Of a stretch of DNA of 64,000 nucleotides, positions 1 through 64,000 are shown one piece after another; position 1 is the stretch's first letter, and each line of letters opens with the position of its first letter. This stretch comes from an uncultured archaeon (GTDB taxonomy: Archaea > Asgardarchaeota > Thorarchaeia > Thorarchaeales > Thorarchaeaceae). Location of the stretch: assembly GCA_964631415.1 (NCBI GenBank), contig CAZVZC010000004.1, positions 1-64,000 on the forward strand, given 5' to 3'. The notes beneath the pieces are model-generated. The model was given only the letters and a program-made list of their open reading frames with translations, was not told where the DNA came from and ran no database searches. The position numbers and the translations under genes are program-made.

Positions 1-900
1 GATTATGAACTGCAGTCATATGACGGAACGAACTTGGGTGTGTTTGATCCCGAAGTGAACATTCACCTCGCGCAAGTCGTCAACGAAATGGGGCTCTGTG
101 GAATTCAAGGCGGAGCCGTTCTTGGTTTTGCAGGAGAGCTGTACCAGAGAGGCATTCTTACAAAAGAGGACCTTGACGGAATAGAACTCGATTGGGGGAA
201 TGCAGGGGCATTCGAGGCTTTGATCAATCTTGTCGTCAAACGACAAGGGATTGGCGACATCCTAGCACAGGGAGTCTATCGGGCTGCAAAGAAGATTGGA
301 GAGATGAAAGGAACAGACCTCATGCAGTATGTCGTGCAGGAGAAGGGCATGGCAATCGGAGGACACGGTATCAGGAGTGAAAAGGACTTCATTTCGAATC
401 ACATCGGGTTTGCGTGTTCAGTGCAAGGAGGAGATCATGGTTCTCAAGCTCGCTTCCCACCAAATGGAGAGGGTGGTGATTTGTCTGCCATTCTGCATGA
501 TTCTGCAGTCTACTGCATGTTCGCCAAGAGCGTTGACAATGAGCAGGTCTTCCGCTTCTATACGGCCGTCACAGGGTGGAAACAGACAGCAGAAGACTGG
601 TACAACAAGAAAGCCCTAAGGATACTTCAGATACAGAGAGCGATGTTGTTACTTGGAGGACCCGACGTCACTTGGAGGGCGAAGACTGATGATGACAATC
701 CGCCTAGGTTCTGGGAGCCTCTGCCTTCAGGACCTTACAAAGGCAAAGCATTGGACAGGGCATCATTCGAGAAAGCACGAGCAGACTACTATCTCGCCGT
801 AGGTTGGGATGAAAACGGTGTGCCAACCCCAGAAACCCTCAGCACTCTTGGCTTGAATAGCGTGAACTCCAAGCTCAAAGCTGCGGGTTTCAGAGAGTAA
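1..900 (+). CDS. Aldehyde:ferredoxin oxidoreductase family protein, C-terminal part (5'-truncated by window edge)
   Basis: Frame open from base 1; AOR domain 2/3 motifs (WGNAGA, GIGDILAQG, KGMAIGGH, DSAVYCMF, YYLAVGWDENGVPT). Confidence 0.9.
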   Translation, partial: DYELQSYDGTNLGVFDPEVNIHLAQVVNEMGLCGIQGGAVLGFAGELYQRGILTKEDLDGIELDWGNAGAFEALINLVVKRQGIGDILAQGVYRAAKKIGEMKGTDLMQYVVQEKGMAIGGHGIRSEKDFISNHIGFACSVQGGDHGSQARFPPNGEGGDLSAILHDSAVYCMFAKSVDNEQVFRFYTAVTGWKQTAEDWYNKKALRILQIQRAMLLLGGPDVTWRAKTDDDNPPRFWEPLPSGPYKGKALDRASFEKARADYYLAVGWDENGVPTPETLSTLGLNSVNSKLKAAGFRE

Positions 901-990
901 AGAGCATACCCCAAAGAATGGAGCCTCAGTTGAAAGCAATGCTGCCTGCCAAGCTAGGCCGCCCGAGTTCTCTAATGAGATGATTCCCCG

Positions 991-1033
991 AGAAAGAAAA
1001 CGACAGGAGAGGGCCTCGCTGGCATTCTCCTGT
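991..1033 (-). terminator. Hairpin plus T-rich tract downstream of the surface protein gene
   Basis: ACAGGAGA (1003-1010) pairs with TCTCCTGT (1026-1033), followed on the minus strand by TTTTCTTTCT; lies between convergent genes. Confidence 0.5.
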
Positions 1034-1050
1034 TATCATCTGAGAAGACT

Positions 1051-2397
1051 TCAGCGTCTTCTCGCGACCACAGCTAAGGCAACAACGCCAATCACAACTG
1101 CTGCAACAACCATGATTCCTACACCGCCGGTCTGGCCGCTGATAACGTTGGTGTACGCAACATAGACAGGGTCTTGCTGTACGCGCAGTCCGTTCCACTC
1201 AGGGAAGGTGACCGCATACCACCACTGGCTGTTGTGGAAAGCAGTTCCCACATTGTTCACCATCTGCTGAACGTTAGCATAGGTCGCCCTCAATTGGGCC
1301 GAAAGACCGTACGCCATGTGTGCAAATAGCCGTGCAGAGAGTGGAGCCTGCCATGCAATCAGGAGAAAGTCGCTTCCCCTCGCTCCAAGAAGGCAGTTCA
1401 GAGCTACGTAGTTGTCGCCTATGAGGTTCCAAGGATCTGTGGACTCGTTATAGAGAGAGTAGTTCCTTCCGAGGCCAATATCAAACGCACGTTCGCTGTC
1501 ATTACCGACTCTGATCGTGATGTTGTCAGACAGTGGAGTCGTCGCAGTGGGCGGAACTAATCGATTACCGTCTGAACTCCTCGTGACATTGTACTTGCTG
1601 GTGAACACGGATAGGTAGTGGACGGCGCTTATCTCCATCGAGGGCAGAATGATTGCCGATGGGTTCACCTCGACGTTCAATACCCGCGCACGGGTGACTT
1701 GGCCGATTGTGTAGAGCGTTTCCGCACTGATGGCACCATCTGCTGCTATTGTGATGTCATACTGGATGACTATCTCACTGAATAGGACTGTCACAAGTGG
1801 AAGTAGAAGCGAAACCCAGAAACCGCCTTGTGCAGACACGACTCTTGCAGTCATGTTCGTGTATCGCATACCAAAGCGGTAATGGTTCGGTTCCACGAGA
1901 GTTGCTGGAATGGGTTCGACCTCCGCAGTTACGTCAGTCCACGGGCTGTTGGAGGTCACGGGAACTATGTACCAAGCGTTTTCGTTGCCGACATCAGGGA
2001 GACTGTTTGAGCCGTAGCTCTCGTTGTGTACAAGCAGGAACGCAAAGATTGCACCGATGAAGACCTCCTTGTTTTCCGGAGTCTTGTAGTGCATTCCGAA
2101 GAGCTGATACGGCAAAACGATTCTCTGACCATCTGTCGTGTTGATTTCGTTGAATGCTATCAGGAACGCCTGAAACTCACCAACGTGAACATAGGATGTA
2201 GTGAGGCTGGCGTTTGTTCCGTCTGCGCCCTTGACCAGAATCGAGCTGTTTGTCCAGTACTCCTGGCTGAAGGTGTGACCAAAGACTTGGGCTTCGTCGC
2301 CGGGGCTGTACGCCACGACGAACGGTGCGACAGACACTGGTACCAACAGGACAGCTAGAAGCAGTACTGGAGCGGACCTACTGTTAATTGCGTGCAT
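1051..2397 (-). CDS. Secreted/cell-surface glycoprotein with C-terminal membrane anchor
   Basis: N-terminal hydrophobic signal, many N-x-S/T sequons, C-terminal TM helix followed by RRR. Confidence 0.8.
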   Translation of the reverse strand: MHAINSRSAPVLLLAVLLVPVSVAPFVVAYSPGDEAQVFGHTFSQEYWTNSSILVKGADGTNASLTTSYVHVGEFQAFLIAFNEINTTDGQRIVLPYQLFGMHYKTPENKEVFIGAIFAFLLVHNESYGSNSLPDVGNENAWYIVPVTSNSPWTDVTAEVEPIPATLVEPNHYRFGMRYTNMTARVVSAQGGFWVSLLLPLVTVLFSEIVIQYDITIAADGAISAETLYTIGQVTRARVLNVEVNPSAIILPSMEISAVHYLSVFTSKYNVTRSSDGNRLVPPTATTPLSDNITIRVGNDSERAFDIGLGRNYSLYNESTDPWNLIGDNYVALNCLLGARGSDFLLIAWQAPLSARLFAHMAYGLSAQLRATYANVQQMVNNVGTAFHNSQWWYAVTFPEWNGLRVQQDPVYVAYTNVISGQTGGVGIMVVAAVVIGVVALAVVARRR

Positions 2398-2548
2398 GGC
2401 TAGTAATCAGTGTTCAATCATAATAAAGCACAGTGGACGTATCGTATAGGCGAATCATCCTGTCGTGCCGCGTGACGGATTGCAGGCGAACTCACTCGGA
2501 CGATGCGAAATGGGTAGAGAACTCGAACAGAGCGGATGTCCTTGACAG

Positions 2549-3358
2549 TCATGGCTGCGGAAAGCTGTTGACTGCGGCCACAGTGCCTCTGCAGATGGCA
2601 TCGTACAACCGGTTGGAAACCCTGTCATACTCCTTCTTGATTTCGTCAGCAGCCTCGAAGAGAACGTCATTCCACGAGCCCATTCCGCCGAACACGAACG
2701 CATGCCTGCTGGCAGCCATCAGCTGTTCAGCATCTCTGGTGAAGCAGCCCACAGGAAGAATCTCTACGGTTTCAGCATCATATTCGGAGTCAAGTGCATC
2801 TAGAGCACGCTGAAAATAGCTGACCCATTCCTTGGTGTCATCGTGTTTTTTTGCGAACGAAGATATGTCCACCAAGGCCTGCTGCAATTCCTTGCGTACC
2901 TCTCCAAGTGAGTAGGAAGTGTCTTGGAGCTCCTCAGGTTTCACCTTAGACAGAACGTACCAGACGTTCCAGATTCTTCTTCCTCGATTACTTGGAGCCT
3001 TCCACACCGATTCCCACAGAGCACTACCGGCTGGACTCACTGTTTCGATGAACCAATAGCCTCCACCCCCGGAGAATGCCACACTGCTCCTGTCTGGCAT
3101 CCCCTCTGCTGATGCTGAGCTGTAGTGCAATCGCAGGTGGTGGACACCATTTGTGGCAAGGTAGGTGAACCAAGATTCGGGGTCCTTGGCCAGCATCTTG
3201 CGGCCCCTAAGAGATCCAAGTTGCGGAACGTCGACAAACTCAATGCTCCGACAATGGGATGCAGTGGGGTGGTCGAGCCCGAAAGCAACCTTATGCCCTT
3301 GAAGGTGGGCGTTGGCGTATGCCGTCAGAGCCGCCTTCTGAGCAGCTTCACCATTCAT
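2549..3358 (-). CDS. Hypothetical protein with C-terminal GGMGSWND motif (DUF6966-like)
   Basis: Long ORF; ATG at 3358 preferred; FGGMGSWNDV motif. Confidence 0.7.
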   Translation of the reverse strand: MNGEAAQKAALTAYANAHLQGHKVAFGLDHPTASHCRSIEFVDVPQLGSLRGRKMLAKDPESWFTYLATNGVHHLRLHYSSASAEGMPDRSSVAFSGGGGYWFIETVSPAGSALWESVWKAPSNRGRRIWNVWYVLSKVKPEELQDTSYSLGEVRKELQQALVDISSFAKKHDDTKEWVSYFQRALDALDSEYDAETVEILPVGCFTRDAEQLMAASRHAFVFGGMGSWNDVLFEAADEIKKEYDRVSNRLYDAICRGTVAAVNSFPQP

Positions 3359-3555
3359 GTGCTGACCGGATGGATTCGCCGCATATATCAGTATTCTCCA
3401 GAAGTGACAATGAGAGTCGGGGACCTGCGTCCGCTCCTTTTCCAAGGATGGAGTTGCTCCACAACGAAGTCTTCAATTGTAGCCATAGCGCTCAGTCCAG
3501 AGTATGTGGGGTTTCAAGTAGTAGAGAGAAGATTCTCCAGGTTCGTGTACTGGAA

Positions 3556-3918
3556 ATGAACAACTCATTCTATGTGAAACTGTCTTCCAGTTTCTTAGTC
3601 ATTCATGGATTTGTTGAGCTACTAGCATTGTCAATGCTTGTTCTCCCGCCTGAATTCATCCCGATATCTCTGTCAGGCGACTTCACCTTTTGGGCACTGA
3701 CTGGAGGAATGTATGGCGTTTCCAGAATAGCAGCAGGCTGGGCTATTGTCAAAAGGAGAAAGAACGGAATCACATTTGGAATTCTATTATCAACAGTGAC
3801 AATCGCAGGTGCTCCGAACATTCAGCCCTTTGGACTGATGGACTTACCATTGTCGGCGATAGTCCTTTGGGCATTGCTGACCCTCTGGTTTGGTAGTGAG
3901 AAGATAGAGGGGCAGTAG
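3556..3918 (+). CDS. Small 4-TM membrane protein
   Basis: Hydrophobic helices from ATG 3556; upstream part of the ORF overlaps another gene. Confidence 0.65.
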   Translation: MNNSFYVKLSSSFLVIHGFVELLALSMLVLPPEFIPISLSGDFTFWALTGGMYGVSRIAAGWAIVKRRKNGITFGILLSTVTIAGAPNIQPFGLMDLPLSAIVLWALLTLWFGSEKIEGQ

Positions 3919-3972
3919 ATTGCCTAGCGTAATCAGCGATGTTGTCAGGGCTGTGGTGTTTTCCAACTCGCG

Positions 3973-4485
3973 CTAGATGACCACAGCAATAGCAGCAACT
4001 GCAAGACTCAGCACAGCTAGGGCAGCGGTCCCATAGACATGCCCTATGGCATGCATCTTCCTGAAGTCCTTGTAAGCGGTTTCCTTCATGTCTTCTGTTC
4101 CCGGGATTATCACCCACGAGGGAGTGATTGTACCGACAACAAGTAAGTCTAGGAACAAGAGGTCTGCAAAATTCGCTATCATCAGTACCCCAAATGCATT
4201 GAGGAAGGCATCGACCAAGGATATCGTTCCGCCATAGGAGGCCTTCAGTATGAGAGTTGAAACAAGTGGGAATACGAGCATGAGTATGAAGAAGGGTGGA
4301 GCAAGGAGGACTGCTGTTTTGCGTTCCCTTTTAGTCTGTGGTGGCACTCTACTGGTGACCTCCTTTGGATAATCACTGAATCCCCATATCCTTGGACTCA
4401 GGAACCTCATGACTGGCAACAAGTAGGCGACCAAAAGGACTGCCGCAAGTGAGCCATGTAATAGGACGTTCTCAATCAATGACAA
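3973..4485 (-). CDS. Multi-pass membrane protein
   Basis: GGAGG SD before TTG 4485; four TM helices; DYP..PP and IIPGTE motifs. Confidence 0.75.
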   Translation of the reverse strand: MSLIENVLLHGSLAAVLLVAYLLPVMRFLSPRIWGFSDYPKEVTSRVPPQTKRERKTAVLLAPPFFILMLVFPLVSTLILKASYGGTISLVDAFLNAFGVLMIANFADLLFLDLLVVGTITPSWVIIPGTEDMKETAYKDFRKMHAIGHVYGTAALAVLSLAVAAIAVVI

Positions 4486-4747
4486 TGGGGAACCTCCTTG
4501 ACAGCTGACCACATGTGTGGTACGTAGGAGAACAAAAGCCTACCTGAAAAGTGCGAGGCTGCTCGAAGAAGACCTCGTTTGTCAGATTCATCGCTCTCTC
4601 AAGAGTGTTCTTGACACAATCACTCCCTCAGGGTCAGTGTCGAGGATATCCGGGTCTATCGTTGTCACCCTGAGAGGAAAACAGCAGCCGGACAGACAGG
4701 AAGACCAAATCCAGACCAGTTCGCTTGCTTGGATTCGACTGTGCAAT

Positions 4748-5542
4748 CTACGACTTCTCTCCGTATACGACAAAGTGCCTTGACATCCCACTAAGAGAGG
4801 GTTCCCTGGAAAGGAGTAGCACCATCTCAGACATCTCTCTGAAGGCCGCTTCGTCCCACTTACGAGAGGTCCTGAGTTCCTTGGGCACTCCGAGTACGTC
4901 CATCCAGCCACAGACGGAATATATATCGATTACTCTGACCGCCTGCATCTCCAACAACTGTCGTGCAGTATCTCTGTCTACAGTCGTAGATTCTCCCATC
5001 TTGTGTCCACGATGACTCGGTTTCGACCTGACGGAACTAAGAACAGCCAGTGGGCTTCTACGGAAACTGCGAACGGCCTCACCCCACCTGTTCAGGAAAA
5101 AGATGGAAAGCCGGCCCCCTCTCTTCGTCACCCGAACAAGCTCCCTCACGTCCTCAGCCATGCCATTCCAGCATAGCACGAAGTCAAAGATCTCATCGTC
5201 GAAGCGTAGTCTGCGGACGTCACACGCGGAAACCTCCACTTTGTCCATCAGGCCAGATTCTCGGATCTTTTGTCTTGCTACATTCAGCATATCTGGAGAT
5301 ATGTCGCACAGAGTGACCGAGTATCCCATCCTCGCCAAGGGAAGGGTCATCCTTCCTGTGCCGCCAGCAGCGTCAAGAATCTTCGTGTTGCGGTCCGCGG
5401 GAAGATACGGAGTCAGCAGTTGCTAGTCAACGTGGTGCTCCACAGCCCCTTCGAAAGTCAGGTACCACTTGTCATAGGCCTTGGCACGTTCGCTCGATGT
5501 TCTTCCCGAGTTCTCCCTGTCGTCGCGTCCATCAATGTTCAT
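4748..5542 (-). pseudogene. Class I SAM-dependent methyltransferase interrupted by in-frame TAG (codon 40, 5423-5425)
   Basis: GGAGG SD and ATG 5542; YDKWY..EGAVEHHVD*QLL..KILDAAGGTG in one frame; the ORF-track fragment lacks SAM motif I. Confidence 0.75.
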
Positions 5543-5724
5543 CTGACTTCCTCCACAGGAGTGGGAAACGCCCACCACGGATAAGTCTAAACCATCGGTT
5601 ATCTGGTCTATGGTCTTGCTGCAATAACCTGTTCGTTGGCCGGTCTGTCACGCGACCGCTCCCACCTATGTGATGGCTTACTCCATATATAGTGGAAAGA
5701 TGCATGGTCTATTCGTGTGATGCC

Positions 5725-6210
5725 ATGGGAAAACACAATCACGAACACCTAGCAGGAGAGATGCCAAGGAGTCACATCTATCAGGAAACGTTGTTCGTCG
5801 CCTTCATCACGGTCTGGTTTCTAGACTCTTTCATCTTCAGGCTGACAACTCCCATGCTCGATATTGTGCCAATCTGGATCAGCATTGTTTCTGCACTCAT
5901 CATCATTATTGGTGCACTGGAGCTCATGAACTCCTCTCACAAGACTCTCTTTGAGAGTGGCGAGGGGGGACTTGTGACCACTGGCGTTTTCTCCCGTGTG
6001 AGACACCCAATGTACTTGGGCACATTCCTCGTGTACCTGGCACTGGCGATAGGCACCAAGTCGTTGCTTTCGATGGGCCTATGGATTGTGGTCTTCATGA
6101 TCTACGACCTGATGGCCAGCTACGAGGAGCGACTGCTTGAATCCAAGTTCGGAGCAGAGTATGCAAACTACAGGGCCAAAGTCCGGAAGTGGATTCCAAT
6201 CAGGAAGTGA
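5725..6210 (+). CDS. Isoprenylcysteine carboxyl methyltransferase (Ste14/PEMT) family membrane protein
   Basis: LVTTGVFSRVRHPMY and EERLL..FGAEY..Y...V motifs. Confidence 0.9.
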   Translation: MGKHNHEHLAGEMPRSHIYQETLFVAFITVWFLDSFIFRLTTPMLDIVPIWISIVSALIIIIGALELMNSSHKTLFESGEGGLVTTGVFSRVRHPMYLGTFLVYLALAIGTKSLLSMGLWIVVFMIYDLMASYEERLLESKFGAEYANYRAKVRKWIPIRK

Positions 6211-6356
6211 TAATCCGAACGGGCCGCCACCGGATGAAAGACTCGTTCGCCAGTTATGTGCCAATATGTGCAGGAGAGTAGCTGCATGAGGAGAACGGTG
6301 CACGGATTCTGAATTGATGCAGGAAATCGTAACGGTATGTAGTGACTACTCTATGC

Positions 6357-6839
6357 TCACGCTTGGTATCTGTCATCCGCGGCAAACGAACGAGAACTGT
6401 CGTGTAACGGTTTCTCCAACCAGCCTGAGCTTGCCCCGGGTCGATTGTCGAACTCAGGAACAAAGGGCTTGATGTCCAAGAGAGGAGTGTTGTTGAGCAT
6501 ATCAGCTCCCTTAAACAGAACACCGTCGGGTCTGACCTCTGTTATTTCTATGACTGAAAGCCCAATAGGATTCGGCCGGGAGGGGGCTCTTGTCGAGAAT
6601 ACTCCTCTTTCTCGTGAGTCCAAGTACGGAGTCAAGAGCAGTCTTGGTCCAGTTGACCTGTGAAACCAGTAGATGAGTATGGCATGAGTGAAGCAATCCA
6701 GTGACTCGAGCCCGGGAGAGAACTCCTTATAGACGACAGCCTCACCCATGGCTTCCGATTTGCTTGACTGTATAGGGACCCCTTCACTGGAATCAAACTG
6801 GGTCTTGATAACTCCGATAGGCCGAAGCACTAGCTCCAA
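6357..6839 (-). CDS. tsaA: tRNA (N6-threonylcarbamoyladenosine(37)-N6)-methyltransferase TrmO
   Basis: PIGVI, GVFSTRAPSRPNPIGLS and TPLLDIKP motifs. Confidence 0.92.
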   Translation of the reverse strand: MELVLRPIGVIKTQFDSSEGVPIQSSKSEAMGEAVVYKEFSPGLESLDCFTHAILIYWFHRSTGPRLLLTPYLDSRERGVFSTRAPSRPNPIGLSVIEITEVRPDGVLFKGADMLNNTPLLDIKPFVPEFDNRPGASSGWLEKPLHDSSRSFAADDRYQA

Positions 6840-7041
6840 TTCTTACACCGCGGGACTGACAACAGGCTGCTTCTATAAAGTCTACCTAACGCGTAGACAG
6901 ACGGAGCCCACGCCTCAGCAAACAGGTTCCTAGGGCCCATTGATCTGCATTCGGTGCGCTACAGTCAATAACTGTAGAGTGCAGTACCGATAGGTGCTTC
7001 GCCTACATATCGCGCCGCAAGGACATGGACATACTCAAAGA

Positions 7042-7425
7042 TCAATCAGCCATGACTAGAATGTGTTTTGTCTTGACACCTGCTCGGCGATTGACTAGTT
7101 CCATGAGTTTCAGCATTAGCTGCCGGATGTCCTCATCTTCGATATCCACTATCTTGCCGTTCGAGTCCACGAGGTTCACATGTGGGTGAGAACTCAGTTC
7201 GTAGTGAGTTTCCCCCCCATATGAGAAGCTGCTTATCAAGCCCAGCTCCACCATCTCGTTGAGATTCTTTAGTACCGTCGACCTACTCACGTTTGCATGC
7301 CTTCTCTTCATAGCATCACAGACCTCCGAGAACGAAGGGTGTTTGGGCCCTATCTTCTCAAGTATTCTGACCAGCTCAAGGCGTTGCGGTGTCAAACGGA
7401 GTCCATGCTTCTTGAGGAGTTCCAT
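7042..7425 (-). CDS. Fur/PerR family transcriptional regulator
   Basis: GLRLTPQR, HPS..EV, STV...L, HYE..HPHVN; divergent from dpsL; likely leaderless start at 7425/7428. Confidence 0.85.
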   Translation of the reverse strand: MELLKKHGLRLTPQRLELVRILEKIGPKHPSFSEVCDAMKRRHANVSRSTVLKNLNEMVELGLISSFSYGGETHYELSSHPHVNLVDSNGKIVDIEDEDIRQLMLKLMELVNRRAGVKTKHILVMAD

Positions 7426-7450
7426 CACACATCTGGAAATAGCAGCGTGA

Positions 7451-7496
7451 TTTATAAGTGTATATGTAGTAACTTTTATATAGAACTTATTTCTAT
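7451..7496. promoter_or_regulatory. Divergent TATA boxes and Per/Fur-box-like inverted repeat
   Basis: TTTATAA at 7451 (minus-strand promoter), TTTTATATA at 7474, and ATAGAACT-T-ATTTCTAT at 7480-7496. Confidence 0.6.
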
Positions 7497-7518
7497 CTGA
7501 CTCTAAGGTGAAACATGA

Positions 7519-8070
7519 TTGGCACGAGTAGCTAGAGAGATGGTTGAGAAAGCTGGAATCGATGTCGACAAGCTTCTTAGCCTTCTTGTAAAAAACGCAG
7601 CAGCTGAGCTGACAACATATTACTACTACACCATCCTGAGAGCCAACCTGATTGGACTTGAGGGTGAGGGTTTGAAGGAGATTGCCGAAACGGCACGCAT
7701 AGAGGACAGGAACCACTTCGAAGCGCTCTTCCCTCGCATCTATGAACTGGGCGGCGAGTTGCCTGCAGGAATGGTTGAGTTCCACAATCTATCGGCATGC
7801 CCGCCGGCGAAGCTTCCTAAGGATCCAAAGGATGTCAAGGCCATACTTAATGTGCTCGTAGAGGCCGAGCGATGCGCAGTCAGAGGCTACACACAGATTT
7901 GTCACATGACTGCGGGCAAAGACCACAGGACCTACGACCTCGTCTTGGCCATCCTCAACGAGGAGATCGAACACGAGTCATGGTTCTCTGAGTTCCTTGG
8001 CGAGGGCCCCTCGGGTCACTTCATGCGCCGAGGCGAGACCTCTCCATTCGTTGGCAAGTTCTTGCGCTAG
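7519..8070 (+). CDS. dpsL: DPS-like (thioferritin) DNA protection during starvation protein
   Basis: [24 protein letters not shown] and AERCA cysteine pair, EEIEHESWF; GGTGA SD. Confidence 0.93.
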
Positions 8071-8331
8071 TCAGCGATCAGCGGATCTCTTGGTCCGCAC
8101 TCACCACCATACACGCAAGCCAGACAGATGTGGTACACATCTATACCATAGGAGAGAGAGTACCTCTCTCCTTGCTATTTCTATGTGACCATCAGGGAGG
8201 ATTGCTTTCTCTGATTCGGGACTTATGACGCTGGGCACGAAAATGGATGTCTTCACTTTGAAGAAGATACTGCAGGGTGAGTGGGAAGATGTGCTCCCCA
8301 GTGCGACAGGAGAAACCATTAGAGCCGGTCC

Positions 8332-8649
8332 TCAAATCGGGCTGTCGATCTCATCGGATGCTGCGATGATGAGGCATCTCCCTTCATAGATAGAACGAAC
8401 GACTTTCCTTCTTGCACTCTCGAGAATTCGCCAGACTGTGCCTCTTGATAGACCCATGATGGATCCTGCCTGCTCTTGGTACAGACCCTCAAGGTCAACG
8501 AGCCTCATCACCTCGGCCTCCGCCAAGTCGAGGAATATGGCCTCCATGTTTTGCAAGGGCTCCGGGTTCATCCTTTGAGTACGGAGGGGCCTACCGATGT
8601 TCGGCTGCAATGGGAAACGGCCTCGTGCGCCTCTTCTTCGTCGTTGCAT
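8332..8649 (-). CDS. DUF134 (UPF0251) DNA-binding protein
   Basis: E.EVMRLVDLEGLYQEQAG..MG.SRGTVWRIL..ARRKV. Confidence 0.9.
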   Translation of the reverse strand: MQRRRRGARGRFPLQPNIGRPLRTQRMNPEPLQNMEAIFLDLAEAEVMRLVDLEGLYQEQAGSIMGLSRGTVWRILESARRKVVRSIYEGRCLIIAASDEIDSPI

Positions 8650-8715
8650 TCAAATCCACTCATTTCAGTTCTGTTTAGGACCCACTACTAGTGACATATT
8701 CGGTACATTTATATT

Positions 8716-8753
8716 TGTTCATACGCACAGAATTAATAGTGTGCTTATGCACA
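8716..8753. promoter_or_regulatory. Two imperfect TGTGCATATGCACA-type palindromes
   Basis: TGTTCATACGCACA (8716) and TGTGCTTATGCACA (8740), 24 bp apart, in the AT-rich divergent intergenic region. Confidence 0.55.
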
Positions 8754-8772
8754 TAATTCTCAAGGAGAAACA

Positions 8773-9075
8773 ATGTATATGAGATATGGCAATAGGGGCA
8801 GAAGCGGTGCGTGGCCAGGCAATGGTCCGTTTCGGGACTTGCCCCCATGGGAAAGACCGGGATGGCTATATGGTCCGGGCTCGTGCTGGACGCTTGGATA
8901 TTGGCGCACAACAGGTGTCCCGGCAGTACCTTCAGTACCTTCAGGATCGCTCACAGCGGCCCAAGAGCTTGAGATGCTGAATCGGCAGAAAGAGGCAATC
9001 GAAGCCCAACTGCAGAATATCCAACAGACTCTGGCCAGAATCGAGAAGCGGACTGAAGAGCTTCAGAAACAGTAG
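8773..9075 (+). CDS. DUF5320-like protein (Gly/Pro-rich N-terminus, C-terminal coiled coil)
   Basis: WPGNGPF..LPPWERPGW motif and coiled-coil tail; typical neighbour of DUF134/NifX clusters. Confidence 0.8.
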   Translation: MYMRYGNRGRSGAWPGNGPFRDLPPWERPGWLYGPGSCWTLGYWRTTGVPAVPSVPSGSLTAAQELEMLNRQKEAIEAQLQNIQQTLARIEKRTEELQKQ

Positions 9076-9098
9076 TTTGTGACGAGTCAGTCATACGA

Positions 9099-9125
9099 CC
9101 GGGACCGGACTGAATCCGGCCCCGG
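9099..9125. terminator. GC-rich hairpin between convergent genes
   Basis: CCGGG-A-CCGGA-ctgaa-TCCGG-C-CCCGG. Confidence 0.45.
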
Positions 9126-9273
9126 CTATGCAAGCCCGGAGAACGTGGACAATGAGATGAGAAACGTACCTCTTGGATGACAGTGGGATACCAGTTGTTA
9201 GTCGTCAGGCTTTCCGAAGCTCTAGACGTGCCAACCACATGCGAATGGTCAGATGGGCTATATTAGACATCCT

Positions 9274-9645
9274 CTAGTCTCTGTGGTGAGCCTCGCGACA
9301 ACCTTCAGTCAGTTCTTCTAGGCGGTCCGACAAGTAGCTCCTGACAACTTGATCCACCTGCTGACTGTCAGCACGAAGCACAGGGATGTTCTGACTCTGA
9401 AATGACAAGAGACCCCTTGGCCCCATGCCGGCCACAATCACTACATCTGGCTTCAGGCTGAGGACATTCTCATGTGTGTACCCTTGACCGCCAGTGTGTT
9501 CACCGGTGTTGGGATGAGTCTGTCTTCTTATGACTTGTTTATTGCTGTCGAGCTCCACTACGAGGAGATACTGTGCGCGCCCAAAATGGCTTGCGAGTAT
9601 TGTACCCTCGGAATCATCTGTAGGAATCAGTATCCTTCTGCTCAC
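9274..9645 (-). CDS. NifB/NifX family (FeMo-cofactor-binding fold) protein
   Basis: HFGRA and GMGP motifs, C-terminal C..HH; GTGA overlap with upstream gene. Confidence 0.88.
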   Translation of the reverse strand: MSRRILIPTDDSEGTILASHFGRAQYLLVVELDSNKQVIRRQTHPNTGEHTGGQGYTHENVLSLKPDVVIVAGMGPRGLLSFQSQNIPVLRADSQQVDQVVRSYLSDRLEELTEGCREAHHRD

Positions 9646-10052
9646 CGCCGCCACCCTCTTCCGCGGGTTCCCATTCGACCACGACCCATCCCCATGCCCG
9701 TGTAGGCAGGACTTGGCGTTTCGATTTGAGAGAGCCGTCCTTGCTTGAATGATTCCACTGCCTGCCTGACTGTGCCCGCACTGCTTGAGAGCACTGCTAT
9801 CCTCGCGCCTTTTAGAGCAGACATGGCATTCGGACCTACTGAGCCAGTGACCACCGTGCCTACACCCTCAGACGCCATAATCTGCGCCGCTTGTATACCG
9901 GCTCCTCCTGATGCACCTGTTGCGGCATTGGGAACCGCTCTGGACTCCATCGTGTCAACATCAACTATGATGAAATACGTGCACCGTCCGAACCTAGGAT
10001 CCACGGGCGAGTCAAGACTTGGACCTGCAGAACTGATGCCTATCTTTGCCAT
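9642..10052 (-). CDS. NifB/NifX family protein
   Basis: RFGRC, GGAGIQAAQ and GPNA motifs; GMGRGR tail. Confidence 0.92.
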   Translation of the reverse strand: MAKIGISSAGPSLDSPVDPRFGRCTYFIIVDVDTMESRAVPNAATGASGGAGIQAAQIMASEGVGTVVTGSVGPNAMSALKGARIAVLSSSAGTVRQAVESFKQGRLSQIETPSPAYTGMGMGRGRMGTRGRGWRR

Positions 10053-10119
10053 TCCATTTCACTCCGGTTGCCGCTTCTTACTCTTCTGATGATCACCGAG
10101 TCGGCTACTTGCGTCTACC

Positions 10120-10155
10120 GAATCAGGATTCGTTTCCTGTTATGAATCTAGATTC
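10120..10155. promoter_or_regulatory. Tandem GAATC-N2-GATTC operators
   Basis: GAATCagGATTC (10120) and GAATCtaGATTC (10144), directly downstream of minus-strand TTTAAG. Confidence 0.65.
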
Positions 10156-10216
10156 TTAAACTCATTGGTAAACCAAAGAGGGGGCTCTGAGGGCCGGCAT
10201 GGGAGAGCAGAAGACG

Positions 10217-10645
10217 TCAGACTCTCCTTCGGACCCAACGTAGCTCCGTGGATCCGCACTTTGGACAAGATGTCGGATTCTCCTCACTTCTTTTCATGAT
10301 ATGACCGCACTGAGCACACTCGAAACTGCCTGTTCCATCTCCCAGTAGATAGTGGCCCCCCTCAATCCGAAGAACACACCCCTTCACTAGGGCGGTTGCC
10401 ATCTTCATCCTTCCAGAAGAGAGTATCCTATTGAATGTTGGCTGACTCACACGCATGGCTTCACAGGCATCTCTCTGGCCTAGGCCCTCGGAATCAGCCA
10501 GTCTGATTGCCTCGTACTCGTCCACAGTCAAGACGATTGTTTCAAGCTCTCTCGCAGGGACTCCTGCAGGCTTGAATACGGACACACGTGGTTCTTGGCG
10601 GACCAGCCGCCGCACCTTTCGTCGAGGCATGGCAGGATTGGTCAT
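10217..10645 (-). CDS. DUF134 domain protein with C-terminal zinc ribbon
   Basis: FKPAG, EYEAIRLAD.EGL.Q, SQPTF.RIL; CxxC...CPxC. Confidence 0.9.
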   Translation of the reverse strand: MTNPAMPRRKVRRLVRQEPRVSVFKPAGVPARELETIVLTVDEYEAIRLADSEGLGQRDACEAMRVSQPTFNRILSSGRMKMATALVKGCVLRIEGGHYLLGDGTGSFECAQCGHIMKRSEENPTSCPKCGSTELRWVRRRV

Positions 10646-10737
10646 CCTCAGTCCCCAATAAAGCTTCACACATCGTTGGAGCTTCTCACTGCAAGAACTC
10701 TTCCACATCGGGCTCGTGTGATCGTGGCTCCATAGTC

Positions 10738-11610
10738 CTACTGCGCTCGACTACGAGCCATATGGATGGCATTCTGCCACATCCTCGTGAGCGCTCCAGT
10801 GATTCTATGATTCGGTGCGTACTCAGGCATGGTCGTTGCAGATACCATTGACTCAGTCACAGTCGTATCAAACGGAAGTACGCCCAAGACCTGAACCTTG
10901 GAGATTCCACATGATTTCATGATTTGATGAGTCATGTGAGAGTTGATGTCGAACTTGTTGATGATGACAGCAGAAGGAACACCCAGCTGTGTCAAAAGAT
11001 CCAGGACTCTACTCATGTCGTGAACTCCAGTCACAGTGGGCTCTGCAACCACAATCCCGAGAGATATCCCGGTGACTGAAGCAATCACCGGACATCCGAT
11101 TCCCGGGGATCCGTCTATCAAGACAGCTCCAAGGCCCTCACTTCTTGCGAGTTCGCCAGCACGTCTTCTCACCTCAGTTACAAGCTTGCCTGAGTGACCT
11201 TCGCCGGGCAGCAGTCGAGCATGCACCATCGGACCAAACCTAGTCCTCGAAGTGTGAATATGACCAGAAAGGCGCTTCTTTATCTCAACAGCGCCCTCTG
11301 GACATAGATGCTCGCACAGTCCGCATCCTTCGCACGCGAGATCATCAATCACGGGTGGGTGGGCTGCATCAAAACGGCAGTGAAGCTCGCACACGCCACA
11401 CATGGTACACAGGTCCTTGTCTATGACAGCCGTATCAGAACCGCTGAACTCTTCGGTCTTGGCAACGTCTGGCTGCAGGAGAATATGAAGGTCTGAGGCG
11501 TCAACGTCGCAGTCTGCCATTACAATGCTGCCTGCAATCGCGGCAAAAGAGGCACAGATGGTGGTCTTTCCTGTCCCACCCTTGCCGCTCACGATGGTGA
11601 TCTCACTCAC
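10738..11610 (-). CDS. MinD-like P-loop ATPase with inserted 2[4Fe-4S] ferredoxin domain
   Basis: SGKGGTGKT, DCDVDA, CxxCxxCxxxC twice, DGSPGIGCPVIAS; GTG start 11610. Confidence 0.92.
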   Translation of the reverse strand: MSEITIVSGKGGTGKTTICASFAAIAGSIVMADCDVDASDLHILLQPDVAKTEEFSGSDTAVIDKDLCTMCGVCELHCRFDAAHPPVIDDLACEGCGLCEHLCPEGAVEIKKRLSGHIHTSRTRFGPMVHARLLPGEGHSGKLVTEVRRRAGELARSEGLGAVLIDGSPGIGCPVIASVTGISLGIVVAEPTVTGVHDMSRVLDLLTQLGVPSAVIINKFDINSHMTHQIMKSCGISKVQVLGVLPFDTTVTESMVSATTMPEYAPNHRITGALTRMWQNAIHMARSRAQ

Positions 11611-12457
11611 TGGCGGAAACAGCCTCCTTGATATCGTCGTACATTCGCCGGAACCTAGGAACCCACTCCGACATTGAGCTGATGAATGGCACTCCTCTTG
11701 AGTAGAGCTCGGCGATTCGCCTCTCGAACGGGATCTCGAGTAGGATAGGTATCTCTCTTTTCTGGCAGAACTGCTTGACGACATCGTTTCCAATAGTGGA
11801 CCTGTTGATAACCACTCCACAGGACAGCCCAAGTTTCTCGACTACGTCAACAGTGAGAGAGAGATCATACACACCGAATGGCGTGGGTTCGGTGACCAAT
11901 ATCACGTAGTCACTTCCACGCATTGTCTCTATGACCGGGCAGGCAGTGCCAGGTGGTGCATCAAGTATGTTGACAGAGCCTTGGTCTATTTCGGACTTCA
12001 CTGTCTTGATGAGTGTTGTAGCCACAGTTTCGCCCACATTGAGCTCTCCAAACACTAACCTCATGTCACCTATGCGCCCAATGTGGAGTCTGCCAATGGT
12101 TCTTCGAATCTCTTCTATTGCAGTAGAGGGACATACGACTGAGCAGCCGCCGCATGAGCGACAGATGTTCTCGTAGACGAACACCTTGTCGCGTCCGAGG
12201 AACAGCGCATTGAACCTGCAGAACTGTACGCACTTGGAGCATAGTGTGCACAGGGCTTCATTGATTGCGGGAACCAGACGCTCAACATCACGACTCACAA
12301 TCCGAGTTGGCTGAAGAAGTAGGTGAGCATTTGGCTCTTCGACATCGCAATCGAGCAGACTCACTCTGCCGAGTGAGAGGGCGAGATTGACAGCCACGGT
12401 TGTCTTGCCAGTTCCACCTTTGCCTGAGGCAACTGTGACTATCAATATCTGAACCAT
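11603..12457 (-). CDS. MinD-like P-loop ATPase with inserted ferredoxin domain
   Basis: ASGKGGTGKTT, DCDVEEPN, two Fe-S motifs, DAPPGTACP, TEPTPFG. Confidence 0.92.
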   Translation of the reverse strand: MVQILIVTVASGKGGTGKTTVAVNLALSLGRVSLLDCDVEEPNAHLLLQPTRIVSRDVERLVPAINEALCTLCSKCVQFCRFNALFLGRDKVFVYENICRSCGGCSVVCPSTAIEEIRRTIGRLHIGRIGDMRLVFGELNVGETVATTLIKTVKSEIDQGSVNILDAPPGTACPVIETMRGSDYVILVTEPTPFGVYDLSLTVDVVEKLGLSCGVVINRSTIGNDVVKQFCQKREIPILLEIPFERRIAELYSRGVPFISSMSEWVPRFRRMYDDIKEAVSASE

Positions 12458-12542
12458 CCTATGCAAATGTGGAAGTACAAAGGGCCACCGGCGGTTCCAT
12501 CACCATATGCCCCATTCAGCAGTAGGACCAAAACACGACCCA

Positions 12543-13367
12543 TCATAGCCCGATTTGCTCGCTGATTTTGGCTACCAGTTCTGAGAACGCCCTACTGGAT
12601 TCTGAATCGGGCATCGAAATCACAAATGGCGTCCCCTCGTCTGATAGGCTCACTATTCTAGGATCTAGAGGCAGTGAACCCAGATACGGGACGCCGTACT
12701 CGGCTGCGGCCTTCTGAACAGCACCGTCGCCAAAGAGCCTGTATCGTTCACCGCACTTGGGACAGACGAACTCCCCCATGTTCTCAATCACTCCCAGAAC
12801 CGGGACATCCATCATCTGCACGAGCTGTATTGCCCGTCGAGCACCGAGAACTGCAACCTCTTGAGGAGTGGACACGATTAAGGTCCCGTCAATACCAGGT
12901 ATTGACTGAAGGATACTTAGAATCTCATCACCCGTCCCGGGTGGCAGGTCTACCACAAGCAACTCTAGGTCGCCCCATAACACATCGCTGAGGAACTGGC
13001 TTATTGCCTTGGCCACCAATGGACCTCGCCAAGCGACAGCGTCATCGGCATTTCTCAGAAGGAAACCCATGCTCATCACTTTAGAGCCTAGTGGACCCGG
13101 AACAGGTACGATTGCTTTATTGGACACTTCGGGATGTATTCCTTCCAGACCAAGGATTTTGGGTATGCTGGCCCCATAGATGTCAACGTCCAGAATCCCT
13201 ACCCTCGAGCCTCTCCCAGCAAATGCCATCGCCAAGTTCGCGGCGATTGTGCTCTTGCCTACACCGCCCTTGCCGGAGAGTATCACAACCTTGTGCTTGA
13301 TGTGCTCCATCCTCTCCCTTACTTCAGGCTGGACCAGACTGTCTTTGTGAGCTACGGTCTTTGTCAT
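12543..13367 (-). CDS. mrp: Mrp/NBP35 (ApbC) Fe-S cluster carrier ATPase
   Basis: SGKGGVGKS, WRGP, DLPPGTGD, ENM..F.CPKC; GAGGTG SD before ATG 13367. Confidence 0.95.
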   Translation of the reverse strand: MTKTVAHKDSLVQPEVRERMEHIKHKVVILSGKGGVGKSTIAANLAMAFAGRGSRVGILDVDIYGASIPKILGLEGIHPEVSNKAIVPVPGPLGSKVMSMGFLLRNADDAVAWRGPLVAKAISQFLSDVLWGDLELLVVDLPPGTGDEILSILQSIPGIDGTLIVSTPQEVAVLGARRAIQLVQMMDVPVLGVIENMGEFVCPKCGERYRLFGDGAVQKAAAEYGVPYLGSLPLDPRIVSLSDEGTPFVISMPDSESSRAFSELVAKISEQIGL

Positions 13368-13422
13368 ATTCCACACCTCGTCTGTGATTGTAAGAGCGGG
13401 TACAGGGAACGACAAGAAGCTG

Positions 13423-13438
13423 ATGAATCCAGATTCAT
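13423..13438. promoter_or_regulatory. ATGAATC-ca-GATTCAT operator upstream of mrp
   Basis: Perfect 7-bp arms adjacent to TTTAAA; same core as the 10120/10144 sites. Confidence 0.65.
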
Positions 13439-13498
13439 TTAAACCTAGTCATGTGTGGCAGCATTGGCCGTGAGCCTTCCACACAATCATCCTTAGCA

Positions 13499-14257
13499 CT
13501 ACTCCATATGCACTATGCATACAAGGCCACCCAGCTGGGCGACACGTGCCCCACTCTTGTCGTCCTCCCGAAGAACGCGAATCCTCACCCCTGCGTTGCG
13601 AGCGAGATCTGTGATCCGCTGTAGGCGAGGACTGTTCTTCTGGGCGGTCCAGTACCTGTCAGTCATGAGTATGTGCTCAGAGACTCCGACAGAAACGGGA
13701 CCAGCCTTGGAAAATGTCCTGAAGAACTGGTCGATCTCCTCAAGCGAGAAGAGAATAGTGAAGCGTCCAGTGTCATCAGAGAGTCTTGCATCGAGCAATT
13801 GGAGTATGCTGTCCGATTCCTTCTCGACAACATCCGCGGCGACCCTCTGAAACGCCTGCGTCTTGACTAGGGTCCTGGCGGCGTTGGCGGTGCTTGCATC
13901 GGCAGCGATGCTCTCCATACGGACTGCACGTACGAGGTAGGCGTGATGCTTGCGTACATGAGCGATGAAGCTATCAGCTAGTACGCTGCCGTTTCCAGAA
14001 CTGGCAACTATGAGGCTGCCCACGCCACTCGAGAATACAGGTTTCAGAGCAGCAATGATGGCGTTGAAGAAGTTGTAGCGGTCACCTTCGGTGCCACCGT
14101 CGCGATCTCTGGGCCAGTCAATTGACCCGTGTTGTTTGATGGATTGGCTGTGCACGACCCAGAGGACTGCGCAATGGTTATCCAATCCCACCAGTGCAGC
14201 GACAGCATATCCTCGCCGCGGACGTCCAATGCCACGATTCCTACTACGTTCAGGCAT
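13499..14257 (-). CDS. Pelota/eRF1-like protein (middle and C-terminal domains only)
   Basis: RYNFFNAII, LIVASSG, ILMTD and terminal G..V..LGGLVCIV resemble Pelota domains 2-3. Confidence 0.55.
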   Translation of the reverse strand: MPERSRNRGIGRPRRGYAVAALVGLDNHCAVLWVVHSQSIKQHGSIDWPRDRDGGTEGDRYNFFNAIIAALKPVFSSGVGSLIVASSGNGSVLADSFIAHVRKHHAYLVRAVRMESIAADASTANAARTLVKTQAFQRVAADVVEKESDSILQLLDARLSDDTGRFTILFSLEEIDQFFRTFSKAGPVSVGVSEHILMTDRYWTAQKNSPRLQRITDLARNAGVRIRVLREDDKSGARVAQLGGLVCIVHME

Positions 14258-14296
14258 AGCACTCTCACGACCTGACCTGTGCAATCAGGGAAGACC

Positions 14297-14533
14297 TCAT
14301 ATTACCGGTTTTCCGGAGGCCTGCTTCACAATCGCCCTTACTCGGCCGACCTGTCCGTCCTTCAGCCGGACCTTTATGCCGCGAGGATGAATGGAGGAGT
14401 TCGTTAGAATATCACTGACAACGCCCCGGGTCAGCTTGCCTGTGGCTTGGTCCTTCTTGAGAATCACATCGACAACAAGACCCGGGTGGATGTTCTCTCG
14501 ATGTGTTCCTGCATTATCGGTTTCTGTGTTCAT
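14297..14533 (-). CDS. YwbE (DUF2196) family protein
   Basis: LKKDQ.TGKLT.G.V..ILT.S..HPRGIKVRL.DGQVGRV. Confidence 0.93.
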   Translation of the reverse strand: MNTETDNAGTHRENIHPGLVVDVILKKDQATGKLTRGVVSDILTNSSIHPRGIKVRLKDGQVGRVRAIVKQASGKPVI

Positions 14534-14789
14534 CTTGGCTCACGGAAAGCAACGTAGGACTGTTAAACGTGTGCACTCGTCCACGTGACAGAACTCTCTC
14601 ACACGAACATCACTGATGACTCTGCACATCTGATCAGTGTCCTCTCACCATTCCTCAGAGGATTGATGGGTGATGAAATGGACGTTCTCTTTCTACTTCG
14701 TAACATCACACACAGGTGCGGTTGATGTCCGCTACAGTTTCTAGGAACTCACTCAAGAGCAGCAAAGACTGAGCCGTACGATAGGAAAT

Positions 14790-15101
14790 CTATGCGACGC
14801 CGAGAACCTTCTTCATGGCCCTTTGGTAATCGAGGAAGGCTCTTCGGCCCCTACCAGTGAGCTTCAGGGTTGTGCGGGGTTTCTTGCCCACGAACTCCTT
14901 GATCACCTCGACGTATCCCGCCGCCTCCAACTTCATGGTATGAGATGATAGGTTGCCCCATGTGAAACCAGTCTGGCGTTGAAGGAAGAGTAAGTCCGCG
15001 CTTTCTACGACATACAGCTGTGCCACTATCTTCAGCCTAGCAGGCTCGTGGATTATTCTGTCAATCTCGCCTTCCACGTCCTTCCTTTCACTGGACGCCA
15101 T
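14790..15101 (-). CDS. Winged-helix transcriptional regulator (HTH_34, ArsR/MarR-like)
   Basis: IHEPARL.I, TWGNLSSH..KLE.AGY, FVGKKPRT. Confidence 0.9.
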   Translation of the reverse strand: MASSERKDVEGEIDRIIHEPARLKIVAQLYVVESADLLFLQRQTGFTWGNLSSHTMKLEAAGYVEVIKEFVGKKPRTTLKLTGRGRRAFLDYQRAMKKVLGVA

Positions 15102-15717
15102 TCGCAGAATCCTCCGTGATGAGAACCGGATACGTGCTCAGGAAGCGAGCTAGGATCATCCCACCGACAAGACCGATCATGCCGGCTAAAGAGAAGAGGT
15201 ACACGACCAGTCTATCTAGTGGAGTTGGAAAGGCAAGCTGAGAGAATAACAGTCCAAGCACGATGCTAAGGCCAGCCAGACCATAGTACCTCTTTAGACC
15301 GGACTTGCTCACAAGGTACATCGACGGGCCCACAAAGACCAGTCCGAATGCGGCAGGAGCCCAGATGAGCCAAGGGTACAGGTACGTCAGTTCTAGATGG
15401 GAAGCAATCACCATGAAACCCAGGATTATGACTAGGGGCACCACAGTGAGCAGGAAACCGGTGACTGATAGCTGCTGTTTCTCCTCACGAAGCTTGAACT
15501 TGCCAAGCCTGGGGTATGTATACTGCTCCCTGAACTTCTCGATGGCTGTTGTCTGAAAGACTATGATTATCGCTAGGAAGATGACGAACCTGCCGTCGAC
15601 GAGCACAACTCCAGAGAAAGCGAGCATCAGTGCCATCATCATCTCTTGCAGGCCGTCCTTCATCGACTCGCGATGCACATTCTGCTCAAGTTCGAACAAG
15701 TCCGTTTCAGTTGACAT
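15088..15717 (-). CDS. Multi-pass membrane protein co-transcribed with the HTH regulator
   Basis: DGL.E and TYPRLG motifs, six TM helices; overlaps the regulator start. Confidence 0.8.
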   Translation of the reverse strand: MSTETDLFELEQNVHRESMKDGLQEMMMALMLAFSGVVLVDGRFVIFLAIIIVFQTTAIEKFREQYTYPRLGKFKLREEKQQLSVTGFLLTVVPLVIILGFMVIASHLELTYLYPWLIWAPAAFGLVFVGPSMYLVSKSGLKRYYGLAGLSIVLGLLFSQLAFPTPLDRLVVYLFSLAGMIGLVGGMILARFLSTYPVLITEDSANGVQ

Positions 15718-15742
15718 CTTAGACGCCTCAATACGGAAGCTA

Positions 15743-15768
15743 TACTCTGTGATACAAAGTACTTTGTA
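15743..15768. promoter_or_regulatory. Palindromic operator candidate
   Basis: Perfect 16-bp palindrome TACAAAGTACTTTGTA (15753-15768) overlapping TACTCTG-N5-CAAAGTA. Confidence 0.55.
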
Positions 15769-15861
15769 CGTCTATAAGCTTATGCTCTCGAGCAAGCAAC
15801 TGCAGATTTCGACTGCAAGACTACATATTGGCTGAGGGGCGGTTCGGGGGTAGATTGCTTC

Positions 15862-16632
15862 TCACCGTGTCCAATCTTTCAGGGCAACCTTGACCGAACG
15901 ACGCATTTCTGCTGCAAACCCAGAACCAGTTTTCCGCAAGTAGACACTCTGTCCTATGTTCTGAGTGTCGCCGTAGAAACCATCTGATATCCCAAAGTGT
16001 TCCATAAGCATGGTATCGAACTGTCGCCCATCTACTCGAGAGTATTTGTCCTTGAAGTATACGAATCGTTCCGGAAAGCGCGGAGATTTCTTGCGTATCG
16101 CTTCATGCTTGATAGGATATCCGAAACACAGTAGTGCGATCGGGAAGACCCATTTTGGCAGGTCAAACATCTCACGGTGAATCTCTATGTTCTCCATTAT
16201 GTCACCAATGTAACACGAACCTATCCCGAGTGATTCGGCGGCTATCACGGCGTTCTGTGCCGCCACCAACGCATCACAGCAGGCAAGCAACAGGTCAGAT
16301 TCCTTAGGAGTGGAGTACTCGATCTGGCGGTCCTCACAGAGCTCAGGGACACGTGAGAACTCAAAGAAGTCATACCATCTCTGTAAATCCGCAAGAAACA
16401 GGAGCACCAGAGGGGCTTTAGCGATGAAGGGCTGGTTGTCACACGTCTTCACCAATCGATCTTTCTTCTGTTGGTCTGCCACTTCAATAATCGAATAATG
16501 CATCATGTTCCCTGCAGTGGGTGCGCGCATGGCGCTGTATATGATCCAGTCTTTGTGCTCTGCACTGATAGGTCGAGAGTCATAGCCTCTCAGGGATTTG
16601 CGATTGTCGATTACCTTCAGGGTTTCATTCAT
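15862..16632 (-). CDS. Nitroreductase / NADPH-flavin oxidoreductase (NfsA/NfrA family)
   Basis: RKSLR.Y, APTAGNM, DALVAAQNAVIAAESLGIGSCYIG, LCFGYP. Confidence 0.92.
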   Translation of the reverse strand: MNETLKVIDNRKSLRGYDSRPISAEHKDWIIYSAMRAPTAGNMMHYSIIEVADQQKKDRLVKTCDNQPFIAKAPLVLLFLADLQRWYDFFEFSRVPELCEDRQIEYSTPKESDLLLACCDALVAAQNAVIAAESLGIGSCYIGDIMENIEIHREMFDLPKWVFPIALLCFGYPIKHEAIRKKSPRFPERFVYFKDKYSRVDGRQFDTMLMEHFGISDGFYGDTQNIGQSVYLRKTGSGFAAEMRRSVKVALKDWTR

Positions 16633-16715
16633 GAGCAAGCTCTTGTTGGGCTTTCACTTAACAATTATCTCTCTGCGTTCTGAACCATTCGTCAGAACAT
16701 CCCACCGTCGTCTGC

Positions 16716-17636
16716 CTAGAGCCGTTTCCTGTAGGTATTGATGAAGGGAGCTGCAGCGACTCCGAGGCGAGAGAACAAATCATTGTACGCCTTGACATTG
16801 TCGGGCAACAAGGTCATGCGAAATCTCTTGAGCCCGTCCTTTGCCCCCGCCTCAATCAGCCTTCTGATGATCCTTCCGCCCACATCAGACAGGTCGACAC
16901 CCGGAACCATCATGACCCTGAGAACTCGCGCCACATCAGGCTCATTGTCTGGAACGGTCATAGCGGAAGCGGCTACTGTCTTGTTGTCCTTACGAAACAC
17001 CGCCACTCTCCTGAAGTATGAATCCTTGGCGCCCGACTCATACTGATCCATGAGCAGTTTCACTCGTTCGACCGGGAATCCCAACCCGGCCAGCATTGTA
17101 CCGAAGACGTCCCGGTCTTTGCCTCGCTCGTACTGTTCAACACCTCCTGCAGCGGGAAGATGCGAGAAGTCGATGGACGAGATGTTCTTCTCCGCAAGGT
17201 ACTGTGAAACTCCAGCATCCTCGAACTTGTACTGCTTGAGAAGAGTTTCCCAGTTGCCCCATCCCTTTCCGACTTCTGTTGTGACAACTGATATGCCTCT
17301 CTCCTTGAGAACCTTGAGAGCGTGGTCCATGAGTGCCTTCTGTGCCCCCTCGTGCCCTTTCTTGACGAGTGGGAGCCTCATGACTGCCGTCTTCTCAGGG
17401 GTACCACTTACCAAGGATGCAGTCAGATAGCCCACCAGCGCACCTTTCACCAATGCATAGAATCTCGTGCTGGGGTCAAAACCTAGACCCGAGTAGGTCT
17501 TCCTGAGCTCTTCGGCGGGAGTCTGCCGGTACTGAGTCCAGTGCTTCGTGGCCTCGCTTCCGATTCTCGCCTGTTCCTCGATGAACTTCTCTTCGTAAGT
17601 CTTGATCTCGTAGGATGCTGTCTTTCGACTTGCCAT
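16716..17636 (-). CDS. Tandem GNAT-fold protein (putative acetyltransferase)
   Basis: RFYA...LVGY and P.V..GHE.A...LM..A pattern, with a second degenerate repeat. Confidence 0.65.
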   Translation of the reverse strand: MASRKTASYEIKTYEEKFIEEQARIGSEATKHWTQYRQTPAEELRKTYSGLGFDPSTRFYALVKGALVGYLTASLVSGTPEKTAVMRLPLVKKGHEGAQKALMDHALKVLKERGISVVTTEVGKGWGNWETLLKQYKFEDAGVSQYLAEKNISSIDFSHLPAAGGVEQYERGKDRDVFGTMLAGLGFPVERVKLLMDQYESGAKDSYFRRVAVFRKDNKTVAASAMTVPDNEPDVARVLRVMMVPGVDLSDVGGRIIRRLIEAGAKDGLKRFRMTLLPDNVKAYNDLFSRLGVAAAPFINTYRKRL

Positions 17637-17833
17637 GTTTCTCATGTCCTCTGTGTGCAGCCGTCTAGCGGCCCATGTCCCTCTTGTGAGAGTTTCAGGT
17701 TTCTCTTGTGTCTTCCTCCGCAATAAGAGTGGGGGTGTGCGCATTAGACTATGGAACGCTTATTGAACAGAAACCCCACAACCGGTGAGGCACACATGCC
17801 CGGCAGTCACCCAGATGCCGAGGCTTTGCGGGT

Positions 17834-18553
17834 TTAATGGCTCGCATTGCCGACAGACACAAGACTCATTGAGAGCACAACGGGGTTTCGAATCGGCTTT
17901 CTCCAGTCGCGTCGCTTCGTCTTATGCTTGCCATCGAACCACTCGACGAAGTCCTGTAGGCTCTTCAAGACCTCACCCGGGTTCTCACCCTCGCCGACAC
18001 GGAAGACCATGAGCTTCGTCACCACATTGGGTGAAGAATCCCTCATTTCTTCTTGGCACGACATAGAGATCAGCAACTGGGTTGTGTGTTGATTGAGAGT
18101 AGCTGGAAGGAACTCAAGGTTTCTGATCCATTCGGCCACCAAGCCCGCTCTGCCTTGTGACTCAGCGTAAGATGCAAGATCCAGAGAACTGAGCTCCTTG
18201 TTCATCTCAATGATATTCTGGGAGATGTAGTAGTGCTGAGAGTATCTCTTGTCTGCCACTTCCGAGTCCGCCTCCTGTGCAAGCACGCCTGCTTCCGACA
18301 TCAACGCGAGGCTGCGAAACATGGTCGCTTTGCTCAGACCGGTTGCATTTCTCAGCTCTGCTGGCGTTGTCTTTCCGAACAACATGAGATAGGAGTAAAT
18401 GGATAGGCAGGAATCAATCTTGATGATCCGACTCATCAGTTCCATTGTTCTCAGCTTGGCCTGCAGCTCTGAGTCCGTGCGGTTCGTCGGAATTGTAGTA
18501 CACCTCCCAACTTGGGACTGAGATGGTGGACTCCTCCTGGTTGGCGAGTCCAA
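17834..18553 (-). CDS. ArsR/TrmB-like winged-helix transcriptional regulator
   Basis: TPAEL..ATGLSKATMFRSL..M.EAGVL HTH; start uncertain (18553 or ~18445). Confidence 0.75.
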   Translation of the reverse strand: MDSPTRRSPPSQSQVGRCTTIPTNRTDSELQAKLRTMELMSRIIKIDSCLSIYSYLMLFGKTTPAELRNATGLSKATMFRSLALMSEAGVLAQEADSEVADKRYSQHYYISQNIIEMNKELSSLDLASYAESQGRAGLVAEWIRNLEFLPATLNQHTTQLLISMSCQEEMRDSSPNVVTKLMVFRVGEGENPGEVLKSLQDFVEWFDGKHKTKRRDWRKPIRNPVVLSMSLVSVGNASH

Positions 18554-18598
18554 CCTATCTCATGTGTGAGCCGTGTAAAAAGCTCACCTACTGTCGCT

Positions 18599-19477
18599 CT
18601 AGCTAGCCGTCCCAATCCTGAGAAGAGCAAACCTTCTGTTGGGGTAGTCGATCACAACTTCTAGGTCCCTCATGAAAGGATACCCGATAATGCCGTCACG
18701 TATCAGCTCGCCACGGGGCGATACCACCTTCAGGTCGATGACTGCCGCTATTGTGTTCTTTTGGGTGACCGGACCGACAGTGAGGCTATCGATCTGAACA
18801 CCATATGCCTGTGCTCTTCCCCCTACGCCTTGGCATCCATCCGCACATCCCCGATTGGTGGGACTGGCAACTTGAACTGCGGCCACCGCCTGATCTTCAG
18901 TGAAACCCAGCTGCTGTGCAATCCGGGGTGTGATTACTGTTCCTCCTGACCCTGTGTCAACCACAAGATGGAAGGGGCCATTTCCATTGATGTACGTTGG
19001 CACGCTTATCAGATGCGAGTCTTCGACGTACTGCAACTCCTGCCAAGATAGGTTCTTGTCGCGGCGTGAGGTAGCACCCTTCGCCCGCTCCAATTTCATC
19101 TTCTTGGCGGGGTAGTTCACTGACATCACGTAGTTCTTCAGGAATGAGTGCCCGATGACGCCGGGGGTGAAACAGAAACCCCCCATGGCTGAATCGAAGT
19201 CTATGACGAGCACTTCCTCATTCTCAACAACCTCTGTTCCTATTTGCAGTCTGTCAACCTTGGCAAATGCAACCGGAACACGACCGCCCCCGACACCGGA
19301 CACAATCTTCCTGTCACCCTCGTAGGTCCGGATGCTGAGCTCCTCCGCCAGCGATTTTGAAATCGTTGTCGCAATCGCCCCGGTATCCAGTGTGAAGGTG
19401 AAGGGGCCCTGCCCATTCACGAAGACCGGCAGATGCGGATGACCCGACTCAGCACCAATGTCAAACTTGATTTCCAT
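18599..19477 (-). CDS. Two-domain retropepsin-like aspartyl protease
   Basis: Duplicated VNG.GPF.F.(L/V)DTG and G.IG..F motifs. Confidence 0.9.
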   Translation of the reverse strand: MEIKFDIGAESGHPHLPVFVNGQGPFTFTLDTGAIATTISKSLAEELSIRTYEGDRKIVSGVGGGRVPVAFAKVDRLQIGTEVVENEEVLVIDFDSAMGGFCFTPGVIGHSFLKNYVMSVNYPAKKMKLERAKGATSRRDKNLSWQELQYVEDSHLISVPTYINGNGPFHLVVDTGSGGTVITPRIAQQLGFTEDQAVAAVQVASPTNRGCADGCQGVGGRAQAYGVQIDSLTVGPVTQKNTIAAVIDLKVVSPRGELIRDGIIGYPFMRDLEVVIDYPNRRFALLRIGTAS

Positions 19478-19503
19478 TGCATTTCACCACGTACTCAATA
19501 CCC

Positions 19504-19545
19504 ATCTCATTGTTGAGATATAATACCTATCTCAGTGATGAGATA
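19504..19545. promoter_or_regulatory. Tandem ATCTCA-N4-TGAGAT operators
   Basis: ATCTCAttgtTGAGAT (19504) and TATCTCAgtgaTGAGATA (19528); partial third copy at 18556. Confidence 0.65.
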
Positions 19546-19672
19546 TATTAAGTCTTTCTGTCGGAACAGAGCTCCCAGCGCGGTTCAGGTGTAGGAGCGT
19601 GTTTCTGGATGGACACCAGTCAGTCCATCTTTGTTTGCATCAATCCTCGCTTGGTCCGCACGTGCTAAGTCA

Positions 19673-20083
19673 TCAGACGGACACACCATAGTACCACTGG
19701 TACCAGTGTTCACTGTCGATGGACGCAACAATGGCCGCAGCTGGGTTTGTGTGGCTGCTTGACACAACTCGAGGAGGAACAAGGACCATACCTCCAATCG
19801 AAGTGTTGAGAAGCTCGAACGATCCATCTAAGAATGTAGTCTTGAAGTGCACACGAATCGGAACATCTAGTGGGACTTCCTCTCTATATAGGAACGTGAA
19901 GTTTACGGAGTAGAAGAGCACAGAGTACGATGCGTTCATGTTTAGGTCGTACATCTGTGATTTGTGCCACAATCCCTCGAGCCCATCAATTGTCCTTACG
20001 TCAGCAAGAGCCACCACCATCCCTGTGACTAAGTAGGCTATGACAATGACTGCGATGCCCGATTGTCGTCTATTCAGCCTCAG
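19673..20083 (-). CDS. Small membrane-anchored/secreted hypothetical protein (probable CTG start)
   Basis: Basic plus hydrophobic N-terminal segment lies upstream of the first ATG (20020), in frame. Confidence 0.55.
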   Translation of the reverse strand: MRLNRRQSGIAVIVIAYLVTGMVVALADVRTIDGLEGLWHKSQMYDLNMNASYSVLFYSVNFTFLYREEVPLDVPIRVHFKTTFLDGSFELLNTSIGGMVLVPPRVVSSSHTNPAAAIVASIDSEHWYQWYYGVSV

Positions 20084-20128
20084 ACCACTGATCCCCGGTT
20101 GTGATTAGGTCAAATAGCTAGATGAACC

Positions 20129-21322
20129 TTACTCACTCCGCAGGTCCTCCTGCTGACCAACAGACAAGGACTGTGCCATTCTGGAGAAGAGTGGCATGAC
20201 AACGAAGATGGAACCTATGACTACTATCGCCGTCAGCGTAAGAAAGTCCGTTCCAACGTATCCCGAGGCAAAAGCCTCCCGTGCGATGATAAGTGACATC
20301 TCTCCTCTCACAGCCAAGCCGAGTGTCGAACTCAGCAGGATTCTGCCATGCAGCCCCGCGGCCCGTCCCCCGGCTAGACCTCCGCCCAGCCTTGCACCAA
20401 TAGCCACGACCAGGATGACGAAGGCCGTTGGCAGAAGGAGTGGAATATCGAAGGGGTTGATCGCCAGCCCAATACTGGCGAAGAAGACAGCTGTAAAGAT
20501 GTCCTTCGTCATTCCCAGCTGTTTTTCGAGATTCTCGCCCACAGGCTTGTAGGGAATGATGGCGCCCACAATGAAAGCTCCTGTGACAGCGGCTAAGCCC
20601 ACGGAGGTTGCCGCGAACGCGAAGACCAATCCCAGCCCAAGGAGCACTGGGAAGAGTGTTTCGTCAGACAGCCGACCCTCAAGCCGAACTATTACACGAG
20701 GCAGGAGTTTTCCTCCGAGGAGAACCGACCCGACTATGAATGCGGTCGAGATCAGACCGACACCAAGCAGATTGACCGGCACCAGGACACCACTGGCCAT
20801 GACAGCTAGCGCAACGGTCAGAATGATGAGACCCTCCACATCGTCAAGTACGCATGCAGTAAGAAGGGTTGAACCGTCTTGGGTTCTTACTAGCTTGTTA
20901 CTGCTCAACAAGGCTGCCACTACACTTGTTCCGCTCGGTGAGATTACAGCTCCGAGCAAGAAAGATGTGTTGCTCGGGAAACCCAGAGCCAATCCAACAC
21001 CGTATCCGCAGACTAGTGAGAGCAACACTCCGACGGTCGTCAGGAGGAAAGCTCTTCTTCCCATTTTCCAGAAGGCGGATACTTCGAACTCTAGTCCAGT
21101 GGTAAAGAGAAGCAGGACAACGCCTAGAACAGCAAGGAAATTGATGGTGGCAAGATCCGTGACAAGACCAAGTCCTCCAGGGCCACCAATGAATAGCCCG
21201 ACCAAGATGGCCCCAATCAGGCCGGGGAGGTTCAGCCGCTTGAACACCCCCGATACGATGGAACAGACAATTATCAACAGTCCCACTTGGTAGAGTAGGA
21301 AGACGGTTTGTTCTCCCGCCAT
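20129..21322 (-). CDS. Cation:proton antiporter (CPA2, KefB/NapA family)
   Basis: LLLFTTGLE, LDD, FFASIG and RGE motifs; about 12 TM helices. Confidence 0.92.
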   Translation of the reverse strand: MAGEQTVFLLYQVGLLIIVCSIVSGVFKRLNLPGLIGAILVGLFIGGPGGLGLVTDLATINFLAVLGVVLLLFTTGLEFEVSAFWKMGRRAFLLTTVGVLLSLVCGYGVGLALGFPSNTSFLLGAVISPSGTSVVAALLSSNKLVRTQDGSTLLTACVLDDVEGLIILTVALAVMASGVLVPVNLLGVGLISTAFIVGSVLLGGKLLPRVIVRLEGRLSDETLFPVLLGLGLVFAFAATSVGLAAVTGAFIVGAIIPYKPVGENLEKQLGMTKDIFTAVFFASIGLAINPFDIPLLLPTAFVILVVAIGARLGGGLAGGRAAGLHGRILLSSTLGLAVRGEMSLIIAREAFASGYVGTDFLTLTAIVVIGSIFVVMPLFSRMAQSLSVGQQEDLRSE

Positions 21323-21436
21323 GGGTTGGCAGCGGCTCACCTGGTGCTTAAGGCCCTTTCTGGAAGTCGAGATGCTCTCCTAATTCCAGTATACAAAGGT
21401 GTATATGGCACGGCTCGTTAACTATAGTGAACACAT

Positions 21437-21679
21437 ATGAAGGTAATGAGCAAGACTACGAATCTGTCTCCGAAGGAGATCATTGACAGGGCAGAGGCGT
21501 TCTTCAATGGGAAGTATGGACTGAAAATGCTTGAGTCCAGCGAATCCTGTTGTGCATATTTCCAGAGTGATATCGGTTTTGTTTCACTTCGGATTGTGAC
21601 CTTAGGCAAACGTAATGAAGCCATACTGGAAACTCGTGAATGGGACTATCAGATTCAGGAGTTTCTGAAAACGCTCTAG
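21437..21679 (+). CDS. Small conserved hypothetical protein
   Basis: Compact ORF with FF...YGL and TREWDY.I.EF motifs, filling a gap between genes. Confidence 0.65.
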   Translation: MKVMSKTTNLSPKEIIDRAEAFFNGKYGLKMLESSESCCAYFQSDIGFVSLRIVTLGKRNEAILETREWDYQIQEFLKTL

Positions 21680-21711
21680 ACAAGATTGCAGGGAAGTTGT
21701 TGATAATCCGC

Positions 21712-22641
21712 TCAGGCATGCTTCGGGAAGAACACGCCCAAGTTGCGCGGCAGCATATCGAGGTCTTCGAGTATCGAGAGATGCTGTAGTTTCTTCACTG
21801 TTTCAGGCGGCAGTTTCTCGCGTGTTACGCCTTCGAGAAGCATAGCGGTTTCTTGCTCCGAGAACTCCTCTCGGTCCTCAATCCATTTCAGGAACTCCTT
21901 GTCGACTGGACATACTCTCTGGCAGCGAAGGCAGCCCTCAATGCAGTTGTGCCACGAGGGTTTCATCCAAGCAGGAAACGGAATGTCACCCGGCCGCTCA
22001 TTATGAAAGACGATGCAACGCTCTGCACGTAAGAGGAACCGGTCAGACGGTATGGCACCCGTGGGACACGCCTTGCGGCAGACTTCACACGATTCGCAGG
22101 CCTTCATCATTGTGGGTTCTTGCCACTTATCCTCGGAACAGGGCATATCAGAGTAGACAGCAACAAGTTGGAGAAAGCTTCCCATTCCGGGCACATAGCA
22201 GACATTGTTCCGACCGTACTGAGCCAGACCACTTCGCGCCGCCAAGAGTTTGAGCGGCAGACCTGTCTTTGCCACTCTGTAGCCCTTCTTCTCAAGAATC
22301 GTGCCTAACAAGCCCGCAGTCTGTTGCATGATTTCGTCATAGGCTGTATATGTTGGCGGAAGAATGAGCGATCGCTTCTGTCCGCTCCAAGTGAAAGTGG
22401 CTTGAGTCTGCGGCCGAGGAACTGCGACGATGATCAACGACTGAGTGTTTGGCAGTTGCTCAGGCACCTTGAAGTCGAACCATGCGAGACGTAGCTTGTA
22501 GAACTCCCGGTCAAGCTCCTCTCGCTGATAGCGCGACTCAATCTCATCTCGCAGCGAACGAACGTGTTCGGCCGATACAGTGCGGACACGATAACCGCGC
22601 TCCCTCAGGGGTCGAAACAATAAATCGTCAGTTGGATTCAT
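21712..22641 (-). CDS. Epoxyqueuosine reductase (QueG)-like double [4Fe-4S] protein
   Basis: PLK.LA..SGL..YGRNN, CxxCxxCxxxCP and GCxxCQxxCP motifs. Confidence 0.8.
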   Translation of the reverse strand: MNPTDDLLFRPLRERGYRVRTVSAEHVRSLRDEIESRYQREELDREFYKLRLAWFDFKVPEQLPNTQSLIIVAVPRPQTQATFTWSGQKRSLILPPTYTAYDEIMQQTAGLLGTILEKKGYRVAKTGLPLKLLAARSGLAQYGRNNVCYVPGMGSFLQLVAVYSDMPCSEDKWQEPTMMKACESCEVCRKACPTGAIPSDRFLLRAERCIVFHNERPGDIPFPAWMKPSWHNCIEGCLRCQRVCPVDKEFLKWIEDREEFSEQETAMLLEGVTREKLPPETVKKLQHLSILEDLDMLPRNLGVFFPKHA

Positions 22642-22786
22642 GCCAAACGACACCAAATGCCATCTTATCGACTTGACAGATGAACTTGCCTGCTTAGGAG
22701 CAAGTATGCTGGCAGCACATGATTGCAGGATAGCCTAGCAACATCAGCTCTTTCGTCACTCGGTATCGTAGTATCAGGTCCATTGA

Positions 22787-23401
22787 CTACCAGCTTCCGA
22801 AGTCCTTTTCCTTGCTGTAGTCTCTCTTCAGGGGCTTGCCTGTCAACATGGTGAGGTATCTTATCTGTGCCGAGAATTCAACTCCGGTTGCGTTCTGGAG
22901 AGCGTCTTCTAGTGTTATTCCCTTGGCGAAGACCCCGTGACTCCTGATAACACATGCAGGGTAGTTCTTCAGGACAGGAGGTACCTTCTCGGCCGCCTCA
23001 GAAGAACCTGAGGGTACATTGAGCTCTACGACTGGTACCTTCTTGTACATGAACATGCCTTCCGCATCAATGCATGTGATCTCGTCTTCAATGAGCGATA
23101 GGACCACGCTGTAGGGAGAATGTGTGTGGACAACAGCCATTGCGTCTGTCTGTTGGTAGATGGCACGATGTACACCAAGCTCTGTGCTGGCGAGTAACGA
23201 TGATGAGTCCTCTTTGTTCAAGGAGCATTCAATGAGGTCCTCAGGTTCAAGCCAACCCAGCATGGCCGCACGCTTCTTGATGATGATTTTCCCTCCAGAT
23301 CGGATTGAGATGTTGCCAGAATGACTGGATCCCAGATTCCGCATGAGCACCTCCTTTCCGACCCTCTGAAAGATGCGAAAGGTCTCTTCATCGATTGTCA
23401 T
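22787..23401 (-). CDS. Class II aldolase/adducin family protein
   Basis: GNIS, ASTE...H..IY, VHTHS and HGV motifs. Confidence 0.92.
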   Translation of the reverse strand: MTIDEETFRIFQRVGKEVLMRNLGSSHSGNISIRSGGKIIIKKRAAMLGWLEPEDLIECSLNKEDSSSLLASTELGVHRAIYQQTDAMAVVHTHSPYSVVLSLIEDEITCIDAEGMFMYKKVPVVELNVPSGSSEAAEKVPPVLKNYPACVIRSHGVFAKGITLEDALQNATGVEFSAQIRYLTMLTGKPLKRDYSKEKDFGSW

Positions 23402-23413
23402 TCCATTCCACTC

Positions 23414-25234
23414 CTACAGCCTGATGCCAAGCTCCTCCAGCTTTGCTTTGGACGGAGCACCTGTTCTGTCCCAGTCCCTGAGTCTGTAGTAATCTTCGAG
23501 CATTGAGTCCAGTGGCACGGTTCTCCCCTTTGACAGCCCCTCGCTCAGAGGTTCTGTCAGGAACCGCTTGGGCAGGGTGTCGTCTTTCCTTGATAGTCCG
23601 GCCTTGGTGTTGAAGAGTCTCTCAAGGTTGTAGATTCGCTCACCAATCTTCATCAGACGAGTGATGTTGAGGTCTTCACCTGTCACAGCAGTCGCAAACC
23701 TTGAGTAGAAGTCGAATCCTAGAGCATAGCCTGCGAACTTGCAGACAATGAGACTGTCCTCGATTGCGCTCTGATGTTGTTTCAGCACTAGAAGGTCAGC
23801 CTTGCTGCCTGTGCTGGCACGGGGAATCTTCTTGGGTGCGGCGAAGACCTCCATCGCCACCAAGTAGCCTGTCAGGTGGCAGCCGCCTCTGTTCGAGGTG
23901 GCATAGCCCAGTGCATGGCCAATCGCGCCGCGAGGATCATACGCCGGGAGTTCCATTCCTTTGACATGTACCGCCGCATCAGGCATACCGTGTTTTGCTG
24001 CTAGCCGGGCAGACCCGGACGCCAGCTCTTCTCCGATGCCCCGTCTGTAAGCAATGTCTTCTATCAAAGGAATCAGGATGTCTTTGTTTCCAAACTGAAT
24101 CCTATCGTCATTTAGGGCTCCCTTCTCACGGAGCTCCATTGCACAGCTGATAGTTCCTGCAGTTGAAACAGTGTCCAAGCCGAGAAGGTTGCAGTGATAG
24201 TTCGCTTCAGCGACAGTCACCAGATCGAATATACCGGTTAATGTCCCAAGCAGCAGGGATTCAAACTCAGGACCCTTACCATTCATTGATTGGGTCTTTG
24301 TCATCCGACCACAACGAATGGGACAGGCATGACACCCCTCATCCTTCTCGAATATCTGTTCACGGATTGCTTCCCCGCTGAGGTTCTCAGCTTCATGCGA
24401 ATAGCCCATCTGGAAGTTCCTGATTCCGAGCATTCCCAGTTCGTTGATCACGTTCAGCAGGCCTGCGGTTCCAAACATGGGGAGAGATGAGTTCGTGATG
24501 GGCGCGACCTTCAACTTGTCTCTCGCAGATTTCACATACGTGATGAGCAGTTCCGGGTTGTCAATATCCGGCTTCGCCTTCCCGACCTTGATGACGATAG
24601 CTTTGAGATTCTTCGCTCCCATGACGGCTCCTGACCCACCTCGGCCAAAAGCGCGGTGGTTGCCATCGTTCATGATAGACGCGTAGAGGACTCCATTCTC
24701 CCCGGCTGGCCCAACCATCAGAGAGTGGAACCTGCCAAGGCCTAGAGATTCAAGTCTGTTCTGAGTTTCCAGAGTGTCCAGACCCCAGAGGCCCCCACAT
24801 GGCACAATCTGGGGGTTTTCACCCTCTGAGACCAGCACGTAGCCAGGTTCGTCGAGACGCCCGCTCACTATCAGACAGTCATAGCCTGTGCTCTTCAAAG
24901 CAGGTCCGACAGAGCCACCTGTGTTGGAGTAGAGGATCAAGCCCGTCAGTGGGGACTTTGTGACAAGTGAGAAGCGACCACTCGTTGGAACGATTGACCC
25001 AGTCAGAGGACCTGTTGCGAAAACAAGACAGTTGTTTGGAGACAGTGGGTCTGTTCGGGGATTGACCAGAAACGTGAAGAGCTTGACGCCCAGCCCACGA
25101 CCACCTAAGTAGTCTGTGAGTGTTTCGGCATCTATTGCGGATTCCTCTGATGATTGGGCCGACAGGTCAACTGACAGCAGCTTGTTGTGCATTCCTTTCA
25201 TGGTTTCCAGGTTCCCCGCAACTGGCGCACTCAT
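23414..25234 (-). CDS. aor: Tungsten-containing aldehyde:ferredoxin oxidoreductase
   Basis: YLGGRG, KSPLTG, GPAGE, GRGG.GAVMG.KNLKA, CxxCxxxC, GPEFE, YDPR, RGGCH. Confidence 0.95.
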   Translation of the reverse strand: MSAPVAGNLETMKGMHNKLLSVDLSAQSSEESAIDAETLTDYLGGRGLGVKLFTFLVNPRTDPLSPNNCLVFATGPLTGSIVPTSGRFSLVTKSPLTGLILYSNTGGSVGPALKSTGYDCLIVSGRLDEPGYVLVSEGENPQIVPCGGLWGLDTLETQNRLESLGLGRFHSLMVGPAGENGVLYASIMNDGNHRAFGRGGSGAVMGAKNLKAIVIKVGKAKPDIDNPELLITYVKSARDKLKVAPITNSSLPMFGTAGLLNVINELGMLGIRNFQMGYSHEAENLSGEAIREQIFEKDEGCHACPIRCGRMTKTQSMNGKGPEFESLLLGTLTGIFDLVTVAEANYHCNLLGLDTVSTAGTISCAMELREKGALNDDRIQFGNKDILIPLIEDIAYRRGIGEELASGSARLAAKHGMPDAAVHVKGMELPAYDPRGAIGHALGYATSNRGGCHLTGYLVAMEVFAAPKKIPRASTGSKADLLVLKQHQSAIEDSLIVCKFAGYALGFDFYSRFATAVTGEDLNITRLMKIGERIYNLERLFNTKAGLSRKDDTLPKRFLTEPLSEGLSKGRTVPLDSMLEDYYRLRDWDRTGAPSKAKLEELGIRL

Positions 25235-25511
25235 CTCGGACCAGTACTAGTCCCAAAGTGGATGCAATCGCTATCACTTGACTGCTCTATTTTAGTGCTT
25301 TCTTTCGCAGGCAGGAATCATTTGGTTCACTTCCTGCGACATCAGTACCTTCATTGCATGGTCTTCGGTTTCTGTGAACACTCCACGTTGGTCGAGTCTG
25401 CCTTAAGAAACAGTGGAATGTACCTCTTGTCCTCCACTCCCAGCACTGGAGCCTACGACCTAATCAGACTGGTTCTACTGTAGCAGAGCTGACAGACTGA
25501 ATCAAACCAGG

Positions 25512-26405
25512 CTACTCTCGAGGCTTTCCTCGTAGAGCCTGTTTTTCCTTCTCAGACACCATCTCGCCTGTGACGTCAGTTCTGCCCGCTGCCCTCAGTC
25601 TTACAAGTGCATGAGGATAGGGATCGAGGTACTCCTCTTCGACGTTCCTCCGAATCGATTGATCTATGTCATTGAGTCGTCGATAGATTGTATCTTTCTC
25701 ATTCTTCGATGTGAATCGAGGGTCAACAATCACGGCCACATGAAAGGAAACCCCCGCATCCCATAGTCGCTGCGCGGCAATAAAAGGCAGGTCAACGAAC
25801 TCACGGTTGCAACCAGTCTTCTCCTCGAAGGGCTCAGGGAGGCCGCCTCTGATTGACAGACGAACATGCCCCACCGTGCCATCTGATGGCTTTCTCGATG
25901 CATACTGTGCCAGACGTGGAGCGAAGTCTGGTTCCATCGCAAGCACTACTCCATTCGTTTCAATCACAAACAGGTCGAAGGCACTTGATTCCTGATGAAC
26001 TAGGTTCAGTATAGCACAGAGGTGGTCGGGGCACAGTGTCGGTTCAGCTCCACTCACTCTCGCCCTTCTGAAACCTCTTTCACGCATCACGTTTCGCAAG
26101 CGCGCATAGACCTCATTCGGCGAGTAGAAAACGCCGTGACTCTCAGGCCAGTCCCGGGACCAGTCAACCCAACAGAACACGCAGCGAAAGTTGCACCCGA
26201 CCGAGTATGCGGTGGCTATACCTCCGTATACGCCCACAGCATAGAAGCTGGTGTACTTCCTGAGAGGCACCCCATCGACTACTTTGCATACGATTCTTCT
26301 GGTATCAAGAGTCAGCTGCTTTGGGTCCATTGGAAACGGAAACTCGAACTCTCCATCTGGGCCACGCGTCGCGAAGCGCACAGGACCTTGTTCAGACTTC
26401 GGCAT
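25512..26405 (-). CDS. Radical SAM protein
   Basis: YGGIATA..VGCNFRCVFCW, SGAEP and ETNG motifs. Confidence 0.9.
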   Translation of the reverse strand: MPKSEQGPVRFATRGPDGEFEFPFPMDPKQLTLDTRRIVCKVVDGVPLRKYTSFYAVGVYGGIATAYSVGCNFRCVFCWVDWSRDWPESHGVFYSPNEVYARLRNVMRERGFRRARVSGAEPTLCPDHLCAILNLVHQESSAFDLFVIETNGVVLAMEPDFAPRLAQYASRKPSDGTVGHVRLSIRGGLPEPFEEKTGCNREFVDLPFIAAQRLWDAGVSFHVAVIVDPRFTSKNEKDTIYRRLNDIDQSIRRNVEEEYLDPYPHALVRLRAAGRTDVTGEMVSEKEKQALRGKPRE

Positions 26406-26528
26406 GGAAACCCCTCTGAAACTCCCTCCGCTTGAAACTTGTGGAGCGATTGAAGATGCATTTCGCTTCCTTACAACACCTGCTGCCAGCCGAGTCCAGT
26501 CCTTCACATCGTCACGTACGTACGCAGG

Positions 26529-26573
26529 AAAAAAAGTAGGTGAGAAGGGATGCCGCTAAGCACTCCTCCTCAC
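26529..26573 (-). terminator. Stem-loop plus poly-T terminator
   Basis: Minus strand GTGAGGAGGAGTGC-ttagcg-GCATCCCTTCTCAC followed by T7. Confidence 0.7.
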
Positions 26574-26594
26574 GATTCGGGTAATGACTTGCTA

Positions 26595-27683
26595 CTAAGA
26601 GGACTGCTTCGGGGCAGAATCATCTGATTGCCTGCCGAACAGCCTTCTTGACCACTTCTTCCAACCTGAGTGGAGTCCGGACCCCCAAGTCCCTTGCCAC
26701 CACCAGCCCTTTCCAGCCTTCATGTACATAGAGACCTTCATCCCGGATATCACAAGCTGCCACGAGTTGGTGACGGCAACGATGAAGACTATGAACGTCC
26801 AGACACCATTGAACAGGAGTGGCAGGAAGGAAATCTCACCGTACAGGCTTGTCATGTCAAAGAGCGACCACACACCATTGGTGTTATTCCAAACATTGAC
26901 AATAGGCCAGCCAGTGGTGACCAGCACCATGCACACGACGATCCATACGGCTGAGAGAATGGCTTGGAGCAGTAGATTCGCATTGTTCTCTCCTGCCTTG
27001 AAAAACAGATAGCCCTTCGCCGCGCTCACTGCCATCAGAAACGCCATGACACCTAGGACCGGTAGAAATGCGGGGATGAAGCAGAGCTGTATCTGTGGCA
27101 GCAAAAGGATTACTGCGAAGAATAGTCCGAACACAATGTCGGCGACTGCATCAAGCCTGGACTTAGGCGTGAAGACACCGCTTCCAGCGCCTAGGACTCC
27201 CTCAAGGACTGTCTTCTCAGTTGGCGCCTTGTACCTGTCAAGGAATGACAACACTCCAATGACGACGATGGCCAGTCCTACCCAAAACATGACCATGACA
27301 GGGATGTTGAATGGCCAGTTCTCGATAGTCGGGAAGCCCCACATTGATAGGGAGATTCCCACGAAGTAAGCGCCGATGCCGAATGCAATCGCAAGAGCCA
27401 CAAGTGCCATCACCATCCGACCGGCGGGCAGCATGTACTCAGCGGGTATGGGGCCGACCTTCTTGCCAGTCCCAGCATAGGCATTGGCGGCTTCCTTCGG
27501 ATCGCCGAATCGTTCAATGGCCAGCATCACTGAGCCGCGGGTGAGCTTCCCTTGGCCTAGGGACTGGGCCTCCTCAATCAAGTGCGTTCTAATCTCGGTC
27601 AGTGTGTCCTGACTATCAATGGGAAGGTATATCCTGACCCGTTCGAGATACTTCTCAATCATTTCCAATGGTTCTTCACTCAT
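26595..27683 (-). CDS. PadR-associated membrane protein (HAAS-like N-terminus)
   Basis: IEKYL..V...LP, EI.THL and FGDP..A motifs, then multiple TM helices; ATGA overlap with padR. Confidence 0.8.
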   Translation of the reverse strand: MSEEPLEMIEKYLERVRIYLPIDSQDTLTEIRTHLIEEAQSLGQGKLTRGSVMLAIERFGDPKEAANAYAGTGKKVGPIPAEYMLPAGRMVMALVALAIAFGIGAYFVGISLSMWGFPTIENWPFNIPVMVMFWVGLAIVVIGVLSFLDRYKAPTEKTVLEGVLGAGSGVFTPKSRLDAVADIVFGLFFAVILLLPQIQLCFIPAFLPVLGVMAFLMAVSAAKGYLFFKAGENNANLLLQAILSAVWIVVCMVLVTTGWPIVNVWNNTNGVWSLFDMTSLYGEISFLPLLFNGVWTFIVFIVAVTNSWQLVISGMKVSMYMKAGKGWWWQGTWGSGLHSGWKKWSRRLFGRQSDDSAPKQSS

Positions 27684-28054
27684 TGTGCGTCAACTCTCCC
27701 GAGTAGTTCTTTCATTTCATTCGTTAGCACAGACCATGTTTCGGTCATCATCTTGAGGGCTCTCTTGCCCTCGTCCTCAAGGCGGTAGTACTTCTTCGGT
27801 TTGGTTGGGTCCGCATAGTCCCACTCGCTGCTCAGCAGTTTTCGCTCCTTCTCGAGACGACGAAGCAGTGGATACACTGTTCCCTGTTCAAGCTGAAGGA
27901 ATGTCACCTTGTCGCTCAGACGTTTGACAATCTCGTACCCGTAGGCAGGACCTTCCTCCAGCACTGCTAGGATTGCGAGGGCCGCAGCACCTTTCTTCAC
28001 CTCAGTGGACCACCGCTCGAATTCCTCTCTTGCAGGACCAGATCCACCGCTCAC
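27680..28054 (-). CDS. PadR family transcriptional regulator
   Basis: YGYEI, GTVYPLL.RLE and KKYY.L...G motifs. Confidence 0.93.
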   Translation of the reverse strand: MSGGSGPAREEFERWSTEVKKGAAALAILAVLEEGPAYGYEIVKRLSDKVTFLQLEQGTVYPLLRRLEKERKLLSSEWDYADPTKPKKYYRLEDEGKRALKMMTETWSVLTNEMKELLGRVDAQ

Positions 28055-28109
28055 GGCTCAGTACTCGCCTCCCTGTGGGCTGTTTTGCTCATTATTGTGT
28101 TACACCTTT

Positions 28110-28150
28110 TACTATGCGTTACATAGTAGTGTACTACATGCATATATAAA
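28110..28150 (-). promoter_or_regulatory. padR promoter with palindromic operator
   Basis: TACTATG-N5-CATAGTA (28110-28128) downstream of minus-strand TTTATATA. Confidence 0.6.
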
Positions 28151-28363
28151 GCTTGCTTAGTACGCAGCCAGATTCACGCACTGTTTCTGAGCAGCTGAAG
28201 CGCAGCCGACCATTGTAGTCCCCATCACATCCAAATGTATCAGGACCCGCTTCATGTCAATGAAGGCAGGTGATCTCCGGCACATCATCGCAGCACCTGG
28301 TTTCGGAGTACTTCGTTTCTGCTGTTGTTTGCAACGAAACCCTGCATGGAGTAGACTGGTTGA

Positions 28364-28410
28364 TGTACACAAGTGTACGTTAATGTACAGTTATGAGCAA
28401 TATTTATAAG
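28364..28410 (+). promoter_or_regulatory. Three TRP-box-like sites and TATA box of trpB2
   Basis: TGTACA (28364), TGTACG (28374) and TGTACA (28384) at 10-bp period; TTTATAAG at 28403. Confidence 0.75.
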
Positions 28411-28434
28411 ATGACCACCACGACCGCCTGACCC

Positions 28435-28666
28435 TAAGCCTGAGGTGAAGAGTCGCGATGAGCGTGCGTTCCTACCAATGGGGCAGGGGTCTGAAGCGAC
28501 CCTTAAAGCTAGTTTTGTAGATACCGCTCTCGCGCCATATTCTTTCACGGCGTCGTTCTCTCACGAAACAGTCGTGCGAAGACTCGATTCAGGTCATGTC
28601 ATAGCACGTAGTGCAGACGTGAAACCCCACGCCGTCCTCGGGAAACATGAATGTGAGGAATCATAG
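28435..28666 (+). promoter_or_regulatory. Long structured 5' leader of trpB2 (attenuator-like)
   Basis: Alternative helices 28445-28464/28525-28548 versus 28543-28553/28618-28635; TCCTC/GAGGA anti-SD stem. Confidence 0.55.
28458..28520 (+). CDS. Putative Trp-containing leader peptide MSVRSYQWGRGLKRPLKLVL
   Basis: Perfect GAGGTGA SD at 28442-28448, ATG 28458, TGG at 28479, TAG 28518; lies within the trpB2 5' leader. Confidence 0.55.
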   Translation: MSVRSYQWGRGLKRPLKLVL

Positions 28667-29986
28667 ATGACAAGACAACAGATCAGAATCACACTAGGTC
28701 CTGATGATACACCAAAGAGCTACGTGAACATAGTTCCCTACTTGCGGAGCCCACTTCCTCCCCCAATCGACGCGACGACGGGCGAACCGGTGAATCCCGA
28801 AGCGCTGACGAGAATATTCGCGAAAGAGTGCGTGCGACAAGAGGTTTCCCAACAAAGGACTATACCTATCGCTGACGAGGTTAGGGAGGCAATGATCCGT
28901 TTCGGAAGGCCAACCCCACTTCAGAGAGCGTACGGACTTGAAGAGATGCTAAAGACCCCGGCCAGAATCTACTACAAGAGAGAGGATGTTTCGCCGACTG
29001 GCAGTCACAAGACGAACACAGCGCTGGCGCAGTGTTACTATGCTATGAAAGAAGGTGTGGAACGATACACGACCGAAACAGGTGCTGGTCAGTGGGGCTG
29101 CGCTCTCGCCCTCGCATGTTCACACTTCGGTCTCGAAGCAATGATATACATGGTAAGGGTCAGTTACGAACAGAAGGCATATCGTGGAACTCTCATGAGA
29201 CTCTACGGAGCGAAAGTTGTTCCTAGCCCTTCGCAAAACACCGAGTTTGGGAGAAGACTCAATCGAGAACAGCCAGGACACCCCGGATCTTTGGGAATCG
29301 CAATCAGTGAAGCGCTTGAAGATGCGCTTGGCAGCCAGAACACGAAATACAGTCTTGGATCTGTCCTGAACCATGTCTTACTTCATCAGACAGTCATAGG
29401 TCAGGAAGCGAAGCAGCAACTCAATCTAATCGACACGAAGCCAGACTACGTGGTTGGCTGCGTTGGTGGGGGCAGCAACTTCGCGGGCCTGTCATATCCC
29501 TTCATCGCCGACCCCAGATTCAAGGACACCGAGTTCATTGCTGCCGAATCAGACGCCTGCCCCAAGCTCACTCATGGCGAGTACCGCTACGACTTTGGGG
29601 ACACAGCAGGGCTCACACCAAAACTGAAGATGTACACTCTCGGCGCGAACTTCATTCCGCCGAAGATACATGCCGGCGGGCTACGATATCACGGCTCGGC
29701 TCCAACACTAAGCGCACTGATACAGGAGGGCAGGGTCAGACCATTGGCCTATAACCAAATCGACGCCTTGAGTGCGGGGGCCCTCTTCGCAAGGACAGAA
29801 GGCATCGTCCCGGCCCCTGAGTCGTCTCACGCAATAAAGGCAGTCATCGACCTCGCTCTCGAGGCAAAGCAAAGAAACGAAGAGAGAACGATTCTCTTCA
29901 ATCTGTCAGGCCACGGGCATTTCGATATGACAGCCTATGGCTCCTTGATGGATGGCACGCTAAGCGGAGAGAGCATGGCAACATAG
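28667..29986 (+). CDS. trpB2: Tryptophan synthase beta chain 2 (TrpB2, PLP-dependent)
   Basis: [53 protein letters not shown]. Confidence 0.96.
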
Positions 29987-30090
29987 GATTCGATCATGGC
30001 ACATGCTGCTGTCAAATGGCAGACGATGCGTGGAACACTGCAACTACCTGCAGCTGGACTTCCGCCACAGACCAGTAGGAAACGGGTCAT

Positions 30091-30834
30091 CTAAAACTCG
30101 TGCTTACGGAATCTCCAGACTGCGAGTTCGCCCAGCACGACCAAGACGACGATGGTTATGATCAGCGGATAGACTGAGAAGTCTGTGCCGTTTGCTATGC
30201 CCATCGCCACTGTGAGCAGACCCCATGGGCCATATGGTCCGATAGTGGGGTTCATTCCAAGGTTGACCCCAAAGAAGATGAAGAATATCGGCAACCACAC
30301 AACTGATCCGGCCTTCTCGTAGAATGTTCCCATACATATAGTCAGGAAGAGCAAGAACACCTGCCAAAGAATGACAGGGACAAGACTTGCACAGAACGCC
30401 AATATGCTCGGAGCAGTACCAAACAGAACAGCTAGAAGGAACACTACTGAACCTGGTATCAGGACCATCGAGATGGCAATGTTCAGAGAGTTCGGCAAGA
30501 GCTTGGCCAAGACAAATGCTGTTCTGGACACGGGCTTTGACAGGACCCACGCAGCAGAACCCGAATCCTTCTCTTCAAGTATCGTTCCTGTTGCGACGAC
30601 TAGCACTGCAATGGACGGGAATATGAATGCCATGATGTAGAAAATCATCAAGCCTCCTTCCGCGTTTTGGAGACCTATAGACGAGAACAGGCCGAGCGCT
30701 CCAGTCCACATGAGTGCCTGCTGCCACCATGCTGATGTCCCGAACCAAGCCTTGAGCTCCTTACGCACTAGGTTCGAGAGTCCCATTCTCCAGCCAGTTT
30801 CAATGACAGGCTCGAATGCTTCACTGTGCGACAT
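30091..30834 (-). CDS. ABC-2 type transporter permease
   Basis: RKEL, EKDSG.AAW.LSKPVSR..F..AK; six TM helices. Confidence 0.9.
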   Translation of the reverse strand: MSHSEAFEPVIETGWRMGLSNLVRKELKAWFGTSAWWQQALMWTGALGLFSSIGLQNAEGGLMIFYIMAFIFPSIAVLVVATGTILEEKDSGSAAWVLSKPVSRTAFVLAKLLPNSLNIAISMVLIPGSVVFLLAVLFGTAPSILAFCASLVPVILWQVFLLFLTICMGTFYEKAGSVVWLPIFFIFFGVNLGMNPTIGPYGPWGLLTVAMGIANGTDFSVYPLIITIVVLVVLGELAVWRFRKHEF

Positions 30835-31768
30835 TGTTGCTGTCCTCCACCATCTTCATGAAAATCTCTTCAAGCTCATACTGCTTCAAGCCGAAATCCA
30901 CGACGTCTACGGTGTCATCTGCCATTACTGTCCTCAGGAGCTTCTTCCTAGCCATCGAATCATCGCTCACACTGACGACCCATTGCGTTTTGTCCTTGGC
31001 CTTCTTCTCGGTAATGCCTGTCACCCAAGGTTCCTTGGAGAGCCGTGCGTATGCCTTCTGGGGGTTTCCTTCCAGTGTGAGTGTATAGGCCACACCTTCG
31101 CTACCGGCAAGAAGCTGACCAATCGGTGCCTGCGCTATCATCCGGCCTTTGTTCAAGATTGCCACAGTGTCGCTGACTCGCTGCACATCATCCAGGATAT
31201 GAGTGCTGTAGAATATGGTCGATTCAGAACGTAACCCCTCCATGATCTTGAGAACGTCCTCTCTTCCTTCAGGATCAAGGCCCGCGGCAGGCTCGTCAAG
31301 GATCAGAAGCTCTGGATAGTTAATCTGGGCCTGAGCGATTCCCAGCCGCTGCATCTCTCCACCAGAGAAACCCTCAATCAGCCGGTCCGACTTGTCCTCG
31401 AGCTCCACAACCGAAAGAAGCTGCTCTATTCTCTCCTCGATTTTGTCACGTGGTCCTTTGAAGTAGAAACGCGCAGCAAAGCGCATGGTTTCTCTTGCCG
31501 TCATCTCTTTGTAGAACTTAGGATGCTGAGCAAGGTACCCCACTCCTCTTCTGACCTCGTTACTGTTCTGAACAATGTCATAGCCGAGCACGGTTCCACC
31601 GCCAGTTGTCGGCTTCGTGAGACCCACCAGTAGTTTGATTGTGGTGGTCTTTCCAGCCCCATTGGGTCCAAGGAAAGCAAAGATCGAATTCCTTGGAACT
31701 CTCAGATTGAGCGAACTCAATGCAGCAACGTCCCCGTATGTCTTGCCGAGCTCCTGAGTGCTTATCAC
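30821..31768 (-). CDS. ABC transporter ATP-binding protein
   Basis: GPNGAGKTT, FSGG, LILDEP and STH motifs; possible ACG start at 31786. Confidence 0.95.
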   Translation of the reverse strand: MISTQELGKTYGDVAALSSLNLRVPRNSIFAFLGPNGAGKTTTIKLLVGLTKPTTGGGTVLGYDIVQNSNEVRRGVGYLAQHPKFYKEMTARETMRFAARFYFKGPRDKIEERIEQLLSVVELEDKSDRLIEGFSGGEMQRLGIAQAQINYPELLILDEPAAGLDPEGREDVLKIMEGLRSESTIFYSTHILDDVQRVSDTVAILNKGRMIAQAPIGQLLAGSEGVAYTLTLEGNPQKAYARLSKEPWVTGITEKKAKDKTQWVVSVSDDSMARKKLLRTVMADDTVDVVDFGLKQYELEEIFMKMVEDSNNVAQ

Positions 31769-31887
31769 GAATGACTGTTGGCTCGTGTCAGAATCGCCTC
31801 TTTCTCTTTGAATGAGCGTCGTGGCTTGCCGGGGTCGTGTTATATAAACCCGGGGGGTGAGTCATCCCTACAAGATCTGATGAACGG

Positions 31888-32913
31888 ATGTCGGACAAGA
31901 GCATTGGAGTAGCTATTGCAGGACTAGGTTTCGTGGGAGCTCGTGCTCATGTTCCTGCCTTCAGAAAGATACCGGGAGCTGAAGTGGTGGGTGTCGTTGC
32001 CCGACCTGGTGGCAGCAGCGAACGCGTCGCCAAAGAGTTGTCCGAGAAGTATGGTTTCAATTACTATCTTGACTATGGGGCAGCCCTAGATGATCCCCGG
32101 GTTCATGCAGTAGTACTTGCAGTGCCAACACCGGATCACTTCGAGATGGCAGCCCAGGCCATGTCAAAGGGAAAGCATGTTCTGTGCGAAATGCCCTTGG
32201 CAACCACGATTGCTCAGGCAAGGAAACTGAAACAACAGGCCGAGAAGGAGGGAGTGCTACTCATGCCTGTCCTCAACTTCCGTTTCACTCCTAACTTCGT
32301 GAAAGCAAAGGAGCTGATTGACCAAGGAGTTGTTGGAAAGCCGCTTGCAGTGACGTTCAAGGAACTTATCGCAGCGAGGGATCTTGCGGCACAATGGCCG
32401 CTCACTTCATGGGCGTGGGATGTGAGAAAAAGTGGTGGGCTTCCGGATTTCACACTCTCGGTCTGGTCATTAGACCTCGTCAGATGGCTATTCAACACCG
32501 AAATCGAAGATGTGCATTGGGTCGCAGACTATGCCACTGTTGAAGGGCTAGAGAACTTCAAGGGGTATCAGACGATTGGTGTTGTTAAGCTCACGAATGG
32601 CATGGTTGGGAGTTTCCATTATGGTTCGACTGTTGCGCCAGGTAGGGGTACAAGTAGGTTGGAGGTCTATGGAAGCAATGGTAGAATCCTCGAGGCGAAC
32701 CGGAACAACTCCTTGACACTGATTGGAGAGAACCTAGAGAAACAGGAATGGGCATTCGAAGAGAAAGGCAGCAGAGTATGGGGCCATTATCAGCTGGACT
32801 CGTACTTCGTAGACTGCATACTCCATGGGATGAAACCATCATTCGGTCCGGAGGATGCCATCAAGGTACAGATGATTGCCCAGAAGATGGTTCGACGGGC
32901 CCCCAAGACGTGA
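31888..32913 (+). CDS. Gfo/Idh/MocA family oxidoreductase
   Basis: GLGFVG, HF..A...GKHVLCE.P and NFRF.P motifs. Confidence 0.92.
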   Translation: MSDKSIGVAIAGLGFVGARAHVPAFRKIPGAEVVGVVARPGGSSERVAKELSEKYGFNYYLDYGAALDDPRVHAVVLAVPTPDHFEMAAQAMSKGKHVLCEMPLATTIAQARKLKQQAEKEGVLLMPVLNFRFTPNFVKAKELIDQGVVGKPLAVTFKELIAARDLAAQWPLTSWAWDVRKSGGLPDFTLSVWSLDLVRWLFNTEIEDVHWVADYATVEGLENFKGYQTIGVVKLTNGMVGSFHYGSTVAPGRGTSRLEVYGSNGRILEANRNNSLTLIGENLEKQEWAFEEKGSRVWGHYQLDSYFVDCILHGMKPSFGPEDAIKVQMIAQKMVRRAPKT

Positions 32914-33084
32914 CTCTGACTGACTATCGGGAGATTGTGAGATTCGGTCGGACACGACCTTTCATGCAATGGTTTATGTGCGGCAATGCATTATGGCTAA
33001 CCGATTTCCCAAAACAGTCGCCGCCCTGCCTGAAGCCTAACGTGCGCCGATACAACTGGAGAATCGTTCAGGAAATAGTCAGCG

Positions 33085-33699
33085 TTGATGGGTGTCAGAG
33101 TCATTCCCCGCCTACTGAGGAAAGACGGAGAGTGCAATCGCTGGACGAGCATGCTCATACTAGTTGTCCTGGTTGGGATTGCCCTTTTCGCTCCGTTCAT
33201 CGCTGTATTCCAGCATCCCTCAGAAGTCTTTGCGGAAGACATCACAGGAGTATTCAGCTCTGTGACATGGGCATTCATCGTCCTCAATAATCCACCTGCG
33301 TACGACAATCAGATGACGTTCATATTGTTTCCAATGCTTGAAGTCCCGATTCTCTTGTTTGTTGCCGTCCTGCGGGTCGCGTATGTCTTGACAGTGATTG
33401 GTCATCGCCATGGACTCGTCGGCGGCCGTTTCCCGGCATTGACCGGCGCATTGATGTTCTCGTGCATTATGATACTCTGTATCTCTGTCACGTTCAGTCC
33501 TCACCTTGTAGGACTGCCGTGGGGACATCTCATACCCGTCCCGCCAAGCGAGATAGCCACTGCAGTCTGCTACCCGCTTCCTGCATTGTTCCTAATCGGA
33601 CTGTTGTCTTATCCGGCGGCCAGAAAACACTCAGCAGACAGGAGCGACCCGCGTGGCGTAGACACTACTGTGACACAATCGGATTCTCTACCTGCGTAG
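33085..33699 (+). CDS. Hypothetical membrane protein
   Basis: Four hydrophobic helices; start uncertain. Confidence 0.55.
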   Translation: MMGVRVIPRLLRKDGECNRWTSMLILVVLVGIALFAPFIAVFQHPSEVFAEDITGVFSSVTWAFIVLNNPPAYDNQMTFILFPMLEVPILLFVAVLRVAYVLTVIGHRHGLVGGRFPALTGALMFSCIMILCISVTFSPHLVGLPWGHLIPVPPSEIATAVCYPLPALFLIGLLSYPAARKHSADRSDPRGVDTTVTQSDSLPA

Positions 33700-33776
33700 C
33701 ATCTAGGACACTAGGGATTGATCAACTGCCCTGCGATATGAATGGCCTTCAAATCACAAAGCAGGAGGGACAGATC

Positions 33777-34550
33777 CTAGTTGACCAGCTTCAGAAGATG
33801 CTCTGGAGATAAGTAGTAGCAACTCAGCAGTCTGCCGTTGTAGACGATGTTGAAGGTCCCATAGGCAGACGGTGCAGAGGCTCGCACGTCTTCGGTGTTT
33901 CTTAGCTCGACACTCTTGGCTTCGATTCCATTGTCTCTTGCCGCCTTCAGCACTCCGGCAACTGCCTTCGCAACATACGGACACTGTAGTGTATAGACCA
34001 CCGTGATTCCAGAACCGTATGCCTTGAGCCTATTGTCCCAGTCCTTAGGAAAACTCGGGGGAGGTGCTTGTTTGAATCTCAACACCAGAAGCTCGAAGCT
34101 CGGCGGGGCTGTGTCGACAAGCTCGAACCCATACTTCAGAAACAGACTCTTGTTTGGCAGCCAGGGCCTGTCGCTCGTTACTACTGCGACACCAGCCTTC
34201 CTCGTCTTCTTCGCATCGTCTATGTACATCTGGACGAGCTTGGTGCCATAGCCTTTGCTCTTCCATTTGCCTACGACCCAAAGACAATGAATCACTAGAT
34301 AGTCCTCTGCATTCACGGCACGCCACGTGTACTTGCCGGGGATGTACTCAATGAAACCTCTTGATGTGAGGCCCTTTGCTTCCCTGATACGCAGAAGCTT
34401 GATGTGCAGACCTTCTTTGAACCGCTCTCTGATCCAAGCCACCTTGTTCTGATAGCCCTCTCCTCCCTTGTCGGACTTCTTGCAGAGGAAGTCGTAGTCA
34501 TCTAAGTTGCTCTCATTCACATCGACTATCTCATAGTCGGCTCCGGTCAT
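33777..34550 (-). CDS. GNAT N-acetyltransferase with YoaP domain
   Basis: GFIEYIPG..WR, IHCLWV...KGYG, QCPY and APS.Y motifs. Confidence 0.9.
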   Translation of the reverse strand: MTGADYEIVDVNESNLDDYDFLCKKSDKGGEGYQNKVAWIRERFKEGLHIKLLRIREAKGLTSRGFIEYIPGKYTWRAVNAEDYLVIHCLWVVGKWKSKGYGTKLVQMYIDDAKKTRKAGVAVVTSDRPWLPNKSLFLKYGFELVDTAPPSFELLVLRFKQAPPPSFPKDWDNRLKAYGSGITVVYTLQCPYVAKAVAGVLKAARDNGIEAKSVELRNTEDVRASAPSAYGTFNIVYNGRLLSCYYLSPEHLLKLVN

Positions 34551-34752
34551 TTCTGAACCCTGCAAGCATCATAGGGAATTGCCTCAGTAGCAGAACAACC
34601 TTCTCATGAACTGTGCGGTGACCGACATACCCCGGTCAACAGGATTCCGAATTGTGGATGTGAAGGCGATATCCGCGAATGACATCATGGTGTTTCCAGA
34701 CGACAGAAATGATTGAGGGAGAGTAGTTCTCTCTCCCTCTGCATCTGAACTC

Positions 34753-35517
34753 CTAGCTAAGGTTCGCCGATATGGCACCTGTCGTAGCCTGCGCCACGAT
34801 TGTGAGCGTGGTTTCGGCGGTATGGTAGTCGTCGGTTTCGTAGTGACTCGTTGTTATCTTGTTCCATCCGACCTGAGTCACGGTAACTGGGCCGGCCGTG
34901 GTTGAGGCCTCGAAGCTCCCACCCACTCCTACTGGGAGGTCTAGGTTCACAGTGATGGCTCCGGCAGAGGCTTCAAGGTCAAAGATAGAGTCGCCTAGAA
35001 CCTGCACGTCGTCACCCATGATGACAGAGATGGCGCCGGCTGTCGCGGTCAGAAACATGTTACCAATGTGCGCTCCATGATCTAGTGTGATAGATACCGC
35101 GCCCGCGGACGTGATCACGTCAATCGTGTAGTTGGCACCTGTGCCCAGGGTGAGATTCACCCCTGCAGCTGTATAGTTCAAACGAATCACGTTTGAAGCC
35201 AAGATGACGACAGGCGCCCCGTGTGCTTCGAGTGTAGAGTTCTGAACCTCGACAGTCATCCTGTACAAGAGGGTCGTGTTCTCCTCGAACTTGATGACAA
35301 CTGCACCAGCGCCCAAGTTCATATCCAGAGTCACTGTACCTGTTGTGTTGCCGACCTCCTGTTCAAATGGAAAGACTGTCTTAGCAGTGTTCCAGCCCGG
35401 GAACCACCACCAACCAGTGGATCCAAAGTAGGTCAAAGCGCCGACTGCGAGGGCACCTCCGGTTATGACAGCGATTATGCATGCAACCATTCCCTTGTTT
35501 CTTCGATATTCACTCAT
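34753..35517 (-). CDS. Membrane-anchored beta-repeat protein (DUF4097/adhesin-like)
   Basis: N-terminal TM helix; repeated TxAGAI/V motifs. Confidence 0.7.
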   Translation of the reverse strand: MSEYRRNKGMVACIIAVITGGALAVGALTYFGSTGWWWFPGWNTAKTVFPFEQEVGNTTGTVTLDMNLGAGAVVIKFEENTTLLYRMTVEVQNSTLEAHGAPVVILASNVIRLNYTAAGVNLTLGTGANYTIDVITSAGAVSITLDHGAHIGNMFLTATAGAISVIMGDDVQVLGDSIFDLEASAGAITVNLDLPVGVGGSFEASTTAGPVTVTQVGWNKITTSHYETDDYHTAETTLTIVAQATTGAISANLS

Positions 35518-36154
35518 TCTTCATTCCACCCGTTCGATGAGACCGGAGGAAGTCGTGCCACTTCTCTCGCAGGTCTCGATACTGCGGATCTTCTTCCAAA
35601 GCAAACCGACGCATGATCCGCGACACGTCTCCTCTGACCGATGGCGGAAGTTTGTTGTAGCTCGCCGCATCTATTACTTGAGTCTTTGAGCTGACAGCAT
35701 TCTCGCGCTCGATCAGATTCCTCAGCAACGCTGTTGCCTGCTCCGCCTCAGACTCTGGTATCTCCATGCCATAGACCGACAGGCTTGATATCATGGACTT
35801 GAAGCGGTTTCTTGCGAAACGAGCGATGCCTCCGTTAGCCTGTATCATCTCACTGATGCCCAAGCGAAACTCTCTGGCGGTCGCTCGGTAGTATCGCTGC
35901 ACTATTCCAGTAGAAGTGAGCTGAGTGCGCTCCTGAACCACAAGACCGGCTTTCTTCAGCGCTTCAATGTGATGCAGTATGGTTCCAGGGTTCTTGCCAA
36001 GAGCGTCAGCCAGCTGCTTGACTGTCATTGAGCCATTCACGAGGTACTTGAATACAATATCAGATCGGACTGGCTCAAGAAGGACCCTGATGACTTTGGA
36101 GTCCGTCACCACCTCAAGGTCTTTCATGGGCTCTACTCGCGTCGGCTCTGTCAA
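35510..36154 (-). CDS. ArsR family transcriptional regulator
   Basis: MTVKQLADALGKNPGTILHHI..LK.AGLV, QRYY. Confidence 0.88.
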   Translation of the reverse strand: MTEPTRVEPMKDLEVVTDSKVIRVLLEPVRSDIVFKYLVNGSMTVKQLADALGKNPGTILHHIEALKKAGLVVQERTQLTSTGIVQRYYRATAREFRLGISEMIQANGGIARFARNRFKSMISSLSVYGMEIPESEAEQATALLRNLIERENAVSSKTQVIDAASYNKLPPSVRGDVSRIMRRFALEEDPQYRDLREKWHDFLRSHRTGGMKNE

Positions 36155-36157
36155 GTT

Positions 36158-37030
36158 CTACACACCTCCGACGAGTCTCACGTCAGGACCTTCATCCTCT
36201 GTCGTTTCTGTCGCGTTGGGGTTGTCTGTCAGGATCAAGTAGACCCTGGTCAGTCCAATCGTCATAGCTGGCAGACCTAGAAACACAAGGGCCAGACCGG
36301 CAATCGCTCCTATGGGAATCAGCACAACCGTCAAGGCAGACAAGAGGATGAACACAGCGATGTAGGACAACCAAGTGCCGAACACTCGGTCGAAGTACTG
36401 CCGGCTGAGTCGTACAGACTGCTTGACGGCACCCAGAACAGAGAGCCCGTCTATTATCCCAGGAAAGAGCATTGATAGCATTCCAGTCGTCACTACGAGC
36501 CAGACAACTGCGAACGCTGCCACTGCCGCCATTGGCAATCCTAACATCCAGCTTCCCGTGACAGTAAAGGCCCAGATACTCATGAGGGCGATTGGCATCA
36601 AGCTCACCAGAAAAAGGACTACACCTCCTCCGGCAAGAGACAGGAACTTCTTTCTGTACCAGACGAACACGCCCTCGGCAGTAGTGCCATCACTCTCGAC
36701 TATCTCGCGAGCCATACCGAACAAGGCACCAAGGGCCACGAGGAATGGACCAAGTAGAGGAATCGCCAGAAACATGATCAAACTGAACAGTTCGGCGCCT
36801 TGGAGTGCTGACCAGTTCTGACCAAGAGAAAAGAAGAACTGCATCATTGGTTCCATCCCCCATGCGAGGATAACAGGAATCATGATGGCGGCTGCTACGA
36901 TGACCATCAGAATGCCTGCGACTATCAAGACACCAATCATTGCCAAGACATAAGAGATGACGTTCTTAGAAGCGAACCTGAAACTGATTCTCAGATCCTG
37001 CAGAAGAGTTTCAAAGCTTGAGTTTTTCAT
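36158..37030 (-). CDS. Multi-pass membrane protein (paralog of 37110-38018)
   Basis: About six TM helices; shared SY.LA, GM...V, KF..AG.G and FDRVFG.W motifs. Confidence 0.8.
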   Translation of the reverse strand: MKNSSFETLLQDLRISFRFASKNVISYVLAMIGVLIVAGILMVIVAAAIMIPVILAWGMEPMMQFFFSLGQNWSALQGAELFSLIMFLAIPLLGPFLVALGALFGMAREIVESDGTTAEGVFVWYRKKFLSLAGGGVVLFLVSLMPIALMSIWAFTVTGSWMLGLPMAAVAAFAVVWLVVTTGMLSMLFPGIIDGLSVLGAVKQSVRLSRQYFDRVFGTWLSYIAVFILLSALTVVLIPIGAIAGLALVFLGLPAMTIGLTRVYLILTDNPNATETTEDEGPDVRLVGGV

Positions 37031-37109
37031 TTTTCAGCCATCCAGTAGAGGTAGTTTGAGAACACTCCCCTCTTGTTTCGAGGGGAGCAATCTCTCATCT
37101 TGCGTGCGC

Positions 37110-38018
37110 TCATACAATGGGTATGTCGGGGCCTTGCTTCGGCGCGACCTTTCCATCTGTGATCTCATGGTAGACCTTAGCAAATGCGATGACTACCATT
37201 GGGAACAGCAGGAGTATCCACAGAAGACCTGCGATAACAGTCCAAGCCGCGAGTGCACCAATCACGGGCATGAACATTGACTCAGGTCCCATCATTGTCC
37301 AGTTGACCGTGAGCCCCCAGACCATCGCGGGCGCGAACATTGCTACAGCCAAGAGGACTATGGCGGTCCACAGGCCGAAGACACGATCGAAGTGCTTGAC
37401 GGCCAGTCTGAAGGACTCACTCACCGCCGCCTGCACTCCTTTTCCATTGACAACAGCTGGGAGGACCATCGAAGTCAGACCGACAGTGACGAAGGTCCAG
37501 ACGAAGGAGAAAGCAGTCAGAGCCTGTGCAGCCAGACCTGTAATTGTGTACCCGAGCAAGTACCAAGCGGTGCCCCAGACGACTACCTGGGGGACAATGA
37601 CTATGATTGTAAGTATAGCACCCGCACCTGCGAAGGCGAAGAACTTGTGCCAGAGATAAGAGAACGCAGCCTCGGCTTTGGTTTCACCTATCATGACCAA
37701 GTCGTTGCTCATCCCATAGATTGAGCCAACAACCACCAGAAACAGGGACACAACTGGAATCATGACCAGAATGCCTAGTCCTCCTACTAGCATAGGACTG
37801 TGCCCGGCCCATGCCGACATCATTAGACCCATGTTGTTCCAGAACAGACCGCTGGTAGCGAGTGCTAGGAGCATGATGGGCATTGCAATGATGCCAAACA
37901 GTATCGCAATAACAAAGACCATGCCAAGGTTAGCAAGTAAGTAGCTCAGTACGCTCTTCCTTGCGAGTCCGAGGCTTGTCTTGAGATCGTTGAAGACTGT
38001 GTGAAAGTCTGTAGACAT
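37110..38018 (-). CDS. Multi-pass membrane protein (paralog of 36158-37030)
   Basis: Same shared motifs as its paralog; ATG 38018 preferred. Confidence 0.8.
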   Translation of the reverse strand: MSTDFHTVFNDLKTSLGLARKSVLSYLLANLGMVFVIAILFGIIAMPIMLLALATSGLFWNNMGLMMSAWAGHSPMLVGGLGILVMIPVVSLFLVVVGSIYGMSNDLVMIGETKAEAAFSYLWHKFFAFAGAGAILTIIVIVPQVVVWGTAWYLLGYTITGLAAQALTAFSFVWTFVTVGLTSMVLPAVVNGKGVQAAVSESFRLAVKHFDRVFGLWTAIVLLAVAMFAPAMVWGLTVNWTMMGPESMFMPVIGALAAWTVIAGLLWILLLFPMVVIAFAKVYHEITDGKVAPKQGPDIPIV

Positions 38019-38050
38019 AGATTCATTCACCACGATGATGATTGTGGAAC

Positions 38051-38110
38051 GTTTGACATGTGCCAAACATAGCACTCTTTTGCTTATAAAGCGTTTGATA
38101 TCTGCCAAAC
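38051..38110. promoter_or_regulatory. Two GTTTG-N8-CAAAC operators flanking a TATA box
   Basis: GTTTGACATGTGCCAAAC (38051) and GTTTGATATCTGCCAAAC (38093) around minus-strand TTTATAAG. Confidence 0.7.
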
Positions 38111-38221
38111 GTTTGGGTCTTACTATCTAACGAACGACCAAGAACCTGCGGCTGTCCACAGGAGCCACTGCGCCTCTGCCTGTACACACGTAATCGCGGA
38201 GCCGATAATCGCCCCAATATC

Positions 38222-38836
38222 TCATACCCGTCTGGCATGCGGAATCCGCGACACCAGTGACTGCCAGACCCAGCTGAACAATGGTGTCAGCAAGAACACT
38301 GTGGGGACACCGACTGTCAACAGTGGAAGTAGTACGAATCCCAGCGCCACTAGGTCAGCGTAGACTTCCACGGTGAGGCCGACCACAACCGTGACAAGCA
38401 CTGTAAAGACGAAGCCAATTACAGACATGATCGACAGTTTGGCTAGTGAGCGACCATTTCCGAAGTCATACCGAACAAGGCCCACGATGAAGCCCATCAA
38501 TCCGAAGGCCAAAGGATTCAACGAAACAGTCACGACAGTGCCGAAGAACAGAAGCCCATAGAGCAGCGCACCCAGATATCCGGTCAGCAATCCTGCCAAA
38601 GGCCCCCTAATGGCCCCGACCGTTGAGATGACTGCGAGAGCCGGCCAAAGTCCGAGTTTGAAGAGGTCAACCATTACGTACGGCTCAGGTGGGATCGACA
38701 GGACGACGAAGAACGTCACGCCTGCGGCCGCAGATGCGATTGTCCAGAGTATGGCATTGCGGTCCTGTATGTAGAAGAGTTCAGAAACTGTTCGCCTCTC
38801 TTTCTGATTGACATGAGCGTCTGCCTCTTGAGCCAT
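38222..38836 (-). CDS. ECF transporter S component
   Basis: G...GPLAGLLTG.LG motif; five to six TM helices. Confidence 0.7.
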   Translation of the reverse strand: MAQEADAHVNQKERRTVSELFYIQDRNAILWTIASAAAGVTFFVVLSIPPEPYVMVDLFKLGLWPALAVISTVGAIRGPLAGLLTGYLGALLYGLLFFGTVVTVSLNPLAFGLMGFIVGLVRYDFGNGRSLAKLSIMSVIGFVFTVLVTVVVGLTVEVYADLVALGFVLLPLLTVGVPTVFLLTPLFSWVWQSLVSRIPHARRV

Positions 38837-38839
38837 GCT

Positions 38840-40495
38840 TCACCCTCCTGCAACAATGACCAGATGATATGTGCCCGGGTTCAGCGTCAACACGTAGTCA
38901 GATCCAGATGCAGTGAGCTGCCCCAAGGAGCGACCTCCCGAGTATGCACTGGGCACAGACCCGAAATTGCTGAAGGTCAGGGTTGCCGTCTGGTCTATCC
39001 GTACATTCAATACGAAGCCCTCCTTGTCAGGGTCCCACTGAGCTTGGTACACCCACATTCTGTCATCATCTGCCTGAGAGATGTATGGATAGCCCCAGAA
39101 CTCAGCAGGCCGTGGGTCACCTAGGTCCTTGATTGTCACTGGTACTGTGGCCCAGAGCCATCCGTAGGCCATACTCGACTGGAGGAACGGCTCTATGGCC
39201 ATTGTATCCCAGTGCATTGCACGGCCATCAGCCGACCAGACCTTGTTGTATGGGGACCACATGAAGTTGACAATCCGATCTCTGGTGATCAAATCTCCTC
39301 TCTGTTGAGCAAGCGCCACAGCATAGAGGTTGGACAACATGTCGAACTCATCAAACTTGGTAGGGCAGTTGTACGTATCAATCATGGAAAGCTGGTCGGC
39401 AGAGATCTCCTTGGAGTAGTGCTCAAGAAACGTGGAGTAGTCTTGAGCAACTATGCTCTCGTTGGTGTGCTCTATGAATAACAGTGACCATGCTACACCA
39501 TATCCCTGCACAATGGGGCGTCCGTCTCGAACGAAGGGGTCTAGCATCTTGCCAGGAAACTGCTGTACCGGGCCACCGCCAGTCTGATTGAAGCCCATTG
39601 GGCGTTGCACGAAGTACTCGTCAGTATAGAGACCATAGTCGTCCGTCATGTTTGCCTCAATGAATCCCAGACCATAGTCCCACATTCCGCTCTCCATATA
39701 GCTCGTGTTGTGAATATCGTCATACAGCTCTGTGAAGAACAGCGGGATGACATTGCACTGAACCCATACGGCATACGGCTGACATGGAATGAGCCCGCAC
39801 TCCCATATCCCGCTCTCTCGTGCATTGCCCAGTCCATCAGTTGTCAGCGAGTTGTTCCAGTCGCGCATGTACCAGTCGTACTCGCTGAAGAACTCGCCCG
39901 TATTGAAGCTCCGCTCATAGAGGAGCTCCATCAATGCATAGTGACCAGTCCACATTATGTTAGCTGGGCCTCTGAAACCCCCTGTGAAGATGTCATCTCC
40001 GTCAGGATGTATCGGGTCTGGGTAGTAGTACTTGGTCCAGTTCGAGTAGCCGATGACAGGACGAATCCACTCCATGGACTCGATCGAGGTTTCGCCATAC
40101 TCCTCCTCGGTGGTGTTCATCTTCTTGATGAGGTCGTATGCCATGTCCGAGTAGTAGTCAGTCCTGTAACCCGAGGTGACCTCGAACAGCCTTGCGATTG
40201 AGTAGGTCATGAATGCCAGTTGGTAGTGGACCAAATAGTAGACATCAGAACCAACGTTCCATCCGTCCCACAAACCGTATGGCTGCTCGACAAGTCCGCG
40301 TATGTAGTTGTACGCTGCGATTTGCTCATGAGTCAGTGACGGGTAGTCTGCCAGATTGAAGACTATACCATTGACTACTTGTATACTCGTCAGTGTTGCC
40401 GGGCCGGGCAGGTTACCGAAGGTCAGTCCTGCAAGAGCAATGGTGATGACGAGGGTGGTGATGAGGAACTTGCTGGCTTTGGGCGATTGACTCAT
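38840..40495 (-). CDS. Secreted linalool dehydratase/isomerase (LinD)-like protein
   Basis: YQLAFMTY, NIMWTGH, GLIPCQP..VWVQCN and YDDIHNTSY match recalled LinD motifs (YELAF, NIMYKGH, CEP..YFVQCN, YDRLHGTDY); N-terminal signal/TM. Confidence 0.75.
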   Translation of the reverse strand: MSQSPKASKFLITTLVITIALAGLTFGNLPGPATLTSIQVVNGIVFNLADYPSLTHEQIAAYNYIRGLVEQPYGLWDGWNVGSDVYYLVHYQLAFMTYSIARLFEVTSGYRTDYYSDMAYDLIKKMNTTEEEYGETSIESMEWIRPVIGYSNWTKYYYPDPIHPDGDDIFTGGFRGPANIMWTGHYALMELLYERSFNTGEFFSEYDWYMRDWNNSLTTDGLGNARESGIWECGLIPCQPYAVWVQCNVIPLFFTELYDDIHNTSYMESGMWDYGLGFIEANMTDDYGLYTDEYFVQRPMGFNQTGGGPVQQFPGKMLDPFVRDGRPIVQGYGVAWSLLFIEHTNESIVAQDYSTFLEHYSKEISADQLSMIDTYNCPTKFDEFDMLSNLYAVALAQQRGDLITRDRIVNFMWSPYNKVWSADGRAMHWDTMAIEPFLQSSMAYGWLWATVPVTIKDLGDPRPAEFWGYPYISQADDDRMWVYQAQWDPDKEGFVLNVRIDQTATLTFSNFGSVPSAYSGGRSLGQLTASGSDYVLTLNPGTYHLVIVAGG

Positions 40496-40733
40496 GTGAG
40501 CACCTCAAACGGATTGCGGACAGGTTTCGGAACGCCCGGTGGTTCGTGAGTTATATACCTTCCAACCTCAACGATTATCACGTCGGCAGTTGACGTAGCG
40601 CCAACTGCTATTCATGAAACCGTCTTTGAAGGGAGGAACCTGCATGGGGCGTGAGATATTGACTGGTATGATCCCCGTGCGAATGCCCAAGCAAAGAGAG
40701 GATTGCTCGACGCGTTTGTGCTCAATCCCTTGA

Positions 40734-41999
40734 CTAGTACTCTGGCTCTACGTTTGCTCTGACACTCGGAAACAACAGCCTGACGATGGGTTTCATTGAC
40801 GCCCTGCAGGAAACATCTGGCTCATGGAGCTGCAATTCATCGAGGGTTTCGTAGCCCATAATCAGACGGGTCAATGCATCAGGAGAGAATGCCGCATCAT
40901 AATGTGCCGTACCGGCATCCTTGCCTTGAGTGACCTTGTGGAAAGCCCCATTCTCGAATTGGAGCGTGTAGAGGTCCCTGTAACTACTGATGATCAGGTT
41001 GCCTGTGAAGTTGTCATACTCAGTCCCCTTCAAGCGCTTTGTCAAGACAGATCCTATCGTTTCAAGAAAAGATGCGACTGAAGGAATCTTCACATACCAC
41101 GCATAGACTCTCGGGAAGTGGTTGCGTGCAATCGCCATGACGACCTCTCTGACTGCTTCTTGGTCCGGAGGCACAACTCTGATACAGACTCCTCCAAGCT
41201 TAGTCGCCATGGCCTCCACGTGGCGCAATACACTTGCAGTGTGCTGTGGATTCTCTAGACAGAGCTCTGCAAGATTCAGCACCCCTTCGTCGCAGCGCAA
41301 CGAGAATGAGCCAACTATCGCACCTGCTTCTCTCACAGTGAAGAAGTTGTATGCGTAGCAGGTGAGCGAAACATCCGCATAATCGAGGTAGTCGTACTCG
41401 ATAGACCTGAACTTTCGATAGAATGTGTGTTTCGGAGCGTGTTTCGCTCTGAATCTGAGGAACTGGTCGAGGCTCTTCTTGTTCACTCTCACGACGCTGA
41501 CAGGCTCTGATTCTGCATCCTTGAGCTTGGGAATCAGCTCCGAAGGGACTATTAGGCCACCACCTAGAGATGCCGCATATTCGTACCCAAACATCCTGTA
41601 GAAGTATGGAATCCCTGCGATGACCCAGATCAAGACGCCCCGTTGCAGTGCTCGTTCTTCGTAGGCCTCGTTGAGCTTTCGGATGAGTCCTCTATTCCTG
41701 TACTCCTTTCGAGTGCCCACCATCTCCATTTGTGCCGCGGGAATCTCGGCTCCATCGATCACCCATGTCACCGGGAGCAGCATGATATGGGAAACCACGG
41801 TTCCGCTGTTCGAATCGACTACGATGAAGCTGTCTTCTAGTTTGAAGTCCGCCATCCTTCTGTATATCGATTCTGTGAGCCCGACGACCCCTTCGTCATG
41901 GACGATAAGATTATGCTCCAATATAGCAGAAAGATCCTCCATTGTGGCTGTCTTCAGAATCAGCCCATCACCGAGTTCCCTGTTCACTTTCCTATCCAC
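40734..41999 (-). CDS. Eis-like GNAT N-acetyltransferase
   Basis: VGT..EYRNRGL and GIPYFYR.FGYEY motifs; SCP2-like C-terminus. Confidence 0.88.
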   Translation of the reverse strand: MDRKVNRELGDGLILKTATMEDLSAILEHNLIVHDEGVVGLTESIYRRMADFKLEDSFIVVDSNSGTVVSHIMLLPVTWVIDGAEIPAAQMEMVGTRKEYRNRGLIRKLNEAYEERALQRGVLIWVIAGIPYFYRMFGYEYAASLGGGLIVPSELIPKLKDAESEPVSVVRVNKKSLDQFLRFRAKHAPKHTFYRKFRSIEYDYLDYADVSLTCYAYNFFTVREAGAIVGSFSLRCDEGVLNLAELCLENPQHTASVLRHVEAMATKLGGVCIRVVPPDQEAVREVVMAIARNHFPRVYAWYVKIPSVASFLETIGSVLTKRLKGTEYDNFTGNLIISSYRDLYTLQFENGAFHKVTQGKDAGTAHYDAAFSPDALTRLIMGYETLDELQLHEPDVSCRASMKPIVRLLFPSVRANVEPEY

Positions 42000-42202
42000 A
42001 ACCTCTGGGCAATACTGTAGATTCGATGCCTTGGGCACAGAAAGCCTGCCGGAAGCGCACCAATGGCCTGTGACAACCAAGCCAGCCCCTTTATAGTTCA
42101 CCTTCAATCGATTCTCGGCCGTTGCAACGGGAAGACGCTTCTTGGACATCGTTAATAAGAGGCGGTTTGGCCGTAAGACTACAGGTCGGGGCGTGCTCAC
42201 GA

Positions 42203-43558
42203 ATGCTGCCGCTACGCAAAAAAATCGGTTACGCCATGGGTCGGTTTCCGTCCTTTCTGATGACGTTCATCACGCTCACGAGTTTCTACATCTACGGCCA
42301 TAGGTTTGAGCTGAACTGGCTGCTGACTGGCATATCTCTGTCTGCCTCGTATGTCGTGATTGGCCTGACCCACTGGTTCACAGGATACTACAGTGATAGT
42401 TTGAAGACACGATGGGGGCGTCGACGCCCTTTTGTCGTGCTGGGAACACCGGCTCTGATCGTTTCCGGCTTCCTGCTCTTCGTACCCAACTGGTTCCTTG
42501 ACATCGCCGACCCAGCCACTGAAACTCTGGTGTTTGTTTACTACCTTACGACTCTGTGTTTGTTCAAGTTCTCCTATGCATTTCTGATGACGGCGTACCA
42601 GGCTTGGTTGCCAGAGATTACCGATGAGAACGAGAGGCCGCTGGTGTCGAGCATGCAGAACACCGTCAACTGGTTTGCTGACTCGAGTGGTGCCGTGTTA
42701 GGAGTGATGTCAGCACTGCTCTTCTTGCAGGTGCCACCATACACCCTGACCAGTGATGGTGTCATGATTCTTGTGGCGTTCTGCCTTGTGACACTGGTGT
42801 TCAGTCTCCCCTCTATTCTCTTCATCAGGGAGAAACCAGACATCATAATCCCGGCAAGGAAATTGAGAGAGGAAACGAGTGTCGTCCTGCACAACCGTAC
42901 CTATGTGGGTTGGATACTTGCCGTAGGCTTTCTGTCCTTCACCTTCTCGGCATTCACAAGCCAGATCGTGGGGTTCCTAGAGCAGGTACTGAACCTCACA
43001 ACAATCGAGTCGCTCATTCCTGCTGCACTCACCATGCTTGGATCCGTTTTCGTCTTCCTGTACCTCTGGATTACCGCGATACGTCGAATCGGCAAGCGAA
43101 AGTCGCTCATAGCAGGGCTCATTCTCCTTGCAGTCATGCTCCCTCTCACACCATTCTTGCGCGATATAGGCGGCTCAATTGGCTATACAGTCGTCGCCAT
43201 AATGTTCTTTGTACCCTTCGGAGCCGGCATGGCAATCTACTATCTCATGAGTTACATCGTGCCCGCAGACATCGCTCAAGTCGACGAGATTGTTTCTGGC
43301 GAGAGCCGTTCTGGAATGTACACAGGCTTCCTTGGCGTGCCTCTGAACATGTTCCAAGCAGCCTCAGCGCTAGTCCTCGGGTGGCTCATGGACTACTCGG
43401 AAGTGATGACGGGCGGCGAGCTATGGGGTCTGATGTGGTGGGGCCCGGTCTTCGCACCCACGCTACTGATCGCCGCATTGGTGCTTCACTTTATTGACAT
43501 CGACCCCGACTTCAACTCGTTGAGGACACAAACAGAAACAAGTGAGAGCGAAAGGTAG
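42203..43558 (+). CDS. MFS transporter (GPH/MelB-like)
   Basis: GY.SD..KTRWGRRRPF, PEIT..ER and ADI..VDE..G..R.GMY.G motifs. Confidence 0.92.
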   Translation: MLPLRKKIGYAMGRFPSFLMTFITLTSFYIYGHRFELNWLLTGISLSASYVVIGLTHWFTGYYSDSLKTRWGRRRPFVVLGTPALIVSGFLLFVPNWFLDIADPATETLVFVYYLTTLCLFKFSYAFLMTAYQAWLPEITDENERPLVSSMQNTVNWFADSSGAVLGVMSALLFLQVPPYTLTSDGVMILVAFCLVTLVFSLPSILFIREKPDIIIPARKLREETSVVLHNRTYVGWILAVGFLSFTFSAFTSQIVGFLEQVLNLTTIESLIPAALTMLGSVFVFLYLWITAIRRIGKRKSLIAGLILLAVMLPLTPFLRDIGGSIGYTVVAIMFFVPFGAGMAIYYLMSYIVPADIAQVDEIVSGESRSGMYTGFLGVPLNMFQAASALVLGWLMDYSEVMTGGELWGLMWWGPVFAPTLLIAALVLHFIDIDPDFNSLRTQTETSESER

Positions 43559-43655
43559 ACTGTTACCTCGGCCCTGCCCTCCTTCCAAGACAGGGCATTG
43601 CACAAGATTACATTATATGCCGCGTGAGGTAGCACAGTCGGTAGTGGTGCATGTT

Positions 43656-44216
43656 ATGAACCGGTCCTGTCTGCTATGCTTGTACACCATCTTCTTTCTC
43701 GTCGGGCTCTTCGGTCTGGTATACGGAGGCCTCGGGTTCCTCACAGTGGGGCTCTTCGGTGCGATTCCTGGCTCAGGACTCCCTCCTGTCCTTCCAATCT
43801 CAATCGGCGTGGTCTTAGGGTTTGGAGGACTGTTCATGATTGTCAGCATGCTCAGGAAAGGTTCGATGATGTCTAGAGTCGTCGCCGTTGCCAGCGCTCA
43901 TGACAAGATAGGAATGGATGACATCAGCCGTGAGTCGGGCGTCGGCCCTACGAAAGTGAAGAGTCTGCTGTATGAGGCCATTGCGAAGGGACAGCTGCAT
44001 GGTACAGTAAAAGAGTACACATTCATACGTGCCGAGCAGAAACCTGGTGAGAAGGTGACTATAGAAAGAGAGGTTCTCGTGTCACGCAAGCCCCCTGACC
44101 GCTGCATCAAGTGTGGAGCGTCCATCAACCCCAAGGACGTGGAGTGGGTGGGGCCAGACCAAGTCAGATGCCCACACTGCGGTACGACATTGTCCGTTTC
44201 GACCGAACGCATCTGA
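43656..44216 (+). CDS. 2-TM membrane protein with PCI-like winged helix and zinc ribbon
   Basis: I.MDDIS...GV...VK.LL.EAI.KG.L.G; CIKC..CPHC. Confidence 0.7.
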   Translation: MNRSCLLCLYTIFFLVGLFGLVYGGLGFLTVGLFGAIPGSGLPPVLPISIGVVLGFGGLFMIVSMLRKGSMMSRVVAVASAHDKIGMDDISRESGVGPTKVKSLLYEAIAKGQLHGTVKEYTFIRAEQKPGEKVTIEREVLVSRKPPDRCIKCGASINPKDVEWVGPDQVRCPHCGTTLSVSTERI

Positions 44217-44300
44217 ACGAGCATCCGTCCCGTTTCAGTGTGCCTTAATAGCGTCAATTCTCAGCTTACGCCAGTTACAGTCCCCGAGTTGAATCAAAGC

Positions 44301-45128
44301 ATGCTCGATTTCAAGGGAGAGAATCGCATTCTCCAGTTTGAAGAGAGTGCAGGTAGGATTGTTTCCGAAGTGTCAACCCTTGATGGTGTGGTTGGCATCG
44401 TCTTCCTTGGCGGGCTCGTGAGAGGCTTCACGGACAGGTCCTCAGACCTTGACATAACGGTCTTTCTAGACGAAGAAGACCAGGGCCTGAGGAGAAAGAT
44501 CGGACGGATAGGGCTTGAGGAACAGAAGAGGACAGGCGTTGATGTGGATCTTGAGGTTCACTGCCTTGAAAACTTCGAGAGGAAACGCTGGAGCGAGGTC
44601 GATAGATGGGACTACAGTATTGCCAAGGTCGTATTCGATCCCATCGGCAAGGTGACCAAGATGATTAGCACGAAGCTAGAAGTTCCAGAAGAGTTCTGGG
44701 TGAGGCGGGTCGTGCTGTGCGCAGAATACATGAAGTGGTATTGCTGTCCACCGAGCAACAACATTGGCACAATCGCCGAAACTTCAGTCGAGAGAGGTGA
44801 CTTGGCCACGGCACAATACTGCCTGAATTATGGGCTTGACCTGCTGTTTAGGACCCTCTTCGCTATCAACAAGACCTTCCTCCCACCTCAGAAATGGCGG
44901 CTCATCTACGCCCGCAACCTGCCCTGGCTTCCCAGAAACTATGAGAGCACGCTAGCGGATCTCCTCACAGTCAAGAGCATTTCGAAGAAAGATGTGAGCA
45001 GAAGAATCGGACTGATCCGCAGTCTGTGGTCGGATATGTCAGTGAAGATGACAAAAGACATGGGACTGAGCCCGGACGCGGTTTCAAGATACTATATTGA
45101 GAAACACCTGCATCAAGCGTCGGGCTGA
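44301..45128 (+). CDS. Nucleotidyltransferase with DUF4037-like domain
   Basis: GG..RGF.D.SSDLD and FA.N..F.P..KW motifs. Confidence 0.8.
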   Translation: MLDFKGENRILQFEESAGRIVSEVSTLDGVVGIVFLGGLVRGFTDRSSDLDITVFLDEEDQGLRRKIGRIGLEEQKRTGVDVDLEVHCLENFERKRWSEVDRWDYSIAKVVFDPIGKVTKMISTKLEVPEEFWVRRVVLCAEYMKWYCCPPSNNIGTIAETSVERGDLATAQYCLNYGLDLLFRTLFAINKTFLPPQKWRLIYARNLPWLPRNYESTLADLLTVKSISKKDVSRRIGLIRSLWSDMSVKMTKDMGLSPDAVSRYYIEKHLHQASG

Positions 45129-45237
45129 GCGAGAAGTGAACTTTGAAGGAACATCGCTCTGTGAACGCTAGGCTGAATAGGGCGCCAGTCATGAGCATTT
45201 GTCAGTTCCTCAATGGAGCCGTGGCCCGGTGTAAGAG

Positions 45238-45975
45238 TTGAGCAACCAGAACATTCGTGCAATCGTATTCGACTTGGACGACACCCTGTACACATCAGAT
45301 GCGAGAATGCTGGATGTAGCTCGAAGGCTGTTGGGGGAGGTTGGCCTAGACAAATGCAGTGGTCTATCTGATCAACGCCTTCAGGAAGCGTTTACTCGAG
45401 GACCAGACCGATGGCTCAGCGGGTATATGCAGAAGAACGACGCCGACCGACACTGGAAACCCTCTCGTGATTTGTGGGTTGAGTACGGCCGAAGGTTGCT
45501 GCAATCACTGGGAGTCAAGGAGTCCAAGGAATTCGCAGCGAACATGATTCTCAGATGGATGGGCTACGGAGTGGACATGCGCTCTCACTTGCCAGAGAAG
45601 TCTAAGCTGATTCTTGAAGAGTTACACTCGAGAAACTACAGGTTGGGACTGGCGACAAACCGGTGGGAAGACCCGACGCCGCTTCTTGATAGAGACTCAA
45701 TACTGCACCTGTTCGATGCAGTGGAGTATTCACGTGTGCCCGGCTACATGAAGCCCTCTCCGTTCATGCTGATTCAAGCCGCATCTCGTTTGGGCACTAA
45801 TCCCGCCAGATGTGCTTATGTTGGGGACTTCGTTAGCATTGACATCGAGGCAGCAAAGAGAGCAGGGATGAAACCATACCTCCTCACATGTTACAGCCAT
45901 AACCACATGGAACAGATTCCACCGGAAGTGATTGTTGTGGAGAGAATCATGGAACTGCTGGACTTGTTCCCCTAA
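45238..45975 (+). CDS. HAD family hydrolase
   Basis: FDLDDTL, TN, KP.P and YVGD..D motifs. Confidence 0.92.
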   Translation: MSNQNIRAIVFDLDDTLYTSDARMLDVARRLLGEVGLDKCSGLSDQRLQEAFTRGPDRWLSGYMQKNDADRHWKPSRDLWVEYGRRLLQSLGVKESKEFAANMILRWMGYGVDMRSHLPEKSKLILEELHSRNYRLGLATNRWEDPTPLLDRDSILHLFDAVEYSRVPGYMKPSPFMLIQAASRLGTNPARCAYVGDFVSIDIEAAKRAGMKPYLLTCYSHNHMEQIPPEVIVVERIMELLDLFP

Positions 45976-46150
45976 AGCGCCAATGTGTTGTTTACCTCGT
46001 GGACCACGACGTGAAACTGGTCCAAAGGTCATGAATGCCTATCTCTTGTCCTCAACCTGGCAGAAGGAATAAAGGAAACAGATAGATACGCTTCATCTAA
46101 CAGTCCCTCAAGAGAACCACACACACACAGACGCTATGTGAGGTGAATCC

Positions 46151-47023
46151 ATGACCGATTCCATGACATCCACTAAGACCATCATTCGTGCTCCAATGGC
46201 TGAAGAGAGAGAACGGTTCTACCAAGTCTACAACACCGGTCTGCCCAATGTCGATGAGATTGCTTTCGATCGATTCTCAAAATGGTGGGAAACAAGCACC
46301 AACAATGGGGACCTCGAGAAACTGTGGAGAGTAGCCGTCTTAGAACACCAAATCGTCGGGGTTGTGATTAACGCCGTTTTAGAACCACTGAGATGGGGCA
46401 TGGTCTGGGAGTTGGCTGTACTTCCTAAACATCGAAACAAGGGCATAGGTTCCAGACTCATTAAAGAGTCGGAGCGATTGCTCGTCAAGCACGGAGGAGA
46501 AATCACGCATTTTGCCATTGGTGTGAAGACCCACAACACGCGTGCCTTCTCTCTCTATGAGAAGCTGGGCTACGGAGTGCAATTCTTGGTCCTTCGGTTG
46601 AGAGGCAAGGTCTGGAAGCCCGAGAAGACCCCATCAGTTTCGATTCACAATGCAGATGTCCGACATGCCGGAAGACTGTCGCGCCTTGTTTCCAATGCCT
46701 ACTGGAGTACCAGAACAAAGGACAGCTGGAGGAGGCTGATTCCCATGGGGGACTGGCACGTGCTCACAACAAGAGAGGACTCGAAGATAGTTGGTGCCGT
46801 GAGCCTATCTGAGGATAAGAAGACCGGCAGCACCGAAGTGTCATTCAGCGCGAAACGCGGATTCGGTAACAGTGTGCTCGATGCTGCTTTGGACCTGGTG
46901 AAGACGAAGCAAATCGATCTCTGGCTACAGGACGATCACCAAGACATCCTCGAGTATGTCTATCGGAGGGGGCTGAAGCGCGTCGACTCTGAGTATCTTC
47001 TGAAGAAACGCGTTGGCAAGTGA
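46151..47023 (+). CDS. GNAT family N-acetyltransferase
   Basis: LAV.P.HRNKGIG and N..A..LYEKLGY motifs; GAGGTGA SD. Confidence 0.9.
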   Translation: MTDSMTSTKTIIRAPMAEERERFYQVYNTGLPNVDEIAFDRFSKWWETSTNNGDLEKLWRVAVLEHQIVGVVINAVLEPLRWGMVWELAVLPKHRNKGIGSRLIKESERLLVKHGGEITHFAIGVKTHNTRAFSLYEKLGYGVQFLVLRLRGKVWKPEKTPSVSIHNADVRHAGRLSRLVSNAYWSTRTKDSWRRLIPMGDWHVLTTREDSKIVGAVSLSEDKKTGSTEVSFSAKRGFGNSVLDAALDLVKTKQIDLWLQDDHQDILEYVYRRGLKRVDSEYLLKKRVGK

Positions 47024-47040
47024 ATTATGAGGTGATACTC

Positions 47041-49161
47041 GTGCCATTCCGCGACTTTCTCACCGTGATAAGACCGCTACTGGACCTGTACGATGAATGC
47101 GAATACGAGGACGCATCCATCATAGCCAAGAAGGAACTCGCTGCTGCAACCGACCATGGACTGTCAGTCCTTCTGCAGGCACTGATGCTTCATTTCGAGG
47201 GCTACTCTAGGTGGGAGTCCTCATACGACTATGCGATGGCTAGGAACCTGTTGCGCCAAGCAGACGAGGTCATTGATGCGAGCGTCGATTCATGCCCAAG
47301 ACTGGATCAGAAAGGACTGCGTTCGGTCAAGATACTCAATGGTGTCGTGACTTCGGCAATCGACCTTGAGAACGCTCTCATCTCGGCAGACCCACAATCG
47401 ATGATGGAGTTGGCTAGCAGGGTGGAGAGTCTAGCTGAGAGTGGGCTTCAGCAATTGGAGGGTCTCGAGGAACAGAAGGGGGACTTCGTGGACTGGCTCC
47501 GATCACAGCTGAGAGTCTGGAAGCACTATGGGGCAGGAGTGGCCGCCTATGGCAGGGCAATGTCCGCACTAAGGACACCTAAGTTCAAAGAGGTATATCC
47601 TGAGTCGGAGAGAGTAATTCTCGCGAGCCTTGAGTTCCTCGACAATTATGGCGACGAAGACTCCTACACCGAACTCTCAAGCTACTACGCATTTCTGCAG
47701 CGCCATGCCGAGATGGCTGACAGACACCCAGAGTATCTGGTTCTCAAAAACAACGAACTCACTTGGCTGTTCAGCTTCTGGGTTGAGGAGAAGTGCCTGA
47801 ACACCATACTGGACAGGCTAATCGAAGACGGCCGCGGATTCATTGACCATATGGGCTCAGCGGGCATACACGCTGAAGCCGTGGATGAGGACTCTCTCAG
47901 CGACCTGTTTGAGACCGTGTTGGGAAAAGACCGGATGAAGAATGTGGTCATTCCATTGAAACCGGTCACCATGAGATTCAGAGGTAAGACCGTGTCATTG
48001 GCACTGTCTATCCGCCTGTACAGATATGCAGTTGGCAGCATCTATCTCAAAACGGAAGAGGATGAGATGACTGTTTCTGATTTACGAACTTATCTGACTT
48101 TCAATGGGCCTCAGTCGGCAGAGTATTCGATTGAGTGGGAAGACAGAGCATACAGATATCTGCCCGAGCTGGCCCTCGAAATTGTCGCAGCCCTGCAGGA
48201 CACATTCAAGAAGATCGAACCGAGTGCGGTCGTCAGATTCGTCCCACATCTCAATTGGTACGCATATGCTCTGATTCGTCGTGGCATATGGGGCAGGAGC
48301 GACAGAGGAGAAACGGCACTCGCCCTCAATGAGGCCAGCGAGCACCCCGACTTCAGGGGTCTGCTAATAGGACAGATGGAGGCTCGTGCTGCCCTGAACG
48401 ACTGGATTGCCAGAGACCCGCTTCGGTCCCGCAACCTGGCCCCGATACGCTCGCACACAACGGACCTCTTGGTGACGACTGAGAATCATGGAATCCTCTC
48501 TTTCCCAGATGATCCTCATTGGGTGGTTGTGCAGTATCAGGAAACGATAGAAACAGTCGTACGTCTGCGCTGTCTGATCTCGACGCTCATAGAGATCGCA
48601 GGGGAGCTTCTGGACTCCTTTGTTGAAGAGACCGCCGATCTTGCAGGAGAACTTGACAGCCTTGACGTTGATGTGGCCGAAAAGAGAATCGCAGAAACCC
48701 GCAGGCAGCTGTTGCCAGTGATTCACTTCGACACAATGGCGCACATGAACATCGAACTCATCCGTGGCACTTTCACATCCCACTTTCGGGACCACGCAGA
48801 ACTGCTCAGAGCCGTAATGGATGCTGTGAATGTCAATCCCATGGTTGAGTTTCTGGAACGTAGACTAGGAATACTCTCTCATCATGAAACCCTCTTCTCC
48901 GAGATCGCGGCAGGGGTAGTGGAGAGAAGGGAGAAAGAGCAGGAGAAGATGGAGGCCAAACACGAAGAGCGACGGACTAGAGCGACTGAGCTGGTTGAGA
49001 TATTCATATCTGTGCTGGCAATAGGCGAGATACTCGGCATGTTCTTTGGAGCCCTCAGGGGCGACCCCTTCTTGCTGGTCATTCTGCCGATACAGGAGTT
49101 CATTGTCTACGTCGCCACAATCATTGTGGTGTTCAGTCTGATCCTCTACATTCGTAGGTGA
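47041..49161 (+). CDS. Large hypothetical protein with helical N-terminus, coiled coil and two C-terminal TM helices (CorA-like layout)
   Basis: GAGGTGA SD before GTG 47041; about 700 aa; directly downstream of the GNAT gene. Confidence 0.75.
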   Translation: MPFRDFLTVIRPLLDLYDECEYEDASIIAKKELAAATDHGLSVLLQALMLHFEGYSRWESSYDYAMARNLLRQADEVIDASVDSCPRLDQKGLRSVKILNGVVTSAIDLENALISADPQSMMELASRVESLAESGLQQLEGLEEQKGDFVDWLRSQLRVWKHYGAGVAAYGRAMSALRTPKFKEVYPESERVILASLEFLDNYGDEDSYTELSSYYAFLQRHAEMADRHPEYLVLKNNELTWLFSFWVEEKCLNTILDRLIEDGRGFIDHMGSAGIHAEAVDEDSLSDLFETVLGKDRMKNVVIPLKPVTMRFRGKTVSLALSIRLYRYAVGSIYLKTEEDEMTVSDLRTYLTFNGPQSAEYSIEWEDRAYRYLPELALEIVAALQDTFKKIEPSAVVRFVPHLNWYAYALIRRGIWGRSDRGETALALNEASEHPDFRGLLIGQMEARAALNDWIARDPLRSRNLAPIRSHTTDLLVTTENHGILSFPDDPHWVVVQYQETIETVVRLRCLISTLIEIAGELLDSFVEETADLAGELDSLDVDVAEKRIAETRRQLLPVIHFDTMAHMNIELIRGTFTSHFRDHAELLRAVMDAVNVNPMVEFLERRLGILSHHETLFSEIAAGVVERREKEQEKMEAKHEERRTRATELVEIFISVLAIGEILGMFFGALRGDPFLLVILPIQEFIVYVATIIVVFSLILYIRR

Positions 49162-49308
49162 AGCATCACCGGGGTCAGTAGTTCACTAATGATCTTGTGC
49201 ACATGGGCGGCAGGAAGTGACCGTGAAACGGCCATGCCAAGGAGGAAGAATCTGTTCAGCCAATAGCGTAATTAGTCAGACTGGACCACGTGTAACACCA
49301 AACAGACC

Positions 49309-50043
49309 ATGACCGTCCAAGGGTTCTCTGCAAACGCTGAGCAGGCGTGGAATGAACTCGAGTGGCTTGCCAGCGCTAGAGAGTTAATCCACTGGTCCAA
49401 TACGACCAGTGCTGAAGAGCCCCTGATGCTAGTTGTCAGGCACTCCCACAGAGAAGTAATCGCCAGCTACGATGACATGATTGGCAGAGGACTGACCCCA
49501 CTCGGGCACGCCATGGCCAAGGAGTTTGGCAGGCGATTGCCGCCGCGAAAGAACGTCCATATATTCCACAGCTATGTGCCGCGATGCCAAGAAACTGCTG
49601 AAGATATCGCAGAAGGTATTCATGACAGAGGCGGGCAAGTAGACTTGGTTGAGGCATCAGACCTGCTCGTCGGCCCAATAGTGGTTGACCCTCAGTTGTG
49701 GCGGAAGCTGGGAAAGGATGGGATTTGGGTTCTCCAGTTCGTGAATGACTGGTCCAGAGGAGTGTTCACAGAGAGGCAGATTGAGCCTATTCAGGAGTTC
49801 AGGAGAAGGGTTGTTCGTGAGGTGATCGGGAAGCTCAGGATGGCTCCAACGGATTCGATGCGCCTACATGTGACCCATGACCTGTTCCTAGTGGCCGCAA
49901 GAAGTTTGCTACGGACAGCTTCTGCCAGCCGTGAGAGGCCCGCTTACCTCGGGGGGTTCGGTGTTTTGCTAAAGCCCGACAAGCTTGTCATCTTTGACGC
50001 GGGAAGAAGCGAGGAGGTTTCAACCCCGGAGCAGGAGCAATAG
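49309..50043 (+). CDS. Histidine phosphatase superfamily protein
   Basis: VVRHS, LT..G, S...RC.ETA and VTHD motifs. Confidence 0.88.
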   Translation: MTVQGFSANAEQAWNELEWLASARELIHWSNTTSAEEPLMLVVRHSHREVIASYDDMIGRGLTPLGHAMAKEFGRRLPPRKNVHIFHSYVPRCQETAEDIAEGIHDRGGQVDLVEASDLLVGPIVVDPQLWRKLGKDGIWVLQFVNDWSRGVFTERQIEPIQEFRRRVVREVIGKLRMAPTDSMRLHVTHDLFLVAARSLLRTASASRERPAYLGGFGVLLKPDKLVIFDAGRSEEVSTPEQEQ

Positions 50044-50119
50044 GCACCATTCGTATAGTTCGGAAAGATGACCCAATGCTGTGCACAGGTTCTCGGCATG
50101 TCTTCGAAACCCTCGTGCA

Positions 50120-51067
50120 TCAATCAGGGGCGTGAAGACGTTCACCAAGCCACGACAGGAAGACATCGCCGTCTTCTGCGAATACAATCTCAAGATGTGA
50201 TTCTTTCTTGAGGATGAACTCCGTGCTTGCATCATCGGGTTCCACATTTAAGACTCCCAAAGCACTCTTATATGGCACGCGATTGACAGCGACAGCCATC
50301 GCAAAACAGTCATGCGGGCAGGTGCCTATGATAGGCTCGTTAAAGAGCGCAGACCGATAGCGCAGCCAGACATCTAACATCCTGCCTACAAGGCGAACAT
50401 GAGGGACCTTTGTTTGACGAAAACGGTCTATGGCGCGCCCTTCCAGCCAGTATCGACAGGTGGCATCATTTGTGACGACACGCATCGGAACACCTGACTG
50501 AAGGACTCGGCTTGCGGCTGCCATGTCACAGAGGATATTGTGCGAATGCCTAGCCCGATAAGACTGGCCACTGAACAGTGTTGGTGGAAGGCTTTGGGGG
50601 TAGGTCAGACCCCCACCCATAAACACGATCTCCTTCAAATCGTCTATCAGATGGGGGCTGGACTCAAGCGCCTTAGCAACGTTTGTGAGAGCACCAAGTG
50701 CCACGAGTGTGACTTCCTTGGGATGGGTCATCACTTGGTCCATGATGAGACTCGTGGCATCATCAATAACGTTGAACTTGTCAAGCGGCGCTTCAATCTC
50801 GTCCTTTGTGAGGATACCTTCGCCTTCGGTACCTGCTGTCCAAACGGGCATGAGTGACAGCATGGGTTCGGAAGCTCCCGCCGCCACCGGCGTGTTCAGC
50901 CCAGCTGCTGCTACAATCTTGCGTGCAATCTTTGCGCGTAGCTCAGTAGGTCCGTATACTGTTGTGATTCCTAGTATCTCCACATCTTTGAGATGAATCG
51001 CCAGCAACAGAGCCAAGGCATCATCAATGTCCGAACCAATGTCAGTGTCGATAAGAACACGCTTCAT
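50120..51067 (-). CDS. Nucleoside hydrolase (IU-NH family)
   Basis: IDTDIGSDIDD, GALTN, MGG and PHD motifs. Confidence 0.9.
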   Translation of the reverse strand: MKRVLIDTDIGSDIDDALALLLAIHLKDVEILGITTVYGPTELRAKIARKIVAAAGLNTPVAAGASEPMLSLMPVWTAGTEGEGILTKDEIEAPLDKFNVIDDATSLIMDQVMTHPKEVTLVALGALTNVAKALESSPHLIDDLKEIVFMGGGLTYPQSLPPTLFSGQSYRARHSHNILCDMAAASRVLQSGVPMRVVTNDATCRYWLEGRAIDRFRQTKVPHVRLVGRMLDVWLRYRSALFNEPIIGTCPHDCFAMAVAVNRVPYKSALGVLNVEPDDASTEFILKKESHLEIVFAEDGDVFLSWLGERLHAPD

Positions 51068-51771
51068 TCTCGCTCCACCCTCTGACACGAAGATCGATGC
51101 CGAGTTTCATGATGACCCGTATCATTCTGATGGACGGGATAGCCGTTATGATGTGCCGATAGAATGTCAGATCGCAGCAGAATCTCGACGCAGCAGAAAC
51201 CGACTACAAGTATCGCCAATCCTACTATGAACCATACTTCTGGTGGGGTATTGGCTATTCCATCTACGCACACTCCGAAAGTGCAGGAAACATCCTCAAA
51301 GAATGCAGCCGCCCCTGAGTCCACCCAACATACTACCACAAACTCTGCGACAGCCAAGAACATGTGACAACCATTGTTGGGCATATCATCATTTACGAAA
51401 CTCACTTCGATTGACATGTTCTCCGCATGCCATGTCACCTGCGAATGCGAGTCCGGCTCGGCAGTGGCATTGCTGGTCGCAAAGACTACTCCGATGTGTT
51501 TCCTCCACAGCAGCTCGTGTGTCGGCCACCACTCTTCGACACGAACTGCAGCCAATGTTTCCGAAATCGAGGTGTTGTAGGACAAGGCAGACTGGTTGAA
51601 ACCTGCTAGGTCCAAGACGACACTGAATCCGAAGCCTTTGACATTGCCTGTCGGGGTCGCATCACCACTCAAGGTATAGCTGCCCACAAGCATGCTCGAT
51701 GGGACCGCCCCGACGGGTGAGCATGGAAGGCAGCACAGTGCGAGAACTAGGGGGATTGCAGTCTGATACAT
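51064..51771 (-). CDS. Hypothetical secreted/membrane-anchored protein
   Basis: Signal-like segment after ATG 51771 and C-terminal TM helix; ATGA overlap with the hydrolase gene. Confidence 0.55.
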   Translation of the reverse strand: MYQTAIPLVLALCCLPCSPVGAVPSSMLVGSYTLSGDATPTGNVKGFGFSVVLDLAGFNQSALSYNTSISETLAAVRVEEWWPTHELLWRKHIGVVFATSNATAEPDSHSQVTWHAENMSIEVSFVNDDMPNNGCHMFLAVAEFVVVCWVDSGAAAFFEDVSCTFGVCVDGIANTPPEVWFIVGLAILVVGFCCVEILLRSDILSAHHNGYPVHQNDTGHHETRHRSSCQRVERE

Positions 51772-51969
51772 GCGCAAGACGAACCACTCTCCAATGCACC
51801 CGAGCATCTGGTACTGAGCTAGGAGCTCGAAACGAACACGATTGCCCTTATGACATACAGATGTAACACCGACCGCATATGTCTTTTGCAGGGAATGACC
51901 CCTCCTCGACACTGCGATGAGAGATTCCTAGGAAAAAGGATAAACCTGATGCGAAGTGAGCATGCAAAC

Positions 51970-52938
51970 ATGGAGTATGATGGTGTGAAACTGCTGAAAC
52001 CCCCAAGGCTTGCTGCAGGGGACACAATCGGGATCGTCGCTCCGTCCCACCCGGTTGCGCCCTTTCAGGCAATGTACGACCAAGGAATAAAGAACCTGAG
52101 AAGCCTCGGCTTTCGGATCAAGGAGGGCAACACAGTCAAGCTTCAGCACGAAGGCTACATGGCCGGCACGGACCAGCAAAGAGCCGATGACATCAACAGT
52201 ATGTTTGCAGACGAAGAAGTGAAGGCGATAGTCTGCGCCCTCGGGGGACAAGTAGCCATTCGAGCTCTGCGCTACTTGGACTTCAGTCTGATAAGGAGAA
52301 ACCCCAAGATATTCTCTGGAATGAGTGACATATCGACATACCACATTGCCATGCTGGCGAAGACGGGTCTCAGTGGTCTCCACCAGAGCGATGTGACTTT
52401 CGCATTTGGGGGAGAGGTGCACAGCAACGACACTTACGAAAGAGATCTCTTTCTGAGAATAACAGAGAACCCAGAACCACTAGGCATCCTGCCAGCTCTC
52501 ACGAGCTGGGATGTCTGGCGCGAGGGCTCTGCCAAGGGCAGGCTGTTTGGTGGAAACATGAATAGCATTCAATGCCTGCTCGGGACTCACTACGTTCCCA
52601 AGCTGACCGAGGATGTCATCTTCTTCTGGGAATCGATGACACAGCCTCTTAGCCACATCGACCAGAAGTTGGCTCACTTCAGAGAGGCAGGCCTTTTCGA
52701 CAGAGCTGTTGGAATGCTGATAGGCAAGATCAGGGGAGATGAGGGGGGTTCTGTGAAAGACATGACAGCTGAAGTGAAGCCGGTCGCTGTTGATATAGCT
52801 GAGGAGTTTGACGTTCCTGTCATTGCAGGCATGGACTTCGGTCACTATACACCCAACCTGCCTCTACCCATGTGGCTCAAGGCGAGCATGGACACTGAGA
52901 ACCCGACCGTACGCATTGAGGAGTCCTATGTCGTATGA
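51970..52938 (+). CDS. S66 peptidase (LD-carboxypeptidase/MccF family)
   Basis: IGIVAPS, G.SD, GGN and DFGH motifs. Confidence 0.93.
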   Translation: MEYDGVKLLKPPRLAAGDTIGIVAPSHPVAPFQAMYDQGIKNLRSLGFRIKEGNTVKLQHEGYMAGTDQQRADDINSMFADEEVKAIVCALGGQVAIRALRYLDFSLIRRNPKIFSGMSDISTYHIAMLAKTGLSGLHQSDVTFAFGGEVHSNDTYERDLFLRITENPEPLGILPALTSWDVWREGSAKGRLFGGNMNSIQCLLGTHYVPKLTEDVIFFWESMTQPLSHIDQKLAHFREAGLFDRAVGMLIGKIRGDEGGSVKDMTAEVKPVAVDIAEEFDVPVIAGMDFGHYTPNLPLPMWLKASMDTENPTVRIEESYVV

Positions 52939-52956
52939 AGGGGCCGTTTCCGGAAT

Positions 52957-53556
52957 CTACCAGGGTGTGGAACTGCCCATCCAGCCAAAGAGGAAAGCCC
53001 AGACCAGCTGTGTGCCAATCAGCAGGTTGACCAATGCGATGGCAGGACCAAGCGGCACATCATGAAGCTTGTTGAAGGCGACAACATACAGATATCCCAC
53101 CCAAAGACCAGAGATCAGTCCGAAGAAGGGGATCCACCCAAAGAGCAATACAGGCGCAGTTGCGTATGCTCCCACCTTGAATGAGTCCAGAAGTGTGCCG
53201 TGACCTCGTAGTATCTTGGCAAAGCCATGGAACAGGAGCCCTATGACAGGCAACTTCGCGATATTGCCAACGTATGTCAATAGAGCCACCCAGAAGTAGC
53301 GAGAGATGCCTGTTGACACGTCAAGCGAGGGAGCAGCCGCGTAAGCCCCCATCTGAGCGTTGGTCCCTGCATGGACTATGTCGCAGGGGACACCAAACCA
53401 GTTCACAACCGGAGTTAGTACTGCAATCACGATGTTAAGAATCAAGAACCAACGCAAGACCGGCCAGTAGCCCGGGACCGACTTCTCTTGAGCAAAGGCG
53501 GTATCGGGTCGCGAAATGAACTCCCATGACTTCCTGAAGTCCGGAGGGGCTCTCAT
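52957..53556 (-). CDS. Yip1 domain membrane protein
   Basis: P..AF, H..AK..G.G...SFK..AY...P.LL.GWIP. Confidence 0.85.
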   Translation of the reverse strand: MRAPPDFRKSWEFISRPDTAFAQEKSVPGYWPVLRWFLILNIVIAVLTPVVNWFGVPCDIVHAGTNAQMGAYAAAPSLDVSTGISRYFWVALLTYVGNIAKLPVIGLLFHGFAKILRGHGTLLDSFKVGAYATAPVLLFGWIPFFGLISGLWVGYLYVVAFNKLHDVPLGPAIALVNLLIGTQLVWAFLFGWMGSSTPW

Positions 53557-53838
53557 GGTACCACCACCCAACAACTCTTCCTGAGCTGAACAAGGCCAAC
53601 TGACCATTTATGACCTTCGAACTGCGAGTTGTTTGCGCAGTTGTCAACTCTCTTCGTTATGGACCCCTTCTGTGATGTGCGACAGCTTTGTTGCTGCATC
53701 TCGTCCGTCATTCAACCATCTGATCGATTATCACCGATAAGGGTCCGGGCGGCATTGCTTTGGTAGGACTACTGGTAAGGATCACTCGATTATTCATGGT
53801 CAGTGATCGGATTTCCAGAAGAAGGAACACCAAGTTGT

Positions 53839-54537
53839 CTATGACCACATCGGAAATGGTTGAAGGTCCTGTATGATTATCTGAAACAGCTCAGGGTAAC
53901 TCAGTCCTATCAACACCGGTGTAAGAAAGAGAAGGACCACGCAGATGCCACCGAAGGCAATAGTTGCGTAATCGTTGCGCGTCCATTTCACCGGCATGTC
54001 CACGTCCGAAACAACCGTTTCTGTTTCGATTAGGCGCTCCTCTGGTACATGTGCCCGAAATGCGGTGGCCCACTCCTCTTCAACGCCATTATCCTCTGGC
54101 ACATTGTCGCTCTTCTTGTCGTTTCTCTTTGCAATTGCAGTGGTCGTGGTCCGGGCGACATCGTCAACAGACAACATGATTCCGCGTACTGCGCTCTCGT
54201 ATGCTCCAATTCCTGCTCCACTACGAACACCAACCTGACTCACTCGTCCTACACGGGAAATGCCCCCGAGTCCAGCCATGCCAAACAGGACACCCAAGTA
54301 TGCGCTCACTGCAAAGGAGAACGCGATAAACGACATGTCGAGCTTCAGGTTCCAGAAGGACCCACCAACTGCCTTCCTCAAACAATCTGGACAATGACTG
54401 TGTTGCCGTGCCAGCTCAAGCACAAAGTGAAAATCAACAATGACGACCAACCAGAATAGGCTGACGAAAACGCTGAGGACTACCGCGAGAACGATATAGA
54501 GCACATTGAAGGCTCTGCTCTCATCGTGGCTGATCAT
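53839..54537 (-). CDS. Hypothetical membrane protein
   Basis: LAVVLS..SLFWLV..HF.LE; several TM helices; start uncertain. Confidence 0.7.
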   Translation of the reverse strand: MISHDESRAFNVLYIVLAVVLSVFVSLFWLVVIVDFHFVLELARQHSHCPDCLRKAVGGSFWNLKLDMSFIAFSFAVSAYLGVLFGMAGLGGISRVGRVSQVGVRSGAGIGAYESAVRGIMLSVDDVARTTTTAIAKRNDKKSDNVPEDNGVEEEWATAFRAHVPEERLIETETVVSDVDMPVKWTRNDYATIAFGGICVVLLFLTPVLIGLSYPELFQIIIQDLQPFPMWS

Positions 54538-54756
54538 CCAAATGTGGGCAGAGCTCAGACGCCCAGGGCTCAGCTTGAACACCAGTGGTGACCATGGCAT
54601 CTTGCGCATTTAGACTATGTGGACACGACTTCGAACAGGAAGGCACAGTGCTCCTCCTGGCTGCTGACGTTCCGGTTTTCCTCTTCTTGGGTCTGGTCGT
54701 ATTCCCCACAAGCTAGAAGAACCGCTTCGATCAATTCATTGTGGGTACATCATTGT

Positions 54757-55815
54757 TTGAGTAGTGAAGTCGCCCTTAGACGGTTCGATCCGAGAGTAAT
54801 CCATGATGGCCTTCTTCAGAGAAATGAGGAAGAGGGTGCAAGGTGTCTGACCTGCAACCATCGCTGCCTTATCCCAGATAGTGCAAGGGGCTTTTGCGGC
54901 ACGAGAACGAATTTCAATGGCAGGGTGACCACGTTGTGTTTTGGCAACATTTCCTCGATCAGCAATAACCCCATAGAGAAGAAGCCATTCTTCCACTTCG
55001 CCCCGGGAACGATGGCGCTCACTGTTGGAAGCTGGGGCTGCAATGCCACATGTGGTTTTTGTCAGAACTACGAGATATCGAAAAGACATCCGAGTCCTCA
55101 GATATCAAGGTACATGAGTCCAGAGGAGTTCGTCGAGCGGGCTATGATAGAAGGGAGCGAAGGAACATCAATCTCACTCAATGAGGCCGCCACGCTCATG
55201 CTCGAGTGGAACCTAGAGGTCTTCAGGAAAGCCCACAGCAAGGGTCTATACAACACAATCGTCACGAATGGATACATGACCACAGAGGCGCTCGATCTCA
55301 TGATTGACGCAGGTCTTGATGCAGCTAACGTCGATGTGAAGGGGTGTGCGGAAGGCGTCAAGAGAGTCTGCGGCCTTACAGTAGATCGAGTCTGGGACAA
55401 TATCACCCATATGAGCAAGAGAGGAGTGCATGTTGAGCTGACCACTCTGGTCGTACCAGGACTGAGTGACGACAATGAGTGTCTTCAAGAAATCTCATCT
55501 CGCATAGTCAGTGACGTAGGTGCGGACACGCCTTGGCATGTGAACAGGTATTTCCCTCATTATCACTTCAGAGAACCGCAGACGCCGATTGAAACGCTCC
55601 TTGGTGCGAGAGAAGTAGGTAAGCATCAAGGTCTACAATATGTGTATGTAGGCAATCTGTGGCAGCAAGGACTGGAAGACACCATATGCCCGGCCTGCGG
55701 CCATGTCTGCTACGTGAGGATGGGGTTCCAATCAAACAATACAGGCACTGATTCTCAGGGAAAGTGTACTCAGTGCGGGCACAACTTGGGAATACGATAC
55801 TGGTCAAGAAACTGA
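54757..55815 (+). CDS. amrS: AmmeMemoRadiSam system radical SAM enzyme (PflA-like)
   Basis: C..C.H.C, PIEKKP..HF.PG, GCN..C.FCQN and YVYVGN motifs; C-terminal Zn cysteines. Confidence 0.92.
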   Translation: MSSEVALRRFDPRVIHDGLLQRNEEEGARCLTCNHRCLIPDSARGFCGTRTNFNGRVTTLCFGNISSISNNPIEKKPFFHFAPGTMALTVGSWGCNATCGFCQNYEISKRHPSPQISRYMSPEEFVERAMIEGSEGTSISLNEAATLMLEWNLEVFRKAHSKGLYNTIVTNGYMTTEALDLMIDAGLDAANVDVKGCAEGVKRVCGLTVDRVWDNITHMSKRGVHVELTTLVVPGLSDDNECLQEISSRIVSDVGADTPWHVNRYFPHYHFREPQTPIETLLGAREVGKHQGLQYVYVGNLWQQGLEDTICPACGHVCYVRMGFQSNNTGTDSQGKCTQCGHNLGIRYWSRN

Positions 55816-55946
55816 CTCGTGGACGTCGTCCATGGAAACCGCGTCAGAGGGAGGCCCTCGAAAGCCCAGATACAACGGATGGCACGAGCGAGGCTCCCAT
55901 CGGCACGATAGGTTTCACGAGCAGGCGGGCCCATGCACCTTCGGTC

Positions 55947-57812
55947 CTACTTCATTTCCGCCGATAGCCGGGCAGGAAGAAGACGCTTCATCAGAAGTGT
56001 CAATGTTGTGGTCAACGTGAATACTAGGAATGACAGGACGAAGAAGAAGTACATCAGCGACCTGTCAGCATTGCTCAAGAACCAGAGTAATCCGGGTCCA
56101 CTGTCGACAATGAAGTATGCGGTGACAGAGAGATAGATCCCTGTTATGATGAAGATGAATAGTGCTAACCACACCATTGCATCCTTCGGAGCCCCCGATT
56201 TCTTGTCAGACAGTCTGAGAAGCAAGAAGAGAACAACCAGACTAGGCAACAGAGCAAACAACGTGGGGCCGAACAATCGGATCAGGAAGTCTTCGACAGA
56301 AGTGAAGAAGTAGCTGGCTGAGAACCTCCAGCCAAACAGAAGCAATCCGACATATAGCAGCGCGAAGTATATGACAACGACAACTACAGTGGCCGCCACT
56401 CGTTGTCCGTCTGCAAGCGCAGTCTTTGTACTGCTAAAAGAGTTTCTGAACAAGACAGGCACGACCAAGATTCCGGCGAAAATACACGCCAGTACGACCA
56501 GAAGCCTTGTGGTTCGTTCTTCAGCGACCTTTGCATTCCACGACGTTCGGAGAATGCTCTCGGAGACCTCGATAGATGTGATTGCACCGTTGGTGGCAGC
56601 ACTGCTATTTCCGCTCGTGAAGTTGCCTCGGGCATACGTGATGAGTTGTTCGGCCTCTGCAATCTGGGACTGATATTGAGTAAGATAGCCCATCTTGCTG
56701 ACTCTGTGTGTTGCCTGTGCTATGCGTATCTCTGATAGATTGATTCTGTAGACGGCCTCTTGTTGGAGGGTGAAGCTCAGGCATTGGAACAGGACCGTTC
56801 CTGAGCAGTCAGAAGGCACAGCCCAACCCATTACGGCAGCAATGGTGGGAGCAATCGAGTTCTGATGCAGAGGATCGGCATACGTCCCTGACTTCACACC
56901 CGGTCCTCTAATCAGCAGGGGTATGTGAAGCACCTCTTCCTCGATGCCGCCGTGTTCGCCCTTACCTGAAAGGACATCGACTTGCCCATGATCAGCAACT
57001 ACAATCACAAGTGTGGTATTCAGCAGCCCCATAGCATCGTATGCGTCCAGCACCTCTCCAATGTACGTGTCTTCGTTCTTCAGCGCCGTCACATACGACT
57101 CGCTTGCAGTGCCGTTCTGATGGCCCGCCTCGTCAGTTTCGCCAAAGTGAACGAGCATGAACGTCGGAGAGTGCCTCTCCAAGACAAGACGTGCATAATC
57201 TGACACAAGACTGTCTCGATAATCAGGCAAGGTGGCCTCCGTGACCGGCACGCCGCTTGTCGCGTTTATCAGAACAGCTTCTTCATTGGGCACTTGGCTC
57301 GTGAACGCCAGAGAGTAGGTCAGCCAAGGGCCAAAAAGCCCGTACCAAGAGTCACTTCCAATCATGGCTGTAGTGCCCGAGTTCGTGACTGTCGTGTTCC
57401 AAATCGAGTCTGCAAGAAACACCCCTTTGTATTCGTTACTTATTACCTCACTCTCGGACGAGTTGACTCCGGATGAGATGACGCAGTAGCCGGTCTTGCT
57501 GACACTGAGAAGAGTGGAACACTGGACAGCAGTGAAATTGGCCCAGTCGTCGTAGGTTTCAATCTCTGGCTTTGACGTTCGATAGAAAGTGTCTGCGCGC
57601 ACGCCGTCCAGTACGAACACGACTGTCCGATTGGCCAATGGAGTCATCCCCATGCCTTCAATTGATGAAACAGGTCCGGAGGGCACGTAACTGTAAGGGT
57701 TCACAAAGGCCACATAGGTAGAGAGCCCGGACACTAAGAGCTGCAGGAAGCCAAGTGAAACGAGCAACATCAGTGCTACTGCATACCTGAGACTGCGATT
57801 GCATGCTGGCAT
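55947..57812 (-). CDS. Membrane-bound alkaline-phosphatase-superfamily enzyme (PIG-N/PIG-O-like topology)
   Basis: N-terminal TM; VLDGVRAD, H..ETD.AGH, ADHG and HGG motifs; about five C-terminal TM helices. Confidence 0.85.
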   Translation of the reverse strand: MPACNRSLRYAVALMLLVSLGFLQLLVSGLSTYVAFVNPYSYVPSGPVSSIEGMGMTPLANRTVVFVLDGVRADTFYRTSKPEIETYDDWANFTAVQCSTLLSVSKTGYCVISSGVNSSESEVISNEYKGVFLADSIWNTTVTNSGTTAMIGSDSWYGLFGPWLTYSLAFTSQVPNEEAVLINATSGVPVTEATLPDYRDSLVSDYARLVLERHSPTFMLVHFGETDEAGHQNGTASESYVTALKNEDTYIGEVLDAYDAMGLLNTTLVIVVADHGQVDVLSGKGEHGGIEEEVLHIPLLIRGPGVKSGTYADPLHQNSIAPTIAAVMGWAVPSDCSGTVLFQCLSFTLQQEAVYRINLSEIRIAQATHRVSKMGYLTQYQSQIAEAEQLITYARGNFTSGNSSAATNGAITSIEVSESILRTSWNAKVAEERTTRLLVVLACIFAGILVVPVLFRNSFSSTKTALADGQRVAATVVVVVIYFALLYVGLLLFGWRFSASYFFTSVEDFLIRLFGPTLFALLPSLVVLFLLLRLSDKKSGAPKDAMVWLALFIFIITGIYLSVTAYFIVDSGPGLLWFLSNADRSLMYFFFVLSFLVFTLTTTLTLLMKRLLPARLSAEMK

Positions 57813-57931
57813 CTAGCATTCGCCCCAAATGGTATTTGATGAGGAGTGCCTAAACCGGCAATCAATGCTATATCAATTGCTGCTCATGATTCTGAGCCCA
57901 TATCTTGCTGCTGCTAGTCCCCTAGTCGGAT

Positions 57932-58225
57932 TCACGTTGGCTTGATCTCGCCTGCACGCCTCAACTCAAACACTACCACGTTGCCCGGGTCTGGACATGC
58001 CACAGAGGTGCGATCCGGATCCTTTCCCCAAGGAAAAGCACCACCGAACTCGAGGACGGTGACGAATGGAAGCATGGAGTTGTACGCCCAGCGACAGACC
58101 TTTGCCCTCTCGCTGTCTTTCGACAGGTCAAACTCGTCACCCACTTTGTAGAGCTTGCACGGACTCTCTCCTTGCTGGGCACGAAGTTCTGCGACACGTG
58201 CAATTATCCGGTATCTCTTTGTCGT
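57932..58225 (-). CDS. TIGR04076 family protein (probable ACG start)
   Basis: YRIIARV..C..YKVGDEF..C.WA...P..FPW..ACPDP..V.FEL in one frame; GGTGAT SD precedes ACG. Confidence 0.8.
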   Translation of the reverse strand, partial: TTKRYRIIARVAELRAQQGESPCKLYKVGDEFDLSKDSERAKVCRWAYNSMLPFVTVLEFGGAFPWGKDPDRTSVACPDPGNVVVFELRRAGEIKPT

Positions 58226-58247
58226 TCTTGCATCACCATCCGAAACA

Positions 58248-59897
58248 TCACTTTACCTCGCGAAGCTCACGTCGCAGTATCTTCCCCACGGCACTCTTCG
58301 GCAGTGAGGAAACAAAAGAGATGATGCGAGGGTACTTGTAGGCAGCCATATGCTCCTTGGCCCACTCCTTGATCTCATCCTCAGTGACCTTTCCTTCGTA
58401 CTCAGGCTTCAGTCTGATGAATGCCTTGATTGTTTCACCTGCCGCCGGGTCTGGAATGCCGATGACTCCAACTTCAGCGACTGCGGGATGTCTGTAGAGG
58501 AGATCCTCCACCTCCGCTGGGAATACCGAGTACGCCTTGTACTTGATGAGGTCTTTCTTCCTGTCGCCGATGTACACATAGCCGTCTGCGTCAAAGCGGC
58601 CGATGTCGCCAGTGTGCATCCAACCCCCTTTCAGCGTCTCATCGGACTCCTTCTCCTTGTGCCAGTAGCCAGCCATCACCTGTGGGCCTCGAATCAGGAT
58701 TTCACCCCATTCACCAATTGCCATCTCCTTGGCATCATTCGTAGTGTCCACTATCTTGATGTCAGTGTTGAAGATTGGGAGGCCCACGCTTCCTGGCTTC
58801 AAGACACCCTCCGGAATAAGAGTCTGTATTGGCGAGGTTTCTGTCATTCCGTATCCTTCGACTATGTATATTCCTGTGAGCCGCTGAAACTGCTCCAGAA
58901 TCTCAACAGGGAGAGGCGCAGCGCCGGAGAAAGCATGCTTCAGGGACTGCAGCGTTTCTTTCTTGAGGTCAGGCCGCCCTAGCATTGAAACATACAGTGT
59001 TGGCACTCCAACGAGTACCGTCGCTCCATACTTCGGGATTACGTGAAGGACCTCCTTTATGTCGGGTCTTGGGATCATTATGATACTGGCCGCTATGTAC
59101 GAGGCCAGTACAAGCACACATGAAAGGCCAAATGCGTGAAAGAACGGAAGGACTCCCACAAAGCACTCCTTGCCCTCATTGACCTTGAACCACCTACGAC
59201 CCGCCTCTGCGTTGAACATCAAGTTGCGGTGCGTCAGCATCGCGCCCTTGGGCATACCCGTGGTCCCTCCTGTGTATAGCAGAGTGGCAACATCATCTGC
59301 GCCAAGAATGTTCTCAGGGGGTGTCACGGGCTGGTCAGACATCAAATCCTGAAAAAGACGGATCTCAGGTCCAACCGGTAACGTTGGGTGCTCGATCTTG
59401 CCAACAAGCTTGCCCAAAACAGCCTTGGCTTTCGGCAGATATTCACCTGTCCTCGTATAGACTACTGTCTGAACTTCTGTGCCCTTTCTCCCTTTCTCAG
59501 CAACCTCATGGAACATGTCCAGAGCCACAAGAATCTTGGCTCCAGTGTTCTCAAGTTGATGGTGAAGCTCGAGTTCCTTGAGCAGTGGATTGACTGGTGA
59601 AATCATTGCCCCTGCTTTGAAAGCGCCGTAGAAAGCAATAGGAAACTGCGGCAGGTTGGGAACCATGATTGCTACTCTATCGCCCTTCTCGATGCCCAAG
59701 CCCAATAGAGCATGAGCGAACTGATTACTCATCTCATCGATCTGTCTGTAGTTTATCGTCTTGCCCATGATGTAGAAAGCGGGATGACTGGGAAACCGCT
59801 TGGCAGTAGTCATGAAAGTTTCATGAATTGTTACGTTGGGAACCTCGATATCATGTGGCAAGCCCTTCGGCCAGCTGTTCTGCCAGAACCTCTCCAT
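58248..59897 (-). CDS. fadD: Long-chain fatty acid--CoA ligase
   Basis: YTGGTTG.PKG, EGYG.TE, TGD and PKSAVGK motifs. Confidence 0.95.
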   Translation of the reverse strand: MERFWQNSWPKGLPHDIEVPNVTIHETFMTTAKRFPSHPAFYIMGKTINYRQIDEMSNQFAHALLGLGIEKGDRVAIMVPNLPQFPIAFYGAFKAGAMISPVNPLLKELELHHQLENTGAKILVALDMFHEVAEKGRKGTEVQTVVYTRTGEYLPKAKAVLGKLVGKIEHPTLPVGPEIRLFQDLMSDQPVTPPENILGADDVATLLYTGGTTGMPKGAMLTHRNLMFNAEAGRRWFKVNEGKECFVGVLPFFHAFGLSCVLVLASYIAASIIMIPRPDIKEVLHVIPKYGATVLVGVPTLYVSMLGRPDLKKETLQSLKHAFSGAAPLPVEILEQFQRLTGIYIVEGYGMTETSPIQTLIPEGVLKPGSVGLPIFNTDIKIVDTTNDAKEMAIGEWGEILIRGPQVMAGYWHKEKESDETLKGGWMHTGDIGRFDADGYVYIGDRKKDLIKYKAYSVFPAEVEDLLYRHPAVAEVGVIGIPDPAAGETIKAFIRLKPEYEGKVTEDEIKEWAKEHMAAYKYPRIISFVSSLPKSAVGKILRRELREVK

Positions 59898-60066
59898 TTT
59901 GCACACGTCCGGGATTAGCTAGATGAAACTATACTAACCTGCAGACCCGGGATATAACAGCATTGCCCAATCAAGTGAAACAAAGGCATGTTGACCTCCA
60001 GACAAAAACGATTTGTGCCAGCAATACTATGCACCTGATTACTGAAACGCTCTTGGAGAGGACTAC

Positions 60067-62052
60067 ATGAAGACAATCACTGTGATTGGCGCAGGTACAA
60101 TGGGGCACGGAATAGCCCAGTTGGCTGCCAAGGCAGGTTATCAAGTGTACCTGAATGATGTGAAGAAGGAGTTCATTGACAAGGGTTTCGAACGCATAAA
60201 GTGGAGCCTCGGGAAATTCGCAGAGAAGAAGAACATCACTGAGGAGCAGGCGAAGGAGATCTTCGGGAGAATAAAGCCCGAACTGGATCTAGCAAAGGCC
60301 GCAAGAACTGCTGACATCATAGTTGAGGCAATCATCGAGGACATGGCCATGAAGCAGGAACTTGGCCGTAACTTGGACAAGGTCATGAAGAAAGGGGCCA
60401 TATTCGCTACCAACACAAGCACACTGCCCATCACAGAGATAGCCTCTGCTTTCTCGCATCCTGAGAATGTAATTGGGATGCACTTCTTCAACCCACCACA
60501 GCTAATGCCACTGGTAGAGATAATCCGCGGCGAAAAGACTTCAGAGAGCACGCTGACGACAATAGTCGAACTGTCGCGCGAGATGGGAAAGGACATTGTC
60601 ACTTGTAAGAAGGATGTCCCTGGCTTCATTGTGAACCGCATGCTCGGGCCTCTGCTCAACGAAGCCGCATGGATAGTCGAACGAGGTGAAGCGAGCATCA
60701 CGGCCATAGACTCTGCATCGAAGTACAGGCTTTCTCTGCCCATGGGTCTGTTCGAACTCGCAGACTACAGCGGAGTCGATGTGATCTACAATGCACAGAA
60801 GTACTTCGTCAAGAGAGGATTGATTTCCAACCAGCCGCCCATTTGGGAGAAGAAGGTCAAGGCCCAGGAGTTCGGGATGAAGGTCGGGAAGGGCTTCTAC
60901 ACGTACAAGCAGGGTGCCCTCGGATGGGAGAGACCAGACATCCCGAGAGATGCAGGAAACAGCGTAGACCTCGTCAGACTCTTCGCTCCGGCAATCAACT
61001 CAGGAGCAGAAGTTGTGCGACTGGAGATTGCCACCAGAGAGGACGTCGACAAGTCGGTGAAGATGGGGCTGGGATTTCCGAAGGGCATTCTCGAGATGGC
61101 AGATGAGTTTGGCATAGACAAAGTGATGGATGCTCTGAAAGACCTGCGCAGCAAACACGGCGAGTTCTACAAACCAGACCCTATGCTAGAACAGATGATG
61201 AGCGAGGGTCGCACAGGGAGGGCGGCTGGCAAGGGATTCTATGATTACAAGGAGAAGGCAACCGAGCTGGAAACACTCATTTTGAGAAAGGAACCCGAGA
61301 ACAAAATCGCTTGGCTGATTGTGAACCGGCCGCACAGACTGAACACATTCACCCTTGAGTCCATAGGGGACTTCCGACGGGCATTCCTTGATGTCGCCGC
61401 TGACAAGAACATCAGAGTACTCATAATCACTGGCGCAGGAGACAAAGCGTTCTGTACGGGAGCAGACCTGACAGCTTTCTCTGGTGACATCAACCCCTCG
61501 GCAGCGCGAGACCTATCCGCACAGGGTCACGACCTCTTCGCCATGATTGAGAAGCTGCCGCAACCCGTCGTCGCAGCCATAAACGGGTACGCCTATGGAG
61601 GTGGGTGCGAACTCTCATTGGCCTGTGATTTCCGGATTGCCGCTGAGCGTGCCAAGATCGGTCTGACAGAGATGCGCTTGTCACTCCTTCCTGGATGGGG
61701 TGGTACACAGCGGCTACCGAGAATCATCGGGCTTGCGAAGGCCAAGGAGGCCATCATGCTTGCACGGAGGTACACTGCTGAGGAGGCACTGGCGATAGGT
61801 CTCGTTCACAAGGTCGTTCCAAACGAGCACTTCGAGGAAGAGGTCAGAGCATTCGCAAAGGAACTGGCCAAACAGTCCCCAATCGCGATAAAACTCGCCA
61901 AGCAATGCCTGAATCAGGGTACGCAAGTACCACTCGACGTAGGCATGGAACTTGAAGCACAGGCCTTCGGGACACTCTTCTCGACAGAGGATCTCTTTGA
62001 GGGGATTGCGGCATTCATGGAGAAGAGGGAGCCGGACTTCAAGGGCAAGTAG
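60067..62052 (+). CDS. Fused 3-hydroxyacyl-CoA dehydrogenase / enoyl-CoA hydratase
   Basis: GAGTMG, TNTSTL and HFFNP motifs, then crotonase domain (GADL, GGG.E, PG.GG). Confidence 0.95.
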   Translation: MKTITVIGAGTMGHGIAQLAAKAGYQVYLNDVKKEFIDKGFERIKWSLGKFAEKKNITEEQAKEIFGRIKPELDLAKAARTADIIVEAIIEDMAMKQELGRNLDKVMKKGAIFATNTSTLPITEIASAFSHPENVIGMHFFNPPQLMPLVEIIRGEKTSESTLTTIVELSREMGKDIVTCKKDVPGFIVNRMLGPLLNEAAWIVERGEASITAIDSASKYRLSLPMGLFELADYSGVDVIYNAQKYFVKRGLISNQPPIWEKKVKAQEFGMKVGKGFYTYKQGALGWERPDIPRDAGNSVDLVRLFAPAINSGAEVVRLEIATREDVDKSVKMGLGFPKGILEMADEFGIDKVMDALKDLRSKHGEFYKPDPMLEQMMSEGRTGRAAGKGFYDYKEKATELETLILRKEPENKIAWLIVNRPHRLNTFTLESIGDFRRAFLDVAADKNIRVLIITGAGDKAFCTGADLTAFSGDINPSAARDLSAQGHDLFAMIEKLPQPVVAAINGYAYGGGCELSLACDFRIAAERAKIGLTEMRLSLLPGWGGTQRLPRIIGLAKAKEAIMLARRYTAEEALAIGLVHKVVPNEHFEEEVRAFAKELAKQSPIAIKLAKQCLNQGTQVPLDVGMELEAQAFGTLFSTEDLFEGIAAFMEKREPDFKGK

Positions 62053-62063
62053 GAGTGGATGTT

Positions 62064-63239
62064 ATGGTTGTGAAGAAACTGCGCGAAGCAGTCATCGTCG
62101 AAGCAGTACGAACGCCTATCGGCAAGAGAAACGGGAGTTTTGCCAATGTCCGACCTGACGAGTTGGCCTCCCACGTCCTGAAAGAGATCGTCAAGCGGGT
62201 CAAGATAGATCCTGCCACCGTCGACGACGTGATCATGGGCTGTAACACTCAGACTGCACAACAGGCGGCAAACATAGGCCGCCTCTCGGTATTGGGTGCC
62301 GGCTTTCCGTACACAGTGCCGGCTTGCACACTCAATCGAGCGTGCGGCTCATCCCAGCAGGCAGTCAACTTCGGAGCTCAGTCTATAGCTACATACAACG
62401 CAGACATCATCATAGCTGCCGGCGTCGAGCATATGACCCTGCTCCCAATCGGTGCGGATTTCGGAGAGGGCTATGCGTCGTTCAATCCGAAGCTCGTGGA
62501 GAAGTATGCCCTCGTGCCTATGACGATGAGTTCGGACATGATGGCAGAGAAGTACAAGATAGCAAGGGAGGACCTAGACAAGTTCGCCCTATGGAGCCAC
62601 AAGAAAGCGGTTGCCGCTTGGGATGCTGGGAAGTTCGAGAAGGAAGTGGTGCTCATGGAAGTGGCTCAGCCAGACGGAGGAACCACAATCGTCAAGAAGG
62701 ATGACAGCCCTCGTCGTGAAACCTCTCTTGAGAAGCTGGCTTCACTGCCCACACTGCATGGCGGAACGACCACTGCTGGAAATGCCTGTCCCATAAACGA
62801 TGGAGCTGCCGCAGTGATGATGATGTCCCGCGAGAAGGCGGACGAGCTCGGTCTCAAGGCTCGTGCGTTAGTCCATACTCAGGCCGTCGTAGGGGTTGAA
62901 CCTGTCACCTGCCTTGAGGGACCAATCTACGTCATACCCAAATGCCTGCAACGTGCAGGACTGACGTTGAAAGACATCGACCTCATGGAGATCAACGAGG
63001 CATTTGCATCGGTTGTCTTGGCCACAGGCAAGATGCTAGGCTTTGATGCCCTGACGGACAAGCGACTTGCGGTTCATGGTGGCTCAATTGCCCTAGGACA
63101 CCCTCTTGGCGCCTCTGGTGCTAGGCTGATAACAACGTTGCTCCATGCGCTAGAGGACCGAAAGCTGAGATACGGGCTAGTTTCGATGTGCATTGGGCTC
63201 GGACAGGGAACAGCTACAATCATCGAACGTGTGAAATAA
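62064..63239 (+). CDS. Acetyl-CoA C-acyltransferase (thiolase)
   Basis: NRACGSS, NEAFA, GHPLGASG and CIG.GQG motifs. Confidence 0.95.
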   Translation: MVVKKLREAVIVEAVRTPIGKRNGSFANVRPDELASHVLKEIVKRVKIDPATVDDVIMGCNTQTAQQAANIGRLSVLGAGFPYTVPACTLNRACGSSQQAVNFGAQSIATYNADIIIAAGVEHMTLLPIGADFGEGYASFNPKLVEKYALVPMTMSSDMMAEKYKIAREDLDKFALWSHKKAVAAWDAGKFEKEVVLMEVAQPDGGTTIVKKDDSPRRETSLEKLASLPTLHGGTTTAGNACPINDGAAAVMMMSREKADELGLKARALVHTQAVVGVEPVTCLEGPIYVIPKCLQRAGLTLKDIDLMEINEAFASVVLATGKMLGFDALTDKRLAVHGGSIALGHPLGASGARLITTLLHALEDRKLRYGLVSMCIGLGQGTATIIERVK

Positions 63240-63304
63240 CAAGCATTCATCTGCATAGGTTCTTTACGCGACATGCCACATCAGAACTCGCAGGCGGCAA
63301 TGGC

Positions 63305-64000
63305 ATGAACATCGAGAAAGCTGTTGCTTTCGTGACGGCCAGAGGCAATCCAATCGAGATTGCTCGAATGTCATCCATACTATGGAATCAGAAGAGCAGC
63401 CGTTCTGCTGTCACCAGACTCAGTAGGATGCAGAACGAAGACGGAGGGTACTCGTTGGAGCAAGGGGGCATCAGCACAGTCTGCACCACGGTCAATGTGA
63501 TCTCATGGTTGGATGATCTTCAACTTCGCAGTGGCCCGCTCGTAGACATGGCGTTCAGGTTTCTACTCAAGCACGAACACACCGATGGCGGCTGGGACGA
63601 GGTGGAAGGAATCATCGGAACAAACCCTCCTCCATTCCTCATGCCCGGAGAAGCGAGTACGAGAACTTGGCTCACTGCGTGCTGCGCCCACTGGTTTGTG
63701 CGGTTTGGCCGCGGTCAGCCGCTCGACGCCAAGGGACACCCAGTGGATTTCCTGCTCCAAAGCCGGGAAGCGTCGGGCAGACTGAAGGGGTATCTTCGTG
63801 CTACTTGGGATGCTCTGGTCCTATTAAGTCAACACCCCGGGCCTGACTCCAGCGAGTTCAAGGAAACCTTGGCAGCGATAGAGAGAGAGCTTGCCCCAGA
63901 GAACTGGGAAGGGTCCAACCTGGCTTGGCTGCTGTGTTGCTTCAGAGATGCGGGACTGCCCGGTGACAACCTGCTGGTCAAGAAAGCCCTGGATGAACTC
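63305..64000 (+). CDS. Prenyltransferase/squalene-oxidase repeat (alpha/alpha barrel) protein, 3'-truncated by window edge
   Basis: Translated by hand: MNIEKAVAFV..., QNEDGGY and HEHTDGGW repeats; no stop before window end; absent from the ORF track. Confidence 0.8.
   Translation, partial: MNIEKAVAFVTARGNPIEIARMSSILWNQKSSRSAVTRLSRMQNEDGGYSLEQGGISTVCTTVNVISWLDDLQLRSGPLVDMAFRFLLKHEHTDGGWDEVEGIIGTNPPPFLMPGEASTRTWLTACCAHWFVRFGRGQPLDAKGHPVDFLLQSREASGRLKGYLRATWDALVLLSQHPGPDSSEFKETLAAIERELAPENWEGSNLAWLLCCFRDAGLPGDNLLVKKALDEL

Follow-up and report, generated by a model that had tools for sequence, protein, structure and literature searches.

A conserved leader with two overlapping reading frames precedes trpB2 in Thorarchaeia and may act as a ribosome-read tryptophan sensor

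The trpB2 locus and its promoter

The window, a stretch of 64,000 nucleotides from an uncultured member of the Thorarchaeaceae, carries a gene at 28667..29986 (ATG at 28667) whose 439-amino-acid product resembles a stand-alone TrpB-like PLP enzyme. This product matches Pfam PALP and the NCBIfam models NF009057 (664 bits) and TIGR01415 (634 bits), and the gene 3' of the leader is confidently predicted to encode a TrpB2-type enzyme. No match to TrpA, IGPS or the TrpE chorismate-binding domain was found in the window's genome (85% complete), and TrpB2 is the sole Trp-forming enzyme detected in most of the genomes compared here.

All features described below lie on the forward strand. The TATA box TTTATAA (28403..28409), the Shine-Dalgarno (SD) sequence GAGGTGA (28442-28448), the 20-codon upstream ORF with its Trp codon and the trpB2 SD GAGGA (28655..28659) were each read from the sequence where the preliminary description had placed them. 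The SD calls were made with the general archaeal anti-SD sequence. A purine-rich element is kept 7-8 nt 5' of the trpB2 start codon across the family, and a TATA-like element keeps the same spacing to the upstream ORF in all genera. Transcription probably starts at approximately 28431-28437, as judged only from the conserved TATA box.

Three TRP box-like sequences (TGTACA/TGTACG) with a 10-bp period, also read from the sequence, are located 5' of the TATA box at 28364..28389, beginning at 28364, 28374 and 28384. Boxes of the TGTACA type precede the TATA box in every family locus displayed, and they also precede the trp-operon leaders. TRP boxes are the binding sites of TrpY (PMC6737238), and the promoter boxes would add control of transcription initiation on top of any sensing by the leader. 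A tRNA scan of the window returned zero tRNA genes, and a scan for bacterial-type promoters and terminators gave nothing relevant within the leader.

A short upstream ORF with a conserved tryptophan codon

The upstream ORF, uORF1 (28458..28520; MSVRSYQWGRGLKRPLKLVL), extends from an ATG at 28458 to a TAG at 28518-28520 and contains a Trp codon, TGG, at 28479-28481. This codon and the Gln codon before it form most of the heptamer CCAATGG (28475..28481), which is invariant in both alignments and was found in 55/57 distinct leaders; in the two leaders that have no AUG at the heptamer, a TTG (UUG) overlaps a second TGG instead. The C before CAA is invariant although the preceding codons are of five different kinds.

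The expectation from the preliminary description that related genomes would keep an SD-led uORF with a Trp codon upstream of trpB2 was borne out, the codon at the UGG site being retained in 56 of the 57 distinct leaders. In one leader the first UGG has been lost and a Trp codon two codons later is retained. A single Trp codon is present in 43/56 uORF1 copies and two or three in the other 13/56, with a second Trp codon recurring in six genera; every intact leader thus has an SD-led uORF1 with 1-3 Trp codons. uORF1 is intact in all distinct leaders except for one decayed copy, whose trpB2 gene is also broken, and the start codon, its reading frame with respect to UGG and a stop codon inside or 3' of the hairpin P2 (described below) are likewise kept in all but one decayed leader. 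The spacing from AUG to UGG ranges from 7 to 12 codons and is always a whole number of codons, and the start codon, the SD-like purines and the frame outlast several changes in length. In genus g6, for example, a 2-nt deletion is compensated by a 5-nt shift of the ATG and the frame of uORF1 relative to UGG is retained. Taken together, this conservation suggests that uORF1 is translated. The peptide after the Trp residue is variable (GPRGPV, GRERPT and VLLSGRT, among others), and in two leaders the uORF1 stop codon lies inside the loop of P2.

A second, overlapping frame extends to trpB2

A second frame of 62 codons, ORF2 (28478..28666), is offset by -1 from that of uORF1. Its ATG (28478-28480) falls within CCAATGG and shares two bases with the uORF1 Trp codon, and its TAG (28664-28666) adjoins the trpB2 ATG. 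ORF2 is open for 41-103 codons in 57/57 distinct leaders, compared with medians of 9 and 23 codons for the other two frames. Among representatives of the genera it is open in 14/14, each other frame being open in 1/14, and a shuffle test on these 14 genus-level representatives gave a joint probability of 10^-12.5 for an open ORF2. The ORF2 stop lies -10 to +11 nt from the trpB2 start in 40/56 leaders, with an ATGA overlap in 15.

The substitution pattern indicates that the frame of ORF2 is conserved and that its peptide is not under selection. Differences per codon position were 0.26/0.28/0.30 and 0.60/0.53/0.56 in ORF2 and 0.11/0.06/0.45 and 0.20/0.14/0.55 in trpB2, and the ORF2 product has no Pfam family. 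A genuine small protein was rejected on the grounds that substitutions are equal at all codon positions and a Pfam family is absent; fusion of ORF2 in frame to trpB2 was rejected because the frame relation varies and a stop codon always lies between the two.

Since ORF2 is open in all leaders, usually ends at the trpB2 start and specifies an unselected peptide, most of the long leader is predicted to be a translated connector rather than an untranslated 5' region. The preliminary description had missed this second frame, which in every leader runs from a start codon over a Trp codon to the trpB2 start. Termination-reinitiation in archaea works over the stop-to-start distances seen at ORF2 and trpB2 (PMC6728339, PMC10666635), and the two lie within the range of coupled pairs, about -8 to +10 nt (PMC10666635). 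trpB2 may nevertheless not depend on ORF2, since it has its own SD, with a predicted accessibility of approximately 0.5 in the closed fold.

Distribution of the element and other trp leaders

A covariance model of the uORF region was searched in Thorarchaeia genomes and matched 57/86 genomes of the family and, at a looser threshold, 59/87 genomes of the class. The element is nearly always present as a single copy per genome and was found at trpB2 only. All 56 of the 56 strong matches with enough downstream DNA sit 143-177 nt upstream of a trpB2 ortholog, and in one genome both trpB2 paralogs are preceded by the element. This association is far beyond chance, and the element is conserved throughout a class of Asgard archaea.

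Leaders of a related kind occur elsewhere. In another Asgard family, probably belonging to the Lokiarchaeia, uORFs of 16-25 codons with 4-5 Trp codons, including a W-Q-W, precede trpB2. Five Trp-rich uORF loci before trpB2 were confirmed in other Asgard genomes, all without ORF2; in the probable Lokiarchaeial leaders the -1 frame closes after 11-20 codons. These leaders resemble the Thorarchaeal form in their position before trpB2, the SD and AUG that lead them, their similar length, the Q-W and a complementary segment after the stop codon. They differ in having 4-5 Trp codons and no long frame reaching trpB2, whereas the Thorarchaeal form has 1-3 Trp codons and ORF2.

The trp operons of Thorarchaeia are preceded by a different SD-led uORF, whose Trp codon is likewise conserved. 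Relative to this uORF, TrpE is in the +1 frame, which is open from uORF codon 2; in 2/4 genomes TrpE has no canonical start codon 5' of its usual start position. A pattern search for the trp-operon leader motif that allowed one mismatch returned noise only.

These distributions bear on an explanation that involves no Trp sensing at all, in which ORF2 and trpB2 are an ordinary coupled pair, uORF1 merely opens the fold or is untranslated, and UGG is a by-product of an AUG-G context. It agrees with the invariance of the ORF2 AUG and the following G at +4 while the second ORF2 residue varies (G, A, D, E, V), with the single Trp codon of most uORF1 copies, and with a conserved GAGYGUG block 9-11 nt 5' of the ORF2 AUG that could act as a weak SD. 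However, it does not account for a uORF1 frame that survives several indels relative to UGG, for second Trp codons in six genera or the one retained after loss of the first site, for the related Asgard leaders with 4-5 Trp codons, for the different Trp-containing uORF ahead of the trp operons of the same class, or for the confinement of the element to trpB2. This explanation is regarded as improbable. Two points count against Trp sensing: most uORF1 copies have one Trp codon, and the G at +4 may be kept by selection on the initiation of ORF2 and not on the UGG codon.

The predicted RNA fold

Three nested helices, P0, P1 and P2, are predicted to enclose both ORF starts. The 5' strand of P0 (CCTGAGG, 28439..28445) overlaps the uORF1 SD, and its 3' strand (CCTCGGG, 28636..28642) lies within the end of ORF2, approximately 25 nt 5' of the trpB2 start; in 20 representatives the 3' strand ends 17-33 nt before that start. 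P1 is formed by CGCGA-T-GAGCG (28454..28464), which includes the uORF1 start codon, and by CGCTC TCGCG followed by CCAT (28525..28538), the CCAT being able to form a small helix with ATGG at the ORF2 start. P2 is a hairpin, GGGTC-TGAAGC-GACCC (28487..28502), just 3' of the Trp codon. Its mean stability is -11.6 kcal/mol, it begins 5 nt after UGG in 33/57 leaders, and in some genomes it is read in different frames.

Predicted folds, a duplex test and pair counts all point to P0. The duplex test used narrow windows and permutation and replaced a broad, long-window version that was too noisy. Cognate strands gave -18.9 kcal/mol versus -12.7 kcal/mol for non-cognate strands at P0, and -15.6 versus -12.7 kcal/mol at P1; in both cases 0/5000 permutations were as low. 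In genus g6, 88.8% of P0 cells were paired (91.8% including P2) versus 27-52% in slid controls. In genus g3, whole-fold counts gave 95.9% of cells paired with 5 pairs altered on both sides, and the AUGGA/UCCAU pairing of the ORF2 AUG with the downstream CCAU was retained in 98% of cells. Covariation is clear for P0 and P1 and weak for P2 alone, and conserved nucleotides cluster in the junctions. The helix that the preliminary description had drawn between the uORF1 SD/start region and 28525-28548 was recovered in the minimum-energy fold, with covariation support across genera, and the search for covarying helices that it had suggested was thus positive for P0 and P1.

According to these comparative predictions, sequences within ORF2 bind the uORF1 SD and the AUG codons of both uORF1 and ORF2, through P0, P1 and the AUGG/CCAU helix. 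An untranslated RNA would therefore close on itself.

Predicted effect of a stalled ribosome on the fold

The remaining pairings had been proposed as a switch that controls the trpB2 SD. The ACGGCGT/ACGCCGT pairing does form; it does so together with the first helix and not as an alternative to it. The segment TCCTC (28635-28639), thought to sequester the trpB2 SD, does pair, its partner in helix P0 being the uORF1 SD region and not the trpB2 SD. When the UGG footprint was forced unpaired, as under a stalled ribosome, the accessibility of the trpB2 SD/AUG was 0.54 versus 0.52 (55 leaders), and sequestration of this site as the output of a stall was not upheld. In masked folding, a ribosome at UGG gave local opening only and no conserved alternative helix. 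The terminator scan found no intrinsic terminator in the window's leader. T-runs of at least 5 between uORF1 and trpB2 are present in 10/56 leaders, none of them from the window's genus; oligo-T intrinsic termination after P1 was rejected, the T-tracts not being conserved.

These results weigh on classic refolding attenuation, in which a pause at the Trp codon frees strands that mask or unmask the trpB2 SD or a terminator and ORF2 is idle. Conservation extends to uORF1 and to the helix that it forms with sequence 3' of its stop codon, the SD-complementary 3' strand of P0 could also pair with the trpB2 SD, and masking the uORF1 SD/AUG lowers the accessibility of the trpB2 ribosome-binding site from 0.54 to 0.42 family-wide. 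The last effect is small, though, and is missing in the window's genus (0.40 to 0.46), while masking of the UGG footprint has none. A conserved intrinsic terminator is also missing, as the distribution of T-runs shows, and a 62-codon frame with an unconstrained peptide, open in 57/57 leaders and ending on the trpB2 start, is left unexplained. Refolding attenuation is accordingly rated a rather improbable account. Of the original reading of the leader as a Trp sensor, the conserved SD-led Trp uORF in a conserved fold stands; the proposed switch at the trpB2 SD does not.

A further alternative is an RNA sensor that works without stalling, the junction of P1 and P2 (CCAAUGG, GUUUAG, CCAUAU) binding Trp, tRNA-Trp or a protein, and the bound fold masking the ORF2 start. 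Conserved nucleotides in the junctions of covarying helices are compatible with such a sensor, as are the C before CAA that is invariant across five preceding codons, which suggests constraint at the nucleotide level, and the pairing of the ORF2 AUG with the downstream CCAU in genus g3. It would also yield the expected logic, with Trp turning expression off. Against it, an Rfam scan of 27000-30000 with E up to 1 returned zero families, T-box and RF00513 Trp_leader included; the conserved SD, start, frame and stop of uORF1 are unexplained, as are the Trp-rich Asgard uORFs; and the sampled diversity, a single class, is too shallow for defining an aptamer. We consider it unlikely.

A model for tryptophan sensing by the leader

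The explanation that we favor, and to which we give an even chance, is that the trpB2 leader of Thorarchaeia, approximately 235 nt long, serves as a Trp sensor that ribosomes read, built of two overlapping frames in a nested RNA fold. Ribosomes on uORF1 would sense the supply of Trp-tRNA at UGG, and this would decide whether ribosomes pass via ORF2 to trpB2. When Trp-tRNA is plentiful, the ribosome would read UGG, terminate at the uORF1 stop just past P2 and depart; the leader would refold, ORF2 would stay untranslated and trpB2 would be poorly expressed. Under a shortage of Trp-tRNA, the ribosome would pause once UGG occupies its A site, which places it over the ORF2 start with P2 5 nt ahead. 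From there it could enter ORF2 in one of two ways, either by slipping back one base and decoding AUG as Met, or by losing its 7-10-residue peptide and restarting at AUG. Translation of ORF2 would open P1 and P0 and keep translation and transcription coupled across the leader, and a ribosome finishing ORF2 would pass to trpB2 by termination-reinitiation.

Neither entry route fits fully: a frame slip needs no AUG, which is near-invariant, and a restart leaves the invariant CCA unexplained. C-CAA-UGG is not a canonical slippery site, and tRNA-Gln would have a mismatch at the middle base of the codon after a -1 slip. Because the ORF2 start, too, lies under any ribosome that stalls at UGG, plain occlusion would give the opposite logic.

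That opposite logic, with ORF2 started independently or after uORF1 and blocked by a stall at UGG so that expression is on with plentiful Trp and off in starvation, could draw on the near-invariant AUG2 that a stalled ribosome necessarily covers and on a ribosome at the uORF1 stop covering the CCAU partner of AUG2, but appears very doubtful: it is poor physiology where, as in most of these genomes, no other Trp-forming enzyme was detected, it clashes with the TrpY-type boxes, which in Methanothermobacter mediate repression when Trp is present (PMC6737238), it needs backward reinitiation over 27 nt when 22 nt already abolishes reinitiation in Haloferax (PMC10666635), and P2, 6 nt after AUG2, would hamper fresh 30S binding.

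Within the favored reading, that of a sensor read by ribosomes on uORF1, a more specific and speculative proposal is that Trp is sensed by regulated frame switching. The starved ribosome at C-CAA-UGG, held by P2, would move -1 into the connector ORF that leads to trpB2, and at the trp operon the corresponding event would be a shift to the +1 frame at the Trp codon of the uORF, leading into TrpE. This proposal is put forward tentatively, as one that is more probably wrong than right. If it is true, frame switching would constitute an amino-acid sensor that works by hungry-codon recoding rather than by RNA refolding.

Comparison with known systems

Ribosome-mediated sensing of amino acids through leader peptides is a textbook bacterial mechanism, and our literature searches found no published archaeal case. 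Little was known of Trp regulation in Archaea beyond TrpY according to a 2019 paper (PMC6737238).

The trpL attenuators (E. coli trpL; RF00513) also have a short SD-led leader ORF with Trp codon(s) ahead of a gene for Trp biosynthesis, a complement 3' of the codon region pairs with it, and the translating ribosome is the sensor, as proposed here. The archaeal leader differs in having 1-3 Trp codons and not a tandem pair, in having neither a conserved hairpin-plus-U terminator nor demonstrable 2:3/3:4 alternative helices, and in having a second long frame that begins on the Trp codon and is predicted to be translated and coupled to trpB2. In ermC/cat translational attenuation, a stall in a short leader ORF likewise governs translation of a downstream frame, the start of which is hidden in a helix with the leader; there, however, refolding opens a regulated ribosome-binding site 3' of the stalled ribosome, whereas the regulated start codon of Thorarchaeia would lie beneath the stalled ribosome itself. 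TnaC, the arrest peptide that responds to free Trp, is, like the uORF1 product, a short leader peptide that has a single conserved Trp and, close to its C-terminus, a Pro. In the Thorarchaeal uORF1, by contrast, residues after the Trp are not conserved, the hairpin is in other frames in some genomes and the stop lies in the hairpin loop in two leaders; TnaC logic would moreover induce with Trp.

Sites of -1 frameshifting or hungry-codon slippage (dnaX; Saccharolobus fucA1) resemble the leader in several ways: a short zero-frame ORF is accompanied by a long -1 frame, the candidate shift site is followed after 5 nt by a stable hairpin and preceded at 7-9 nt by a possible SD-like element, and one codon is read by a tRNA that may run short (PMC7026636, PMC1616953). 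The leader thus has the open -1 frame and the stable structure 5-9 nt after the site that are expected of -1 frameshifting, and has no slippery heptamer. Unlike those sites, it lacks an X XXY YYZ heptamer, C CAA UGG re-pairing at the first and third positions only; its -1 codon, AUG, could be a restart codon, and the product would be a disposable connector peptide. With archaeal termination-reinitiation pairs it shares a stop and a start that overlap or abut (ATGA, TAG-ATG and 8-nt overlaps) and a downstream SD (PMC6728339, PMC10666635). ORF2 differs from the upstream member of such pairs in that it is not a usual protein-coding gene, its amino acids being unconstrained.

The leader offers a mutable system for asking about the coupling of translation and transcription in Asgard archaea, whether starvation-induced frame changes regulate, and how organisms that have trpB2 only manage their Trp supply. 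Asgard archaea are the closest prokaryotic relatives of eukaryotes. With its putative sensing uORF, the overlapping out-of-frame long ORF and starts buried in helices, the leader resembles the overlapping-uORF control of eukaryotes as much as bacterial attenuation.

The trpB2 locus and its leader

The trpB2 gene (28667-29986, + strand, ATG at 28667) encodes a TrpB2-type PLP enzyme (Pfam PALP; NCBIfam NF009057, 664 bits; TIGR01415, 634 bits). A 613-nt intergenic region separates it from a PadR regulator gene (27680-28054, - strand) that is divergent from the trpB2 leader and overlaps a gene for a HAAS-domain membrane protein (26595-28054, - strand, for the two genes together). The PadR gene was placed outside the trpB2 unit, since G003, a congeneric genome, has another upstream neighbour and an unchanged leader. 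Reading of the sequence confirmed the elements reported in the preliminary description, all on the + strand: the TATA box (TTTATAA, 28403-28409), a Shine-Dalgarno (SD) sequence (GAGGTGA, 28442-28448), the 20-codon upstream ORF that it leads, uORF1 (ATG at 28458 to TAG at 28518-28520), the uORF1 Trp codon (TGG, 28479-28481), and the SD (GAGGA, 28655-28659) and ATG of trpB2. Three or four TGTACA-like boxes with a 10-bp period lie just 5' of the TATA box (28364-28389 in the window, and at the same position in leader copies L002-L015) and are conserved family-wide. No Rfam family or tRNA gene was matched in the leader region.

TrpA, IGPS and the TrpE chorismate-binding domain were not found in searches of the window's 85%-complete genome. 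TrpA was present in only 6-7 of the 86 family (Thorarchaeia) genomes and trpB2 in most; therefore trpB2 stands alone in most of these organisms. Scavenged indole is probably their only route to tryptophan.

Distribution of the leader element

All of the evidence comes from sequence comparison among metagenome-assembled genomes of a single class; because related genomes are not independent, genus-level representatives were used for statistics where possible. Common to the upstream regions of trpB2 orthologs in relatives are a TATA-box promoter with TGTACA boxes, an SD-like element rich in purines, and a short ORF in which an invariant CCAATGG (28475-28481 in the window) precedes a GC hairpin. 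The 69-nt core was used to build a covariance model, which located the element in 57 of 86 family genomes (59 of 87 in the class at a looser threshold), nearly always as one copy per genome. All 56 strong matches with enough downstream DNA had a trpB2 ortholog 143-177 nt downstream. Three weak matches away from trpB2 look like chance or decayed copies. One weak match (L084, G042:C345:4333-4398, 29 bits), in which CCAATAGG replaces CCAATGG, lies on a short contig without trpB2 downstream and may be a decayed copy.

Both of the trpB2 copies in genome G016 are preceded by the element; these paralogs (L039 at 11.4 kb and L075 at 22.2 kb of G016:C6) are 10 kb apart on the same contig, each with a full leader. 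In L075 the heptamer is replaced by CCACTGT, so that the first TGG is lost and the Trp codon is found two codons later; this copy would rely on the TTGG at that position. In G018 (L029, G018:C167) the promoter boxes are degraded, and leader and gene appear to have decayed together, because the uORF is broken by an in-frame stop two codons past the Trp codon and the adjoining trpB2 holds an in-frame TGA.

Two overlapping reading frames

The uORF1 frame containing TGG spans 13-29 codons in every distinct leader except the decayed one. It starts at ATG (or, in certain genomes from three genera, at GTG) 7-12 codons before TGG, and between genera its length changes by whole codons only. A 2-nt deletion within the frame in genus g6 is compensated by a start codon 5 nt farther upstream, which argues that uORF1 is translated in its frame. 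Among 56 leaders, 43 had one Trp codon, 12 had two (in versions such as QWHW, QWLW, HWYW and QWDW) and one had three; the stop was 9 codons past TGG, directly 3' of the hairpin, in 39.

Although the Trp-codon uORF stood as previously described, that account lacked a second frame, ORF2. This frame begins at the ATG inside CCAATGG (28478-28480), in the -1 frame relative to uORF1 and with two bases common to the Trp codon, and ends at a TAG (28664-28666) that abuts the trpB2 ATG. It was open in 57/57 distinct leaders (41-103 codons, median 62), whereas the other frames closed earlier (medians of 9 codons for the uORF1 frame and 23 for the +1 frame). The variable part of ORF2 was open in all 14 genus-level representatives and either other frame in 1/14; in dinucleotide shuffles of these representatives the probability per genus was 0.02-0.35, and the product over the genera 10^-12.5. 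In 40 of 56 leaders the distance from the ORF2 stop to the trpB2 start was between -10 and +11 nt, and 15 leaders had an ATGA overlap. Archaeal termination-reinitiation coupling has been demonstrated at such distances and is gone by about 22 nt (PMC6728339, PMC10666635). At the sequence level, both the overlapping frames and a geometry suited to ORF2-trpB2 coupling were shown.

Conservation of the ORF2 peptide was confined to its first ~16 residues, the part encoded where ORF2 overlaps uORF1 and the hairpin. Differences were even across the three codon positions of ORF2 (0.26/0.28/0.30 in genus g3; 0.60/0.53/0.56 in g6); the adjacent trpB2 gave 0.11/0.06/0.45 and 0.20/0.14/0.55, respectively. 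Retention of ORF2 for its product is contradicted by this evenness and by the lack of any Pfam match to the peptide; the open frame and unconstrained peptide therefore indicate that selection maintains ORF2 for ribosome passage. Only two leaders, both from genus g14, lacked an ATG at the heptamer; in these a TTG overlaps the second TGG, thus retaining a start codon overlapped by a Trp codon.

Fold of the leader RNA

Single-sequence folds of all leaders gave the same nested architecture. In helix P0, the ~20 nt at the presumed transcript's 5' end, among them the uORF1 SD, pair with a segment ending 17-33 nt before the trpB2 start (CCTGAGG 28439-28445 with CCTCGGG 28636-28642 in the window). In P1, the uORF1 start and early codons pair with a segment 6-48 nt past the hairpin (28454-28464 with 28525-28534). 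The GC hairpin past the Trp codon is P2 (28487-28502), and a small inner helix of ATGG with a downstream CCAT is possible. The fold in the window had an energy of -81.4 kcal/mol (z = -1.9). In these modelled structures the uORF1 SD, uORF1 AUG and ORF2 AUG were shown to be buried.

The helix strands diverge strongly between genera yet remain complementary, for example CGTTTCCGAGTGTGG / CCACACTCGGATTCGG (g6) and GACCACCTTCAAGG / CCTTGAAGGTGGGC (g8) for P0. Across 20 representatives, cognate duplexes were more stable than non-cognate ones for both P0 (-18.9 vs -12.7 kcal/mol) and P1 (-15.6 vs -12.7 kcal/mol), with 0/5000 permutations as low in either case; one crossed control was null (1814/5000) and the other showed a slight excess (163/5000). 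The P1 result bears out the pairing, proposed previously, of the uORF SD/start region with a segment 3' of the uORF. For P0 plus P2 in g6, 91.8% of cells were paired and five pairs had changed on both sides (slid controls, 27-52% paired); the whole fold in g3 gave 95.9% compared to 35-54%, five doubly changed pairs and 0/500 shuffles as high. P2 alone was 89.6% paired, with weak covariation. It acts at the RNA level: a different uORF1 frame runs through it in some g8 genomes, and two leaders have the uORF1 stop inside its loop.

Refolding as a possible means of control

The P0 3' strand could in principle swap partners, from the uORF1 SD to the trpB2 SD, which is retained as a less likely rival reading. 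This strand is complementary to an SD, and masking the uORF1 SD/AUG region dropped predicted trpB2 accessibility to 0.42 family-wide, but no drop was seen in the window's genus (0.40 to 0.46). The attenuator originally proposed, in which a ribosome paused at the Trp codon refolds the leader and TCCTC (28635-28639) sequesters the trpB2 SD, was not borne out: when the bases under a ribosome positioned with its A site at UGG were forced to be unpaired, accessibility of the trpB2 SD/AUG was unchanged (0.54 vs 0.52; 55 leaders), and TCCTC sits in P0, unpaired with the trpB2 SD. T-runs of at least five occurred in only 10/56 leaders and in none from genus g1, that of the window; therefore these leaders lack a conserved intrinsic terminator.

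A proposed two-frame model

On these comparisons, a Trp-sensing two-frame leader is, as a general model, the likeliest reading, about evenly balanced between right and wrong; regulated frame switching, specifically, is a tentative and rather improbable reading. uORF1 would be the sensor, because the Trp codon is the sole feature surviving every rearrangement and because related Asgard leaders hold 4-5 Trp codons. ORF2 would be the conduit, because nothing else accounts for an open, unconstrained frame ending on the trpB2 start. Under the expected logic, with trpB2 expressed during Trp shortage, stalling at UGG would have to promote ORF2 translation. Since a ribosome stalled there occupies the start of ORF2, the simplest route would be for the same ribosome to change frame. 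It might slip backward by one base, or lose its short peptide and restart at the AUG. Neither route fits perfectly: C-CAA-UGG departs from the canonical slippery site and a slip does not need the AUG, whereas a restart leaves the invariant CCA unexplained. With ample Trp, the ribosome would terminate at the uORF1 stop and the RNA would close, leaving ORF2 silent; reinitiation 27 nt backwards is unlikely because of the distance dependence measured in Haloferax (PMC10666635).

Comparison with other leaders

Trp operons were found in few Thorarchaeia. In four (G022:C5, G015:C111, G010:C110 and G011:C28; L168-L171) trpE is preceded by a TGTACA-box promoter, a GGTGA-type SD and a uORF that differs from uORF1 (M-T-R-R-x-C-L-Y-x-R-R-D-C-[HV]-W, and a stop 1-6 codons beyond). 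Relative to this uORF, TrpE is encoded in the +1 frame, which is open from uORF codon 2 onward. The arrangement fits +1 frame switching at the Trp codon; an alternative is that TrpE initiates at a non-canonical start codon. G010 and G011 lacked any canonical start codon 5' of the region of the normal TrpE start; in G022 this stretch contains a TTG, and in G015 a TTG and a GTG, both in frame.

In family f9, probably Lokiarchaeia, five trpB2 loci (L201, L203, L205, L206 and L207) have uORFs of 16-25 codons with 4-5 Trp codons, 160-280 nt before trpB2 (their C-terminal ends include ITWQWPWRWQ and FWRWQWQWRS). Each of these uORFs has, on its 3' side, a stretch complementary to its Trp-codon run, and four of the five loci carry a perfect inverted repeat (CACATCTTA / TAAGATGTG) ~45 nt before trpB2. 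The Q-W motif is common to these uORFs and uORF1, but the f9 leaders lack a long frame reaching trpB2, and their -1 frame closes after only 11-20 codons. Within the set of loci examined, the architecture with ORF2 is a Thorarchaeal variant.

The literature searched gave only bacterial cases of leader-peptide attenuation, and little beyond TrpY is known of archaeal Trp control (PMC6737238). If the frame switch is confirmed, the Thorarchaeal element would be categorically new; its TGTACA-like boxes resemble the TrpY TRP boxes of Methanothermobacter.
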